Shown: piece by piece, positions 1 through 64,000 of the stretch | Numbering within the stretch: the stretch's first letter is position 1 | How the letters are laid out: every line of letters begins with the position of its first letter | Notes under the pieces: generated by a model | Seen by the model: the letters and a program-made list of their open reading frames with translations, nothing else | Told to the model about the DNA's origin: nothing | The model's database searches: none | Position numbers and translations under genes: made by a program | Source of the DNA: Sphyrna mokarran | Lineage: Eukaryota | Length of the DNA stretch: 64,000 bases | Assembly (NCBI GenBank): GCA_024679065.1 | Contig: JAGIQG010000001.1 | Location: 92,628,001 to 92,692,000 of the forward strand | Direction of reading: 5' to 3'

Positions 1-1254
1 AGAAGGGTTGCCTATCAAGCAACCAACATTTTTTGTACCTTGTCCAGAAGAACTGTTAGAAAAGTTTCTTTGGATACTGAAATTATATTCATAACTTGGG
101 TCTACTAGAGATGATCTCAAACATTTATAATATTATTTACTGTGTCTGTAGCAAATATAACAAGGGTCAATTTCTGTGACTACTGTGTCCTTCATACATC
201 ACAAGTTCAATGGAAAGCCTGCAGAAACTCTGGCAAAATCCTAACAAAACCATCGCCAGTTACTCCACAGCTCTTTTGCTGAAGTTTTGAAGTAAGCAAG
301 AAAAGTTCTGTTGAAATTCATTTCTACTTCATCAAATAGTGAACAGGATATTACAATAAATATGACTCGTAATAAACATGTCACAGTTTCTGCACTGCTC
401 CTCTGCAAGTCTTAATTGAATCTTAATTTGCAATATCTAATGTAATTATACATATTTTGCAGCACCAACAGCAGAGATCAAACGTTCTTCATAAATCCAG
501 AGAGACAGCGATCCCTGTGATGTGTAACTTCGAGGGGTTTTGAGGTATAAAACCCTTTTAATTAAAATATCTAATTTTTAATTTATACTAATGGAGTCCT
601 TAGTTGTACTGTAACCTAACATGGTACAAACAACTACTATTTGTGAATAATGTCAAATTTATTATGTCAGATGTTAGATATAATTAACAAAAATCAGTGA
701 AAGTAGTGTGGTAATTTCTTATCCCCTGAGGGCCTCAGTTTTCTCAAGTGCTTCTGGCATAGGCAAAGATTTTCTTTTTCTGTTTCTGAAGGTATGTTGA
801 ACTGTATCTCAGAAGAATTTCACCACAAAAGAATGGTAAAAGCTATCCTAAGGAAGCCTCAAGTTTCAAGTTTTATCCCTAATTCTCAGGGTGCCTTCTG
901 TCTTATTAAGAAATAGTCCAAATTCACTCTTTTCATTGGCTGTGAGTGAAGATCATCTAACATCACCCCATCTTCATGTTCTTTACCAACTGACCTGCGG
1001 TCTGGAACAAATGTTTCTCTCTTATTTCCTTGGCCCCCAGTTTATTACCCCTGTAAACAAAAGCATGCTAACATATTCCCACAGATACTAAGATAATTAA
1101 GAGTAGATTTTATTGGTAGTTCCTGGCAGAATGTCATAAAAGGATGTGTTTTTAAACTGTAGTGTCCTATCCTATAGATATAGTTAGTTAATCCAAGCAG
1201 TTAGTAAGCAAAAACCTAATCAAAATACATGATTTTTGTTGCAAGATACTGGGA

Positions 1255-1433
1255 TTCTCTAGCCTCTCTGTAGCATTTTGCTTGGCAGTCAGAGGTCGTG
1301 TGCCATTTGCTCGTGGTGGGATCTTCTGATCTTACTGCTGTCAATGGGATTTCCCATTGATTCCATCTCACGCCACTGAGAAACATGCAGTGGGGGTGCA
1401 TCATTGGTGTGAAGAGCGGAAAAATCACAGCCA
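1255..1433. mobile_element. Degenerate palindromic MITE-like repeat (shark-type, possibly Harbinger-derived)
   Basis: ggtgggatcttctg...caatgggatttcccattg...gaaaaatcacagcc, with internal self-complementarity; similar motifs at ~8265-8440, ~29510-29590 and ~52895-52990. Confidence 0.4.
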
Positions 1434-4400
1434 AGATGCCATATTAAATTCAAGCTTCTGAGTTCAGAACTTTTGCTTATTTCTTTAAAACTGACAAAGG
1501 AGCTTTGAACTGCAGAAAGAGGAATTAAAACAAAATTAACTGCTAGAACCCTGACTTTGACACTTTTAAAATCATTCAGTTTATCAAGAACTTTTTTTCA
1601 CAAGGCACTGCTTTCTTATTCTCAAAATGCTTGAATTGTAAATTGTCGGACTAAGCAAGCAGAAATTCAACCTGGACTAATAAAAAGTGAATAAGAGAAA
1701 ATCCACAAATATTAGTTCAAACTAATATCAAAGCCCTGAAGATTTATTATTGAATTCTTGCAGTCATTACGCCTGGGAAAGACGAAGATACACAACTAAA
1801 AGGTTGTATTCTGAAAAAGTTGTCCAAAATGGCCCTAGAACATCAATAACCTTTCTAAAGTTGATTTTAATATTGAAGTATTTCCAGGGGACTTTAAAAC
1901 TTGTTTAACAAAACAAATTGCATACTGTGCATTTGATGGATTTTTAGCCACAAACCACTCTTGATAAAATCCAAAAAGGACTGATGAGTTATGTTGTTCT
2001 CTGTCACTCAAATCATTTATTTTACGTAGTTTTCCACTCTTCCATCATGCATCTTCTATTTATCGTGCCTTTCAATTAGTGAAATGATACGATAAAATGC
2101 ACTTAATTTAACTTAAATACGGTTGAAAGAGAAACATCCTGCTGCCACATCAGGCCTGGTTTGTGGACACCTTACAGCGTTCCAAGTATTCATCACGACG
2201 GCTTTGATTGATCACACATGGTACTGATAGAGGAAAAGCTATTTAAGCTCTACTTCAGGCTTCTGACTCTTTAAAATAAACACCACTATGAGCCCACTAA
2301 AGTAAAACCAAGTGTAAAATTATATAATCTTGTAATCTCAAACAATTCCTCATTTGCATTAGCACCTGCTGTTTGCAGGAATATTACTTTTTTAATCATC
2401 AATTTATCTGCTCTTTAATTTGACAGTTAATAAAAAACGAGCAGCATGCTGCAGCACAGTAGAATCTGAATGATGCCCCAGGGCTACAAGCTCCATCTAG
2501 CTTAGACTTTTCATCCTTTGCTATCAGTAAGCAGTGGCAGCTCCAGCAGCACACCTCCCAATTTTTTCATTCACCTGCTCAGTAATGTATACACCATAGA
2601 AGCCAATTGCAAAACAGTTACACCTTAGTGGAATGATGGGTGATAAAAGATTCACTGTATGAAATTACCTGAACAGATGGCTGATCAGCTCTTTAAACAA
2701 TAAATGCTAGTGGCCCTAAGCCAGTAAATGCTTCTTACATGATGAAACAAAATGGGACCCCATACTCTCAGTGCAGATAGAGTAATGTTACAATCAATAA
2801 AATTAAATTCTTTTTTGGTGGTGTGTACCAGATAACTGTGCAGTTGTGTCTGAGGACAATTCATCCTTGTTGAACTCTATGACACAAAGGAGGGGAGAAG
2901 AAAAATGGAAGCTTGCATTGATGTCTCTGGAACAGAAAGACTGAGTCAGTGGTGAGGCGGGCGAATGTAGAGTTGCGTCAGGGACATGAAGAAATGAAAA
3001 AAAGATCCAAGGGAATGCAGAAGTTGTGGTGGGGGGCATTGGTATGAAGGGATAAAATGGAAAGGGTCTATCATCCTGGATTGATGGATGGAGTGGTGGG
3101 AACAGTCAATCACCATAAGAAAATAAGGGGTCTAAAGGGCATTGTCAGTCCTGCCTAAGTGTGGATCGATTTCAGCATCTTGACTGGCAAGAGTCCTTAC
3201 AGGGTTTTGAGTTTACTCACAACTTCTCAATTATACCCAATGAGAGTGATCTTGGACAATGTCTTTTATAATGTAAAGAGAGAGAGAGCCTGCAAGTTCA
3301 ATCATATCCCACAGGGTGCTTTATTGGACACTAACATGAACATTAAATAAAAGATGATCAAAGACACAGAGGTTTCTTCCACATGAAAAAGATGTCCCTA
3401 ACTCCCTTATAATTATCAACTTATGCCAACCATGATGTGCACCCATATAGTTAGCTTTCAGACTAAGCTAGTTTCAACAAATGACAATGAAGCACACATG
3501 AATAAAATGAAATCAATGCAATTTGAATTATTTACATATGAGATTTAAATTTGAAAAACACTTTGTCCTCTCAATATTTATTATGCTGATGGTAGGTTCC
3601 AAAGTTCTCCCCATTGTTAACTCTGTGGAACCTGGGCAGTAAGTAAGAAAGGGTTGATCAAAACAGTGTGGAGGATGGTGTGATTCCTAATATCCTGGGC
3701 TGTTTTGGTTACATGAGGACACTAGAAATACTCAGCAGATGGGGCTCTGACAAGTAAGTCCTCAATGACAGAATGGACATAGGAAATTTTGCATCTGGAA
3801 TATCTCAATGGTTGTTCTGGCAGACAAAAGTCGCCACAGAATTAAACTTCAAATTCTCTTAGTTTCCTTGCCATTGGATCAAGACACATGTGAAAGTTGG
3901 TGTGTAACAGCTTCTCCATGCTAAAAGACCACTTCTCTGAAGCCCTTGGTGATCAGCAAATGGTAACAGGAACAGGATTGTATTGTCTGGATATTTCTAG
4001 CCATGATCTGACAGAGTTGGCAGTTAAATGGTCATTGAGCACTTGGAAGAGACAGGGGTATCTAGCACCTGTAATTCTTACGGTTCACTCTGCTCACCTT
4101 TATTGGGAACAGATTATAAAAGGTACCTCTAACATAATCTCCCTCATCTGTCCTGATTGGGATAGTCACATCTAGAGGGATCATTTTCCTTTGTGACAAA
4201 GAATACAGACAGTAGTGTTTGGGACCTGGAATCTCTGGACTGTCAAGTGGATACCCAGTGTGTTGCTCTGTGGTCGTTGCCTGGGAATTCCAGCAATATG
4301 ACATATAATATCAACATCATCACTTTGAGTAAGACTCAGTGAGCTGAGACCCAAAGGAACTCTTGAGACAAGGAGTCAGTTCACCAACATAATCAGCACA

Positions 4401-4897
4401 TATGCCCAACTCTGGATGACAAAACCAAGGAAGATTTCTATGCCAAATTTGACTAAATTCTCCATGAGGTCCCAAAGTATTTCAAGCTTTTCATTCTCTG
4501 AGATGTTAACACCAGAATTTGCAGAGATTCAAATCTCTAGAATGAAGCCAACGGCAAGAAAGGAATTGGAATGTGAACTCTATAGGTAATCTTCTCCTTA
4601 CCAAATGCATACAACATTGGGTTATCATCACAAATATCCTGTTTCATTAGGGGAACAAGTATAAAATGTCAACAGAACACCAAAATCTAGGACCTGATTG
4701 ATTATATCCCTCCCCGGAATCACAAAGATATGTCTGGACTCACAAAGGTATCCATACCACAAGAGCAAAAACAGAAGCTAATGATTTCTGAATCGATCAC
4801 AGACATAAGTCAATCAAGCTAGCTCCCAAATGGCAAGTGCAAGAAAAGTAATGCATACGTAAGACTGAAGTTGAATTTTTGAAGGATCTAATCAAAG

Positions 4898-4950
4898 AGT
4901 ACATCAAGAAAAAACTTTCAAACAGTACATCAAGAAAAAACTTTCAAACA
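4898..4950 (+). repeat. ~26-bp tandem duplication
   Basis: agtacatcaagaaaaaactttcaaac occurs twice in tandem. Confidence 0.85.
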
Positions 4951-5113
4951 TCAAGCAAGAACAGAAATGTCCCTGTTGTTGGTGTTGAACATAATGCCAA
5001 TATCATTAATGCCAGTAGAGAGACACTTGGATTTTCTGTCAGGAAATATCAGGATTGGTTTGATAAAAATGAACAGGATGTCAATGAACTAATTGATCAC
5101 AAGTACAGGACTT

Positions 5114-5386
5114 TCAAGGGCCATGAAATCCAAAAATTCCCAAAAATAGGGCTATACATGTGTCATTGAACTTTGCCTATAGCATCCCACTGCAGGCAAT
5201 GCAACCTACTAACTGAAATAAGTATAGCTTGTATCCAGAAATAGATAGGATGTTGAATGTTTGCACATTTAGGCAGATGGCATAGCATTTATGAAGGATT
5301 AATAAGAGTTTAAGCTTATTACCAGCCCCCACCTCATAAAGGGAGGAGCATTCTGGCTGGATCAAGAGCTGGAAGTCATTCTAAAA
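5114..5386. repeat. Unclassified ~270-bp repeat, copy 1 (inserted in RTE)
   Basis: Colinear with 5954-6234; both share tgtgtcattgaact, gcatcccactgcagg, aagtatagcttgtatccagaaatag and aaagggaggagcattctgg. Confidence 0.8.
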
Positions 5387-5953
5387 TTACAGAAGAGGCT
5401 CAAAGATATACCCATGACATGAAGAACATGCAATGGGCAGACAAGGCAAAGGAAACTCAATGTCTATCTGACATGAATGATATCTATAGCTTCTTCATTA
5501 TCACAAGCACCATTTATGGCCCAAGTATCCAAGAACCACCTCCTCTGAGACATAAGGACTGGGGAGATCTGATTAATGCATGGTGGAGGGAGCATCTTGA
5601 AAAGCCTTTTGAATCACGAATTAATTGTTAATGAGTGTGGTTTCAATTCCATCCCAGAGCACCCAGTTCGAGACTAGCTCGGAACTCTGCCAGCACCAAC
5701 AGAGGCAATGAAGCCATCACATAAATGAAAAACAAAGCAACTATTAACAGTTACTCTGGACCAATGTTTTGTTACTTTACTACTACCATTCCCACTTTCT
5801 CTGCTTTTCATTCATCGAAAGTTTTGTAAAGAGACACCAATCTGAATGCCTATGTGAGTTGCCTCAATTCCACAAAAATAATCACAAAAGTGGAATCCCA
5901 CAAGTGAGCTCAACACCTAAGTCTGCTAATGAAGGTGACCTGAATGTCAAAAC

Positions 5954-6234
5954 TCAAGGGCCACAAAATCCAAAAAATTCCTGGATTCCTGGCTACAGAC
6001 AACAAATGTGTCATTGAACTGTGCTTCTTGCATCCCACTGCAGGTAATGCCATCCACTAACTGAAGTAAGTATAGCTTGTATCCAGAAATAGGTATGCTG
6101 TTGAATAATTGCACATTTGGGCTGACATCACAGTATTTGTGAGGGATTAATAAGAGGTTAAGCTTAAAATCAGCCACCACCTCTTAAAGGGAGGAGCATT
6201 CTGGTTGGATCAGGTACTGGAAGTCCTTCTAAAA
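5954..6234. repeat. Unclassified ~280-bp repeat, copy 2
   Basis: Direct-orientation copy of 5114-5386. Confidence 0.8.
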
Positions 6235-7894
6235 ATAATTTTGAAGTGGGAATGACAGAAGAATGGCACAAAATGAAACAGCAAGTTCAAAGATTTAATG
6301 ACATTGCAATACAAGCCTTGGTGAAGGAGTTGGAGAGATGCCAATTATTCAGAGGAATCAGGACAACTTCCAAATAAACTTTACATAGAAAAAGGCATCA
6401 GCTAGCCATGACAGTCAATACCAGGTGTCTAACCCTGAGGATCTGGATACTGTGCGACAAGAAGTTTAAATGCATCATCAATGCCAGTGAATGGATCTCC
6501 AAATACCATATCGCACCAAGTGGCCCACTCTCTCACGCTACCTAATGTACCATAGCTCATTTGCCCACATATCAACAATCTGTGCTAACACTCAAGGGGG
6601 TTATGAAAGCACATTGCATTTTTTGAACTACATATTTTCTTAGTTAACTCACAAGTACCTCCCCTGACAAGTGTTCTCAGTCATGCTCAAGATGAGGCCT
6701 GCGGGCTATACCATCCCAACTTTCAATCTTATCTAACTCACAGAACTCTGAACTTTTCCCAATTCTCACTAGCAGCAACAGATGATTTTGTACTAGGATC
6801 CTGGGAATTCCTGAAACAATGGATTCACATGTGCTTTCTGTCTTCCTCCATCAGGTGGGACCTGCTGTATAAATTATAGCAATTAATGTCCTAATTGAAG
6901 GAAAATGTTCATACAACAAACTAGAGATGAATGTCAGTCATTGCGTTCTGATGTGAACAATCTTATTGTAATATTCTGTTCATAACATATCTTGTCTTTC
7001 ACCTGTTGGGTCACAAATTCTTTTTTTAACATGAGCTTGCCCTATTCTGAGAAAACGATACCACCATGTTCACTTGTGCTTTGCACATTTTTCTCAATTA
7101 AAATCAACATCTATTAAATAATTCAATGCAACAGATATTCTACAAGAAATTAGGCAGTCCCGAATTCATGGCTTGCATAATCTTTCTGAATTTCACACAG
7201 CAGTTCTTTTAAATTATTATTTATTGAGTTAAGACAACACTGTCTTTCTTAAGTTCAAATCTAGGCTTTTGATGCTAATTTTAAAATCAAATCTGCCATT
7301 TTTGGAACAGTGATATCATGTCGCAGGCTTGTAATTGCTTAATGTAGTATACTTACTTAATGTTTCTTTGGTTACCAATAATGCACAAAACTAATATCAC
7401 TGATGTTTCTCAACAATGTAACATTTATCATATGATCCTATTCATATCCTTTTGTTGTGATTACATCATGTGCTGTAATTTACCAGTGTACATAAATGAT
7501 GCAAATAAGCCCGCAAAGCACAGTAAATGCAAAGGGAGACAAACTTTTTAAAAAATATTTAGCACAGTGAAAGAAAAAGATGTTGCTGTTTTACATAATT
7601 TGGTGACAAAAGTCTAATTTAAAATGACATTGACATTAGGTTTGGAAATAAGCAGATTTGTGGGAATAAATTACATTTTAATCAGCTGCAGTCCAGATAG
7701 AAACTTACTCCTTTTTCTTATATTTCATTGCATATCATGAGTAACTTTGTACCTTGTTTTTGTGGAACAGCTTTGTTATCCAGGATTGCAAGCTCCCATT
7801 TTATGTCATGAATAAATACATGTGACTTGATTTACATGCATGCATTTATTTTGTCATCGTACGCAATTATGTTTAGGTATTAGGGTAAAATTAG

Positions 7895-9440
7895 ACTCAT
7901 AAGAACACAGGAACAAGAATAAACCATTCATTCCCCTGAACTTCATTCAATGGTTGATCTGAATCCAGGTCTTCATCCAGCTGCCTTATTCCATTTCCTC
8001 AAAAACATCTGTAGATCCTACATGATAAATTATTAATTAAATTGGAACCTACAGCCAATTTTGCAGGACCACTCTCAACACTTCAACCAGCCATTGCATT
8101 GTTAAATATGTTCTAACTTCTATCAGGAATGACCTGGCTCTGACTTTACCTTATCTCCTCTTTTTGTTGATTTTCCCCAAGAGTAGAATAGTTTTCTCTC
8201 AATTACTTAACAATTATTTATACATTCTACAGACTTAAACCAAACCACACCTTCACAATTTTGGAGGGATTTTCTGCCCCTTCCCATCAGTGGGATCTCC
8301 TGGTCCTGCCAAAGATAATCCCCAGTGGTGGATTTCCCAGTGGTGAGCCACGCAAAACACCGTAAACATCAGTAAGACCAGAAAATCCCAGCAGCAGCCA
8401 AGGGTGAAAAGCGCACCAGAGTGGAGGAAACCCTATCCCTAGTTTATATGATTTTGCTTTCACAATCTATCCCTTGCAACATTGGTAATATTTTGGCACA
8501 TTTGTGCTATAGCCCTTCCAAGGTCATAGGGTGGTATCCAAAAATATGTACAGTACTCCAGATGTGAGTGATTTAATCAGGGATTAAATTAACTGTCACA
8601 AATTATTATTCCCTTTTTATTCAAGTCCTCTACAAAGGTTAACATTCAATTATCCTTCATGATTATTTCATGTACGTAACTACTACATTTTTTGATCTGT
8701 GTGTCGTGAACCTTAAATCTCTTTGTCCATCCAATGTTCCCATCTTTCTTTTAACCCATTAAATAATACATGGATCCAAAATAAATGATCTCATTCTTAT
8801 CTGCATTGATAACCACTTGTTCCTGCTCTGTCAGTCAATAAGATCATGGCTGAACCTTTAGATTAATTTCACCTTCTGCCTAATTGTTATATCCCTCGAT
8901 TCCCATTAGTGTTCAAAAATCTATCAATCCCAGTCTTGAATATGAATTTTGAAAAGAGTAATAAAAATGTGGAAATTGCTACCACAGGGAATGGCCAAAG
9001 GGAATAGTATAGATGCATTTAAGAAGCTAGGTATGTGAGGGAGAAGGAAATGGAGGGTTGCAGGGATAGACTTAAATGAGGAAAGATGACGGAAGCATGA
9101 TTGGAAGATAAACGCCGAAAAGGACTGGTTGGGCCGAAACACCTGTTTCTGTTCTGTGCATCTTATGCAATCCTATGAATATATTTATCAACCAAACATC
9201 CACATCCCTCTGGTATAAGAATTTACAAAGATTCACAATCCTCTTAGTGAAAAAAATTTCTCATCCTCTCAGAATTAAACGGCTAATCACGTATGCTAAG
9301 ATTATGACTTCTAGTTTTAAACTCTACAGTTAGGAGAAAAAGCCTCTCAATATCTACTGACAAGCCCTTGCATATGTTTCAAAGAGATCAGCTCTTATTC
9401 ATTTAAAGTCCAGAGAAGACAGACCCATTCTATTGAGTTT
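7895..9440 (-). mobile_element. Cluster of old CR1-type LINE 3' fragments (minus strand), with a nested MITE (~8265-8440) and a plus-strand CR1 tail (~8955-9178)
   Basis: Reverse CR1 tail cataagaacacaggaacaagaataaaccattc; acagtactccagatgtg; plus-strand gtggaaattgctaccacag...gggccgaaacacctgtttctgttctg. Confidence 0.55.
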
Positions 9441-9660
9441 CTTATGAGTTTAAACTAATTTGGCAAGGGTGTCGGAACCAAAAGTTAATACCAGAGAAGA
9501 ATACCAAGGTACAGATAATTCTTGGTATTAAATGAAGGAATATTAATTTAATAAGTGATGCCAGAGTAAGAGGGAAAATAATAAGGTCTAAATCAGGGAA
9601 ACTGTGCATGTATGTGGTAAATGAAATTGGTGACTTACAGGCGCACATGGAAATGCCATG

Positions 9661-10340
9661 TTTGATTTGATTTATTATCACATGTATTAACATACAGTGA
9701 AAAGTACTGGTTTCTTGCATACTATATAGACAAAACATACCACTCACAGAGAAGCAAATGGGAAAGTGCAGAATGTACTGGTACAGTCATAGCTAGAGTG
9801 AAGAGAAAGATCAATTTAATGCAAGATAAGTCTATTCAAAGGTCTGACAGCAGCAGGGAGGAACTTCTTCTTGAGTCAATTGGTATGTGATCTCAGATTT
9901 TTGCACTTTTTTCCCCAATGGAAGAAGGTGGAAGAGAGAATTTCTGGGGTGCGTGGGGTCCTTAATTATGCTGGCTGCTTTGCAGCGGGAAAGGTAGACA
10001 GATTCAATGGGTTGGGCTATATTCACGAACTTTTGGAGTTCCTATGGTCTTCAGCAGAGCAGGAGCTATACCAAGCCACAATACAACCAGAAAACATGTT
10101 TTCTATGGTGCATCTGTAAAAGTTGGTGAGAGTCAGAGCTGACACGCAAATTTCTTTTGGCTTCTGAAAAAGTAGAGGCATTGATGGGCTTTCTTAACTA
10201 TAGTGTGGGGACCAGGACAATTGTTGGTAATCTGGCCACCTAAAAACTTGAAGCTCTGACTCTTTCTACTTCATCCGTGTTGATACAAACAGGGGAATGT
10301 TCTCTTTACAATTCCTGAAGTCAATAACAATTCCCTTCAT
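9661..10340 (-). mobile_element. Rex1/Babar-type LINE 3' fragment
   Basis: KAASIIKDPTHPRNSLFHLLPLG C-terminal motif; 3' end ...cttttcactgtatgttaatacatgtgataataaatcaaatcaaa; splits the CR1 APE reading frame. Confidence 0.8.
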
Positions 10341-10504
10341 TTAGTTGTGGCGATAACAGAAAACTGACTCAATTAAACAACAGGACTGGGTATTAATTAT
10401 TCTTGGATCCAAGGTATTGGGAAACAATAGGAAAGGAAGAAAAGAGAGGAGATGTGACAGTTTCAATTAAGGAGAGCAGGGAAATGCTGGAGGGAAACAA
10501 TGTC

Positions 10505-10690
10505 TATGACTGTCTGTGCTGATGTGTGCTATTGCAGACCAGAACACTGCATTTGCCTGACGAAGACACGGCAGAGTGTTGAAAGCTCGCAATTTTACTA
10601 TCAAATAAATCGGTTGGATTTAAAATTGGTGTTGCTAAATTCTTACTGAGTTCTTACTACCCCAGACCAACACCAGCATCTTTACATCAT
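10505..10690 (+). mobile_element. Penelope-like element pLTR/3' end with 13-bp TSD
   Basis: aaataaatcggttggatttaaaattggtgttg...ccccag..caacaccagcatctttacatcat; flanked by gggaaacaatgtc (10492-10504) and gggagacaatgtc (10691-10703). Confidence 0.8.
10551..10594 (+). ncRNA. Minimal type-I hammerhead ribozyme motif (PLE-associated)
   Basis: ttgc-CTGACGA-a-gacac(ggcaga)gtgtt-GAAA-gcTC-gcaa: intact CUGANGA and GAAA cores, stem II, palindromic AGCT stem III, stem I ttgc/gcaa. Confidence 0.7.
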
Positions 10691-11111
10691 GGGAGACAAT
10701 GTCCCAGAGTAATCAAGGACAGAATCTACTTGGTTAGTGTCAAGGAACAATAATGGTGCAATTGCATTGCTCAGTATATTGTGTAGGCCACTAACTAATG
10801 AGAAGGATGCAGAAGAACAAATTGCAAGAGAGCGGTGTAAAATTTATAGGGTAGTTCTAATGGGGAATTTTTAATTATCCAAACAAAAGCTGTGATAGTT
10901 GCATTGAAAGCCAGGAGTTCCTAGAATACATTCAGGAAAATTTTCAACTGCAATTTGCATCCAGTCCAATGAGAAAGGGGTTACAGTTGGACCTGCTTCT
11001 TGAGAATGAGGTGGGCCAAGGAAATCAAGTGTCAGTCAAGAACATTTGGGGGACAGTGATCATTACACCATAAAATTTCAGTTGACTACAAAAAAGGCTA
11101 CAGTGCAATGT

Positions 11112-11447
11112 TGAGAGGTATTGATTGAGTGGATAGCCAGAGGCTTTTTCCCAGGGCTGAAATGCTTGCCACAAGAGGACACAGGTTTAAGATGCTGGGG
11201 AGTAGGTACAAAAGAGATGTCAGAGGTAAGTTTTTCACTCAGAGAATGGTGAATGCGTGGAATGGGATACTGGCAACAGTGGTGGAGGCAGATTCGATAA
11301 GAGTCTTTTAAGAGACTTTTAGATAAGTACATGGAACTTAGTAAGATAGAGGGTTATAGGTAAGCCTAGTAATTTCTAAGATAGGGACATGTTCAGCACG
11401 ACTTTGTGGGCTGAAGAGCCTGTATTGTGCTGTAGTTTTTCTATATA
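11112..11447 (+). mobile_element. HER1/CR1 LINE 3' fragment (younger), nested in CR1
   Basis: DSQRLFPRAEMLATRGHRFK..FFTQRMVNAWNG motif; tail gggctgaagagcctgtattgtgctgtag. Confidence 0.85.
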
Positions 11448-12649
11448 CCTAATTCATAAAATGATGATAAAAGGAGGACTGAAGCTGAATAAAGACAAAA
11501 AAGGGGAGTTAAGCAAAGAGGCAGAAGATATAACTGATGTAATAAATGGATAGTCTGTATTTGTCTTTACCAAGGAAGATGATGCTATTCATGCCATGTG
11601 AAAGAGGATGTAATTAAGATGTTATGTAATTAAGACTCGAGAGGGATTTAAAATTGATGAGCAAATGGTACCAAATCAACTGTCTGTATTTAAAGTGAAC
11701 AGGATACCAGGACCAGATGAGGTGTATCCAAGGATATTGAGAAAAGTGAGGGTGGAAATTGCAGAGCCATTAAATCATGATTTTTCAGTCTTCTTTAGAT
11801 TCGGGGTGGTGCCAGAGAACTGGAGAATTGCAAATCTGATGCCCTTGTTCAAAAAAAGGATGTGAAGTTAAACCCAGCAACTATAGGCCAATCAGTTTAA
11901 CTTCAATGGTGGTACAACTTTTCAAAACAATAACTTGGGACAAAATTAATGATCACATGGACAAATGCAGGTTAGTTAAAGAAAGCCAGCAAGGATTCTA
12001 AAGGGAAAATTATGTTTAATTTTCTGGAGTTATTTGAAGAGATAACAGAGAAGATTGTTGAGACAATACTGGATGTGATGTACATCGACTTCCAAAAGAT
12101 ATTTGATAGAATGTCATCCAATCGACTTGTAGGCAAAGTTGTAGCTCACAGGATAAAAGGGACCTTAGCAACATGTATACAAAATTGGCTAATTGACAGG
12201 AAATAGAATAGTGCTTAATTGATGCTTTTTGAGCCAGAAGAAGGTTTGTTGTGGACTTCACAAAGAGTTAGAGTTGGGACCCTTGCTGTATCCCTTTGTG
12301 AAAAAGGCTGTAAGGAGATTTGATAGCAGTATTCAAAATCATGAGGGGTCTGGGCAGATTAGATAGGGAGAAAGTTCCCACTCGTGAAAGAATTGAGAAC
12401 AAAAAGGCATAAATTTAAAGTAATTCATAGAAGAAGCAAACATGAGGAAAAACATTTACATTTACACACAGCAAGTTACAGCTTGGGATTGTGCTATAAG
12501 CTGATTAAATTGAAGCATCAAAAGAGAATTAGATGGTACAGAAAAAAGGAAGAATGTGTAAGGTTAGCGGGAGAAGGTAGAGAAGGCACTCAGTAAACTG
12601 CATGATGGGCTGAGTGGCCTCCTTCTGTGATGCAACGTTTCTATGATAA

Positions 12650-13040
12650 TTAATCTTATAGGACAATCCACTCATCTCAGGAATCAATTACGTTTATCTT
12701 CACGAAGGGTACAAGAACCCAAACTGTGCACAGTACACTAGGTGTGACCTCTGTGATGTCAGGTATAATTGCAAGACGTCCTTACTCTAATCTTCTCGCT
12801 ACAAAAACAAACATCATTTGTTTTTGTAATTACTCACTGTATTTGCTTGTAAACTTTGTGATTTATGTACGAAAGCCAAATTCCTCTGAATATCAACATT
12901 TACCAATACGTCACTTTTTCAAACTATTTTGCTTTATTACTCTTCCTACTAAAGTGGACCATTTTGCACTTACCATATCATACTTGATCTGCCACCATCT
13001 TGTTCAATCACTTAATCAGTTTATTTCCTTAGCTGCCTTT
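12650..13040 (-). mobile_element. Old CR1-type fragment
   Basis: caaactgtgcacagtacactaggtgtg and ctgccaccatcttgttcaatcactt are typical reverse CR1 RT segments. Confidence 0.5.
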
Positions 13041-14056
13041 TTATGCCCTCCTTACAGCATAATTTCCAACATTACTTTGTATTGTCTGTTACATTCTTCC
13101 TTTCTTCAAATTGTAACAATGATATACAAGAATTGATGAAACAATGATGTGTGTTTATTAATGAAAAAATAATGTGCATTCTTTATTTGAAGATAGGACT
13201 TTATGCAGAAAATGTTCACTGAGAGACTGCGGCATATATCTGATCTCAACCACTGGTACTTACAGATTGCCTACAAGTTATGGGATGAATATATTGTATC
13301 CTGTCAGGATATTGATTGACAGCAGTTTAAGATATATTCCCTTAATGGTGTGTGCCATCATATCAAAACATCCTGTTTTCTTTCCAAACAAACACTTATT
13401 CTTAAAGAATCAAACTATTTACATGAAACTAAAAGTTTGAATGTATTTTATGTCTGAATGTATTTTACCATAAGAGTAATACACCTATAAGGCTCTGAAT
13501 CGTATTGGTGTTTTTTTTAATGTGCCGCCTTAGTAATGGCTTTCTTTTGTGGAGACTGATGGACATTTTCAGAATGCTGGTTAGGGATGCTTTGTGTTGC
13601 ATATTAGACCATGTTTTTGTTATTTGGTGTTCCTGGTTATGGAACTATTGGTATCTGTTATATCACATTATCACTTCACTTGGTGTCCGCACATGATATT
13701 TTCCTGGAATTCCAGGTGCTGAAATGCTTAGGCAACTGAAGATGTGACTAACATTGGTGGAGCAGTTAAAACTAGGGATGTTTACAAAACCAGAATTGGG
13801 GGATTTGATTTTGATTTATTATTGTCACACGTATTATCATACAGTGAAAAGTATTGTTTCTTGCACGATACACAGACAAAAGATACCATTCATAGAGAGG
13901 GAAACGAGAGTGCAGAATGTAGTGTTACAGTCATAGCTAGCGTGTAGAGAAAGATCAACTTAATGCAAGGTAAATCCATTCAAAAGTCTAACAGCAGCAG
14001 GGAAAAAGCTGTTCTTGAGTCAATTGGTATGTGACCTCAGACTTCTGTATTTTCTT

Positions 14057-14514
14057 CAAAGAACAAAGAACAAAGAACAAAACAGCATGGGAAACAGACC
14101 CTTCAGCCCAACGAGCCCGCGCTGCCACCCCGATGTTCCCACCTCTACCTGCGATCCCTGTCCATGTTTATAGATCTATGGATTAAAAAGCAAATTTTAG
14201 ACAATTTAGGGAGAAATTGTTTTGCCAATTAGCCTAAGAGCACATCTTTGGGATGTGGGAAGAAACTGGAGCGCCCAGAGAAAACCCACGCAAGCCCGGG
14301 GAGAATGCGCAAACTCCCACAGACACAGGCCCAAATCCATGTATCTGCACAGCATAGCGATAGTCACTGAGCTGTCGTGTTGCCCATCAAATGGTCCAGG
14401 TCAAGCGTACACTAACGACGTGAAGCACTAGGATACTCTCAAAAAAGATCCAAGAGCAGCCCTCTCATGACCCATCACGTGTATGCCCCTCGTTAGACAA
14501 CAAGGTGGACCAAA
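14057..14514 (-). mobile_element. Composite V-domain SINE with atypical structured 5' module, copy A
   Basis: Minus strand order: ~120-nt novel head, diverged HE1 head (gggcaacacgacagctcagtgactatcgct), V-domain (gtctgtgggagtttgcgcattctccccgggcttgcgtggg), HER1-like tail, (gttcttt)3; colinear with 63450-63900 (11 mismatches in one 80-nt block counted). Confidence 0.85.
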
Positions 14515-15525
14515 TTGAACTTAGAGCAATTGAACTTACAGCAAATTGAACTTAGCTGTAAGGTGGTATACATGATTAATCAAGCAAAGTTAAAATCTAA
14601 TGTCATCCATCCATTAATAGCTCAACAAATAAAGTCCCAGGTGTGGTTGCTGATCTCAACTAGGGCAACAATGTGCAAGTGATCTCAGCATCACTGGAGA
14701 AGAACAAAAAGAGGTGAAAGATTTGTGGAGGAAAATCCAGTACGCTTTGTGTCTGTTATCAATGTGGTGACAACTCTGTCAAAGTGGATGCCTTGACAAC
14801 AAGATCAGATTGGTAGCAATTCTAAATAAACTTACAAGTGGAGAAGCCATTTGTATATCATAGACACAGCGCTTTAGCATAAGTTACTTCAGAAAAAAAG
14901 GGACAAGAGAAGAAAACTGGATAAAAATTAATATATTTGGAGCACTAATTTTGAAAAGATTAGGATATAGATTGCATCACCTTGAAAGGACTTCTTTGTT
15001 TAAGTGTGGACGGTCCTCACCTTGCATGTTTAAAGAATTCAACGTGTGCATCGTGGTCTTCGGCATTTCAGAATGATCTCCCTGGTTGGGCAGCAGGGGC
15101 ACCAGATGCCTTTGTCTTCTTCCCAAAGGAAGAAAATGGAAGAGAGAATGTCTGAGATGTGTGGGGTCCTTGATTATGCTGGCTGCCTTATCAAGGCAGC
15201 GGGAAGTATGGACAGGGTTAATGGATGGGAGGCTGGTCTGCATGATGGATTGGACTACATTCATTTTGTAGATTCTTGTGGTTTCGGACAGTGCAGGAGC
15301 TACACCAAGCTGTGATACAACCAGAAAGAATGCTTTCAATGGTGCATCTGTAAAAGTTGGTGAGAATCGTGGCTGACATGCCAAATTTCCTTAGGCTTCT
15401 GAGAATGTTGGTAGGCTTTCTTAACTATAGTGTCGGCAATAGTGGGACCAAGACAGGTTGTTGATTATCTGGACACTTAAAAACATGAAGCTCTTGACCC
15501 TTCCTACTTTGTCCTCATTGATGTA

Positions 15526-15720
15526 CCAATTTTAAATCCAACCAATTTATTTCATACTAAATCTGCGAGCTTTCGACTTTTGTCTTCGCCAGGCAAATAG
15601 GTATTTGCCTCTTGAAAGCTCGCAGATTTACTATCAAATAAATCGGTTGGATTTAAAATTGGTGTTGCCAAATTCTTACTGAGTTTACCCCAGTCCAACG
15701 CCGGCATCTTTACATCATGA
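15526..15720. mobile_element. Penelope pLTR insertion with head-to-head inverted duplication and 12-bp TSD
   Basis: 15526-15599 is the reverse complement of 15602-15662 apart from a core deletion in the right arm; TSD ctcattgatgta at 15514-15525 and 15721-15732. Confidence 0.85.
15561..15598 (-). ncRNA. Minimal hammerhead ribozyme motif with one core substitution
   Basis: atttgc-CTGGCGA-a-gac(aaaa)gtc-GAAA-gcTC-gcagat; 6-bp stem I, core CUGA changed to CUGG. Confidence 0.55.
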
Positions 15721-18700
15721 CTCATTGATGTAGACAGGGGCATGTTCTCCTTTATGCTTCCTGAAGTCGATGGCAATCTTCTTTGTTTTGTTGACGTTGA
15801 GGGAGAGATTATTGTTGCTGCACCAGTTCACCAGATTCTCTGTCTCATTCCTGTAGTGCAGATATCTTGAATGGTCGTGGGTTACAGAACTTAGAGACAG
15901 AGAGAGGAAAGTCCACTGATGAATTTGAAAACAAAAATGAGAATGACAAAATGGAAGTGTTGCTTGACCAGGAAATTACACAGGTCAATGAGCAGAGAGG
16001 TGAAGGGTGAACAGAACTTGGTTCTCACTGATCAATTCAATATTCTTTAAACATTTGTCACTCTCTCGTAAATTTTAGATTCCAATAACTTCCCCACAAA
16101 ATTGTTAGAATAGCAAGTGTATGATTTATTATATTTTTTCTCACCTCTCTTATATGCAATATTTACCATTAAGGGGTTCACTTTTTCCTCAATAATGCAG
16201 TGACGAGTTTTACTATTAACTTGCAAGTATGAAGATGATTGACAACCCAATGCAGTCAAACAATAGGAGAAAACAGAAAATCACTTGAAGAGGAGAGGCA
16301 AAGTGACAGGAAGACTGACATATTGGCCTTCGTTGGTACATCCTCCCATCACTTTTAAACGGACACTGTTTTTCTGAAAATCTGATTTAAGTGCCAATAC
16401 CTCTTGTGATGCTGCTGTGTTTAGAAACTAAAGTAGATCTAATAACACGTTCACAGTTTTCTGAGTTGCAGAGGAGGCCAAAATGATCAGGTCTCCTTAT
16501 CAGATTTGGATTATATGAAAATCAAGGCCAAATGACAAGATGTAAGATTCACAAAACACAGAAAGATGAAGAACGATAAGAAGATTACATGACAGTTATT
16601 ATTTGTCTACTAGCTTTTCTAATTATCTTCACCTATGCAGAATTCAGGTGTCATTACTAACCAAAAGTTATTGACTTTTGTAACCAGAGATCATTTGCAA
16701 ACCATCTGGTGTACAAGTGGGTGAACATCTATTAATAATGATCAAATTTTAACTTTCTTTTGGCTAATTACAGTCGTATAATGGACCTTCAAAATAGCAA
16801 CTGCAAGTATATAAAATAACATAATTATTAAAGCAAATCTGTAGATAGATTTTAAGCTCATGTTAAATAGAATCCCTGAGACCTTGATGCACTTTTTAAA
16901 AAAAATACACCACATATAGATTTAAATACTATACTCACTGCCGTATCAGTAATACATTTCCTTCTGTTTCACCAGTGAACTCAGATAATATTGATAGGGC
17001 AAACTCTAAATAGAGGTAATTCCATTGTACTGCTCTGTAGCCAACAATGGGCTTCTTTATTTTCTGCTATTTTGGATCCTACACAGTAATAGCTGTTTCA
17101 GTTCCTTGCAGTAACTTTTTCAGTAAGCCACATTTAGGGAGGCACTAGCACTGGCAAGAGTCAAAAAAAATGGCAGTTGGCAGGTTGATGGTTTATGATT
17201 GGTAGAACAGGAAGTCCACATAGTGTTGGCAAGCTGCCTAATAGGCTGGCACATGCTTGTGATATGCTGGGCGGACTGCCTGCAAAGCATTGGCTCAGTA
17301 CCATCTTGTCATGATGTTAAGGGAAATGATTGGCTATATATCCAGGAATAGCTGGTCAAATGTCATCTATAGTTGCTGTGGTTCACCAAAAATTGATCCA
17401 AAGGAAAATTATATTTAAACATATAAATGCTGATCGAGTTGGATTGAATAAAATGTAGAGGATTAAATGACTTCCATGAAGTGCTTATCTCTGAGCTTTA
17501 TCCATGCAGTTTGTTTGCCACCTGAACCCTTATGTAAGATTACCAACTATAATCTTCTGGCAACAATTCAGTATCTTTTCCAGAATATTGAATTTCAATC
17601 AATTTTTCTCCTTTTCTGCTGTCATTGGTTAATGACGGAGCCTGAGAGAACATCATATTTTGGATGGTGTGTGAAAAAGAAATTCACAAAGCCAAAATTG
17701 GTGTTATGATTTTGGTGGAGGTCAGTAGCTTTGTTAGTTTATTTTCAGAATCCAAGATTCAATTATTCACCAGAAGAACAGAGCAACAAGGGTCACACTT
17801 CAAATAAAATAATTTAACCACACAAAAATCAAAGAATATGAATGACACTGACTATATTCTACCTTGAATAGTCAATTATGCTAAAGGTAGTAAAAATTCA
17901 ATGAACAAAATTACTTATACAAATCAAAATTTATATTTCGTTTTCTTTTTCTAAACCCTTACCTAAACGCTGTGAACTTGTATCTCAGAAACTCAAATCA
18001 AATATTTATCTGAACTTGGAAGATTATTCATTTGGATGAACTACTATGTCAACAACTTGTTTTTAGGCTTAGATTTCTTGGGCATTGTTTATTTCCAGCA
18101 AGTTTGTCCCTTCATACCTTCTCTATGGTTTCAAATTGCCAGTTCAGCAGAGGTATCTTAAGTAGAGGTACACCAGGTTAGAACGTATCTCATTCCAATA
18201 TACTATGTAATTCTGCATCCAAAACACACTCTCACTCTCTCTCTTTCTCCCTTTCTCCCCTCCAGCTTCATTATACCAGAAATTCAACTGTTGTGAGTCC
18301 TTCAGTTAGCACATGTTTTAAATCCTTTAGCCAACACCAGCACTTTTTAAAAAAAACAGAAATTAGATCCTCATTCTGAAGAAGAAAACCAGCTTGCATG
18401 AAAAATATTTTTTCTTAAAAAACACATGGGCCATCGCATAGGATAAGACTGTGCAATACCTTTCTCCGAACATCTTGTACGTATATCTAGCTGTGCTTTT
18501 GCTAGGAAATACCTTCAAACTGAAAGAGGTTCGTGTATAATTGCCCTTTGTTCAAAACCCAAACTTCAACATCACTTCAATTATAGTTATTCCACTTCAA
18601 ACCTGTCAAAAAATATAAATTGAATTTCACTACTATATTAAAAGCCATGTTGGTGACCTATAGCTGTGCTGCTGGGGATATTAGATGCAAACCCCAGTTT

Positions 18701-18739
18701 TAGTACTTTTGTCTTACCAACATTCAGATGCAGCCCTCA

Positions 18740-19450
18740 GGCTCAATTCATTTCCTTGAATAGGTCAAGGGGCCTGTAGGTCTTTCTCTGTGTGCACCAC
18801 GATAACACAGCCATCCGTATATTGGATATTTGTTATGGTTGTGCACAAGACTTTAGTCTTCACTTTCTCATTGAACCTGTACTCAATTAGACCCTGGGTG
18901 GGAAGGTGTCACCGACATGTCAGAAATGGCCACAAGGGAAGTTGGCAAAAAAAGTAGACGCAGGCATCCATCCTTGTGTGATGCCAGTTCTGGTGGAAAG
19001 GTATCGGAATCCAGTCCTTTGCAGAGAATGGTAGCAGTCATTTTGTCAAGGAGAAAGTGCTCAACCTCAACGTATTTCCCCAGAGAGTTTATGTGGCCTA
19101 AGATCTTCCAGAGGGCTTCCTGGTTGGCTGAGTCAAAGGTCTTTGCCAGATTGATGAAGATCACAGAGGGGGCTTGGTTTTGCTTACGTTATTTCTCTTG
19201 GATCAGGTAAACTGCAAAGGTCCATTGTGCCTCCTAATGCTCCAAAACAAACTTTAGGATTCCAGGATAGTTTCTGCACACCTGGTGACAGTTGACACTT
19301 GTTATCTTGATAGCCATATCAAGTATGATATGACTTGATAGCCGGTCAGTGACTACAGACTTGGAGATCCTGCACAGTATCCAATGCATGAGCCCTTCCT
19401 TTGGGGAGCCGCTCGACTCAATTTTAGTAACTACCAACTGCCCACAGATG
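18740..19450 (-). mobile_element. Decayed RTE LINE RT fragment
   Basis: MIFINLAKTFDSANQEALWKILG, matching the RTE motif FIDLxKAFDxVxRxALWxIL. Confidence 0.75.
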
Positions 19451-19896
19451 GATATAAAGATCATAGTCAAAAAAAGGCAGTTGTCCTTCTAACATTTCTC
19501 TATAGCTGCAAAAGTTGAGTGATGTATCACTGATACCTGAGAAAATTCAAGATTTCCTTTCTGTTCTGCCTCTTCAAATACTCATCTCCATTTCCACTAC
19601 AAGATGCAATAGTTTCTATTTGAACATTTAATTGTGAAGAAAGCATATACTATTCTCACTGTATACAAAAATCTCATTTAACCTTTAGTGCTCATTCACT
19701 TAATAACAAATTTAGTACTCAATTAAAGGAAATAATCTTTCCTTATTCATGAGCAAGCACCCTCATGATTTTGAAAATTTCTATTGTGCTTTCTCTTTGG
19801 CTTCTTTACTCTAACATAAATTGTCCTAAAACATTGTTTCTTCTCATAACTATAATTTTCTTCGCCTGATATCCAGATGAATTTAAAGGTTATAAA

Positions 19897-20018
19897 ATTT
19901 ATTTATCAGTCACAAGTAAGGCTTATATTAACACTGAAACAGAGTTATTGTGAAATTCCCCTAGTCGCCACATGCTGGCGCCTGTTCAGGTCAATGCACC
20001 TAACCGGCACATCTTTCA
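19897..20018 (-). mobile_element. 3' part of HE1-like SINE with the alternative tail
   Basis: Reverse complement aacaggcgccagcatgtggcgactaggggaatttcac...cttgtgactgataaataaa matches the tail of 49178-49470. Confidence 0.7.
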
Positions 20019-20177
20019 AATGTTAATTTACATGTAATATTCTGTGCTTTTTATGATCTTAATATAATGAGGTGACCCAACTACTAGCCAGTACTGTAGC
20101 TGTGTCCTAACAATTAATCTGTATGAATTAATTGTTACATTGTTATACTTGAAGTTTATTGCCTTCTTTACAAAACC

Positions 20178-20472
20178 TGGCATGGTGCACAATGGTTAGC
20201 ATTGCTGCCCCAAAGTGCCAGGGACCTGGTTTCGATTCCTGGCTTGGAATTTGGAGTTTGCAGCTTCTCTCTGTGTCTGTGTGGGTTTCCTCCAGCTGCT
20301 CCAGTTTCCTTCCACAGTCCAAAGATGTGTGAGTTAGATGGATTGGCTATGCTAAGTTGTCCCTTATTTTCGGAGGATAAGCTCGGGTGAAATGCATGGG
20401 GGTTATGGGATAGGGCTTGGGTGGGACGGTGGCCAAATGGCCCCCTTCTGCCCTGTAGGATTCTATGATTCT
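20178..20472 (+). mobile_element. HE1-type V-SINE
   Basis: tRNA-derived head (tggtgcacaatggttagc..ggtttcgattcc), V-domain, HER1-like tail ending ttctatgattc. Confidence 0.85.
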
Positions 20473-22889
20473 CCTGGTCTTAATACAGCTTGATCTCCTT
20501 AACTGAGCTTCAGGGAATTATGAATTTGAACACTTAGATTTTTCTATTCATCAGCATCCTTCAGTATTTTCCCTGTGCGTGTTTGTTCCCATTACCTGCT
20601 TTCCCTCCCTAAAGTGACATTACCTCACCACCTGCACACATGAAACTGAACTTGTCTTCTATTTGTTATTCCAGCACATCAGGTTTGTTTTACTGGGTGC
20701 CAATGTCAGATTGCAGGAGGAAGATAGACTGGCAGAAGGAACAGATTTATGACAGATGCAGTTGAATGTGGAAAAAAAGTGAAATAATGCATTAGGATCA
20801 AAGAATAAGAAAGAGAAATCTATCTTCAAGAACAAGGCTGCAGAAATAACGTGGCAGCAGTACTAACCACTGTACTATGTACCACCCAAAAAATAAATAG
20901 ACAATAAAATAGTTTTGCTTTAATCATCCTTTTCCTGCAAGTAAATTATGAAATAAACCATGAAATCTTGCCTGTAGATCCTACCTTCCTGCATATGTTT
21001 GCACATATGATGCTATTGAATAGTGCTTGAATAATGATAGGCTTGGTAGGCCATACAGACCATCTCTGCTCCTATTTCTAATATTTTTGTTTTCTTGTAC
21101 ACCCTCCAAAGACATGGAAAATGATGCATAGAAAGCAAAAAAAAGGATTTCATGAACTCTAGAATTGCAAAGTGCATCACAACCAATGAGGTACTTTTAA
21201 AATGTAGTCATTGTTGCAATGTATAATAAATAATGATTTATAATCTTTCACTGGAATGATAACTGTACAGCAGACCAAAAACTCCCAGTTTGGCAAATTC
21301 AACCCATCATTGAAACAACATTCACTTTTTAACATTTAATTTAAAATACTAGCAAGTATAAAGAATTCAGCTCAAATGCATAATACAACATTTTCTTCAA
21401 ATATTCAGACGCAATTGAGCACCATCCAAGTATATTGTTATCAAATTCAGGCTAAAGGTACGAAGAGAGAAGAACAATAAAAACCAGCAAAGAAAACAAG
21501 CAGCTGACAAGCTAAACTAGATCCCAGTTCTTTAGTTTATCTAGTAGTAGCATAGAGTGTAATCTGCCACTGAAGCAACAAACCAATATTTTAAATAATG
21601 GGCACCATATTACCCTGGGCATCTATGCTTTTGACAGTACTTAATAAAGAGGCTAAGGAATATTCAAAAACATTAACTTCTAGCTGAGAGCTGTGAGTGC
21701 TACCTCTGAACCAAGATTTAATGAAAGAAGTGATTCACATATGGGTATGAGTTAGTTTCCAGCAGATTATTTAAATCAACCTTGGTTTTAATATGTGGCC
21801 AGTCTCGAGAGTACAGAACTTTTATTCCAAAATGAGAGTTTTCACTTGTAATAAACTCAAGCTGGGCCTACCGAACAAAGATTCTGTCAGTATTTATTGC
21901 TTAGGCTTGTGGGTGCAGAATGACATTTGGATGAGGTACCACAGAGCTTCCAGAGTGTAAGGAACTCATCTTCAAGAATTTGTTGTCATCAGAAAGGAAA
22001 GGAAAACATATTGGTGAGGACAACTGAATCGAGATTGACACTTACATTGAAGTCAATATGATTGGTTATGTTGTGAAGTTATCAAAAATGTACAGACAAA
22101 TTTGGAATCAAACTGACAATTGCAAAGTAAGTAACTGTGGCTTACCAAATTATGACGACCTTGTAAATGTTGTAGTATCTAGCTGCAGAAATAAGCATTA
22201 AATTCACAAACCCTTACTCAGCACACATATACACAGAAACTGCTAGCACTCGGCACTCAATGAAAACATTAATCCTGAAAATGGTCCTACAGTGAAGCGA
22301 CAGGTTAAAACGTTGACAGAGTGCATGTTTTATGGTAAAAGCCTTTTTCAAGGTTTACATTAAACAGACACTCTGCAGTCCTTAAAATAACGTACAACAG
22401 CCTAATGAAAAAAATGAAGTTCTTTTCCTCCCCTTAGCTTTGGCCTAAATTATGTATGCTGAATTCACCTTATAAATCCCAGAAGCACAACTGTACACAC
22501 ATCTGCACATTAACCTAATCCCAAAGGGCAGTGAAGTATACATTGGGTACTTTTAAAATCTACACAAGGTTTAGCGTTTTGCTGGTATACTTGGGATAAT
22601 TGTGTTCAGGAAGAAACTCGCCTTTTGCAAACCAATGCACATCAACATAATTAAATTTCCTGCGATCACTTATTTGATTTATCTTCAGTAAGCTTCAAAT
22701 GGCAGGCATGGGAAGGGGATCAGGGTGGCAAGCGCAGTCACTCCTGCAGCTCAGAGAGATTGATGCCAATTCTCAAACTGAAAAGCCTCTTCACTCTTTT
22801 TTTATTATTCACCAATTAAATGTTATGAGCTGAGGAACTGGTGAAAAGGAATACATGAAGTAGCTTTTTCTAAACTTCTATAAATACTG

Positions 22890-23228
22890 TGGCTATACAG
22901 TGGCACAGAAGTTAGCACTGCTGCCTCGTAGTGCCAGGGTCTCAGGTTCAATTCCAGCCTTGGGTGACTGTGTGAAGTTTACACATTCTCCCTGTATCTA
23001 AGTTGGTTTCCTCTGGGTGCTCTGGTTTCCTCCCACAGTCCAAAAATGTGCAGGTTAGTAGATTGGTCTTGTGAATGATAAGTTGCCCTTTAGTTTGTAG
23101 GTTAAATGGATTAACAGAGTAAATACATGAGATTATGGTGATAGGGCCTGGCTAAAATACTCTGTCAGAGAGTCGGTGCAGGCTTGGTGGGCCATATGGC
23201 CTTCTTCTGTACTGAAGGGAATCTAGGA
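22890..23228 (+). mobile_element. HE1-type V-SINE
   Basis: gtggcacagaagttagcactgctgcctc..ggttcaattcc; gggtgctctggtttcctcccacagtccaaa; CR1-like tail. Confidence 0.85.
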
Positions 23229-24519
23229 TAAAATGGTATTTTCCCTTCCTGTTACCATCAAGGCTCTCTTCGTATAACACCACCAGAAGAAACTAAGTCA
23301 AGCAAAGGAATTCAATACCTACCATAAATGTAGTTTTGTAGTACCAGCCTGAATGAACTTTGAAAGACGAAAGACCATTATTAGTTGGTGGAAAACCAAA
23401 ATAAATACATCATCTAATTAATCTTCCCCTCAGTATTCTAAGCTCACGACAGTTTTGGCAAGAGTCACTATCACAAGAGTATTTTGTGAAGACAAAGTCA
23501 GAAATTTACAGTGAGGAAAATGTTACAGTGAGGGGTGATTCAACCAAGATGCTAAGGATAGCATGAAGAAAACTGCCTGAAACTGGGAAGGTATTCATGC
23601 GAACAATTACCAATAGCTACGAAGTAATCTGGAGTAATCTGACACCTCATAACTTGACATATTCTTCAAACATTCTTAAAGGAGGGAATCAACTTGTTCA
23701 ATTTAAGAAGGAAAGGTATTTAAAATGTAACTTTAAAGTCAGATACAAATCTAGTGAGTTTATCTCCCGACATGAAAAACACCAAAAGAAATAGTTTATG
23801 GACTGAGCTAAGCAACAACTAACTGGTCACAGCAAATTTCCGTATTCCTTCCACATCCAACCAAGAATGGTGGCCAATAATGAGGCCATATAATGAAAGT
23901 GAAACCTCCATGAATGTTCCCATCAACAAGCATAGTGTAAACCAGAGACAAGTTAATATTTGAATATGTGCGCTGCCCAAGATGCCAAGTAGGTATCGCA
24001 TTCAGCCTCTTTTTTATGTTGTTATCATCACAAACACCAATGTACAAGTTCGATTTTTGCCACGTGACATGACTGAGAGCACTGGACATAGTAAAGGCAC
24101 ATGAATATCAGAAATAGCCCTCTCCTAACCTAGCGATTTATTCCTAAACAGCTATGACACATACAAAAGAAAACGGAAAATTGACATGTATGTTGGATGC
24201 AGAAAAATCAGCACGAATCAAACCAATAGGTCAATTATTGGCCTATTAGCTGCTTCTTTTTGTCAGTAAAGTGAGATATGAATCATCTGCGGTATTATCA
24301 AGTAATAACTACTCACCAATAACCTACTCACCTATATTCTGTTCAGGTTCTACCAGAAACACTCTGCTCCAGACTTCTTCGCAGATTTGATGCATACATA
24401 GATACAAAAATGGAGGGCATGAGGAAAAATTCTCAGTGGCTGAAGTCATACGTGACACAAAAAAATTATTATTTCTTATTGTTCAGATGTTGTCCTCACA
24501 GTCTGCAAACATCCATGGG

Positions 24520-24960
24520 AATTCATTAGGTAAGCAGCTCTATGCCAGTCATCTTCAGCTGCTTCACAAATGATCTTCTGTTTATCACATGATCAGAAAT
24601 AGGGCTGTCCACCAGCAACTCCAAAGGCTTCATCATCATTCAGTACTACTATTCTTTATGATTGAAGAAGCTCTTGGTAGCAGCTAAATTCAGGGGAGGA
24701 ACTGCCTGTTAACATTTATGCCACACATATGCCAGACAATGATTATCTTCAGGATCAAAAGATCAAAGCATTTCATCCCCGCCTTCAACAGCACCATAAT
24801 TGCTAACTACCTGATCAACATCCTGGGGATCATCGGTTGTTTGTTGGAGCAGCACACAAACAACTTCACCACAGAGTAAGGGAGAAGCTGGATATTTTGC
24901 GATGAAGTTCACTGGCTGGTCAAACATTCTTGCTGTAAGCAAATACAAACTGTTGTCTGC
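24520..24960 (+). mobile_element. Old fragment of the LINE family seen at 30475-32378
   Basis: catcttcagctgcttcacaaatgatcttc and atcaacatcctgggg segments are homologous to ~31000-31340. Confidence 0.5.
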
Positions 24961-25267
24961 AGTTCTCTACTGAAATGATCTATTTCATTTTATGCAGAAC
25001 ATCAGGATCCCAAAAGAACACTGGTTTGAATATCTAATTTTTAAAAATAATCTGGACATACCTTGCCACTATGCTAATATACAAAAGATCAATGTCACAA
25101 TATTTAAACTAAAGAAAGTTCACTTAGACTGGCAAGAGAAGAACAAATACCAAGTTTATTGCTGGCTCACCTTTTATACAATGCAACTCCAGATTAATAA
25201 CTGTGCGCTTTTCACATAATCATATGTGAAACCTGTTAAACTCTGGTCAAATAGACAGAGAAATTGC

Positions 25268-25605
25268 TAGCACGGTGGCAAAGTGGTTAGCATAGCTGCC
25301 TTTCAGCACCAGGCACCTGGGTTCAATTCCTACCTTGGGTGACTGTGTGAAGTTTGCATGTTCTCCCTATGTCTGTGTGGGTTTCTTCCAGATGTTGTGG
25401 TTTCCTCCCACTGTCCAAAGATATGTAGGTTAGGTGGATTGGTCATGGTAAGTTGTCCTGTGGTATCCCAAGATATGCAGATTAGGGGGACTATCTGGGT
25501 AAATGCATGTGGTTATGGGAATAGGTCCTGGGTAAATTGCTCTGTAGTATAGTTGATGCAGATCTGACGGAGCAATTGGTCTTGTTCAGAACTGCAGGGA
25601 CTCCA
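25268..25605 (+). mobile_element. HE1-type V-SINE
   Basis: gcacggtggcaaagtggttagc..gggttcaattcc, followed by V-domain. Confidence 0.85.
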
Positions 25606-25932
25606 AGAAGACTTCCCACATCTTAAAGCACAGGAAGTCGACAAAGCACCAGCTTATGTCTGTTTTCTACATCTTGATTTTTCTGAAATGGGTAACTAGC
25701 CTGAAGGCAAAGGCTATAGCTTGAGGAGCACTACTCCACATCAAGCAAACTGAGTAGGAGATTTGCTCACTCTTAGCGGCTGCCATAAGCACACTGAAAG
25801 AGTTTACAGGTTGAAAATCAACCTGTCTGGGCACGTCATGAACACACCTTCCATGGTTGTCAATCCTGGGTTGGAACACAAACCCAAAGCTTCTGGTTCG
25901 GATATAGAGACCCTATATCTGCTCACAAGGCT
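25606..25932 (-). mobile_element. Probable tRNA-derived SINE of a different family
   Basis: Reverse complement begins gccttgtgagcag...agaagctttgggtttgtgttcc (degenerate A/B boxes). Confidence 0.4.
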
Positions 25933-26140
25933 TTCCTTCTTAACAAAATAATGAGGAAAAAAAACATTGTACTAGTCAATCTTTCATGCTGTAGTACTGT
26001 AGGAATCAAGACAAGGTGTAGTCTTCATGCGACACTGCTATGGAAAACATGTGATAATTGTTCCAGAGTGCACAATTGTAACAGAGACCAATCGTCTAAT
26101 TAGGACAATTTAAAGTCCTAAACTCTATGTTTACTGCTAA

Positions 26141-27082
26141 TGTGCAAAATTCTCCCCAAAAAATTCTAATGTGGAACTTACATGAAAACTGTAGTAATTC
26201 ACGCTGTTTCTTTTCAATGGGAGCTTAAACAAGAATCTCCCATTGCACTGTAGAAGCCACCACATGAATATCATTATAAATCAGTAGATGGGACATATTC
26301 CTGCCCGGGAGGCTGAAAGCAGCAGGCCACTGTTCGATTGCTGGCTAGCTCAATCACTGGCCAACCTGGGACTCCCACACCGCTTTCCCCTCCCATCTCC
26401 TTCATGGTCCTCCAGATCATGAACCTCCCCAACCATTCCTGGGCCAGCCTGACACCATTCGCCCCTCCCCTCACCTCTACCCCCGCAAGCAGCCCCACCC
26501 GCCTGCCTGACTGCCTCCCCAGCTAAACCCACCCAATCAGTGGCCTCCCTCTTGCCCCCACCGAATCCAATGCAGGCACTTCTAAGCTTTACCCTACCCC
26601 ACTGGTTGCCATTACACCCTGCCCCATCAAGCACTGCCCCTAAGTCCCATCCTTACCAGGCCACGTCCCCTAGACACTGCTACTTGTCCAATAAGCAGAG
26701 TCAAGGTGCTCCCGGGGAGTAATAGGAAGGCACAGGCTGGCACTGCCAGGATTCCCATGCCTTTGGGGCATCACACCCCTACTGCCCAACTACCTAGAGG
26801 ACACTAATTGCCTCCCATTCACTCCGCGGGGCCAGGCTGCTAGCATCTCCAAAGTGAAGAGCTACTCTAAATCCTGCTGGAGTTTGTTGGGAGGGAGAGG
26901 GTAGTGGCCCACAGAATTCAGGCCCACTAATAGCATTTAAATGATATTTAAAATATCATATAAATACTGGCCTAGCCTCCCCACCAATGAAGACCACGCT
27001 GGGAGACGCAAGCAGGGTACAAACTCCTGCGCAAATCCCACGTGATTCTCTCAGCCCACTGCACTATGGGAGAATCGCAACC
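26141..27082. mobile_element. Non-autonomous DNA transposon/MITE (Harbinger-like termini) with C-rich interior
   Basis: Imperfect TIRs gtgcaaaattctccc / gggagaatcgcaac; taa on the left flank; similar degraded elements at ~27320-27990, 43660-44290, 48290-48690, 51640-51930 and 54965-55560. Confidence 0.5.
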
Positions 27083-28789
27083 AATATAACAGCCTATAAG
27101 TTGAAAAAAATAACACTTATGTCAATGATCCTTGGGATGTCCCACTCTAGTACAATCCAGGTCAATATTTTAATTATTAATGATTACATGACAAGGTATA
27201 AAACAATGTGGGGTGGAAAGCAAAGTTGGTTGGGAATGTGAACAATTACCTGGAGAAAAATGTTGAGGAACTGGGAAATGCTAAACTGAGGGATGGAATC
27301 TTATTAGTTACATAGAAATAGCCATGGAGAGTGGGGAATTTTGTGAGGTGCCCAGTGGGTAATCTACCTCTTCCCAACTGCAAGCAGTTTTGCTGAAGGC
27401 AGGGTCTAACTGTCACCAGCCACCTTCCCAGGAGCAACAAGTGTCAATTATGGTAATTAAGTACCAACATCGGGGCAACAACACCAGGATTGTCCTGATG
27501 ATTGATATGAGTCCTCTGCTGTGGTCGAAGCTCAATAGAGACTGGAGGTGGCCTTACAAGGACAGCCTAATGAGCCCGCATGGTCTAATTTAATTCTATA
27601 CCCTCTTTATCCCCATGGAACCACAGGACTCAGAGTGCCCCAGCTGCTGATGGAGACCAGCTTGTGAAGTGGTTCCTGCTCTACAATGATTGCCTGCCAA
27701 CTATGAGCACATTTTATTTTTAAAACTAAGTCTTCAGAGGCAGCCTCCATGTTGAAGCACCTTCTTAGACCCTCAGCTACAGTGGCCTTCTCTCCCCATG
27801 GTGCTGCCAGATATCCACAGTCTCAACCACTCTATTTAGATTTCATGACTGCATCTTGATCACCACTTTTAATTGGGCAAGGTCCCAGAGGCAACCCACT
27901 TTAGGAAAAATCATGCAGGCAAGCGGCTTGCAGACACCAGTTTCAGGCTCCAGAAATGATCCCAGCCTGTGTTTAAAAGTTATGTTGGTAACATTCAGGT
28001 CCAAGTATTAACCTGCTGACAGTGTCTGATGTGTAATTACTGTGGACAATCTGGCAATTGTATTTCCATTTTCATAGCAGTATTCACAATGGTAAAAGTT
28101 AATATGAAATGTAAAAATATGACAAGAAAATGATAGTTTTGCAGTTAGGAAATATGGTACACAAATTTTTGTGATATAACATGTATAAATAAGGAACACT
28201 TTTTAGTCATCAACATTACCTTTTGACCTAAACCATTAGTGGTTAAATTAAGGATGTCGTTGCTTTGGTCTCTTGGCTTGTATATTGCTATTAGTGTCAG
28301 TACACTTGCTCCTGTTGCCCTTTTAATGTTTCCTCGGCATCTACTATAGTATGTATAGTCGAAAAATTGCTTTGTGATCACAGAGCATGCATACAGCAAA
28401 CATTTTCACTTTCCTGTAATTAAGTCAGCATGGTGTTTGACTTTCTCACTCCTCAATGCTAGTAACATTTGATTCTGAGGATCTACTTTCACTATTTCCT
28501 CTCAAATACTGGTATTTTTTTCTCGCCACAATTTTTATCATCTCCACGTGTGCCCTAAAGAACAATGTACTAATCTGGCTTGAGAGGCATTTAATATGGC
28601 AGGCCTTTCCAAAGGCAGTACAGGGTTCTTGTCAGATTTCCTGCTGGCAGCCAAAACTCCCACTGTCTGGATAAAATACCATCCTTTTCACTGAGACAAC
28701 AAAAACAGTCCTTGTTCAGTGATACTTGCAATGGATTCTTCTGTTGCCTCGATGGATAAAGAAAGTTCACACTCCAGACTAATGTTAGC

Positions 28790-29080
28790 TCATGCTAATA
28801 AAGCTGAAATATAAAGCTAATCTCAGCAATGCTGATCATGAAACTATTATTAAATGTCATTAAAACCCATCTGGTTCCAAATATCCATAAGGAAAGGAAT
28901 CTGCCATCCTTATCTAGCCTGCCTGGCCTACATGTGACGCCAGAGACACAGCAATATGGTTTACTCTTAACTGACCTCTGAAATGGTCTTGCAAGCCACT
29001 CAGCTCAAGGGATATTAGAGGTGGGCAACAAATGTTGATTCAACCAATGATGCCCACATCGCATGAAAGAATAAAAAAAA
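28790..29080 (+). mobile_element. SINE sharing its 3' tail with the LINE at 30475-32378
   Basis: aaaacccatctggttc..ctgccatcctta..ggcctacatgtgac body; tail gatgcccacatcgcatgaaagaataaaaaaaa resembles 32352-32376. Confidence 0.7.
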
Positions 29081-30474
29081 GTATGTGACATTAGGCCAAG
29101 TCTCAATTTTCATAACTGATTGCAAATACTGCATATGAAGTCAGTGGAGGAAAGTATGGTGGCTTGTCAGCACATGATACATATTTGAAGGCATCGTGAA
29201 CCTAGCCATGCTTTTCGCTGGATATTCAGCAGATGAAGCTTAATGCAGAGAATGTTAAGCTTTTCATTTTCATAGAAAGAGTGAGAGGCAATATAAACTA
29301 AATGATGCAGCTAAGAGGAAGAGATCTGGGGCGTACACATGCAAGTATTTGAAGATGCTGATCAAGTTGAACAAGATGTTAAAGTGATAGCTAATATGGA
29401 ATTCTTGGCTGTATAACTAGAGGTATGAGAGAGGAAATTTACCCCAAAAAGAATAGGATTGCGTAGGTGGATTAAATGTTCCAATTGAACTTTCCAGCTC
29501 CTCTTCCCCATCACAGGTTTTCCACAGAGGAGCCAGCAAGCCACTGAAATTTCCATTCATACTGGCAGGACCAAAAGATCCCGCTGGCCATAATGTGAGT
29601 TGCCAAACCCAAGCCCATCTGTTCACGTTCAGTTTAAACTGTTGCAAAGAAGGTGCACAGGTGACGAACGCACTGTGAAGAGACATGATAATGAGGCAAC
29701 TAGCTTCATTCAGTTTTTCAACTTAACGGTTGATTGCATTTTCTGAATCTCATCGCTTAGCAGTAATATCAGGGCAAGGACTTGATAGGTCCAGGAATGA
29801 GTGCCTTTACATTTGCTTCCTAGATCCAATGTAATTGCTGGGGAATCATCCCGTATTGGACGCACCCACTTCACAAAGTCTCCAGCCTCCACCATGCCTT
29901 GAATTTGTACCCCAGGATTCGGATTTCCCCACCATCATCACCATAAGCTCAGACACCTCCAGGTTTGCAAACTCCCCCCAAAGTCCCAATCTCATCACTC
30001 AAACCACTAATCCCAAAACAAGACCGCCAATCCTCCTTATCCCCAATCTCCCTGCCACGTGTCCTATCAACACAAAGCTTCTGATCCATACATACTGAGC
30101 TCACCATAATCCTTAGCCCAAGCCTCTTGGCTACACTGAATACCATCCCTGACAAAACAGCCAACTTGATCAGTACCCCATTCATCACATTAAGCATGAC
30201 TTCCTTTCACTATCAACACATAATGGCAGCAGTGTGTATCGTAGACTAGATGCATTGCGTGAAATCATAAGCTTCCTTCAATAGTACCTTTCAAATCTGT
30301 AACCTCTTATCACCCAGAAGAAAGGTAGCACACACATGGAAAGAAATCACCTGCAAGTTCTTTTTGAATTGAAACAATACCCTGACTTGCAACTGTATCA
30401 CTGTTCTTTTGCTGTTGCTGGGCAAAGTTTCTGGACTTCACTCCCTCCTTAATAGTATTCTGGGTATTCTGTTC

Positions 30475-32378
30475 CAGAACTTGCTGCTGCTCCCCTAGAC
30501 AACTCTTCTAGTAAAGTTATAGCTCTGGCAAAAGCCTAACAATGTGAAAAATTGCCCAAGGTATGTCCTGCACGCACAAAGGCAAATCCAACCCAGCCAA
30601 ATATAATCCAGTCTATTCTCGATCATCAGTGAAGTGATGGAAAGATCATCAACACTGCCATCAAGCAGCCCCTGCTCAACAATAACCTGCTTGGTGACAC
30701 CCAGTTTGTGTTTCCCAAGGTCACTTGCCTCCTGACCTCATTACAGCCTTGATTCAAACGTGGGTGAGAGAGTTGAATTTCAGAGGTGAGGACAGAGTGA
30801 CAGCCCTTGACATCAAGGCCGTATTCAACCAAGTGTGGCATCAAAGTGCCCTAGAAAAATTGGAATCAATAGATTTTGGGCCAAGTTCTCTGCTGGCTAG
30901 AGAAATACCTGATACATAGGAAAATGGTTGTTGGAGGGTCAGTTATTTCAGCTCCAGGAAATCTTTGCAGGAATCCCTCAGGGTAGTTTCTTAAGCCCAA
31001 CTATCTTCAGCTGCTCCATCAATGACCTTCCCTCCATCGTAAAGTCAGGCAGGGGGAAATTTGCTGATGATTGCACAATATTCAGTACTATTATGACTCC
31101 TCAGATACTGAAACAGTCCATCTTCAAATGCAACAAGATCTGGACAATTCCCAGGCTTATACTGACAAGTGGCAAGCAACATTCACACCATATAAATGCT
31201 AAGCAATAATCATCTCTAATAGGAGACACTCTAACCACCGCCCCTTGACATTCAATGGTGTTATCGTCACTGAATTCCCCACAGTCAACATCCTTGGGGT
31301 TACTATTGACCAAAAACTCAACTGGACTCACCACATAAACAGCGTGGCTGCAAGAGCAGGTCAGCAGCTACGAATACTATGATGAGTAACTTACCTCCTG
31401 AGTCCCTAAAGCCCTTCCACAAGGCACAAGTCAGGAATGTGACGGAACACTCCCCATTGGCCTACAGCTCCAACAACACTCTAGAAGTTTGGATAAAGCT
31501 CCAACAACACTCTAGAAGTTTGACACTATCCAGGACAAAGCAGTCACTTTATTGGCTCCACATCTACAAACATCTAGTCCCTCCACCATCAACGTTCAGT
31601 AGTAGCACTGCATTTAGAAGATGCTCTGCAGCAATTCACCAAAGATTCTTAGACAGCAGCTTCCAAATACACAAACACTTCCATCTAGAAAGATGGAGAT
31701 TGAGGGGACACCTGATAAAAGTATGCAAGATTATGACAGGCATGGACAGAAGCTTTTCCCCAAGGTGGAAGAGTCAATTACTAGGGGGCATAGGTTTAAC
31801 GTATAAAAGGCAAGTTTTAAAAGAGATGTACAAGGCAGATTTTTTACACAAAGAGTGGTGGGTGCCTGGAAAGAGCAGGGGGAGGTAGTGGAAGCGGATA
31901 TGGTAGTGGCTTTTAAGGGGCGTCTTGACAAGTACATGAATGAGATGGGATTTGAGGGATCTGGTCCCCAGAAGCGTAAGAGGTTTTAGTTAAGTCAGGC
32001 AGCATGGTCAATGCAGGCTTGGAAGGCCAAAGGACCTATTCCTGTGCTTGAATCTTCTTTGTTCATTATACCACACTCTGTGCAAAAAAGTTGCTCCTCA
32101 GGTTCCCATTCTTTCCCCTCTGAACTTAAACCTATGCCCTTTAATTCTCGATTCCCCAACCCTGGGGAAAAGAACCAAGAACGCTTGGAAATATATCGCC
32201 ATTCCTTCACAGTGACTGGGTCAAAATCCTGGAATTCCCTCCCCAGTGGCATTGTGGGTCAACCCACAGCATATGGACTGCAGCAATTCAAGAAGGCAGC
32301 TCACCACCATTTTCTCAAGCAACTGAGGATGGGGAGTAAATGCTGGCCAGCGATGCCCACGCCCCATGAATGAATATA
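30475..32378 (+). mobile_element. CR1/L2-group LINE 3' half (RT to tail), interrupted at ~31692-32180; an older copy of the same family lies at 30150-30468
   Basis: ALDIKAVFNQVWHQSALEKL, GIPQGSFLSPTIFSCSINDLP..KFADD, KAQVRNVTEHSPLA; tail aagaaggcagctcaccacc...gatgcccac...gaatgaata. Confidence 0.85.
31692..32066 (+). mobile_element. HER1/CR1 3' fragment nested in LINE
   Basis: RLRGHLIKVCKIMTGMDR, FPKVEESITRGHRF; tail ggccaaaggacctattcctgtgcttgaatcttctttgttc. Confidence 0.8.
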
Positions 32379-32384
32379 GAAAAA

Positions 32385-32707
32385 AAGTTCAGCCCATTGA
32401 GTCTGCACCAACACGTTGGCAGAGCATCTTGCTCAGGCCCAACCTCCACCTTATCTCCATAGCCCTGCGCATTTACCCCACAAGTCCCCCTAACATACAC
32501 ATTTTGGGACTCCAGCAGGCAATTTAGCCTAGCCAAAACACGTAAGTTGCACTTCTTTGGACTGTGGGAGGAAACTGGAGCACCTGGAGGAAACCCGCAC
32601 ATGGAAAGAACTTGCAAACTCCACACTGTCACTCATGGTTGGAATTGAACCCAAGTCCCTGATGCTGTGAGACGGCAGTTCTAATTACTGTGTCACCCTG
32701 CTGCCCC
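32385..32707 (-). mobile_element. HE1-type V-SINE
   Basis: Reverse complement ggggcagcagggtgacacagtaattag..gggttcaattcc, followed by V-domain. Confidence 0.85.
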
Positions 32708-33299
32708 CAATCAACACAGATCTTCCCAATGATGCCCACATCATGTGAATGAATAACATCTCTGCTCGTAACATGGTCTCTCCTCAGGCTTTGTATCCAT
32801 ACATTAGCTTCCAACTTTCACTCCCAACTTCCACCCTCACGCCTTCAATCCACAAACTGGCCTCCAGTTTTCACACCCAACGTCAATCCTAAGACCCTCA
32901 AACTTTACAGAAGGCCACTGATTCTCCCGAAGCCTGATATCTTCCACACTTCTGGTACAGTTCACCTGGCCTTTACCCCCTTCTTCTAGACCAATTCCCC
33001 CACTTCCCCAGTGCTCACCTCCAATTCCACATCTGCAGCCCACCCCAGGATCAACACTACCTCACTACCTATTCCCCAAATCTGGGCATCTTCCACCTGC
33101 ATTCCTATCTGGTCCTGCACCCTCCATGGATTGTTCCCCATCTGATTGGAAGCCAGTCTGGTTCATCAGGCAGTGAAATAATCAGTGACGTAATCACTAA
33201 AACTCCAGTTAGTGCCAGAATTCCAACTTCTAGTTTGCATATCTTTATGACTATTCACTCCTGATGGATTAGCAAAGTTAAATTTCATACCAGACAGCA

Positions 33300-33875
33300 T
33301 TGAAGCAAGTAAGTTATGAAGGATCTTTATAAAGCACTGGTTAGGCTCCAGCTGGTATATTGTAGCCAATTCTAGACACAGCATTTTAGAAAGGATAGCA
33401 AATCCTTTGAAAAAGTGCAGAGATTTATTAGAATTATGCCAGAGATGAAAGATTTCAGTTAAATGGCAGGACTAGAAAAAAAAATCTAGGATGTCCTCTT
33501 TGGAGAGGAGAAGATTAAGTGGAGATTTATTAGAGCTGTTCAAAAATCTTGTAGGGTTTTGATAAATAAGCAAGTGTGAATAAATAAAGAGAAACTGTTT
33601 CCATGACAGATGTGTTAGTAACCAGAGGACACAGATTTAAGGTGATTGGCAAAAGAAGCAGAACTGAGTTGCAATGATTTGTTATGCATTGCCTGAAAGA
33701 CTGGTGGAACAAGATTCAATAGCAACTTTCAAAAGAAACAGAATAAATAATTGAAGGGAAAAAAATGCAGGGCTATGGGGAAAGAGAATGAGAATAACTG
33801 GATTGTTCTTTCAAAGAGCTGGCACAATGGACTGAAGTTCCTCCTTTTATTTTGTTTCATCCTCTGATTCTATGA
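33300..33875 (+). mobile_element. CR1 LINE 3' fragment
   Basis: ctttataaagcactggttaggctccagctgg..aagattaagtggagattta..accagaggacacagatttaagg..ctgattctatga. Confidence 0.7.
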
Positions 33876-35424
33876 GCCTCTTTGGGATCATGTATACATG
33901 TGTCCTGGGATTCTTCCTTCGTTTTTAGTGAGATTTTCATGAGTGCCTTGCATTGTTAAATTGTATATTTTTCCCATGCATTATTATAGAAATCTGAAGA
34001 CAACTAAATAAGTACTGTGTGAGTCCAAATTTTTCAAAAGATCAATCCCTGAAGCACTCAAGCCTGATTTTGTGTGTGGGTGTATCAGAATGCATATAAG
34101 GAACAAAATGCAGCCCATTGATAATGTGGTATCTATTTCCTCTATACCATTTTTACATCACAGTTAATGACAGGTGTCAGTCAAGCAGCAATAAAGTACA
34201 AAGTCCAGAAATATTTAACCAAAATTAACATTTACTTTATTATTTAATTTCTTCGGTGTTTTCCAGTTTGACATCATTTTAACACATTTGTTACAAAATG
34301 CATGGCCATTGTGACATTTCTAATTTGTTACTTCCATGCACTCAAGTGTTGAAATGCTCAGGTTTGCAGACATAATCCAGTCATTCAATACTAGGCTTTG
34401 TGCCATGTCGGCATCTGTGCTTCCATTGGCAAATAACAAGAGCATAAATGAGTAAGGAATCTATCTATATTTTCAGTGCTTTCAGAAAAAATAGAAGGTA
34501 CTTCTGATACTTTCAGAAAAAATAGAAAATACTTCCCAAGCTAACCAACACTATAGCACTAATCTACATGTTCAAAAACTATTTTTTTCATAGAATGTAT
34601 ATTTCAAAGATAAAGCTTTGTCCTTCATATGAGCAATACATAAGAAAAAATTCAAAATGCACCATGCGATGCTCTGGAAGTTGATATGGAGAAAGGGGAC
34701 AGTAAACAGAAGCCCAAAAGGGAATCTTAAGACTGACGAACTAAAATGGGTAGATAATAGAGAAATTTACAGGTGAGATTTTTGGGACATGGAGCGAGCA
34801 CGTTTCAACAGAAATAACCAAAATTAATGATGGACGATATATGGACAGCGGAATATTTGAATATTGAATTATGGAGGGTGGAGGGTAACAAAAGAGACAT
34901 CAGAAAAGTTAAGTGCTGAGGCAACAATGTGCTGGTATGAAGAAGGCAATGGAGATTAAGTGGGACAATGTTGGACAACGCTACTGAAGATGAAACTCAG
35001 CGTGTAAATGAAGAGTTGCAGCTCTAGGTCAAAGAAAATGGCAAGATTATACGCAGTCTGAGAGCAGAAGAATAAAGTTCGCAACAGATTTTCATTAAGA
35101 ATTTTTGGCAGGGACTGACAACGATACCCCTATACTTACTGATTTTCCATTGGACGAAATTCTGGCTCATCAAAGGCTTATCATCAAATGGGAAAGCGGG
35201 ATGATTTCTGTTTTAGCATGTTGATTAGTTTGGTAGGTCTGAAAAAGTCTTTGTAGTTAGACACAGGTTAACTGCAAACCTTTACAGACTTTTAGAATAA
35301 TTTAAAAATATACAGTAAAAGGTAGGGGACTCTACAGACAGTTGATCTAGGTACCTATTGTTGAAACATTTTTTGTCAAGCTGAGGGAGATTACCATTGT
35401 AACAAAGCCCACCAAAACCACAAA

Positions 35425-38047
35425 GTCTCCATGCTTGTACAAATGGCTCTGTTCAGCATGAGATTGACCCTGGGGTAGGGATATCCTCTGTTATATCACA
35501 ATGTGGGTGGTACTGTACTCAGTTCTGCATTTACCCTACATGTGCCAGACACTAACACTTATGCCTTACACATATAATATCGTAACTAAATTACCATTAT
35601 CCCATCTCCCTCCACTTCAAGTCCTTGAATTCAAAAGTTCAGGTGGTCTGGTGCCTGATAGCTCTTCCCACTTTACTTACAGTAGAGTCAGTGGAATGTT
35701 GGAGTCTGTCACTGCTCGTTCTTTGAGTTTGGAGTTTGTTCTGGAATCTGAGTACTTTCTTTTCTTCCATTCTTTCATGCTGAACCATATTCGGTTGGTT
35801 TGGCTGTTGTACTGATTGGTGATTGCTATCTTCAATCCTTTCTTGCCAGTCAATGAACATTATGCTCATGTACTTGTCAATAATTTTGCTTCTTTCACCA
35901 TGTCTAACAAGTTCCAACATCTTTTGTGGTCTTGCCAGGCTGCCTGGGAGTTAAACGGAATGTTTGGTTGTTGCAGCGTTGATCTGATGTACTGTCATCA
36001 GAGCCGGTGGTTGAGGCTCATTGGACTGCCTGTCACTTTCTTTTACAAGCATTATTGCAGGTATTGTGGCTACCTCCTGAATGAGTAGCTGGTCTGACAA
36101 TTGTGGGTTTTCTAACACCTCTAACAGAAATGGACAAACTTACTCCACAAAGAAAACAGTCAGAGCTGAAATCCCAGTCAGGATATTCTTTTTGGTTTGA
36201 GTACTTGGGAATTTGCAGTTTTGTATGATTAACAGTGGCTGTTTTGGCATCTTTTGTCACTTCTGAGCTACACAGGCATCATTACTTAAAGGGGAGAAAG
36301 GTTGGTTACAGAAGATGTCCATCAAGTCAATGTTTGCTGCCATTTCTTAGTGGTTTCAGAATCATCCCTATGACTGGAAGTTGGATTCCTCTAGATCCAT
36401 AAAATGGTGTGTTTGTTGTCCAAAGCCAGAGATTTTCAGTCAGAGTTCTTCGTCCAACATGATTGTTACACTAGTTCTTGTACCTAATTTGAAATGTTAA
36501 ATGGCCGTTGACTAAAATGCCACATTCCGAAATGAGAAACCAATATCTTTGAACTGGCCCAAGAAGCATGGCATCTTCCAGCCTTGCAGTCTTAACCTCA
36601 TGGATGATCTTTGAGCCTTCTGTGCATTTCAAATTTTGTATTTGTATTGCATAATTTACTGCAGTGTCCAACCTTGGTCCACTGAAAGCTTTAGACTGAA
36701 ATTGCAAGGCACTGATCTCACCTGTGGAGGCACTTTGATCCAAAGCATTGGCACGTTTGCTCTAATGGCCAGTTTGGTTACTGCCTTCCCTTGCCTGAAG
36801 TGACTTTATTGCATACTTAACTGAACTGTGGATTGACCTCTGCATCACTGTTTATTTTCTCCCTGAAAATAGTTCTGTGTTGCACATGGAGTTCTGACTG
36901 TCTAACTAGTTGGATTGCCTTTTTCAGGGTTGGATCTTCCTTTGCCTGCATGAGGTCAGAGAGCATGCCATCCACTATTCCTATCACTGTTTTGACTCAG
37001 ATGAGTTCAGACTTTAAGTCTCCATACTTGCAACCTTCTGTTATCCTGTACACTTCAATGATGAATGAATTGACCGCTTCTTCTGACTGCTAGACTGGCT
37101 TGTTAAATTCAGTTTTTCACCACTTGGAGACAAAGGGATTTTCTGTACTTGATGGTTTTGGTGGGCTCTGTTACAATGGCAATCTCGCTCAGCTTGAAAA
37201 AAAATGTTTTAATAATAACTACCTAAATCTACTGTAGAGTGCCCTTGCACAGTGTTTACGTAAAGAGAAATTTGTCAAATGCTGGCCTTTGCTTTCTCTC
37301 AATGGAGTTTAAAAGTCACAATTCTCTCCTGTTGTGTTTTTTCTCATTTTGGACCAAGCCCAAACAGGCATTTGCCGCTGACTTGGGGATCAGATTTTAC
37401 TGACAGTTTTTGCAAGATGCAAACCTTACTCTGAATTATTTAAAGCTTTATCAGGAATTGTGATAGCCTGAAGTTTTAAAAGATGTAGTCCACCCCTGCT
37501 AGGTCTGCACTCAGGGATTAGAAGCTAGACTTCTAAAGGAGATTCAATGAAGTCTTCTGCTGCAATAGGCAATTTTAAATTACTACCTCTAACTTCCAAG
37601 TCTTTCTTCACATTTTTTTTCCTGGAGAATTTTCCTGCGAGCCTCTGCTTCTGGAGATTCTTTTCAGGTCCATCCGCTTTGCTGGATTGTTCTCAGTTAT
37701 CCGACATTCTAGTTTTTCCTCTGTATTTTTAAAGTGTCTTGCGTTTTTTTCCATCAGCTGCCACCATGTTGTTGGCATGTTGATTACAGTTCAACAGGTC
37801 TGAAGAAGTCTTCGGAGTCAGACGTAAGTGAACTGTAGGTCTTTATTGTATAATTATAAATAATTCTAATAGTCCATTTAATAAAAGGTAAAGGCTCGCA
37901 GCTGTCTCTATGCTTTTTGGTACAGATGGTTCTTCCCAACACTAAACTGATCTTCAGTGCAGGTCATGTGCTCTCTTATAAGACTCTGCAAGTGATATTG
38001 TACTAAGTCCCCCATTAACCTTGTATGTGCCACACGCTTATACTGCA
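35425..38047 (-). mobile_element. Decayed, internally deleted Gypsy/Ty3 LTR retrotransposon (5' LTR ~37770-38047, PBS ~37757-37766, gag ~36700-37110, PPT 35605-35613, truncated 3' LTR ~35425-35604)
   Basis: Gag motif SFIIEVYRITEGCKYGDLKSELI..VIGIVDGMLSDLMQAKEDPTLKKAIQLVRQSE; PBS tggtggcagc after ..aaca; PPT ggagggaga|TG; the two LTRs share tctc.atgctt..gtaca.atgg.tc and gtact.agt..catt.acc..atgtgcca. Confidence 0.75.
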
Positions 38048-39719
38048 ATTTCTCACTTTACTAAGGCAGTAATCCATCTGATTTTCATCTCATTCAAATC
38101 AATAGGGTGAAAATTAGATGCATCCTACAATGAGTGACCAATCCATTCTGCCAGGTTACATTCAGACATTCAATTTTAATATTACTCCTGTTTAACAGAT
38201 GGTTTCAGTGTTAAGAGATATGAAGATACAGAGGTAAGTGTCATTAGTGTAGATGGAAAATTTGGCCCCACATCTGCAGATGATCATATTGAAACACAAC
38301 TTTTGCAGTGTGATAATGGCGGGTCAGTCAATGGATAGGAAAATCCCACAGGCACTACAACTGGTGGGTGATTCAGTACTTTCTATTTTGACTGCTAAAG
38401 TTAAACTTTGCCACCATTTGTTACCAAGCAGCAGCATATATCTGAAGAAAAAGAAAGACATCAAGAAATAATGTATCCTGAGAGAACTCTGAAGTTTGAA
38501 TGTGTGGCTGCTGCAAAAAACTTTAAGACATGTTTTGGCTGCATAGGGAGTTAAGAGTAGAATCGAAAAAGGGGTAATATCATTGAGGTAGACCATGGAG
38601 GAGAAGAATGGCAAGATTGGCTACCTCAAATACTGCAGAGAAAGCAAGGAGGACTCAGTGAGATAAGCTGACGGAATTGCAATAAGCAGAAATTGCCAAT
38701 ATGTGCTCTCAGTGGAAGGCACAAGTGGAACCAATGCAAAGTCATAAGATTACTCTTGGTGTCCTAATAGTAATAAAACATTCAGAATAGTAAAAGTTCT
38801 TTCAGTACGAATCCTGGGTCAGTGATATAGCTAAATTACACTTTTGAAGCATATCAACTGGAGCACTGAATTAAATGTTCTGTTTGTCAGTACAGCATAC
38901 TGCTTCATAGCACAGAAAAAAAATTTATTGTGCAGTTTATAATTTTTTTTTATCTGTGTATCTTCTGTGTTAGTGACTTCAAATAACATAGTGCAAAACT
39001 CAAAAGCAGCTTTCTGCCCCTAACATAAAGCAGCTTAGTCATTTTTATTGGGAGTGGGATTGGAAGAGGGGTGTCAGAAAGATCATTTTTTAAAAAGTAG
39101 CTTTGTTTTAGGGAAATGTGACTTTAGAAATGTATGAAATGCTAATACTCAACCATTGCACAGGGTAATGTGCAGGATAGCAATTATTATAAAAATGGTT
39201 TTAAGAAATTATTGGTTTCATGTGCACAGCCCCTGAGCACCATTTTAATCCAATCTGTGACTCGTTCTTTAGGATAGGCTGCAGCAGATATGGGAGACGA
39301 GATCATTCGCACTATGCCAGAGCAAAATGTGTTTGTGGAAGAAAATGCAAAACTTATAATTTTTCTCACTTTGCGCACAGAATGAACTTTTGAATAAGAA
39401 AAAGTAAGGAGTCCAATATACAATGAGGGTAGGGTGTCCAACCCATGGAACAGGAAAACAGACACACAGGACTATTCTGCAACTTCAATGACAGAAAACT
39501 CATACTGTGTCAAGCTGTCAGCTATAAATAAGGAATGCAAAAATATCTTCCATACCAGCAACTTGGGGCTGAGCAAAGTAACTCCACACTTGCTTTAGTA
39601 AATATGATGGTGATAACTTTTAATGGAATCCAGCCTCAGAACATATCATGTTGCTTATAGGACAAAAATCCAGTGAACTCTTTAGTGATAATTTTAGGGT
39701 TATTTTAATTCTCCACTTT

Positions 39720-40072
39720 ACTCCCATTCTAAATGTTATCACCGGATGGGTTTTTCCGCTTCCCACTTTTTAGTTTGTCTTTCATTTTGTTTGTCCTTAC
39801 TTTTTTTTCTCTCTCATTTCTCTCCATATTTCCTTTACATTGCTTCTGAATGGCAGCTATTCAGAATCCACCATTCACACCATCTCTAGACATATTTTGT
39901 TTGTTTTTTGGTTCCTTTAGTACCTTTGGCCTTACACCCTAAAACCTTCTGTCATTTAATCCCTACTACTTTCCAAATTACCATAAACTTTGCCTTTTGT
40001 TCTTCCCAAACTCCACACTTACATTTGCTTAAAACATCATGTGTTTTTTATTGTTTCTCAGACCTGAAACAT
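39720..40072 (+). mobile_element. Penelope-type 3' UTR/pLTR remnant
   Basis: Pyrimidine-rich body (ggcagctattcag..ccaccattcacacc..ttctgtcatttaat) resembling 52380-52700; ends at gacctgaaacatt. Confidence 0.45.
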
Positions 40073-40494
40073 TGGGATGATATTTCATGGTGCCAATTGG
40101 GACTAAACAGAGGTAGAACTGGAAAAAAATAGCCACCTAGTCAAATCTCCTGCTTCTGTTCTCATTCTCGACCTTTTTCATAAGCACATGTAGAGCTCAT
40201 TTCGGTGTGCTTTTAAAACATTTTCATGGAGGTGGATGAACCTTTTTGACTTTGTGTTATTTGCATGAACTATTACTGAGAGATGGGAAAAATTTTAAAT
40301 TAAAATGGTTTTTGCTCCTCCACAGTTCATGATTAAATGATGTTGCTTGAGTTGTATTTGTGTTCATTAAGGCCAGTTATGACAGCATTGTGATTGAACT
40401 GGGCAATATTTACTGCAGCTGACTTACCAGCTGGGGAACAAGTGAGACTCTGGCATCACCTCCTTTTGAGGACGTACACTGAATTAATTTGTTT

Positions 40495-41038
40495 GTTTGG
40501 TTATTTATTAGTGTCAGAGGTAGGCTTACATTAACATGGCAATGAAGCTACTGTGAAAATCTTCTAGTCACCATATTCTGGACCACAACCGAATCAGCCA
40601 TGATTTTATTGAATGACGCAGTAGGGTTATGGAGAGGCCAAGTGGCCTACTCCTGCTCCTAACTCCAATGTTTCTCTGCTTCTTCATAAACTTCCAACAA
40701 GTCATTCTTCAGTTTTCTATTTCCTAGAAACAGGTTCCCCAGACTATTCAACATTTCCTGAGGGTTAAATGCTCTCAGCAGTAGTGAATCGTTGTTGTGT
40801 CTTCTCCAATGCAACAGGGTCCATGGTGTCATAGTGGTTAGCATTGCTGCCTCACAGCACCATGAATCTGGGTTCAATTCCCAGCTTGGGTCATTGTCTG
40901 TCCGCAGTCTGCACGTTCTCCCCGTGTTTGCATGAATTTCTTCCAGGTACTCCAGTTTCTTCCCACAGTCCAAAAGACACGCTGATTAAGTGCATTGGTC
41001 ATGCTAAATTCTCCCTCAGATTTAAGGCTAAACAGGCA
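40495..41038. mobile_element. HE1-like SINE (alternative tail) split into two opposite-orientation halves: tail 40495-40581 (-), head+V-domain 40817-41038 (+)
   Basis: The halves join as aacaggca|ccagaatatggtgactag, compared with aacaggcgccagcatgtggcgactag in the intact tail at ~19.9 kb. Confidence 0.75.
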
Positions 41039-41191
41039 CTTAACAGGGCAAAAATGGGTCTTCCCCCAAGATCAAGGTGGTAGTATCAAAGGGGGAGCAG
41101 TGGCAGTTACCAGCAGCACACCTACTAGAGGCACAGGATCAGTATGGGTCTTGGTCACTTGTGAGTGATGGCTCTGGAGTCATGTTGTGCA

Positions 41192-41193
<2 letters not shown>

Positions 41194-41226
<33 letters not shown>

Positions 41227-41260
41227 GTGTGTTGGTGTGTGTGTGGTGTGTGTGTGTGTG
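41194..41260 (+). repeat. (TG)n microsatellite, imperfect
   Basis: Directly visible. Confidence 0.95.
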
Positions 41261-42344
41261 GGTGGGGGGGTGAGCGCGCGCCATGGTGATGGTATCGACA
41301 GCATGGTTATGGCTCTCAACAGGCCCTTTCTTTCACAATGCCAGTCTTTTACAATGCCGGCCACCCGAAAATTCACAGCAAAGATAACAGGTTTTGCTTT
41401 TCAGGCTTCCTGCCTGGCGAGACCCCATTCTGCTTCAGTTTGAATATTAATAGTGACAGGATGAAGCTCTTACGTGTGCATTAATTGCTGCCCATGAGCC
41501 CTCCTTACCTGGACTTAATCAAATCATGGTGGGCTCCCCATTCAACATCCTCCTGATTAATGATCCCTGTATGACTAAACCCATCTCAACAAGGGCATTA
41601 AATTCTATCCGGTCTGAGTACCAGATTGCCGTTTCTGTTAACTGGCAAGCTGTCAATTAAAAGATCAACAATGTAAATGTCGGAAAAATCTTCCACTGAA
41701 TAAAAAACTTATTTAATGGATAAGAAAGTACAATACTAACACACTACAGAAAAGGTAGATTCGTATGACAGTATGATATGATGGTTTGAAGAGTCTGTTT
41801 GTTTAATGGGCTATTCAATGCGTCCTAATTGTTACAATAAGGCTTGCGAGTTATGTTCATAAAGTGGATAATGGGTGAGAGAAGTGAGAAGTTGTGGATG
41901 GGGGGGTGGTGAAAATGAAGAAGGTGAGCTAAGAGAGGTGAGAATGAAACTGAATGGGGATGAGAGGGAATGCGGATAAGTAGGAATGGGGTGAGAGTGA
42001 GAAGGAGATGGTGCAGAGGGGTAAGTAGGACACTTTAACACAAAGGAAGTGTTAAAGTGATCAGAATGTTTACCTATGCACAAATGAGCGATGGGAGCTC
42101 ATTGGGAGCATCCGATTAAAGCTTTTAGGGAAGGGAGATGGGCTTTTCAATCTGCCCACTCCAGCCTTGGCCAGTAAGCAGCAAGTCAGTCTCCAAGCCA
42201 CATAAGGCCCAAAACTTAGAAGATCCTATCTGCAGAAGTCTCAAGACAAAGATGGGGTTATAACAGTGGGAAAAGTCCAATCTCCTGATTTCCACGTCCA
42301 ATATTAAAATCCAGCCTGTTAATTCTGTTTCTCCCCCTCTGATG

Positions 42345-42584
42345 TGGTTTTAGGACAGATGTCAGAGGTAGGTTCTTTACCCAGAGGGTGGTAAGGGTAT
42401 GGAATGCCTTGCCTGTGTCAGTTGTAGATGCACCAAGTTTGGTAGCGTTTAAGAGGTTAGTAGATAAGTTTATGGATGAAAGGGGAATGGTTTAGGTTAG
42501 AGGGTCACTGCTTGTTCCTAATTGGTCGGCGCAACATCGAAGGCCGAAGGGCCTGTTCTGCGCTGTAATGTTCTATGTTCTATG
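42345..42584 (+). mobile_element. HER1/CR1 3' end inserted in a Penelope-type remnant
   Basis: FFTQRVVRVWNALP; tail ggccgaagggcctgttctgcgctgtaatgttctatgttctatg; host sequence ctctgatg|..|atgtttccagacctgctga. Confidence 0.85.
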
Positions 42585-45500
42585 ATGTTTCCAGACCTGC
42601 TGATTATTTCTAGTATTTTCTGTTTTTTTTTATTTCTTTAGGGTTAATAATGGGATTCAATTCCACCTTCAATGCTAGGGCTGTAATCAGGCAGAGCAGA
42701 TGTAACATCCATTTTAGAATCATCCTGACTTTCATGCCAGGTGAAGATCAGGTGAGTTCTACAACAGCCAGCTGATCCTCTCCACTGGATTGCTGCTGGG
42801 CAGAGAAAGTGAAAATGTACCCCAGTGAGCTGAGAGGAATAAATGGATAATAATCCCAATCGACTTTTAAAACAGGAAAGTATCTGAATTGTTGCAGTGT
42901 CTAGAGATCAAGTCCTCTTTTGTAAAATGTAAGTCTCCAATGACATAGCATAGTTTGTTTTCCTATTGTAATACCTGTACATTGTACTCATTTTTTTCTC
43001 ACTTTAGAGCAACATGACATTTTTATTTCCCACATCAGCCATACATGTGACGGTACTGAATAGAATTGCCAATTTAAGGCCAATTATTAATGAGTTATGA
43101 GCGCTTTCATGTCGTGGAGTGGTGCCTTCAAGTTTGTGAGTCATAAGACCTTGGCAATGGGCACAGCCAGAAATTTTCAGCCATAGGAAAGCTGAGTGAA
43201 TTAAAGTTCATTGGTTGACATGGTCACATTTCAGAGATACTGACCTGCTTACTGCCTTTGAAAGCAAAACAATCTCAGGGTGCAGAACCGCCTTCACTGC
43301 TACTCCCTGTTATTTGTAAAAGAAAATACTCAAATCTTGAATTACATCACCGGCAACTTTAATATCATTACTAGCAAAAATATTATTTTTAAATTTACAA
43401 TAAATTCAAATTTGGATTAGTATCACATTTTAACTGTTCTCAGTCTACGAGCAGTGGTGATTGCAAACCACTAGCAAGGCTCAACAAGGGTACAGGTCAG
43501 TTAAGCCAATACATTATTTCAACTTCCTTGTTCATTGCCACAACAATATCAGATGTAAACTGTTCTTATTGTTGTCTCTACCCAACATTTTTCTTTAAAT
43601 CTCTCTAAATACATTTACAATTACAAAGCAATTGTCCACCTTGCTACAAAGACAGGGAATTAAATTTAAGGCCCTCCCCTGTTACAAGTTTGTTGACAAG
43701 GAACATTTAATTGTGTGGGAGGGTGGTAGGTGGGAGCCTTCCACTTTAATCTAGTTAAGCCCATGATGAGAAGGAAGAATGAATTAGTGCCCAGCAGCAG
43801 GAGATGGGCTCACCATGTGGGAACTACAACAAGCAAACCTCTTCAAGATTATTTGCTAGGGGAAGGGGTTATTGATTGGATATCTGTCCTAGCATCAGAA
43901 AACGGGTGATGCTCAGAGCCACATGCTAAGAACCACACCTGCCCTTGCTGTTGATCCCAACCCTCATCTTCCCTGTGATCTCCCTTTCTCACCATCACTC
44001 CCTTGTTGTTTGGGATGCACCAGTGATCACAGGCATTAGGTGGGTATCCTTATGGCAGCAGCCATAAGTGCTGCTCCCTGGTGCTGCTGCTGTTCAGTAG
44101 ACTGCTGACCTCTGACTGACTAGCAGCTCTTGGCAGGGAAGACTTCCAACCCGGGCTCTTTGTTACTGTCCAGTTAAGTACCTGAATAGCACTTAATGAA
44201 GTGGGCTATCCCTAATAAAGGTGAAATAAGGCATTCACCAGCTATCCAGTCAGCAGGCAAGACCCTCATTGCTTCCATTAAATATGGTACAGGATTCAGC
44301 CATTTATTGGACATTTGCTTTACAATATTTTCCTATTTCACTTATTTTTTTCGATTTGTGCATAATTACAATAAGTACAACAAAACACCACTTCACAATA
44401 CTGAAAACATCAGAATTGCAGAACTAAATATTGAACAATACAATGCTGAAGAGTTTTAAAGAAAAACAGACAACAACGTACATAAATTTGCCAAACTGAT
44501 AACAACTGTTTCTTAGGCTTTCCCAGTGAAAAGGAGCAGTAGCCCTGGGGTAAAAATGATAAGGCGTTGAACTTTATAAATGAGGGGGAAATATCCTAGT
44601 GGAGGCCATGTCATCCCTATACACATGTTTTTAGGCTCCGATCTTGATTGGATTCACAAAACCATCACGTTTATTCCTTTCTGGGATAATTCCACTCTTC
44701 TAACATCCTTCAGCACTGATTCATTCTCCTCTTTGGCAGCAAGACTGGATCACTTTAGGATGGAGGCAAGGGGTCTGGTGGAGTTCTGTCTGCTCCACAT
44801 GAAACAGAAAAATCCTATCCTTAGCTTGGTATTGTTTTGAACTTTGGGACCTGTCAAAAGGATGATAATTGTCTTTTTTGAGCCTAAATATTTCTGAGTT
44901 CCTATGAAGTTATTCAAATAAAGATAGCAATGTGGAAATATGCATTGGTAATGCCCGAAGCGCCAAATTTAAACAGTTCTGATGCGTGCAACTGGTATGT
45001 ACCCACACTGAAAAACCAATTAGACATTGTTAGGGATACAGTAGCATAGACAAGGAAACTGCATCTTAAAATTACTGTATCATTTTCTGTAAGGATATTT
45101 AGTGCCTTTGCATCAAATTCTTCTGTGTGATACCTTAACGGCGATACAAAGGCATCTATTATGTACAGGTTAATGGCAGTATTAAAATTGTGAAGCGAAG
45201 TCTATTATGAATGTCATGAACTGCAAACAATGAAATAGCTCATGAAGAAAATTGTCAGAACTTTTTTGCCTGGAATTAAACAATACTTGCAGTAGACCAT
45301 AACTCAGAATTTCAATTATGAAACAATCCTTCAAGAATTGAAAATATTTAATCTTCGTTGCAATATCAGGGTCACTGGACAATATACTGTAGCATCTAGT
45401 CAGGACAGGTACTCTGCAACTTACTACAAATAGCAATTAAAAAATAGAATTGCAAATGAGAGCACTTGCTCCAATCTATACAGAGGATAGTTGTCTAAAG

Positions 45501-45929
45501 TTATGAATTCAATTAATGAAGAAGTACAGGCATGTTGTATTGATCAGTAATAAAACAGATAATTGGAACCATCCCCTATTTGTATGGCTGTTGCAAGATA
45601 TTTAAACAAATAAAATGGTACTTGCTAATCTAAAGTTTGATGCTCTGCATTCCTTATACTTCATCACAGTATTTGTACTTGGATTGTTTGAAAATCGACA
45701 CAGTTCCATCAGTTAACTGTAAATATAAGCAGTTTGCTACTTCTGACAACATATATTGACATCATCAACTAATTCAGGCATTGTACCATCCACATACAAA
45801 CCTTTCAACCAGCTCTGTGCAAGTTCTGAAGAAGAGACACATTCAAATCTAAATTTTAACTTGATTTCTCTCAATGCTGCCAGCCCTGCCGAGTTTTGCC
45901 ACCCCTTTCTGCTTTTAATACTTAAAAAG

Positions 45930-46200
45930 CTTGCCATTGTTCACTCCACGTTGTTGAACTCAAACTTTGGTATTCCCAACAATGTTTTGAAATGTGTCAG
46001 CAACATCAAAAACAATGACCCTTTTTCTCCTCTTCTTGTTCAACTTTCTTCAACCAGGCTTTGATTAACACCATCTTGATCAAATCACCAATGACATTCT
46101 GTGTGTCAATGGCACATTATCAATCTGCATTTTCCCTGGCCTCTCAGTGGACTTTGATATGGTCAATCATCATCTTACCTAAACATCCCCTTGTTCCACT
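45930..46200 (+). mobile_element. L2 LINE RT fragment
   Basis: LIKITNDILC..SICIFPGLSVDFDMVNH resembles L2 ALxKVTNDIL..LDLSAAFDTVDH. Confidence 0.6.
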
Positions 46201-49177
46201 ATATTTCTTAATGCCTTCAAAGGACTCCTCAAAGTCGTTCCTCAACTCCAACCACCCTCTCTAATGCCCCATCGACACAAGTTTGGCTGTCTGCTGTAAA
46301 TCTTCTTGCAATGAGTAGCTATGGTAAACAGACTGCGTTAATCTAATTTTTTGTTGCTAGTCAAATCATAAAATATTGTTGGTTGTCTGTATTCATAAAA
46401 GTAGGCACAGATGGGCATGTGCTCAATATTATAATACTGGAGGAAAGGGAGCTTCTTTCCAGCACTTTTTGAAGAGGAGAGAATATCTCTGATGTCTGAT
46501 TCATCCCAATCAGCACAATTTCCAAGCAACGGATTTACTCTTCCAGCTGCCTCCAGCAAGACAAATCTCTTTTTTGTTGGAAGCAGAAGCCACAATATTA
46601 CGACATAGAAATGCCTTGGAAATTTCCCAACGCAGAATTACTAAGGTTTCAGAGCTGAATTGAGTTCGAGAAACTAAAACAAACATTTCTGAAGCTGGGT
46701 GAGGAACTGCAAGTCCCAAAGGAGAGATACATTCATATACCATCTGTTCAGCCTCCGAAGGAGTCCTGGAAGCATCAATTTATAACAAAATAAGTGCCAC
46801 ACATTAGTGTCAGCTCTTCCCTGTAATCCTTTACATAGAATGAGCTCCAGTTACATGAAAAGTCCACAGAGAAAGTGTTAATACATTCCGATTCTTTATT
46901 TCTACTATTGATAGGCCAATGCATTTTTAGCTAAAAAAAAACCTGACAAAGAATCCACACCTGACCATTGGGGGACCGTCTATTCCTACCAACTCTCTTT
47001 CTGACACCTATGCCTTTAAAGTATCTGCAGAGATTTGGGGTTGAATAAAGATGGCAGGGAATCTCTGATCACCCAATGTGAATATTCCTGATACCCATCT
47101 CCTCTGGGGTCAGGCCAGTTTATATATCTTAAGACTGTACCATCACCATTTCCACTGCCAGTTTGGAAAATGGTCTCCTAAGAAATCACTAAAACTGTGA
47201 CTTTCTTCATCAGCTGATTTAGACAATCAAATCAATCACTCCATTCCACCCCACCCTACCCCCAACCTCTACATTCTCCTTTAATGGCCTGGCAATTCTG
47301 AAAGCTGGCAACTTACAGGTGTTTTTAATATTCAATGGGCATAAGTGAGGAAAATACATTATATCCGTACAGCAAACTTTACTCACATATCTGATTGTAA
47401 TACACTTGCTCAATTTTGGGCTTACCCTATAAACTGTTGATAATTTTGATAGGTTAAGAATGGAGATCTACGTTTCATCCTGACTTCTGTTGAGTAATCT
47501 GTTGAACGACTCTTTATAGTGCCAGTAATTTTGGGACTAATGATTGTTTGCATAATTAATGTAATATACTTTTAAGGCACAGTAATTAAGTGTGTACATG
47601 CGTGTATGTGTGTGTTATGGTCTAATTCCATGTGGAATCTGACCCCAGTTGCCTTCGTACGGAAGAAAGATTTGATAGGAGTAGGCAAGAGCATTAGAAG
47701 ATGGGACGGTGCACTCCTGCTCCTTCTGGCCCATAAACAATGCTGTAAAGTCTGCTCTTGCCTCCATTTACCTGCTGCATTTGCAAAGGCCTGGGAAACT
47801 GGCTAGCCACTGCAAAACCTGCAAAGTAAATAAAGTCAGAAGCTGACAAATAAATTTAGATATCTGAGTTGCCACACCAGCTCTTGGGAGCAGGTTGTCT
47901 GTCCATTCTTCATCTGCCCCCGTACAACACAGAAACATGTTGGGGCTGAATTAGAATCTAATTTCAGATTTTTAAAGTATTAACATCTGACCCAATCTCA
48001 ACACACCCATTGTGGGTGTTAAAACTCAACCCAAAGATGCTCAAGTTAAATGGCAATATCCTTTTATGGATAAACTAAGACTTTTCCTAAAGAATAATTT
48101 GTTTTTCCATAATAATGCATTTACATTTTTCTTTAACATTCATAATTTGCATCCCTAGAATATGATTGGGAAATGCTGAATTATATAACATAACAAATAA
48201 TTTGAAGATTTAAAATTCTACCAGTAGCACTGCATTGTCAGAAGTACAATGAACTGACAATTCTGCCCACCAGTCAAGCTTCACTATGTCCTATATTCTA
48301 GGGAGCATGTCAGTTGAAAATTAGGATCAGGCATCAATCCTGTGGAGTTGTTGGGAGTTTTGGAGTTGCACTTAACATTGCCATTGAGTGTTGTGGTTCG
48401 GGTTGCAGGTAATGAGGAAAAGATCAACATGGCAAAGGGAAGAGAACCATTTTTTTTGTTGCATCCTCACAAACAATAATCATTTTTCTTTGATCAACTG
48501 CAATTTAAATCCTGCATTGGTAGGCCTTTTGATAGCCCATTTCGTACAGGCATGAGGTTTACCAGTCACTGAAGAGGTAAAAGTGGTAGGATTTCCAGAT
48601 GAGCCCAGTACTTTGCTAACCCCACTTCTCTGAGTCATGTCAGACTGGAAGCAGTCAGGACTTAAATTCAATGAAGCAAAATCTTGCCCCAATTTTCACC
48701 TCTTCTACAGTCTACTGCACTGGATTTTCACTTTCAAAAATATTGGAATTTCTGGGCTAAGAAGTCTTGAGAGATTTGAGACTAGTGCTTTTATGTTTTA
48801 TTTACATTGGCTGGAATAACTGATGACAAAACTCTAGCATGGCTTTCCAGCTGGGTGTGTTTATCTGTTTTATTTAGTTCAATTCAAACATAAATCCAAA
48901 CTGCAAATCTGCATTTCTGGACTGGCGGATCCACTGGTCAAAACAAACCATTTTATTAGAAACCTTTTATTTTGACTATAGTATTACGACCATTTATTAT
49001 AACAAAATTTGCATGTGCATTGATCAATGTTCAAAACCCAGTGAAGTGCTACCAGCCTTCTCAGCATCTCTTTTTTATCTATCACCAAGCTGCTCAGTTC
49101 CTTACACACACATTTTCAACTGGACCATTGTCACCATCTTCTAATTTGATAAAGACAGAAGCAGAGCACTCAATTGA

Positions 49178-49470
49178 GCAGCACAGTGATTAGCACCACT
49201 ACCTCACAGTGACAGGAGGTCCTAGTTCAGTTCTCAGCTTGGGTCATTGTCTGTGCAGAATTTGCACGTTCTCCCCATGTCTGCGTGGGTTTCCTCCCAG
49301 TTGTCCAGTTTCTTCCCACAGTCCAAAAGATGTGCTGGTAAGTGCATTAGCTGTGTTAAATTCTCCCTCAGTGTACCCAAACAGGCATCGGAGTGTGGTA
49401 ACTAGGGGATTTTCACAGTAACTTCATTGCCGTGTTAGTGTAAGCCCACTTATGACATTAATAAATAAAC
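49178..49470 (+). mobile_element. HE1-like V-SINE with alternative (non-HER1) tail
   Basis: Head and V-domain followed by ctaggggattttcacagtaacttcattgccgtgttagtgtaagcccacttatgacattaataaataaa. Confidence 0.8.
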
Positions 49471-49489
49471 TTTGAAAAGTTTAGTATCT

Positions 49490-50290
49490 CTGCCATTCCT
49501 TCTGATTCAGTGAGCAGTTCACTCTCTTTGTCTCATGGTCCTCACGATATCCTTCATTAATCTTTTACCATTAATATATTTGAAGAACATGTTTACTTTA
49601 GCGCAACCTGCCATTCTTTCCTCAAGCTTCCTTTTGGCTTTCCTTATCCCAACCTTAGCCTATTTCCTGCATTTGAGATACTCCTCCTGCTTTCCAGCAC
49701 TATTATTATTCCAGCATGCATCAAATGCTGCTTTTTCCTTCCTTATTTTCTCATCAGTATTCTTAGCCATCCAGGGTACTTTAGCTTTGGTTACTCTATT
49801 TATTTGTCATTAATATATACTTAGCTCACATTCTACACATCGCTCCTTTGAAAATCTCCCATTTTTCATCCACTGTTTTATCCACTAAAATGCATTTCCA
49901 ATCAACCTGCTCCAGTTCAACTTTTAAACTTCTAAAATTTGCTGTTTTCCAGTCTGGGATCTTAATCTGTGATTGATTTTTAACCTGTTCCAATTTAACA
50001 TTGAACCTTATTATGTGATTATTTCTATTTCCAACTGCTTCCCCACTTACATCCTCCACCTGGCCGGCCTCATTTTCTCGGACCAGATCCAGCATAGCTT
50101 CCTCTCTGTTAGGATTGAAAATGTACTATTCCAAAAAATTCTCCTGCAAACACTGCAGGAATTTCTCCCCTTCCATGTCCCACTCTCTACCCATTTCCCA
50201 AGTCTTAAGGTAATTCAAATCCCCAATTACTTGTACTGCAAGTTTCCATAATCTGTATAAAAATGCTGTCTTTGACTTCCTCCCCACCAA
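49490..50290 (-). mobile_element. CR1 LINE APE/linker fragment
   Basis: LDLVRENEAGQVEDVSGEAVGNRNNHIIRF..DWKTANFRSLKVELEQVDW..VDEKWEIFK. Confidence 0.8.
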
Positions 50291-50297
50291 ACTATAA

Positions 50298-50768
50298 CGA
50301 GTGCAGAAGAGATTTACTAGGACGCTATCAGAACTTGTTGGCTTGAGTTATAAGGAGACGCTGAATAAACTGGAACTTCTTTCTTTCTCAAGCAGGTCTT
50401 ATGCAGGTCTATACAATAAACCGGGGCATAGATCAGCAAGATGATCAATATCTTTTCATTAAGGTAGGGGAGTCTAAAACTAGAGGCATAGGTTTAAGCT
50501 ATAGGGGAGATATATAAAAGTGTCCATAGGGCCAATTTTTTCATACATAGGGTGGTGAATGTCTGAAACAAGCTGCCAGAGGTAGTAGTAGAGGTGGATA
50601 CAATTTTGTCTTTTAAAAAGCATTTAGATTGTTGCATGGGTAAGATGAGTATAGTGATATGGACCAAATGCGGCAACTAGGAGTAGCTTAGGGATTTAAA
50701 AAAAAGGGCGACATGGACAAGTTGGGCCGAAGGGCCTGTTTCTATGTTGTAAACATCTATGACTCTAA
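50298..50768 (+). mobile_element. HER1/CR1 3' fragment
   Basis: RVQKRFTRTLSELVGLSYKETL; tail gggccgaagggcctgtttctatgttgtaaacatctatgactcta. Confidence 0.85.
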
Positions 50769-52089
50769 GTAAAGCCCTAATATAAAGAGCTATTCTATCT
50801 CTTGGTTTGACAAAAGGGAAGCTGACTGTATATGCCTTTCACTTTGCTACAGTCTGTTTCGATACAGTCTAGAGAAAAAAAATAAGCAGCTATTCTAGGC
50901 AAGTAGTTGGTGCTTTGGGGATTGGAATTAATCTTGTTGCTTATGATAGTCTCCTGCTATGTGACACTGCTGTGTTCAGCCTGCCAAGTACCATAATAAT
51001 CAACACTATTGTCGATCAGTTCACTTACAATCAGAGAGAAACTGATGAAATTACAGAAGGGTTAACAGGAGTACCCATTTCAGAGCTATAACATGGCATC
51101 TCGAACACGGGTCAATTTCAGTACATTCTAATTCATTAGCAAAGTGATTGGCATTCAAGCTTTCATTTACTAATATGCTAATTTGCCACTTGTTTTAGTC
51201 TCCCACGCATGACTAACTGATGGGAAAAAGTCACTTGAAGGCAGGACTTAGTAAGCATGTTTCGATGTTATAATGTCCTTTTTAACCAAACACAGCTTAT
51301 ACTTAACAGATATTACAATTGAGTATGTTTTATCAAGCTTTTTTTTGCACAGCGGCCTCACTGCTGTAGACAGCAGATTAAACATTAAATAATTTCAAAT
51401 TAGTACAACCTGTCCCATTTTGAAACAAAAAACTGTGATAAAATTACATTACATAAAATTACATAATAGCAGCTATGGGCTGTTATTTTCAGAATGTTTA
51501 CTTTTAAGTCCAAGCATAGTTAGGTGCAACTTAAACAATGAGTTATGGTTATATTGTACTATGTTCTTACAAATACAAATAAAATTCATTAAAAATATAA
51601 GATTCCAGTCAGTAATGTGGACCTTCACTCCCTGTCAAGTCAAGGAGTGGATCCAGGGCCAAAAGACCCAGAGAACTAAGTTTTTTAAATATAGTTTTCA
51701 AATCTCGCTGTGCTCCAGGAAGAAGAATGTCTCTTTTAGCAAATATTAGGTCTCCACTGCATTCCTCTCTCTCTCTCTCTCCATCAAGCATAATTACCAT
51801 CGGATTCTACCCTCCTGCTACCAACATAATCAGGAGCTGCCAGGGTTCTGAGACGTAACAGCCTGCTCAATTCTCCAAGCCCACCGCCATCTTGCCCACT
51901 CCAGCAGGCTTCACAAAATAGAGCCCAATGTTTTAATAAGCTAATAATGCCCCTTCTGAGGTGAATATGCTTTCTCCTTATTATTGATTAACTTATTCAC
52001 TCAAATGCCAAGCATCCACTCATACTGGCGCAATGTGCTAGTTACAACGAAGATAATGAATCTCTCAGAAACACAGTACAAGTAAAACA

Positions 52090-52830
52090 CCTCAGCCCAC
52101 AAGCATGATCCTGCCCTTTTCGTTGCAAGCCATTTCAATTTAGCATTTTGCTCTTGTGCCCACATGTCCATCCTTGGCCTGCTACAACAAGTTCATTTGA
52201 TATAGGAGCAGAATTAGGCCATTTGACCAAATGAGTATGCTCCTCCATTTGATAACTGGAACATGACAATGTTCCAGTGAAGCCTAAAGCAAACTGCCAG
52301 AGCAGCATGTCATTTTCCGATTAAACACGTTACAGCAGTTAGGACACAACATTGCATTCAGCAACTTTAGGCAGCAAACCTTCTCCACCATCTTGACTCC
52401 CTTCTTTTATTTCAATTTTTTCGTCCCAATGCGAAATCCCCTTTCCCCATTGGGCCATTTTGTTCTTTAGTTTCACTTTCACTGAGCACTGACCTTCGTT
52501 TCCCCATTAGCACATTCTGATATCTTATCTTCATTATCATCATTAGCACCTTTTATTGCCCTTCACAATGTCACTAACACTTTGTCTTCTTGTGCCTTTG
52601 TTGCAATCTCTCCTAGCTCCCACCAACATTAACACTGCTCCAGCTGCTCCGCACCTTTTTATAGTCCAACATATTTCTCCCTCTCTTTGGCTCTGAAGAG
52701 GAGTCATATGGACTTGAATGTTAATTTTGTTTCTCCCTGTCTTCAATTCTGCCAGACCTATTGAATTTTTCCAGCATTTTCTGTATTTATTTCAAAATTC
52801 CAGCATCCGCAGTATTTTGATTTTATACAT
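52090..52830 (+). mobile_element. Penelope-like element (GIY-YIG C-terminus + pLTR with degenerate hammerhead), with a small CR1-tail insertion at ~52190-52268
   Basis: FVASHFN..HMSILGLLQ..EQHVIFRLNTLQQLGHNIAFSNF; ctgaagaggagtcatatggacttgaatgtt; ctgccagacc..tttttccagcattttctg. Confidence 0.75.
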
Positions 52831-54019
52831 AAGAAAATCATTGCAACTTTCGTGTCACTTGATGCTGTGTCAATGTTTTCAATACTATAGGTAAGATTTT
52901 TCAGATTGCAGGCTTTCCAGCCCTGCCACGTGAGAGTTGGCAGGAAATGATCCCCACTAATACTGGCAGGCCCACAGCCATTTAACACTCCAATGGATCA
53001 TTGATTGTTTGGAGGTGTTTGGGAGGACATTCTGCCTCAAGAGAGTTGTCCACCATCTGACTATTGGTCCCAGGAGTCTGCGGACCAAGTGTCAGAGCCC
53101 ACTGACTTGATTGGTACTAGGTATCACGCCAGTAACAGTTAAGGGGAGAGAGGGGTTTACATCATGGTCGCAAGACAGCTTGGACAGATGCAACATTCAC
53201 TCATTACTGAAGCATTGCAATGAGCCCCACACAATTTTTTTTTAATATTAAAGGGAAATATTAACATTTAATAAATGCAATTACATATCAAAGATATCAA
53301 GACCCTGTAAATTACAGAATCTGCTAAAAGAATGTGAACATCAAATATATGCGACAGAAAATTCCTTATTTTCTGTCAAATGTGTTAATACATTTAAACT
53401 AAAGCTCCATTTCAGGGATCAAGTATACTCCTAGTATAAGAAAACCATTTAAAAATGGGCATGCAAAATAAAAGAGCATTAAAAAAATCAGAAGTCATAG
53501 CAGATCAGAAGCTGTAATTTAATCTAACTCATAGAGATCAGGTGACAGCGTCAAACTACTCTATCTTTCCCAGAGTGATTTTTTTTACATGACTGGTTCT
53601 TTAAGGCTAGATAGCTACCAACTCATTTACTTCTGGGACCAATGTTCAGTAGCAACAGATAAATTTTGGCTCTAACCCTTTCCATCCTCAATGAAATCCT
53701 TTCACCCTTCAAATTGCATTATTATCCCCAAACTTCTTCAAATAATGGGCTTATAATAATAATAATGTTTGTTGTTAGCAAAGATTTGTCTTACTGGAAT
53801 TTTTTAACTGGCATAAGGTGTTGATCGACCACATTTGCAGAAAAACAAAACAAAACCTAAGCAGTTTTCATGTGGTCCAGAATTAGCCCTCAGGTACATA
53901 GATTGAATTAGATTTTCAAAAGTTTGTTTATTGTGATCACAATAAATTGGGAGAGGGGAGCAGGTTGGCTGTAAATTAGGACAAATTAGGGGAGGGGAGT
54001 GTGCAGTGGGACTTGTGTG

Positions 54020-54532
54020 TCCTCGTATGGCGGGACAATGTATGAGGAGAGTTTTAGTAGGTTAGGATTATTTTTGCTGGAATTCAGAAGAATTGTGGGG
54101 TGGGAGGGGCGGGGGAGGAGGAGGGAGGGAGGGAGAGAAGAAGGCTGTCTCATAGACACTTATAAAATTCTAACCGAACTGGACAGAGTAGATGCAAAGA
54201 GGATGTTCCCGATGATGGGTAAGTGCAGAACCAGGGGTTACAGTCTGAGGATTCAGTATAGACCATTTAGGACATAAGTGAGGAGACATTTCTTCACCTA
54301 AAGAATGGTGAGCCTGTGGAATTCATTAACACAGGAAGTAGCTGATGCCAAAACATTGAATGTATTCAGGAGGCAGATAGAATATAACACTTAGGGTGAA
54401 TGGGATCAAAGGTTGTGGGAAAAAAGCAGGATTACACTACTGAGTTGAATGATCTGCCACGATGGTAATGAATGGTGGAGGAGGCTTGAAGGGCCAAATG
54501 GCCTTCTCCTGCTCCTATTTTCTATGTTTCTA
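54020..54532 (+). mobile_element. CR1 LINE 3' fragment
   Basis: YEESFSRLGLFLLEFRR..LIDTYKILTELDRVDAKRMFP..RTRGYSLRI; tail gggccaaatggccttctcctgctcctattttctatg. Confidence 0.85.
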
Positions 54533-57499
54533 CATTCATTTGCTTAAAATATTATGGCTAAAATTATGTCACACAAATGAAATAGGTCAAAAATGAGCAA
54601 ATAAAGGTGGTGATTGGATTACAATGTGGAGTTCACAACTGAGGTTTACTATGATTAACAAATTGAAAGATAAGTGAGAATGATGGAAATGGAGATGAGA
54701 GAAAGGAGAGGAGAGAGGATCTCAACTAGGAGAAAAAGGCAGAAAGGCATAAACTTGGAAAAAGAATCTGGAGATAAATAAGAATCAGTAAAAGAGTCAC
54801 ATTAACTGTTGTAAACAAAACTTGAGATCAAAATTAACAGTAAGGAAATGAAACAGAAATGAGTTGAAGCCCTGAGTTAATAGAGAAGCAATTCACCAGA
54901 GTTAGCAGTTCATAAGGAAACCAGTTCATGGACAGGCCAGGCCTCAGAAAAGCACACCTGTGAGGGGCAATTTTACAGTGGAATGGATGAGGGTGAAGCT
55001 GCACGTCTCCCCCAAAGCACTCACCAACTGAAGCCTTTAACTGGCCCTATAATGACCGTTTATGGACCATTTCCACCACAGCCTCAAATTTCAGGTTGCC
55101 GAAGGACTTCATGGGGTGGGAGAGCCCAGAAGTGAACTTGCTTAGACCCCAGGCAATAAACGGAGGATGCTTCCATCATCAGCCTCCTTTTAACACTGTC
55201 ATATCCCATACCCCAAAGAGACTGCCAACTGCAGGTGCTTCCTCTCCCCACTCCCCCCCCCTCAACACCCCCCCACCCCCGGTCTCTACTAACACCCTTA
55301 TCCCACTTTACCCACACTTCCAGAGCCCACCTCCCCTCTCTATCCAGCCTCCAAAACTTACCTGGTTCTGGACTCCAGAACTTAGTCTCTATGGATTGTT
55401 CAGATCGAATCCTGTCCTCTGCAGCTTTTGAAGCTGGTGATGCTGGACAACACCCAGCCAGTCAAATTAGCCAAATTCACCAGGGTCAAAAACTCAGTTT
55501 GAGTTTAATCCGACCCAATTTAGGTTGATCCAGCAGTTTTCACGGGCATGTGAGAATCATCCTAGCAACAAGCTATCAAAGTCAATAAATAAAGCTTTCA
55601 TTTTTAGTTTTTAACTAAATTATACACTTTCAATTTAGAATTTTTGCAGAGAAATAATTAACAGTTCTTCATTTGGTACTAAATGCTTTGTTTTCCCAAG
55701 TTTGTACCATGATACATACCAAGGTTCAAATGTACTGCGACCAAGCTGTAATTTCAACTGCATGTTGAAATTACTACAAAATAGTGTTGATGATGACACT
55801 TTCAATGCATTAAACCTGTTGGAACCTTTTACTGTATTTATAATAATCTATCAGCCAACACCATAGTGATTTCAGCATAATTAGATTTGCTGTCATAGCT
55901 GTCCCAAAAAGACACTTCAAATACAAATAAATTAGCTTCAGTCTGAAGTAAGGATGCTCTGAGAATATAACATTATTTGAGAGCTCAGTTCTTATCAGCT
56001 TGCAAAATCACTGATCATTACTTTAACAATTTCTACCTCAAAATATCACAAATGATGTCTGGACAACAGTAAAGCAACAAACAAGAAGTCTCAATTGCTT
56101 TGCCACATTCAGAGCAGAGTTTAGCAATTAAATTCTGACATATAAAGGGTCTTACGAATAGATACTACAAGCTTTGTTACCTCTACATTATAAACTATAG
56201 ATATAATTCATGAAAATACAACTTGAACAATATTGTACGTAGATTTATTTCTCTCTGCTTTATGCATAAGTCAAAGAGGTCAACCAAGAGATGAAGAAGA
56301 TAATAATCAAGAGTACAAACTCAATAATACAAAAGCTTCAAACAATATGAGTCACTCAAATATAAAGAACAGAATATAGTGAAACTATTTGGCATAAGTG
56401 AATTCATTACTTTTTAAGTAACTGCACTCCCTGCAAAAATAATGATGACTTTGGTGAATAAATGCGAACGTCCAACATGCTCATGTCTAGTATAATGGTA
56501 ATGGAGAAGGGTTTTTCTCTCTCTCACATTCCATTATTAAAGATGACTTATTTTTATTATCTACCAGTGCTGTTTTTCAACTGTCCCAGGAAGTAATCTG
56601 AAAAATGAAACATAGCCATCTAGTTTATACTTCCCCAATTATACAAATCTGCATCGTGACATGATCATCATCTTACCATTCATCAAACCAGCACCTGAAG
56701 GATTTTATAAATAGCACTGAAAGTTCACAATTCTGGATAATGGTATTGCAACAGGTTAATTTTTTTTTTCTGTTTTTTCCATATTTTTCAGTACCTCACA
56801 GTAATAAATGTGAACATTCTTAAAATTATTGAGAATCAGAGATCTGTACCCAAACTGTTGCTCCTTTGGCAATACAATGTGCATAATCTGGATTCGGGTA
56901 GAGGACTTGCATGTTAATTTTTTTCTACTGTGGATTAATGTTTTGAAAAATTCTAATCTCTTTGCCATTTACCTCTGTACTATTCTATTTCTTTCATAAT
57001 TTATTTCACGACTTCCATGTACTTGTTCACTATTTTTAATAATTGTTAAACTGTAATGATGACAGAAAAAAATTTAATACCAGTGCACTAAATAAAGAGG
57101 AAACCAACCACACAAGTATAATTGTATAAGATTATGTAACTGGTCAAAGAGTGTTTTTTTTCCTCTGTATTTCCAGCGTATTGGCCTATTGAATACCTGT
57201 TTTGTACAACTTTATAGTACATGTACATTAAAATAATAAATTCAGCTAATATTACTGGATTTGCTACATAAATTCTCTGTTTCCATTGTCCGTTGTGCTG
57301 TTTGCTTAAGTAATAAAATAGGGCACCCAAACTTTCCATTAGCAGTGAGGAAGACATTCTTCACCGAATATCTTTCTTCCTGTCCCATAGTTTGGCTATT
57401 GCCACTTTATCTGTGGCCATTTGCCCATCAGAGGAACCTCCTGCTGTCCAAGTCTTCACTGCCCACATTAGCAAGCTATTTTCTAAATTCCTACTGAAC

Positions 57500-57896
57500 C
57501 TGTCTAAGAAGCTTTGAAGAATGGAGTTTAGAAGAATGAAAGGCAATCTCACTGAAACTTTCAAACTCTGAAGCAGTTTGATAGGATGAATACTGAGAGA
57601 TTGTTTTCATAGGGCGGGGAATCTAAAATATGGGACAAAATCTCAGATTAAGGGGCCAATCATTTAGGACAGAGATCAGGAGAAACATACTTATTCAAAG
57701 GATTGTGAATCTTGGGATTCCCTTCTCCATGAGGATTGAATATATTTAAGGCTGGGACAGACAGAGGATTAAGGGATATTGGGATGGGCAAGAACATTGA
57801 ATTGAAGTCTAATATCAGCCATGATCATACTGAATGGTAGAAGAGGCTCAAAGGGCCTTGTAGTGTATTGCTGCTTCAATTCCTTAAATTCTTATG
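57500..57896 (+). mobile_element. CR1 LINE 3' fragment
   Basis: ggagtttagaagaatgaaaggcaatctcactgaaac..atcagccatgatcatactgaatgg..ttcttatgt. Confidence 0.7.
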
Positions 57897-60800
57897 TCCA
57901 CTTTGAATAACAACCGAGTTGGCACTTCAGTTAAGACTTTCAACACTGTGGCATAGCTCAAACTAGCAATCCCCTACTTCTAATTGTTCACCATTTCACA
58001 TGTAGAGCACAGGATGGGTTTTGAAAGGTCAATCAGAACCACGCCTCCATTACATTCAGTCAGCTTCGCTAGAACAAAACAGAAGCAAAGAAAATTGCTG
58101 TATGTTGTCACAATTTTGTTCAGTCGCTTTACTATGGTGATGGTGGGTTGAAATTTAAAAGTTAAATTTAAGTTCAGAATGGTTCAGAGTCAGCAGCTGA
58201 TGCAGGGGTGGCTCTTAGCAGGTATATTGCTCTTTCCAACATCAGGTTCCTCAATGAGGTACTGAATGCCTTTGAATGATGAATCCTCACTGGCAGCTCA
58301 GAGGCATGTTGAGTCCCCAGTCCACTGCTGTGTGAATAGCAGAATAAGACCCTTAAGTGGACATGAATTGCATACTTAAAACCTCAACTTTTGATGGGAT
58401 AGGAGGGCTATTTATGGGTCTTTCTGCCTTGGACTTCATTTGAGCATTGATCGAAAAACAACTGTGACCCCATCAACCATCTGATTAACTGTCCTTCTGC
58501 TTCCAAACAGCCCACAAGTTTGGGCATTAAATTCTGTCCATGGAATCCAAAATAATTCATATTTAAATTAAACAGAGGGGATAATGTTCCAGACTCCAAC
58601 TAAAGAGACACATCAGGACCAATGTAAAATTGTTTGGAATATTTAAACTTCTGTTGGGCAATTTCTGTGGATATTTCTGAATCTGAACTAGAGTCATTGG
58701 CATCAAGAAGGTCTTCAGTTCTTATCCAGATAGTTAGCCATGAAGTGTTATTTAAAAGCTGGCCTTACACCTGGATTTCTACAGAACCAATTCACTCTCC
58801 AATTGCCAACCCGACCTTCCATCATCCCTCCTGTCCTCCTGACTATCTCCCAACCTGACTACCCCTCCTAACTGATCCAAAAATCCCCTGACCCAACTCA
58901 ACCCCAGTGGCCCGACCACCCAAATGCCCTCCAACTCTTCTATTACAGAGCTCCCCCAAGAGATGCTTGTAAAAGGTCAGGGTTGGAAAACCCTGGAAGA
59001 AATGCATAGCAGTGTCAAGTCAGGGAAAATTTCCAAGTGCAACAACAATCTGTTTGTCATCGTTGTGGTTTGGAAAATTTGAGCCACAATTTTAAAAATT
59101 CTGCATTATTTAAAATTCTCCAACTAATGCAGTTGGACATTATTTTTGTTTTCAATCCCACTTTTCCACACTTACCCTCCTAAGTTCCTTTTTATTGGAT
59201 CATTATATTGCAAGTACCAAAAGTCCAGCCAATGAAGGAGCTTATAAAGCCATTGATGAAAGCTCACCCATTCTGGATAATGGAAACGCTTTAGGAACTT
59301 CAACTACAGATGAAAATATTTTCTTTTTTTTATTTCTTGACATTTTGAAAGACTGTATCAAGGAAGGTTCAACTGAAGTTAATCAAAGGCACTCAATCAA
59401 ATGACTTGTTTATTTTTGATGATATTTCTTTCTGCAGACAACATTGCACATTTGTCACCAATAAAATCAATCGAAAAGTGGACAACATTAAACTATAAAA
59501 TAACGATGAAGGTTTAAGATGTCCTCTCCTAATAATAATGTCAAATGTTAGCACTTAACATACATATTGGGTTTTAAACAATTTGAAATGTGACCATGAT
59601 CCGACTGAGCATTTCACTCTGCTTAAACAGAGAGTCATGCTTCTGAATCTCTGCATTTATACAAGTCTCTTACAATTAAATAATCTTATATGATACATAG
59701 TTTATTCATTAAAAACTGTTTTACTTGAACAATAGGTTATGTTTCAGATTTACGGCTATTCATATTGATATACTGTTAAAAAGATCCGCTCATATTCTTC
59801 ATTACCTGAGCAGATGATTCTAAGGTGACAGCAAAATACCAAGATAACCTAAACATTATAACACAGTAATCACTATCTCTAAATGGTGCCCTAGTGAAAC
59901 TTGACCATTCTCATTCTTTATAATAAAACTGTCTCAAGATAACCAGGTCTGGCAATGCTTCCTTCCATGTTGGATCATAAATATAAAGATCTGGAAAATT
60001 CTCCTAAACAGAGATCAGAAATTCTTTTCTTTCTCAGTCTTTTACACAATTCCTATCCAACGGAATACTAGGATAATAAAGTGTCTGATTATAGCTACTC
60101 TATAGATTATATACCTGTCATTTCTTTGCAATCTTATTCCTCATCCTTCCCACTGGTTGGTGACCGACAGAATACACAGCTTAAGCCAAAGTTACAACTG
60201 CTAATTTATTTACCAAAATGATTAATATCTATTCAGGCAACCATTTTTAGTTGACTGACAGTTGACAAATTGCCACCAACAATTTCAGTTAACTGGGTAG
60301 TTTACGAAACTTGCTGTTTATTTTAATTACTTTTTAAAGTCAGGAAAGATAATGGGCAGTGAGCTGGCACATGGGGGGGGGCACCGTTGAAGTTCCAAGA
60401 GAATGGATGTCAGTAGTAACAGCTTACTAGGGATGTGTGATTGGGTCAGTAGGTGATCATAGGCAGCGGACAGGTCAGGCTCACAACAGGAGACACTCAA
60501 GATTTTCTTGTGAGGTACAAAAGAAAGTACAAATGGGACATTCTGAAAACTTGAAATGCAGGTTCCTCATTTCTTTTACTCTTTACAACAAAATTGTCTC
60601 AAGATATTTAAACAATGGAGAATATAAGCCCTCTTTTAATTTAAATATGAACTATTTTGGATTCCACGGCCTCAAAACTGAATTAATAAATTTTAAAACA
60701 AATATTCTAACTGTTAATAATTGATGCTGGAAGGTTATCGATGAAATGGTCTAGAATGGAGGATAAGTATGTAGGAAATTCATTTCAAATCAAATTCTGC

Positions 60801-62109
60801 AGGTGTTTATGCCATTTTGGAGTAGGTAGATGTTATTCAAAAAGATGTTTCATTCACTGAAATTCCTATTTTTGTAAACGCACAGTAAAATACCACAACG
60901 TTAATTTCTGAACATGCATTAAACAAGCCAACACTCTAGACAATTCAATCCAAAGTTACAGTACCATTTTTTAATATGCACAAAAATAAATTAAATATGT
61001 TAAAATCTCAGACAAGAATGACAGACATATGTAGTGTGCGTATACTTATATTACTTTTAAATTATTCTTTTCATTAGATTCTATGTCTTGGAGCCAAATA
61101 GTTTTCTGACCAATAAGGATACTGCAATGAATGATAATATCTAGATACCATTAAAAAAACTTGTAAAACATTATAGAGGGAAATATAAATCAAGAGTGAC
61201 AGTGGCATATTCAAGCATTAACACCCCATCAGATTAAACTGTGCAAAAACTTGTGGACAGTGCCTAAAGGCTATGAGCATTGCAGTGTGTCTCTTCAGAT
61301 AGTTGGATGTGCAATAATAATTAATAATAGAAGTCCGCACAGGATATTTGATGTTAATAGATATAAGAATAATTAGCCAATGGTAGAGATGACAAGCAGA
61401 TCAAAAACACTTCTGAATGCTACACTTGCATTCTATGCCTCCAGCAGAATCTTGAAACACAGCAAAGTGATGCTACGATCAGAACTTTGTCCAGTGCTTC
61501 AAAGTCAGTTCTCCAAAATTAATTTTAAAATTCTTACAAGCATATTTTCCCAATTATAATTACTGTTATGTGAACACTTTCAGAAATGCATCCACAGAAT
61601 ATTTGACAGAATAACAAAGTACTCAGAGAATCAATGCATATAACAAAAATCTATACTGTACTCTTTATCATGAGCCAGTTTTTCTTTCCATCAAAGCAAT
61701 GAATACCAAAAGAATTATATAGACTTGAGTTTTTTTCTCCACAGATGCTGCCAGACCTGTTTTGTCATGAAATGGCAACCTTGGTAGAATAGATTATCTT
61801 CTACTTTTCAATTACTATGACCAATACACCCTTGGAACACATACCAGCACATGGTGAATGTAATGGTAGGTTTTCCTAAATTATTCTATATCATGACACT
61901 GTTCTTAAGAAAAAGTTATACTCTGCAAAATATCCTCAATTCTGCAATTGGTCAAATAATACATCCTTTTCTCTCCCAGGGCTGAAGTGATTGATGTAAT
62001 TTTATCAGAGTTTTGTGTTGTAGGCCAGCCCCAGTTTCATGTTGGAATTCAACATCACCAATGCATCTCAAAAGCTGAACATCAACTTGGGAGAAGTTGC
62101 CAGATCAGA

Positions 62110-62540
62110 GGTCTAAACAGTCATCAAGACCCTAAAGAACAATCAGGACCTGCAATAGACAATATACCAGCAAACATATTGACACATTACAAGAACACTG
62201 TCACAACAAAGCCCACGAATCTGTTCAACAAGATTTGGACTCCAAATGTTGCCCTGGGTAACTGGAGATGAGGCATAATCATTAAAGAAAGGGAATCTCA
62301 GCAAATATATTTCAAGGCTTTTGACAACATCCTTCAGCAGTCACTCATTTCATATACTGCAAGACAATATGGCATCCCGGAGGAGTGTACTAACACCTTC
62401 AGAGCCTTATGCCTCCAACTGCACCACAGACGCCTTCAACAGTGAAACTGTATATACTCTCCCTATTTCTTTTCCTCTGAGTCATTGATTTCATCATGAG
62501 GAAGGCGATAGTGAGTGCAAAATTTGGCATCCTGTGGTAA
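62110..62540 (+). mobile_element. Decayed RTE LINE RT fragment
   Basis: LFNKIW..WR.GIII, FKAFDN..RQYGIPE motifs. Confidence 0.55.
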
Positions 62541-62544
62541 CACT

Positions 62545-63449
62545 ACCTGTTAGATATAGATCCCTGGGGTAGCCAATTGGACTGTTTCCTCCAGGCCTTG
62601 GTTTCATCTCCTGTGTGCTTCTTGAACCATCTGTTTCGGAGTAATGGTTTGATGGCATCTGCAACTGACAGAAGCAGGACTCGCGAGATTTTGATAAGGA
62701 AACCAGTGTTCCAGACCACGTCATGTGCTGCAGTGAGATTGAGAAAGACAATACCTGTTTTGAAGTAATTTTCAAAACGATTGTTCAATGAAGGTTAGGG
62801 CAAGGACCTGTCACATGTTCTTCACCTTCAAAAGCCAGTTTGTTCAGATTTTCACCAAATTTGGCTCCTGCCACCTTTAGATGAGACATTCAAAGGCACT
62901 GCAGCACACAAAGGGCGGAGTTATTGGCCAAGACATTTGAAGGTAAGTTTGGTTTTGGGAGGCCGATGATTTTAGACATGCGCCAGGATTCAAAAAGTCT
63001 TCCTTCACAGATAATCCTTTTGAGGAATCAACAATGTGCTTTCAACTGCATTATGAAGTTCATCTATGCTGACAATGTCTGCTGTGCCTCTCAGGCTCAG
63101 ATATTTTTAACTTAGAGGAAATGCTAAATGAAGCTGGAAAGCTAGCTAACTAATGTTGGGTTTTCAGCCCAGAGGCAACAAACCAGTCTCAAGTACATGC
63201 CACCTCCACATTGCAAATGCTAAAAAGGAGCTGAACCTCTCTTTGAACTGCAAGAAATTGAATCACAAACAACATCTTGTTTATCATTGTGTAATCCTTG
63301 ACCAAACATTGACATCTGAGTATTACAACAGAAAATGTAAAATAGCTTCCTCAGTAAACTGCTAATTCTTCTTAGACTGCAGATCCTCAAACCTTAAAGA
63401 CCTCAGCTCTTGCCATCATCCCCTCGATGACAGAATACTGTGTACCAGT
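62545..63449. mobile_element. RTEX-like LINE with inverted 5' part (62545-~63025 minus; ~63030-63449 plus)
   Basis: Minus strand: WRMSKIIGLPKP, TGIVFLNLTAAHDVVWNTGFLIKI..LLRNRWF..NWLPQGS. Plus strand: KFIYADN, CHLHIANAKKELNL..VILDQTLT, TSALAI..TEYCVPV. Confidence 0.75.
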
Positions 63450-63900
63450 AAAGAACAAAGAATAAAACAGCACGGGAAACAGGACCTTCGGCCCAACGAT
63501 CCCGCGCCATCACCCCGATGTTCCCACTTCTACCCGTGATCCCTGTCTATGTTTATAGATCTATGGATTAAAAACAAAATTTGAGACAAGTTAAGGAGAA
63601 TTTGTTTTGCCAATTAGCCTAAGAGTACATCTTTGGGGTGTGGGAGGAAACCAGAGCACCCGGAGAAAACCCACGCAAGCACGGGGAGAATGCGCAAACT
63701 CCCACAGACACAGGCCCAAATCCATGTATCTGCACAGCACAGCGATAGTCACTGAGCTGTCATGTTCCGCATCAAATGATCCACGTCAAGTGTACACTAA
63801 CGACGTGAAGCACAGGGATACTCTTGAAAAAAAACCCAAGAGTAGCCCTCTCACGACCCATTGCGTGTATGCCCCTTGTTAGACAACAAGGTGGGCCAAA
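63450..63900 (-). mobile_element. Composite V-domain SINE with atypical structured 5' module, copy B
   Basis: Colinear over its full length with 14057-14514; inserted immediately after EYCVPV of the RTEX element. Confidence 0.85.
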
Positions 63901-64000
63901 ACACCTGTAGGATAAAAACAAATACATCAATATCATCATCTATTTACACACTTCCCAGGGACTCCCAAGGCTCATGATCCCTATTTTAAATCAGTTTTCT

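Follow-up and report, generated by a model that had tools for sequence, protein, structure and literature searches.

Two related elements lie on the minus strand of a 64,000-nt stretch of the Sphyrna mokarran genome (the window), at 14065-14514 (copy A, with its tail repeat running to 14057) and 63450-63900 (copy B). Both are likely, in our view, to be 3′ fragments of a shark or ray CR1 LINE whose 3′ UTR captured a V-SINE. The family continues upstream of the point at which the copies seemed to start, its tRNA-derived segment has lost the B box, T runs occur inside it, and it ends in a CR1-type tail. In its source the unit would be linked to a CR1 ORF2, may have arisen by a template switch, and might serve some function. 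The element is probably a LINE-SINE chimera rather than a SINE with a new head, and the first-pass annotation of the window, which had proposed such a head, misread its boundary.

Two colinear copies in the window

Copies A and B are colinear, with 89.8% identity over 451 nt (E 5e-175) and 33 transitions and 12 transversions between them. By part, the identity was 0.89 in the head, 0.94 in the tRNA remnant, 0.91 in the V region, 0.90 in the spacer and 0.88 in the tail (Table 1). The first-pass annotation was therefore right in describing two colinear minus-strand copies with this order of modules. Its statement that ordinary HE1 copies lack the head module also agreed with our comparison. The V region matched six ordinary HE1-like copies within the window, and the head module gave no further significant match in these 64 kb. 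The names HE1, HER1 and V-domain are presumptive here; the HE1 and V-domain comparisons were made with the copies in the window.

Table 1. Parts of the two element copies, with their positions in the window and the basis of each assignment.
Feature	Positions	Strand	Basis
Copy A head	14392..14514	-	Starts 4 nt downstream of the acceptor-like junction (5′ cut point of copy A)
Copy A tRNA-derived V-SINE head remnant, B box deleted	14328..14385	-	Alignment, box scan, shuffles
Copy A V-domain (presumed name)	14236..14327	-	Similarity to HE1-like copies in the window
Copy A spacer	14151..14235	-	Unlike CR1 tails
Copy A CR1-type 3′ tail, ending in 7-nt repeat	14057..14150	-	Score against CR1 3′ ends
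Copy B upstream continuation, leaving the window; candidate CR1 ORF2 end inside	63901..64000	-	Depth, bridging contigs
Splice-acceptor-like motif (copy B)	63904..63924	-	Sequence
Copy B head, 122-nt module	63777..63898	-	Predicted fold; no homology to HE1-like heads
Copy B tRNA-derived V-SINE head remnant, B box deleted	63713..63770	-	Alignment, profile score, box scan
Copy B V-domain (presumed name)	63620..63712	-	Similarity to HE1-like copies in the window
Copy B spacer and CR1-type tail	63450..63619	-	Sequence comparison

The presence of only two copies in the window might suggest a segmental duplication or a two-copy accident. However, the flanks of copies A and B bear no relation to each other, and the DNA upstream of A is unrelated to that upstream of B (143 of 500 shuffles reached the score). 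The extended shared flanks that had been named as the mark of a duplication are thus absent. Moreover, tens of thousands of variant contigs were present in three runs of three organisms, as expected of the multi-copy family that had been proposed. A duplication has practically no chance of being the explanation.

The family continues upstream of the module

The two copies had been said to start at the same point. This is where the pairwise alignment of A and B ends, but in public sequencing runs X1 and X2 the element extends at least 100 nt further upstream. Parts of copy B were present in 20 of the 23 public runs listed. Contigs of X1, X2 and X8 were mapped on 63725-64000, an interval that takes in the module, its adjoining tRNA remnant and the 100 nt that had been regarded as flank, but not the V-domain, spacer or tail. 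The contigs numbered 33,306 in X1, 3,823 in X2 and 1,677 in X8, and their summed depth is not a copy number. The median depth of the upstream part relative to the head was 0.82 in X1 and 1.19 in X2, with no step where the element had been said to start. X8 contained almost none of the upstream part (depth ratio 0.0007). The other 17 runs with copy B (shares of 0.16-0.32 in 16 of them and 0.39 in X3, which is possibly RNA) lie outside this evidence. X21 (organism K) gave 0 reads, from about 6% of that run only.

Among the 8 pieces listed per run, the claimed start was bridged by 4 in X1, 2 in X2 and 1 in X8. These counts are minima, with 38,795 further pieces outside them. The bridging pieces had at least 31 letters on either side of the point and 15-25 letters unlike copy B, so they come from other copies. 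The join between upstream sequence and module is clearly a family trait. Since the family extends above the shared start, that point is the cut point of copy A, and copy B runs out of the window. Abundant, dispersed and variably 5′-truncated copies, a CR1-like feature, were found: A is shorter than B and variant contigs are many, although only two copies were seen whole.

The loose ends of X8 had a different pyrimidine tract ahead of the same junction. Because a diverged tract precedes that junction, divergence is likelier than a family starting at the module as the cause of the upstream loss in X8. Separately, 41 X1 contigs had loose ends at 63891, with the module behind a different acceptor-like upstream sequence. 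They suggest a second subfamily in organism A.

The module is predicted to fold but has no B box

The module spans 63898-63777 in copy B and 14512-14392 in copy A. The majority-letter head was predicted to form one closed domain of 122 nt with 47 pairs and -48.9 kcal/mol (z -4.7; 0 of 300 shuffles folded as well). The predicted domain consists of a 7-bp closing stem, a 7-bp hairpin and a long, irregular stem that ends in a T-run loop. A good fold (z -3.6) was predicted for the opposite strand as well. The predicted pairs are kept at 45 positions in A and 43 in B, and copy A has the X1 majority letter at all 11 places where copy B departs from it.

The variant table has 40 rows, of which 22 entered the analysis of the module and 12 more the profile test; the remaining 6 lie outside the module. 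Against 57% expected for transitions, 10 of 11 X1 minor letters at paired places kept the pair (P about 0.02). Compensatory changes on both sides of a pair were absent. The majority letter of X8 at 63898 would disrupt the outermost pair. The variants support the predicted helices weakly, because the changes are one-sided, the structure was derived from the same majority letters, and the X8 letter breaks a pair.

The first-pass annotation had placed a structured module unlike HE1 in front of the V-SINE remnant, and both the fold and the comparison with HE1-like heads, which found no likeness by score or by profile, agree with this. It had also taken the module for the 5′ head of a composite SINE, possibly a rebuilt tRNA loosely like tRNA-Pro or another structured RNA. 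A free-standing SINE headed by such a Pol III RNA would account for a module that folds well, for an A/B alignment that stops there and for the fall in X8 depth at the module start. Yet the family goes on upstream in X1 and X2, which contradicts this reading for organisms A and B. In addition, the box scan found no B box in the module and a run of 6-8 T, and the predicted fold contained no cloverleaf. Four or more T in a row terminate transcription by Pol III. The T run inside the module therefore makes a Pol III head unlikely, and we give the free-standing SINE very little credence.

ARAGORN found 0 genes. At the gathering threshold Rfam matched nothing in the window, and with E relaxed to 10 it still matched nothing on either head. 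We attach little weight to these negatives, since an ordinary HE1-like copy with an intact tRNA-derived head, run as a control, likewise gave no tRNA match. HDV-like, hammerhead and twister ribozymes, Y RNA, vault RNA and 5S RNA were set aside, as no such topology could be recognised by eye and there was no match in Rfam. Exact motif scans of viral, metagenome and prokaryote genome contigs also gave 0.

A V-SINE remnant without its B box is followed by a CR1-type tail

Downstream of the module lies the tRNA remnant. It aligns colinearly with the heads of ordinary HE1-like copies, but its score is marginal. The profile score was reached by 35 (A) and 41 (B) of 1000 shuffles, and the pairwise score of A by 9 of 500. 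A perfect B box was present in 4 of the 6 ordinary HE1-like copies, and a fifth had one with a single mismatch. In the two copies of the element, the closest B-box match had 3 mismatches, since about 18-22 nt are missing across that place in the alignment. The description of this part as a diverged HE1 head lacking the B box thus holds. The element does not have the tRNA-derived Pol III promoter of the V-SINE HE1, with its A and B boxes. Nor does it start, as HE1 does, at the tRNA-derived head, which is preceded by the 122-nt module and by a further 100 nt or more.

The V-domain of copy A matched five of the six HE1-like copies at 76-83% identity (E 7e-9 or less) and the sixth at 69% (E 0.007); that of copy B matched all six in the window at 75-80%. 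The HE1-like copies themselves are located at 20.2, 22.9, 25.3, 32.7, 40.8 and 49.2 kb and have at least 2-3 different 3′ halves.

The spacer of copy A was not like five CR1 tails (160 of 500 shuffles reached the score). The tail, compared with five CR1 3′ ends in the window, scored 170 against a null of 75 +/- 7, and 0 of 500 shuffles reached this score. The last 85 nt are clearly of CR1 type, and the tail is also homologous to the read-through tail of a CR1 protein. It ends in a 7-nt repeat (3.6 copies in A). As in CR1-type 3′ ends, a conserved tail is followed by a short tandem repeat, with no poly(A). T runs of 5-8 occur inside the element.

Ordinary truncated CR1 ORF2 ends were seen on the plus strand at 11108-11382, 31717-32070, 42349-42590, 50298-50770 and 54041-54545. 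Most of them have short tails and no module; the tail at 32.0 kb ends much like that of the element.

An acceptor-like motif and a candidate ORF2 end lie upstream of the module

Directly upstream of the module in copy B, a pyrimidine tract is followed by CTACAG (63910-63905) and then GT, which resembles a splice acceptor. Similar motifs with other pyrimidine tracts were present in loose ends of 41 contigs of X1 and 35 contigs of X8. The chance frequency of such acceptor-like sites was 18 in 128 kb.

Copy B leaves the window 100 nt upstream of the module, with no ORF2 seen attached there. A frame in this part ends with TAG at 63942-63940, 35 nt ahead of the acceptor-like motif, and might be the end of a CR1 ORF2. 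Its G-I-x-x-x-G spacing and its distance to the stop are as in CR1 ORF2 ends. The 60 nt in the window ranked 322 of 7174 stop-anchored 19-mers (top 4.5%, best of 4 candidates), which is not significant. Pfam found 0 families on 5 peptides, and this was uninformative, as the true CR1 ends among them also gave 0. Right behind the candidate stop, an ATG opens a 55-codon frame (63939-63775, minus strand) that covers the full module in copy B. In copy A this frame is shifted at the T run; it is probably due to chance. In protein searches, neither this frame nor the candidate ORF2 end had a relative, and two matches were rejected as unrelated repetitive proteins.

A longer non-autonomous element, either an internally deleted CR1 or a composite SINE with a promoter more than 100 nt upstream, could use CR1 enzymes through the tail. 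It would fit the upstream continuation, the CR1 tail and the absence of a visible ORF, and internally deleted CR1 derivatives do exist, according to PMC6740152. However, the internal T5-T8 runs speak against a Pol III transcript, and the weak match just upstream may be a CR1-like ORF end. We consider such an element unlikely.

Proposed origin and related systems

For the preferred CR1 LINE with a captured V-SINE, the following course may be proposed. An ancestral CR1 master would have acquired the V-SINE. The simplest route would be a reverse transcriptase that started on V-SINE RNA and switched to LINE RNA, because V-SINE RNA shares the CR1 tail. The unit would now be transcribed by Pol II from the LINE promoter and copied in cis by target-primed reverse transcription. 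Truncation at the 5′ end is usual for CR1. Most copies would thus be 5′-truncated, with copy A stopping at the foot of the module and copy B being longer. Within the UTR, the module and V-domain would be retained as structured RNA rather than for promoter activity. More tentatively, the autonomous CR1 might have domesticated its own parasite: a promoter-dead V-SINE, behind a conserved acceptor-like motif and a folded 122-nt domain, might be kept as a functional cis-element that is conserved between species more than the sequence just upstream. We regard this extension of the model as rather doubtful.

The original paper on HE1 and HER1 is reportedly that of Ogiwara in 2002. The HE1 V-SINE of sharks and rays and its partner, the CR1-type LINE HER1, appear as a pair in a table of PMC3747384 and in PMC4824008. 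Like HE1, the element has a V-domain, a tRNA-derived segment ahead of it and a CR1-type tail. Unlike HE1, it has a deleted B box, an internal tRNA segment with at least 220 nt of other family sequence upstream, internal T runs and a distinct spacer.

Ingi-3_AC and MER6 may serve as precedents in kind. Ingi-3_AC, as described in an extract of PMC5786205, is a LINE with a Ceph-SINE-like sequence in its 5′ UTR, possibly acquired by recombination. The present element would likewise be a LINE carrying a conserved SINE-body-like sequence in an untranslated region, but it has this sequence at the 3′ end, with a V-domain, a tRNA remnant and a CR1-type tail. MER6 is a mammalian MITE with a V-domain from a fish V-SINE, according to part of PMC6887750. 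In both cases another mobile element would carry the V-domain along as it spreads. MER6, however, belongs to the DNA transposons and has terminal inverted repeats, whereas the present element ends in a LINE tail and probably moves via RNA. The literature searched, which did not extend to subscription papers or Repbase Reports, described neither the module motifs nor any CR1 whose 3′ UTR contains a V-SINE. The supplement of PMC13343379 holds consensus sequences including those of elasmobranch species (Table 1 therein) and may bear on novelty.

For the conservation of SINE bodies such as the V-domain over hundreds of millions of years, PMC5499810 lists three models, as yet untested. Should a LINE carry the V-domain with no Pol III promoter of its own, a standard retrotransposition assay could be run on an autonomous element from which the domain has been removed. 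Such a deletion would separate a role at the RNA level from a role as promoter or in partner recognition. If the domestication model is true, an element that copies itself would offer a test of the unexplained V-domain. In annotation, truncated copies of a LINE with a V-domain would be mistaken for a new SINE family, as in this case.

The insertion site of copy A

Copy A and 602 nt of unrelated DNA 5′ of it (14515..15116, minus strand) are located within a LINE piece that we take to be Rex1-like. This piece is split into 13804-14057 and 15122-15522, and an undivided relative lies at 9661-10284. The same 6 nt stand at both breaks (15122-15117 and 14057-14052), as a target duplication. The arrangement looks like one insertion that joined truncated copy A to foreign DNA. 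The join shows microhomology over 4 nt and, at 14511-14555, 2.9 copies of a 15-nt unit, features that would be typical of truncation repair.

This site also bears on whether the module behaves like an exon. Host or LINE RNAs might splice into the acceptor-like site, and the short spliced RNA might then be retroposed, so that copies would begin at the module. The motif was present in three sequence variants, and copy A begins 4 nt from the junction, with foreign DNA 5′ of it inside one target duplication, as this would predict. On the other hand, the start of copy A is not exactly at the junction, its microhomology and triplicated 15-nt unit suggest truncation repair, and depth did not drop upstream in X1 or X2. 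Retroposition of a spliced form therefore appears improbable, and 5′ truncation of a CR1 LINE remains our preferred account of copy A.

The 602-nt piece looks single-copy. Its first ~100 nt are richer in G+C, with a donor-like AAG|GTGAG marking their end near 15020, which would suit a captured exon-intron part of another gene. Beside both Rex1-like pieces, 10551-10691 and 15525-15719 share a sequence of ~110-190 nt with a long inverted repeat, which is MITE-like. Elsewhere in the window, G+C reached up to 0.48 at 26000-28000, possibly a CpG island or gene start.

Follow-up and report, generated by a model that had tools for sequence, protein, structure and literature searches.

5′ transduction is documented for the L1-driven elements of primates, SVA and L1. 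In the excerpted report on SVA, such events are ascribed to upstream promoters, and some of them begin in an exon and continue into the intron where the element resides (PMC12593883). For CR1-type machinery, parts of the literature describe a stringent recognition of the 3′ tail and note that non-L1 elements end in short tandem units (PMC3747384). Extra bases at the 5′ end are frequent among L2-clade LINE inserts in cells of fish and chicken, and the available sections of these studies describe them as flank-copied or as products of template jumps (PMC4245944, PMC4760211, PMC2666801). According to the same kind of partial accounts, such bases occur in about 40–50% of zebrafish L2 inserts (PMC4245944, PMC2666801) and also in 12% of full-length Alu inserts (PMC2912911). 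In the literature that we searched (titles and the starts of abstracts, with the primed spelling of 5′ unmatched and most subscription journals outside), there was no case of a CR1-dependent SINE with a 5′ transduction. Here we describe a locus in which a SINE-derived element and 600 bp of extra DNA, termed X, are enclosed by one target-site duplication (TSD; Table 1). The locus lies in a 64-kb stretch of repeat-rich vertebrate DNA with a GC content of 0.39, which was analysed as a whole and is referred to as the window. The V-SINEs, the CR1-like remnants, and the shark and bony-fish homologues of the Rex1-type element point to a cartilaginous fish as the probable host. Elsewhere, the window contains a local 280-bp duplication (81%; 5114–5389 / 5954–6237) and two inverted pairs, each with a spacing of roughly 2 kb, which are possible DNA-transposon ends (35324–35426 / 37147–37245 and 58538–58579 / 60629–60669).

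Table 1. Features of the insertion locus and of related copies in the 64-kb window
Feature	Position	Strand	Basis
Second Rex1-type copy, empty-site reference	9661..10347	-	Alignment to both flanks
3′ end of Rex1-type LINE remnant (C-terminus, 3′ UTR, tail)	13804..14057	-	83% to 9661–9913; tblastn of homologues at 14055/14052–13978
TSD copy at the element's 3′ end	14050..14057	.	7/8 match to 15115–15122; null 0.0003
3′ tail, 7-bp unit x 3.6	14057..14081	-	TRF; one base overlap with TSD
CR1-type 3′ tail region	14067..14124	-	Weak tail matches of copy B (see text)
V-SINE central (V) domain	14229..14326	-	72–83% matches to conventional copies
Degenerate tRNA-like head, B box missing	14330..14386	-	Alignment; ~18 nt shorter than conventional
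128-nt structured 5′ leader	14387..14514	-	89% A/B; counterpart in B at 63772–63900; T6 run 14446–14441 in hairpin loop
Junction scar	14511..14555	.	TRF score 76; 15 bp x 2.9; overlaps leader's first bases
X, host-like DNA	14515..15114	-	Background composition; no second copy in window
Unspliced candidate GT-AG intron of 327 nt, possibly fortuitous	14694..15020	-	One of 10 consensus donors and one of 3 strongest acceptors in window
Exon-like 94-nt block ending at donor	15021..15114	-	GC 0.50, 3 CpG; no protein homologue
TSD copy at X's 5′ end	15115..15122	.	Same 7/8 match, homologue alignment, null
5′ part of Rex1-type remnant	15115..15793	-	PF09004 E 1.3e-4; 73–75% to second copy
Copy B of the element, without X	63450..63900	-	89.8% over 451 bp
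Six conventional V-SINE copies	20180, 22896, 25271, 32700 (-), 40822, 49172		70–80% alike; at least two tail types

The target of the insertion is a LINE remnant that we take to be of the Rex1/Babar type, a name that was not returned by any search. The remnant has 397 homologues, which include sharks and bony fish and many of which contain PF00078; a reverse transcriptase followed by PF09004 characterizes this LINE, with PF09004 found on the remnant itself and PF00078 plus PF09004 in homologues. It is split once, at 14057|15115, with an 8-bp duplication at the break and zero LINE sequence lost. Among 20,000 random site pairs, a single fixed 8-mer passed the same test for a duplication at the rate listed as the null in Table 1. 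The second Rex1-type copy in the window aligns to 13804–14057 and then picks up again at 15122. In a tblastn comparison with 38 named homologues from fish, shark, and frog (a selection from 120 listed), 23 match both flanks, collinear and in register, none matches wholly within X, and the L-P-x-G-R-R-Y-R motif of the homologues spans the TSD overlap. Since the second Rex1 copy and the homologues place the break independently, its position was not picked post hoc. The single mismatch between the TSD copies agrees with the 10% divergence between the two copies of the inserted element, A and B. Both breakpoints and the imperfect duplication had been proposed in an initial annotation of this DNA and are borne out here; the change of reading frame content after FLPLGRR, to which it also pointed, is real, but any insertion would cause it.

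A separate TSD was looked for around the element alone and around X alone, and none was found. The structure is thus confirmed as it had been proposed: one TSD surrounds the element plus 600 bp of extra DNA, and X lies 5′ of the element on the transcribed strand, in agreement with the minus-strand orientation. Because there is one TSD and none for either part, the 1057 bp either entered as a single unit or were built base-exactly at one site. That an assembly chimera or a later recombination mimics this structure is hardly credible: the region is repeat-rich, but mis-joins do not give collinear Rex1 flanks with an 8-bp overlap that contains a mismatch, there is no N in the window, and a vector or phage origin of X was discarded after a search that gave no match among plasmids or phages. 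We also consider it very improbable that two insertions hit one site, with X arriving first and creating the TSD and the SINE later landing exactly between X and a TSD copy. Nesting is common here, and the same Rex1 copy bears a second insert, at 15525–15720, with its own 12-bp duplication; but a base-exact second hit would be needed, its own TSD was not found, and X carries neither terminal repeats nor any other feature by which it could insert.

The insert at 15525–15720 is palindromic (50-nt arms, 94%), with its duplication at 15514–15525 / 15721–15732. A partial copy is present at 10551–10691, and a hammerhead-like core pattern occurs in both. Rfam miRNA matches at this insert are far under the gathering score. 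The insert resembles the end of a Penelope-like element.

The inserted element (copy A, 457 bp) has one further copy in the window, copy B, to which 14065–14514 is 89.8% identical over 451 bp. On the minus strand, the element is composed of a 128-nt leader, a degenerate tRNA-like segment, a V domain, a middle part, a CR1-type tail, and 7-bp tandem repeats. In a count made by eye, the V domain is identical to the V_HCD block, as published in supplement 1 of PMC6887750, at 40 of 50 positions in copy A and 42 of 50 in copy B. The tail of copy B weakly matches five other sites in the window (E 0.019–1), one of which, 50714–50748, lies behind a CR1-like ORF2 end as read by eye. Several CR1-like LINE 3′ remnants (50200–50760, 31310–32373, 42527–42581, and 54452–54531) have ends that weakly match the element's tail and form a candidate partner family.

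The 5′ half of the element differs from that of the conventional V-SINE copies in the window. A tRNA head with A and B boxes is not found at the 5′ end; the initial annotation had placed the SINE head at 14514, but the degenerate tRNA-like head is internal: it begins near 14386, behind a leader (14387–14514) that copy B shares. The similarity of this head to the six conventional heads is marginal, being equalled by 78 (copy A) and 63 (copy B) of 2000 shuffles. Relative to the six conventional V-SINEs, each family copy lacks about 18 nt at the place where the B box belongs, and a B box within two mismatches is present in neither of them, compared with five of the six conventional copies. Conversely, T-runs of at least 5 nt occur in both family copies (T6 and T5; T8 and T5) and in none of the six conventional ones. 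The premise that the element is a Pol III SINE with an internal promoter is therefore not upheld. Pol III terminates at T-runs. With the B box lost and T-runs of this length present, a leader-containing RNA would be a poor Pol III product, and these sequence features suggest that the element is transcribed by Pol II.

The leader folds better than its shuffles (z −2.65 for copy A and −4.29 for copy B) and is absent ahead of all six conventional V-SINE copies in the window. Neither the leader nor X has a match in Rfam near the gathering score, and no Pol II promoter motif is clearly conserved between the two leaders. An HDV-like ribozyme was considered and rejected: a relaxed descriptor gave no match in copy A and 22 overlapping matches in copy B, which depend on the T-run loop. 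The leader may be an internal Pol II promoter, a LINE 5′ end, a fixed 5′ capture, or a self-cleaving RNA. Copy B has a probable 7-bp TSD (63444–63450 / 63903–63909, 6/7 match) that lies 2 nt from the leader, with a null of 0.011 for a near-flush position and of 0.18 for the whole scan. This near-flush position indicates that ordinary members probably begin at the first base of the leader, which counts against the 5′ transduction claimed in the initial annotation.

X resembles the DNA that surrounds it. Its GC content (0.39) and CpG o/e (0.27) are to be compared with 0.39 and 0.22 in the window and 0.49 and 0.60 in the element; X thus shows the CpG depletion of old host DNA, whereas the element does not. 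Neither blastn nor nhmmer found X elsewhere in the window, which extends 13 kb to the left and 49 kb to the right (best E 4.5). The initial annotation had named as a refutation of its claim that X is an independent transposable element or has a TSD of its own; no such TSD was found, and no repeat match within the 64 kb.

A coding origin of X was set aside as well: within the first 150 nt of X, two of the three frames on the minus strand have no credible protein relative. In large protein sets (proteins of at most 2000 aa), X frames gave two and one candidates, none at E ≤ 10. Translations of X matched Pfam in none of five queries (the fifth out of frame), yielded nothing usable in the ESM Atlas, and returned synthetic TPR repeats or nothing from the PDB. 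Two protein matches to X are bacterial-type repeat proteins with scores summed over repeats and were dismissed, as was a single match of a relaxed hammerhead pattern, which starts at 14694 inside a purine run.

The first 94 nt of X nevertheless have an exon-like appearance, as judged from base composition and a splice signal. The donor that closes this block is on the element's strand and is the CpG-richest of the 10 consensus donors in the window, although these signs are post hoc and weak, since 4 CpG in 110 nt were found in 150 of 6389 intervals of that size. The start of X fits an exon followed by the start of an intron with an intronic element, as described for SVA (PMC12593883), only if the acceptor is cryptic; if both splice sites are real, their retention speaks against a mature mRNA. 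Within X, 14640–14720 (+) may resemble a DeuSINE relic (AmnSINE1/SacSINE1-like), a likeness that searches did not confirm; if it is real, X would be old host DNA and the acceptor a cryptic antisense site.

The boundary between the element and X is marked by an array that the initial annotation had missed, along with the loss of the B box and the leader. The array consists of three 14–16-bp repeats of the final bases of X, one of which has an 8-bp fold-back, and adjoins the leader with a 4-nt overlap with its first bases. Three copies of an 11-mer were found in 2 of 6394 60-nt intervals, both of which represent this array; because it is unique in the 64 kb, it is a joining scar and not a product of chance. 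It shows that the end of X and the 5′ end of the element were joined by re-priming. As the extra 5′ bases of L2-clade inserts are often copied from the junction flank, the scar suggests that the end of X formerly flanked the element in the genome. It fits equally an older insertion that was later transduced and a template jump at the present site.

The array also bears on the idea that X is part of a repeat, either as part of a family of about 1.06 kb, in which copy B would be a 5′-truncated member, or as the 3′ end of a different retroelement that is tailed by the 15-bp array. The window offers only two family copies, LINE insertions most commonly end up 5′-truncated, and short tandem units at the ends of non-L1 elements, reported in the excerpt cited above, would suit such a tail. 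Copy B, however, ends where the folded leader begins, no more than 3 nt from the array, which is improbable for a random truncation, and X differs from the element in CpG o/e and has neither a coding match nor a repeat match within the window. We therefore regard membership of X in a repeat as quite improbable.

The template jump at the present site would make the structure a one-off chimera in which X never stood beside the element in the genome. After copying of the full element, the cDNA end would have jumped to an unrelated RNA or a broken DNA end, started there and aborted twice from one and the same position, then copied 0.56 kb and been joined to the target. This account draws on the three scar units, which restart at the same point of X next to the element's first bases, on the frequency of extra 5′ bases in zebrafish L2 inserts, and on the unspliced state of the intron-like segment; partial accounts also describe LINE template jumps that yield TSD-flanked chimeras (PMC2104539; bioRxiv 2025.02.02.635956). 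The extra 5′ bases in the reported inserts, as far as the excerpted studies specify them, are mostly “several” nucleotides taken from the local flank, whereas X is 600 bp long and absent from the sequence on either side. Moreover, the loss of Pol III signals, an indication of long Pol II templates, plays no part in this account. Capture during the present insertion is the main rival explanation, less likely than not in our estimate but not far behind the reading that we favor.

The best reading of the locus, which we hold tentatively and with slightly less than even confidence, is a 5′ transduction from a Pol II read-through RNA. The template would be a Pol II RNA that runs through host sequence X into a parent copy of the B-box-less V-SINE derivative. 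A CR1-type reverse transcriptase would start at the CR1-type tail, pass the leader, and proceed about 600 nt farther upstream, so that target-primed reverse transcription (TPRT) by the CR1-type LINE would insert the 1057-bp cDNA at the Rex1 remnant. On this reading, the triple repeat would be a 5′-joining scar that arose when the parent copy itself was inserted earlier and that was copied along; we infer both the CR1 partner and the parent locus. This transduction is favored by the single TSD around the element plus X, by the background-like nature of X, which lacks repeat and protein matches, and by the exon-like block with a consensus donor on the element's strand at the start of X, and Pol II read-through templates are a priori more plausible for an element that has lost its Pol III signals. 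It is weakened by copy B, which starts at the same leader base with a probable near-flush TSD and so suggests ordinary members with a defined 5′ end, by the unspliced donor–acceptor pair in X, by the lack of a conserved Pol II promoter motif in the leader, and by TSDs of 7–8 bp, which exceed the 3–5-bp peak cited for CR1/L2. The interpretation in the initial annotation is partly supported: the mobilization from Pol II or read-through transcripts that it had put forward gains independently from the B-box loss and the T-runs, but not from the scar, which a template jump at this site explains equally well. Judging from this one locus, the family may shuffle host DNA.

A broader proposal is that a V-SINE lineage, probably of cartilaginous fish, lost Pol III transcription, gained a structured 128-nt leader (perhaps a fixed 5′ capture), and is now mobilized by CR1 machinery in an SVA-like manner, from Pol II or read-through RNA, with host exons and intron DNA regularly carried in front of it; this would be an independent, non-L1 origin of 5′-transducing retroposons, which we consider rather doubtful at present. 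If a 5′ transduction took place here, LINE machinery that recognizes a tail would be able to copy Pol II transcripts of the host by way of a SINE embedded in them, CR1-rich genomes without many retrocopies would gain a route to shuffle exons and promoters, and the family would become a test case of a SINE that switches polymerase. If X was captured by a jump instead, the locus adds one more template-jump chimera, and only the B-box-less family and its leader are new. Taken together, the locus represents a known kind of mechanism in a new setting, and the B-box-less, leader-bearing family is the lead most worth following.

Among known systems, the HE1 and other V-SINEs of sharks and rays, with the partner LINE HER1, share with the element a V domain and a tRNA-like segment just ahead of it, and probably also a LINE-derived tail. 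Compared with the six conventional V-SINE copies in the window, the element lacks a B box and has a degenerate A box, internal T-runs, the 128-nt leader, and a different tail. It is a V-SINE derivative and not a canonical HE1, with HE1 compared through its mention in PMC4824008, PMC3747384, and PMC10468316.

Template-switch chimeric retrogenes (U6/L1, Alu/L1, and the Magnaporthe WEIRD-MgSINE-MGL), in the partial descriptions at hand, likewise unite two unrelated sequences in the same orientation within one TSD. Their 5′ partner is usually an abundant full-length RNA, whereas X looks intronic. The zebrafish elements ZfL2-1 and ZfL2-2 copy junction bases from neighboring sequence at 5′ joining, which parallels the 45-bp array; the extra bases that the excerpts describe are short and local and leave 0.56 kb of non-local DNA unaccounted for. 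The co-option of the RAP1GDS1 promoter by L1PA2 (bioRxiv 2025.02.02.635956, in part) resembles the transduction that we favor, in that a promoter-damaged element is mobilized from a host promoter, but there the excerpt describes an autonomous L1 with spliced exons, several progeny, and a mapped source.

SVA elements differ from the present one in being L1-driven, in their poly(A) tail and TSDs of about 15 bp, and in having mapped source loci, while the element described here has a CR1-type 7-bp tandem tail, an 8-bp TSD, a V-SINE body, and a source locus that is predicted. In the excerpted account of the 5′ transductions of hominid SVAs, including SVA_F1 (PMC12593883), the arrangement is nevertheless the same as at this locus: a non-autonomous retroposon and the host sequence upstream of it, joined within one TSD.
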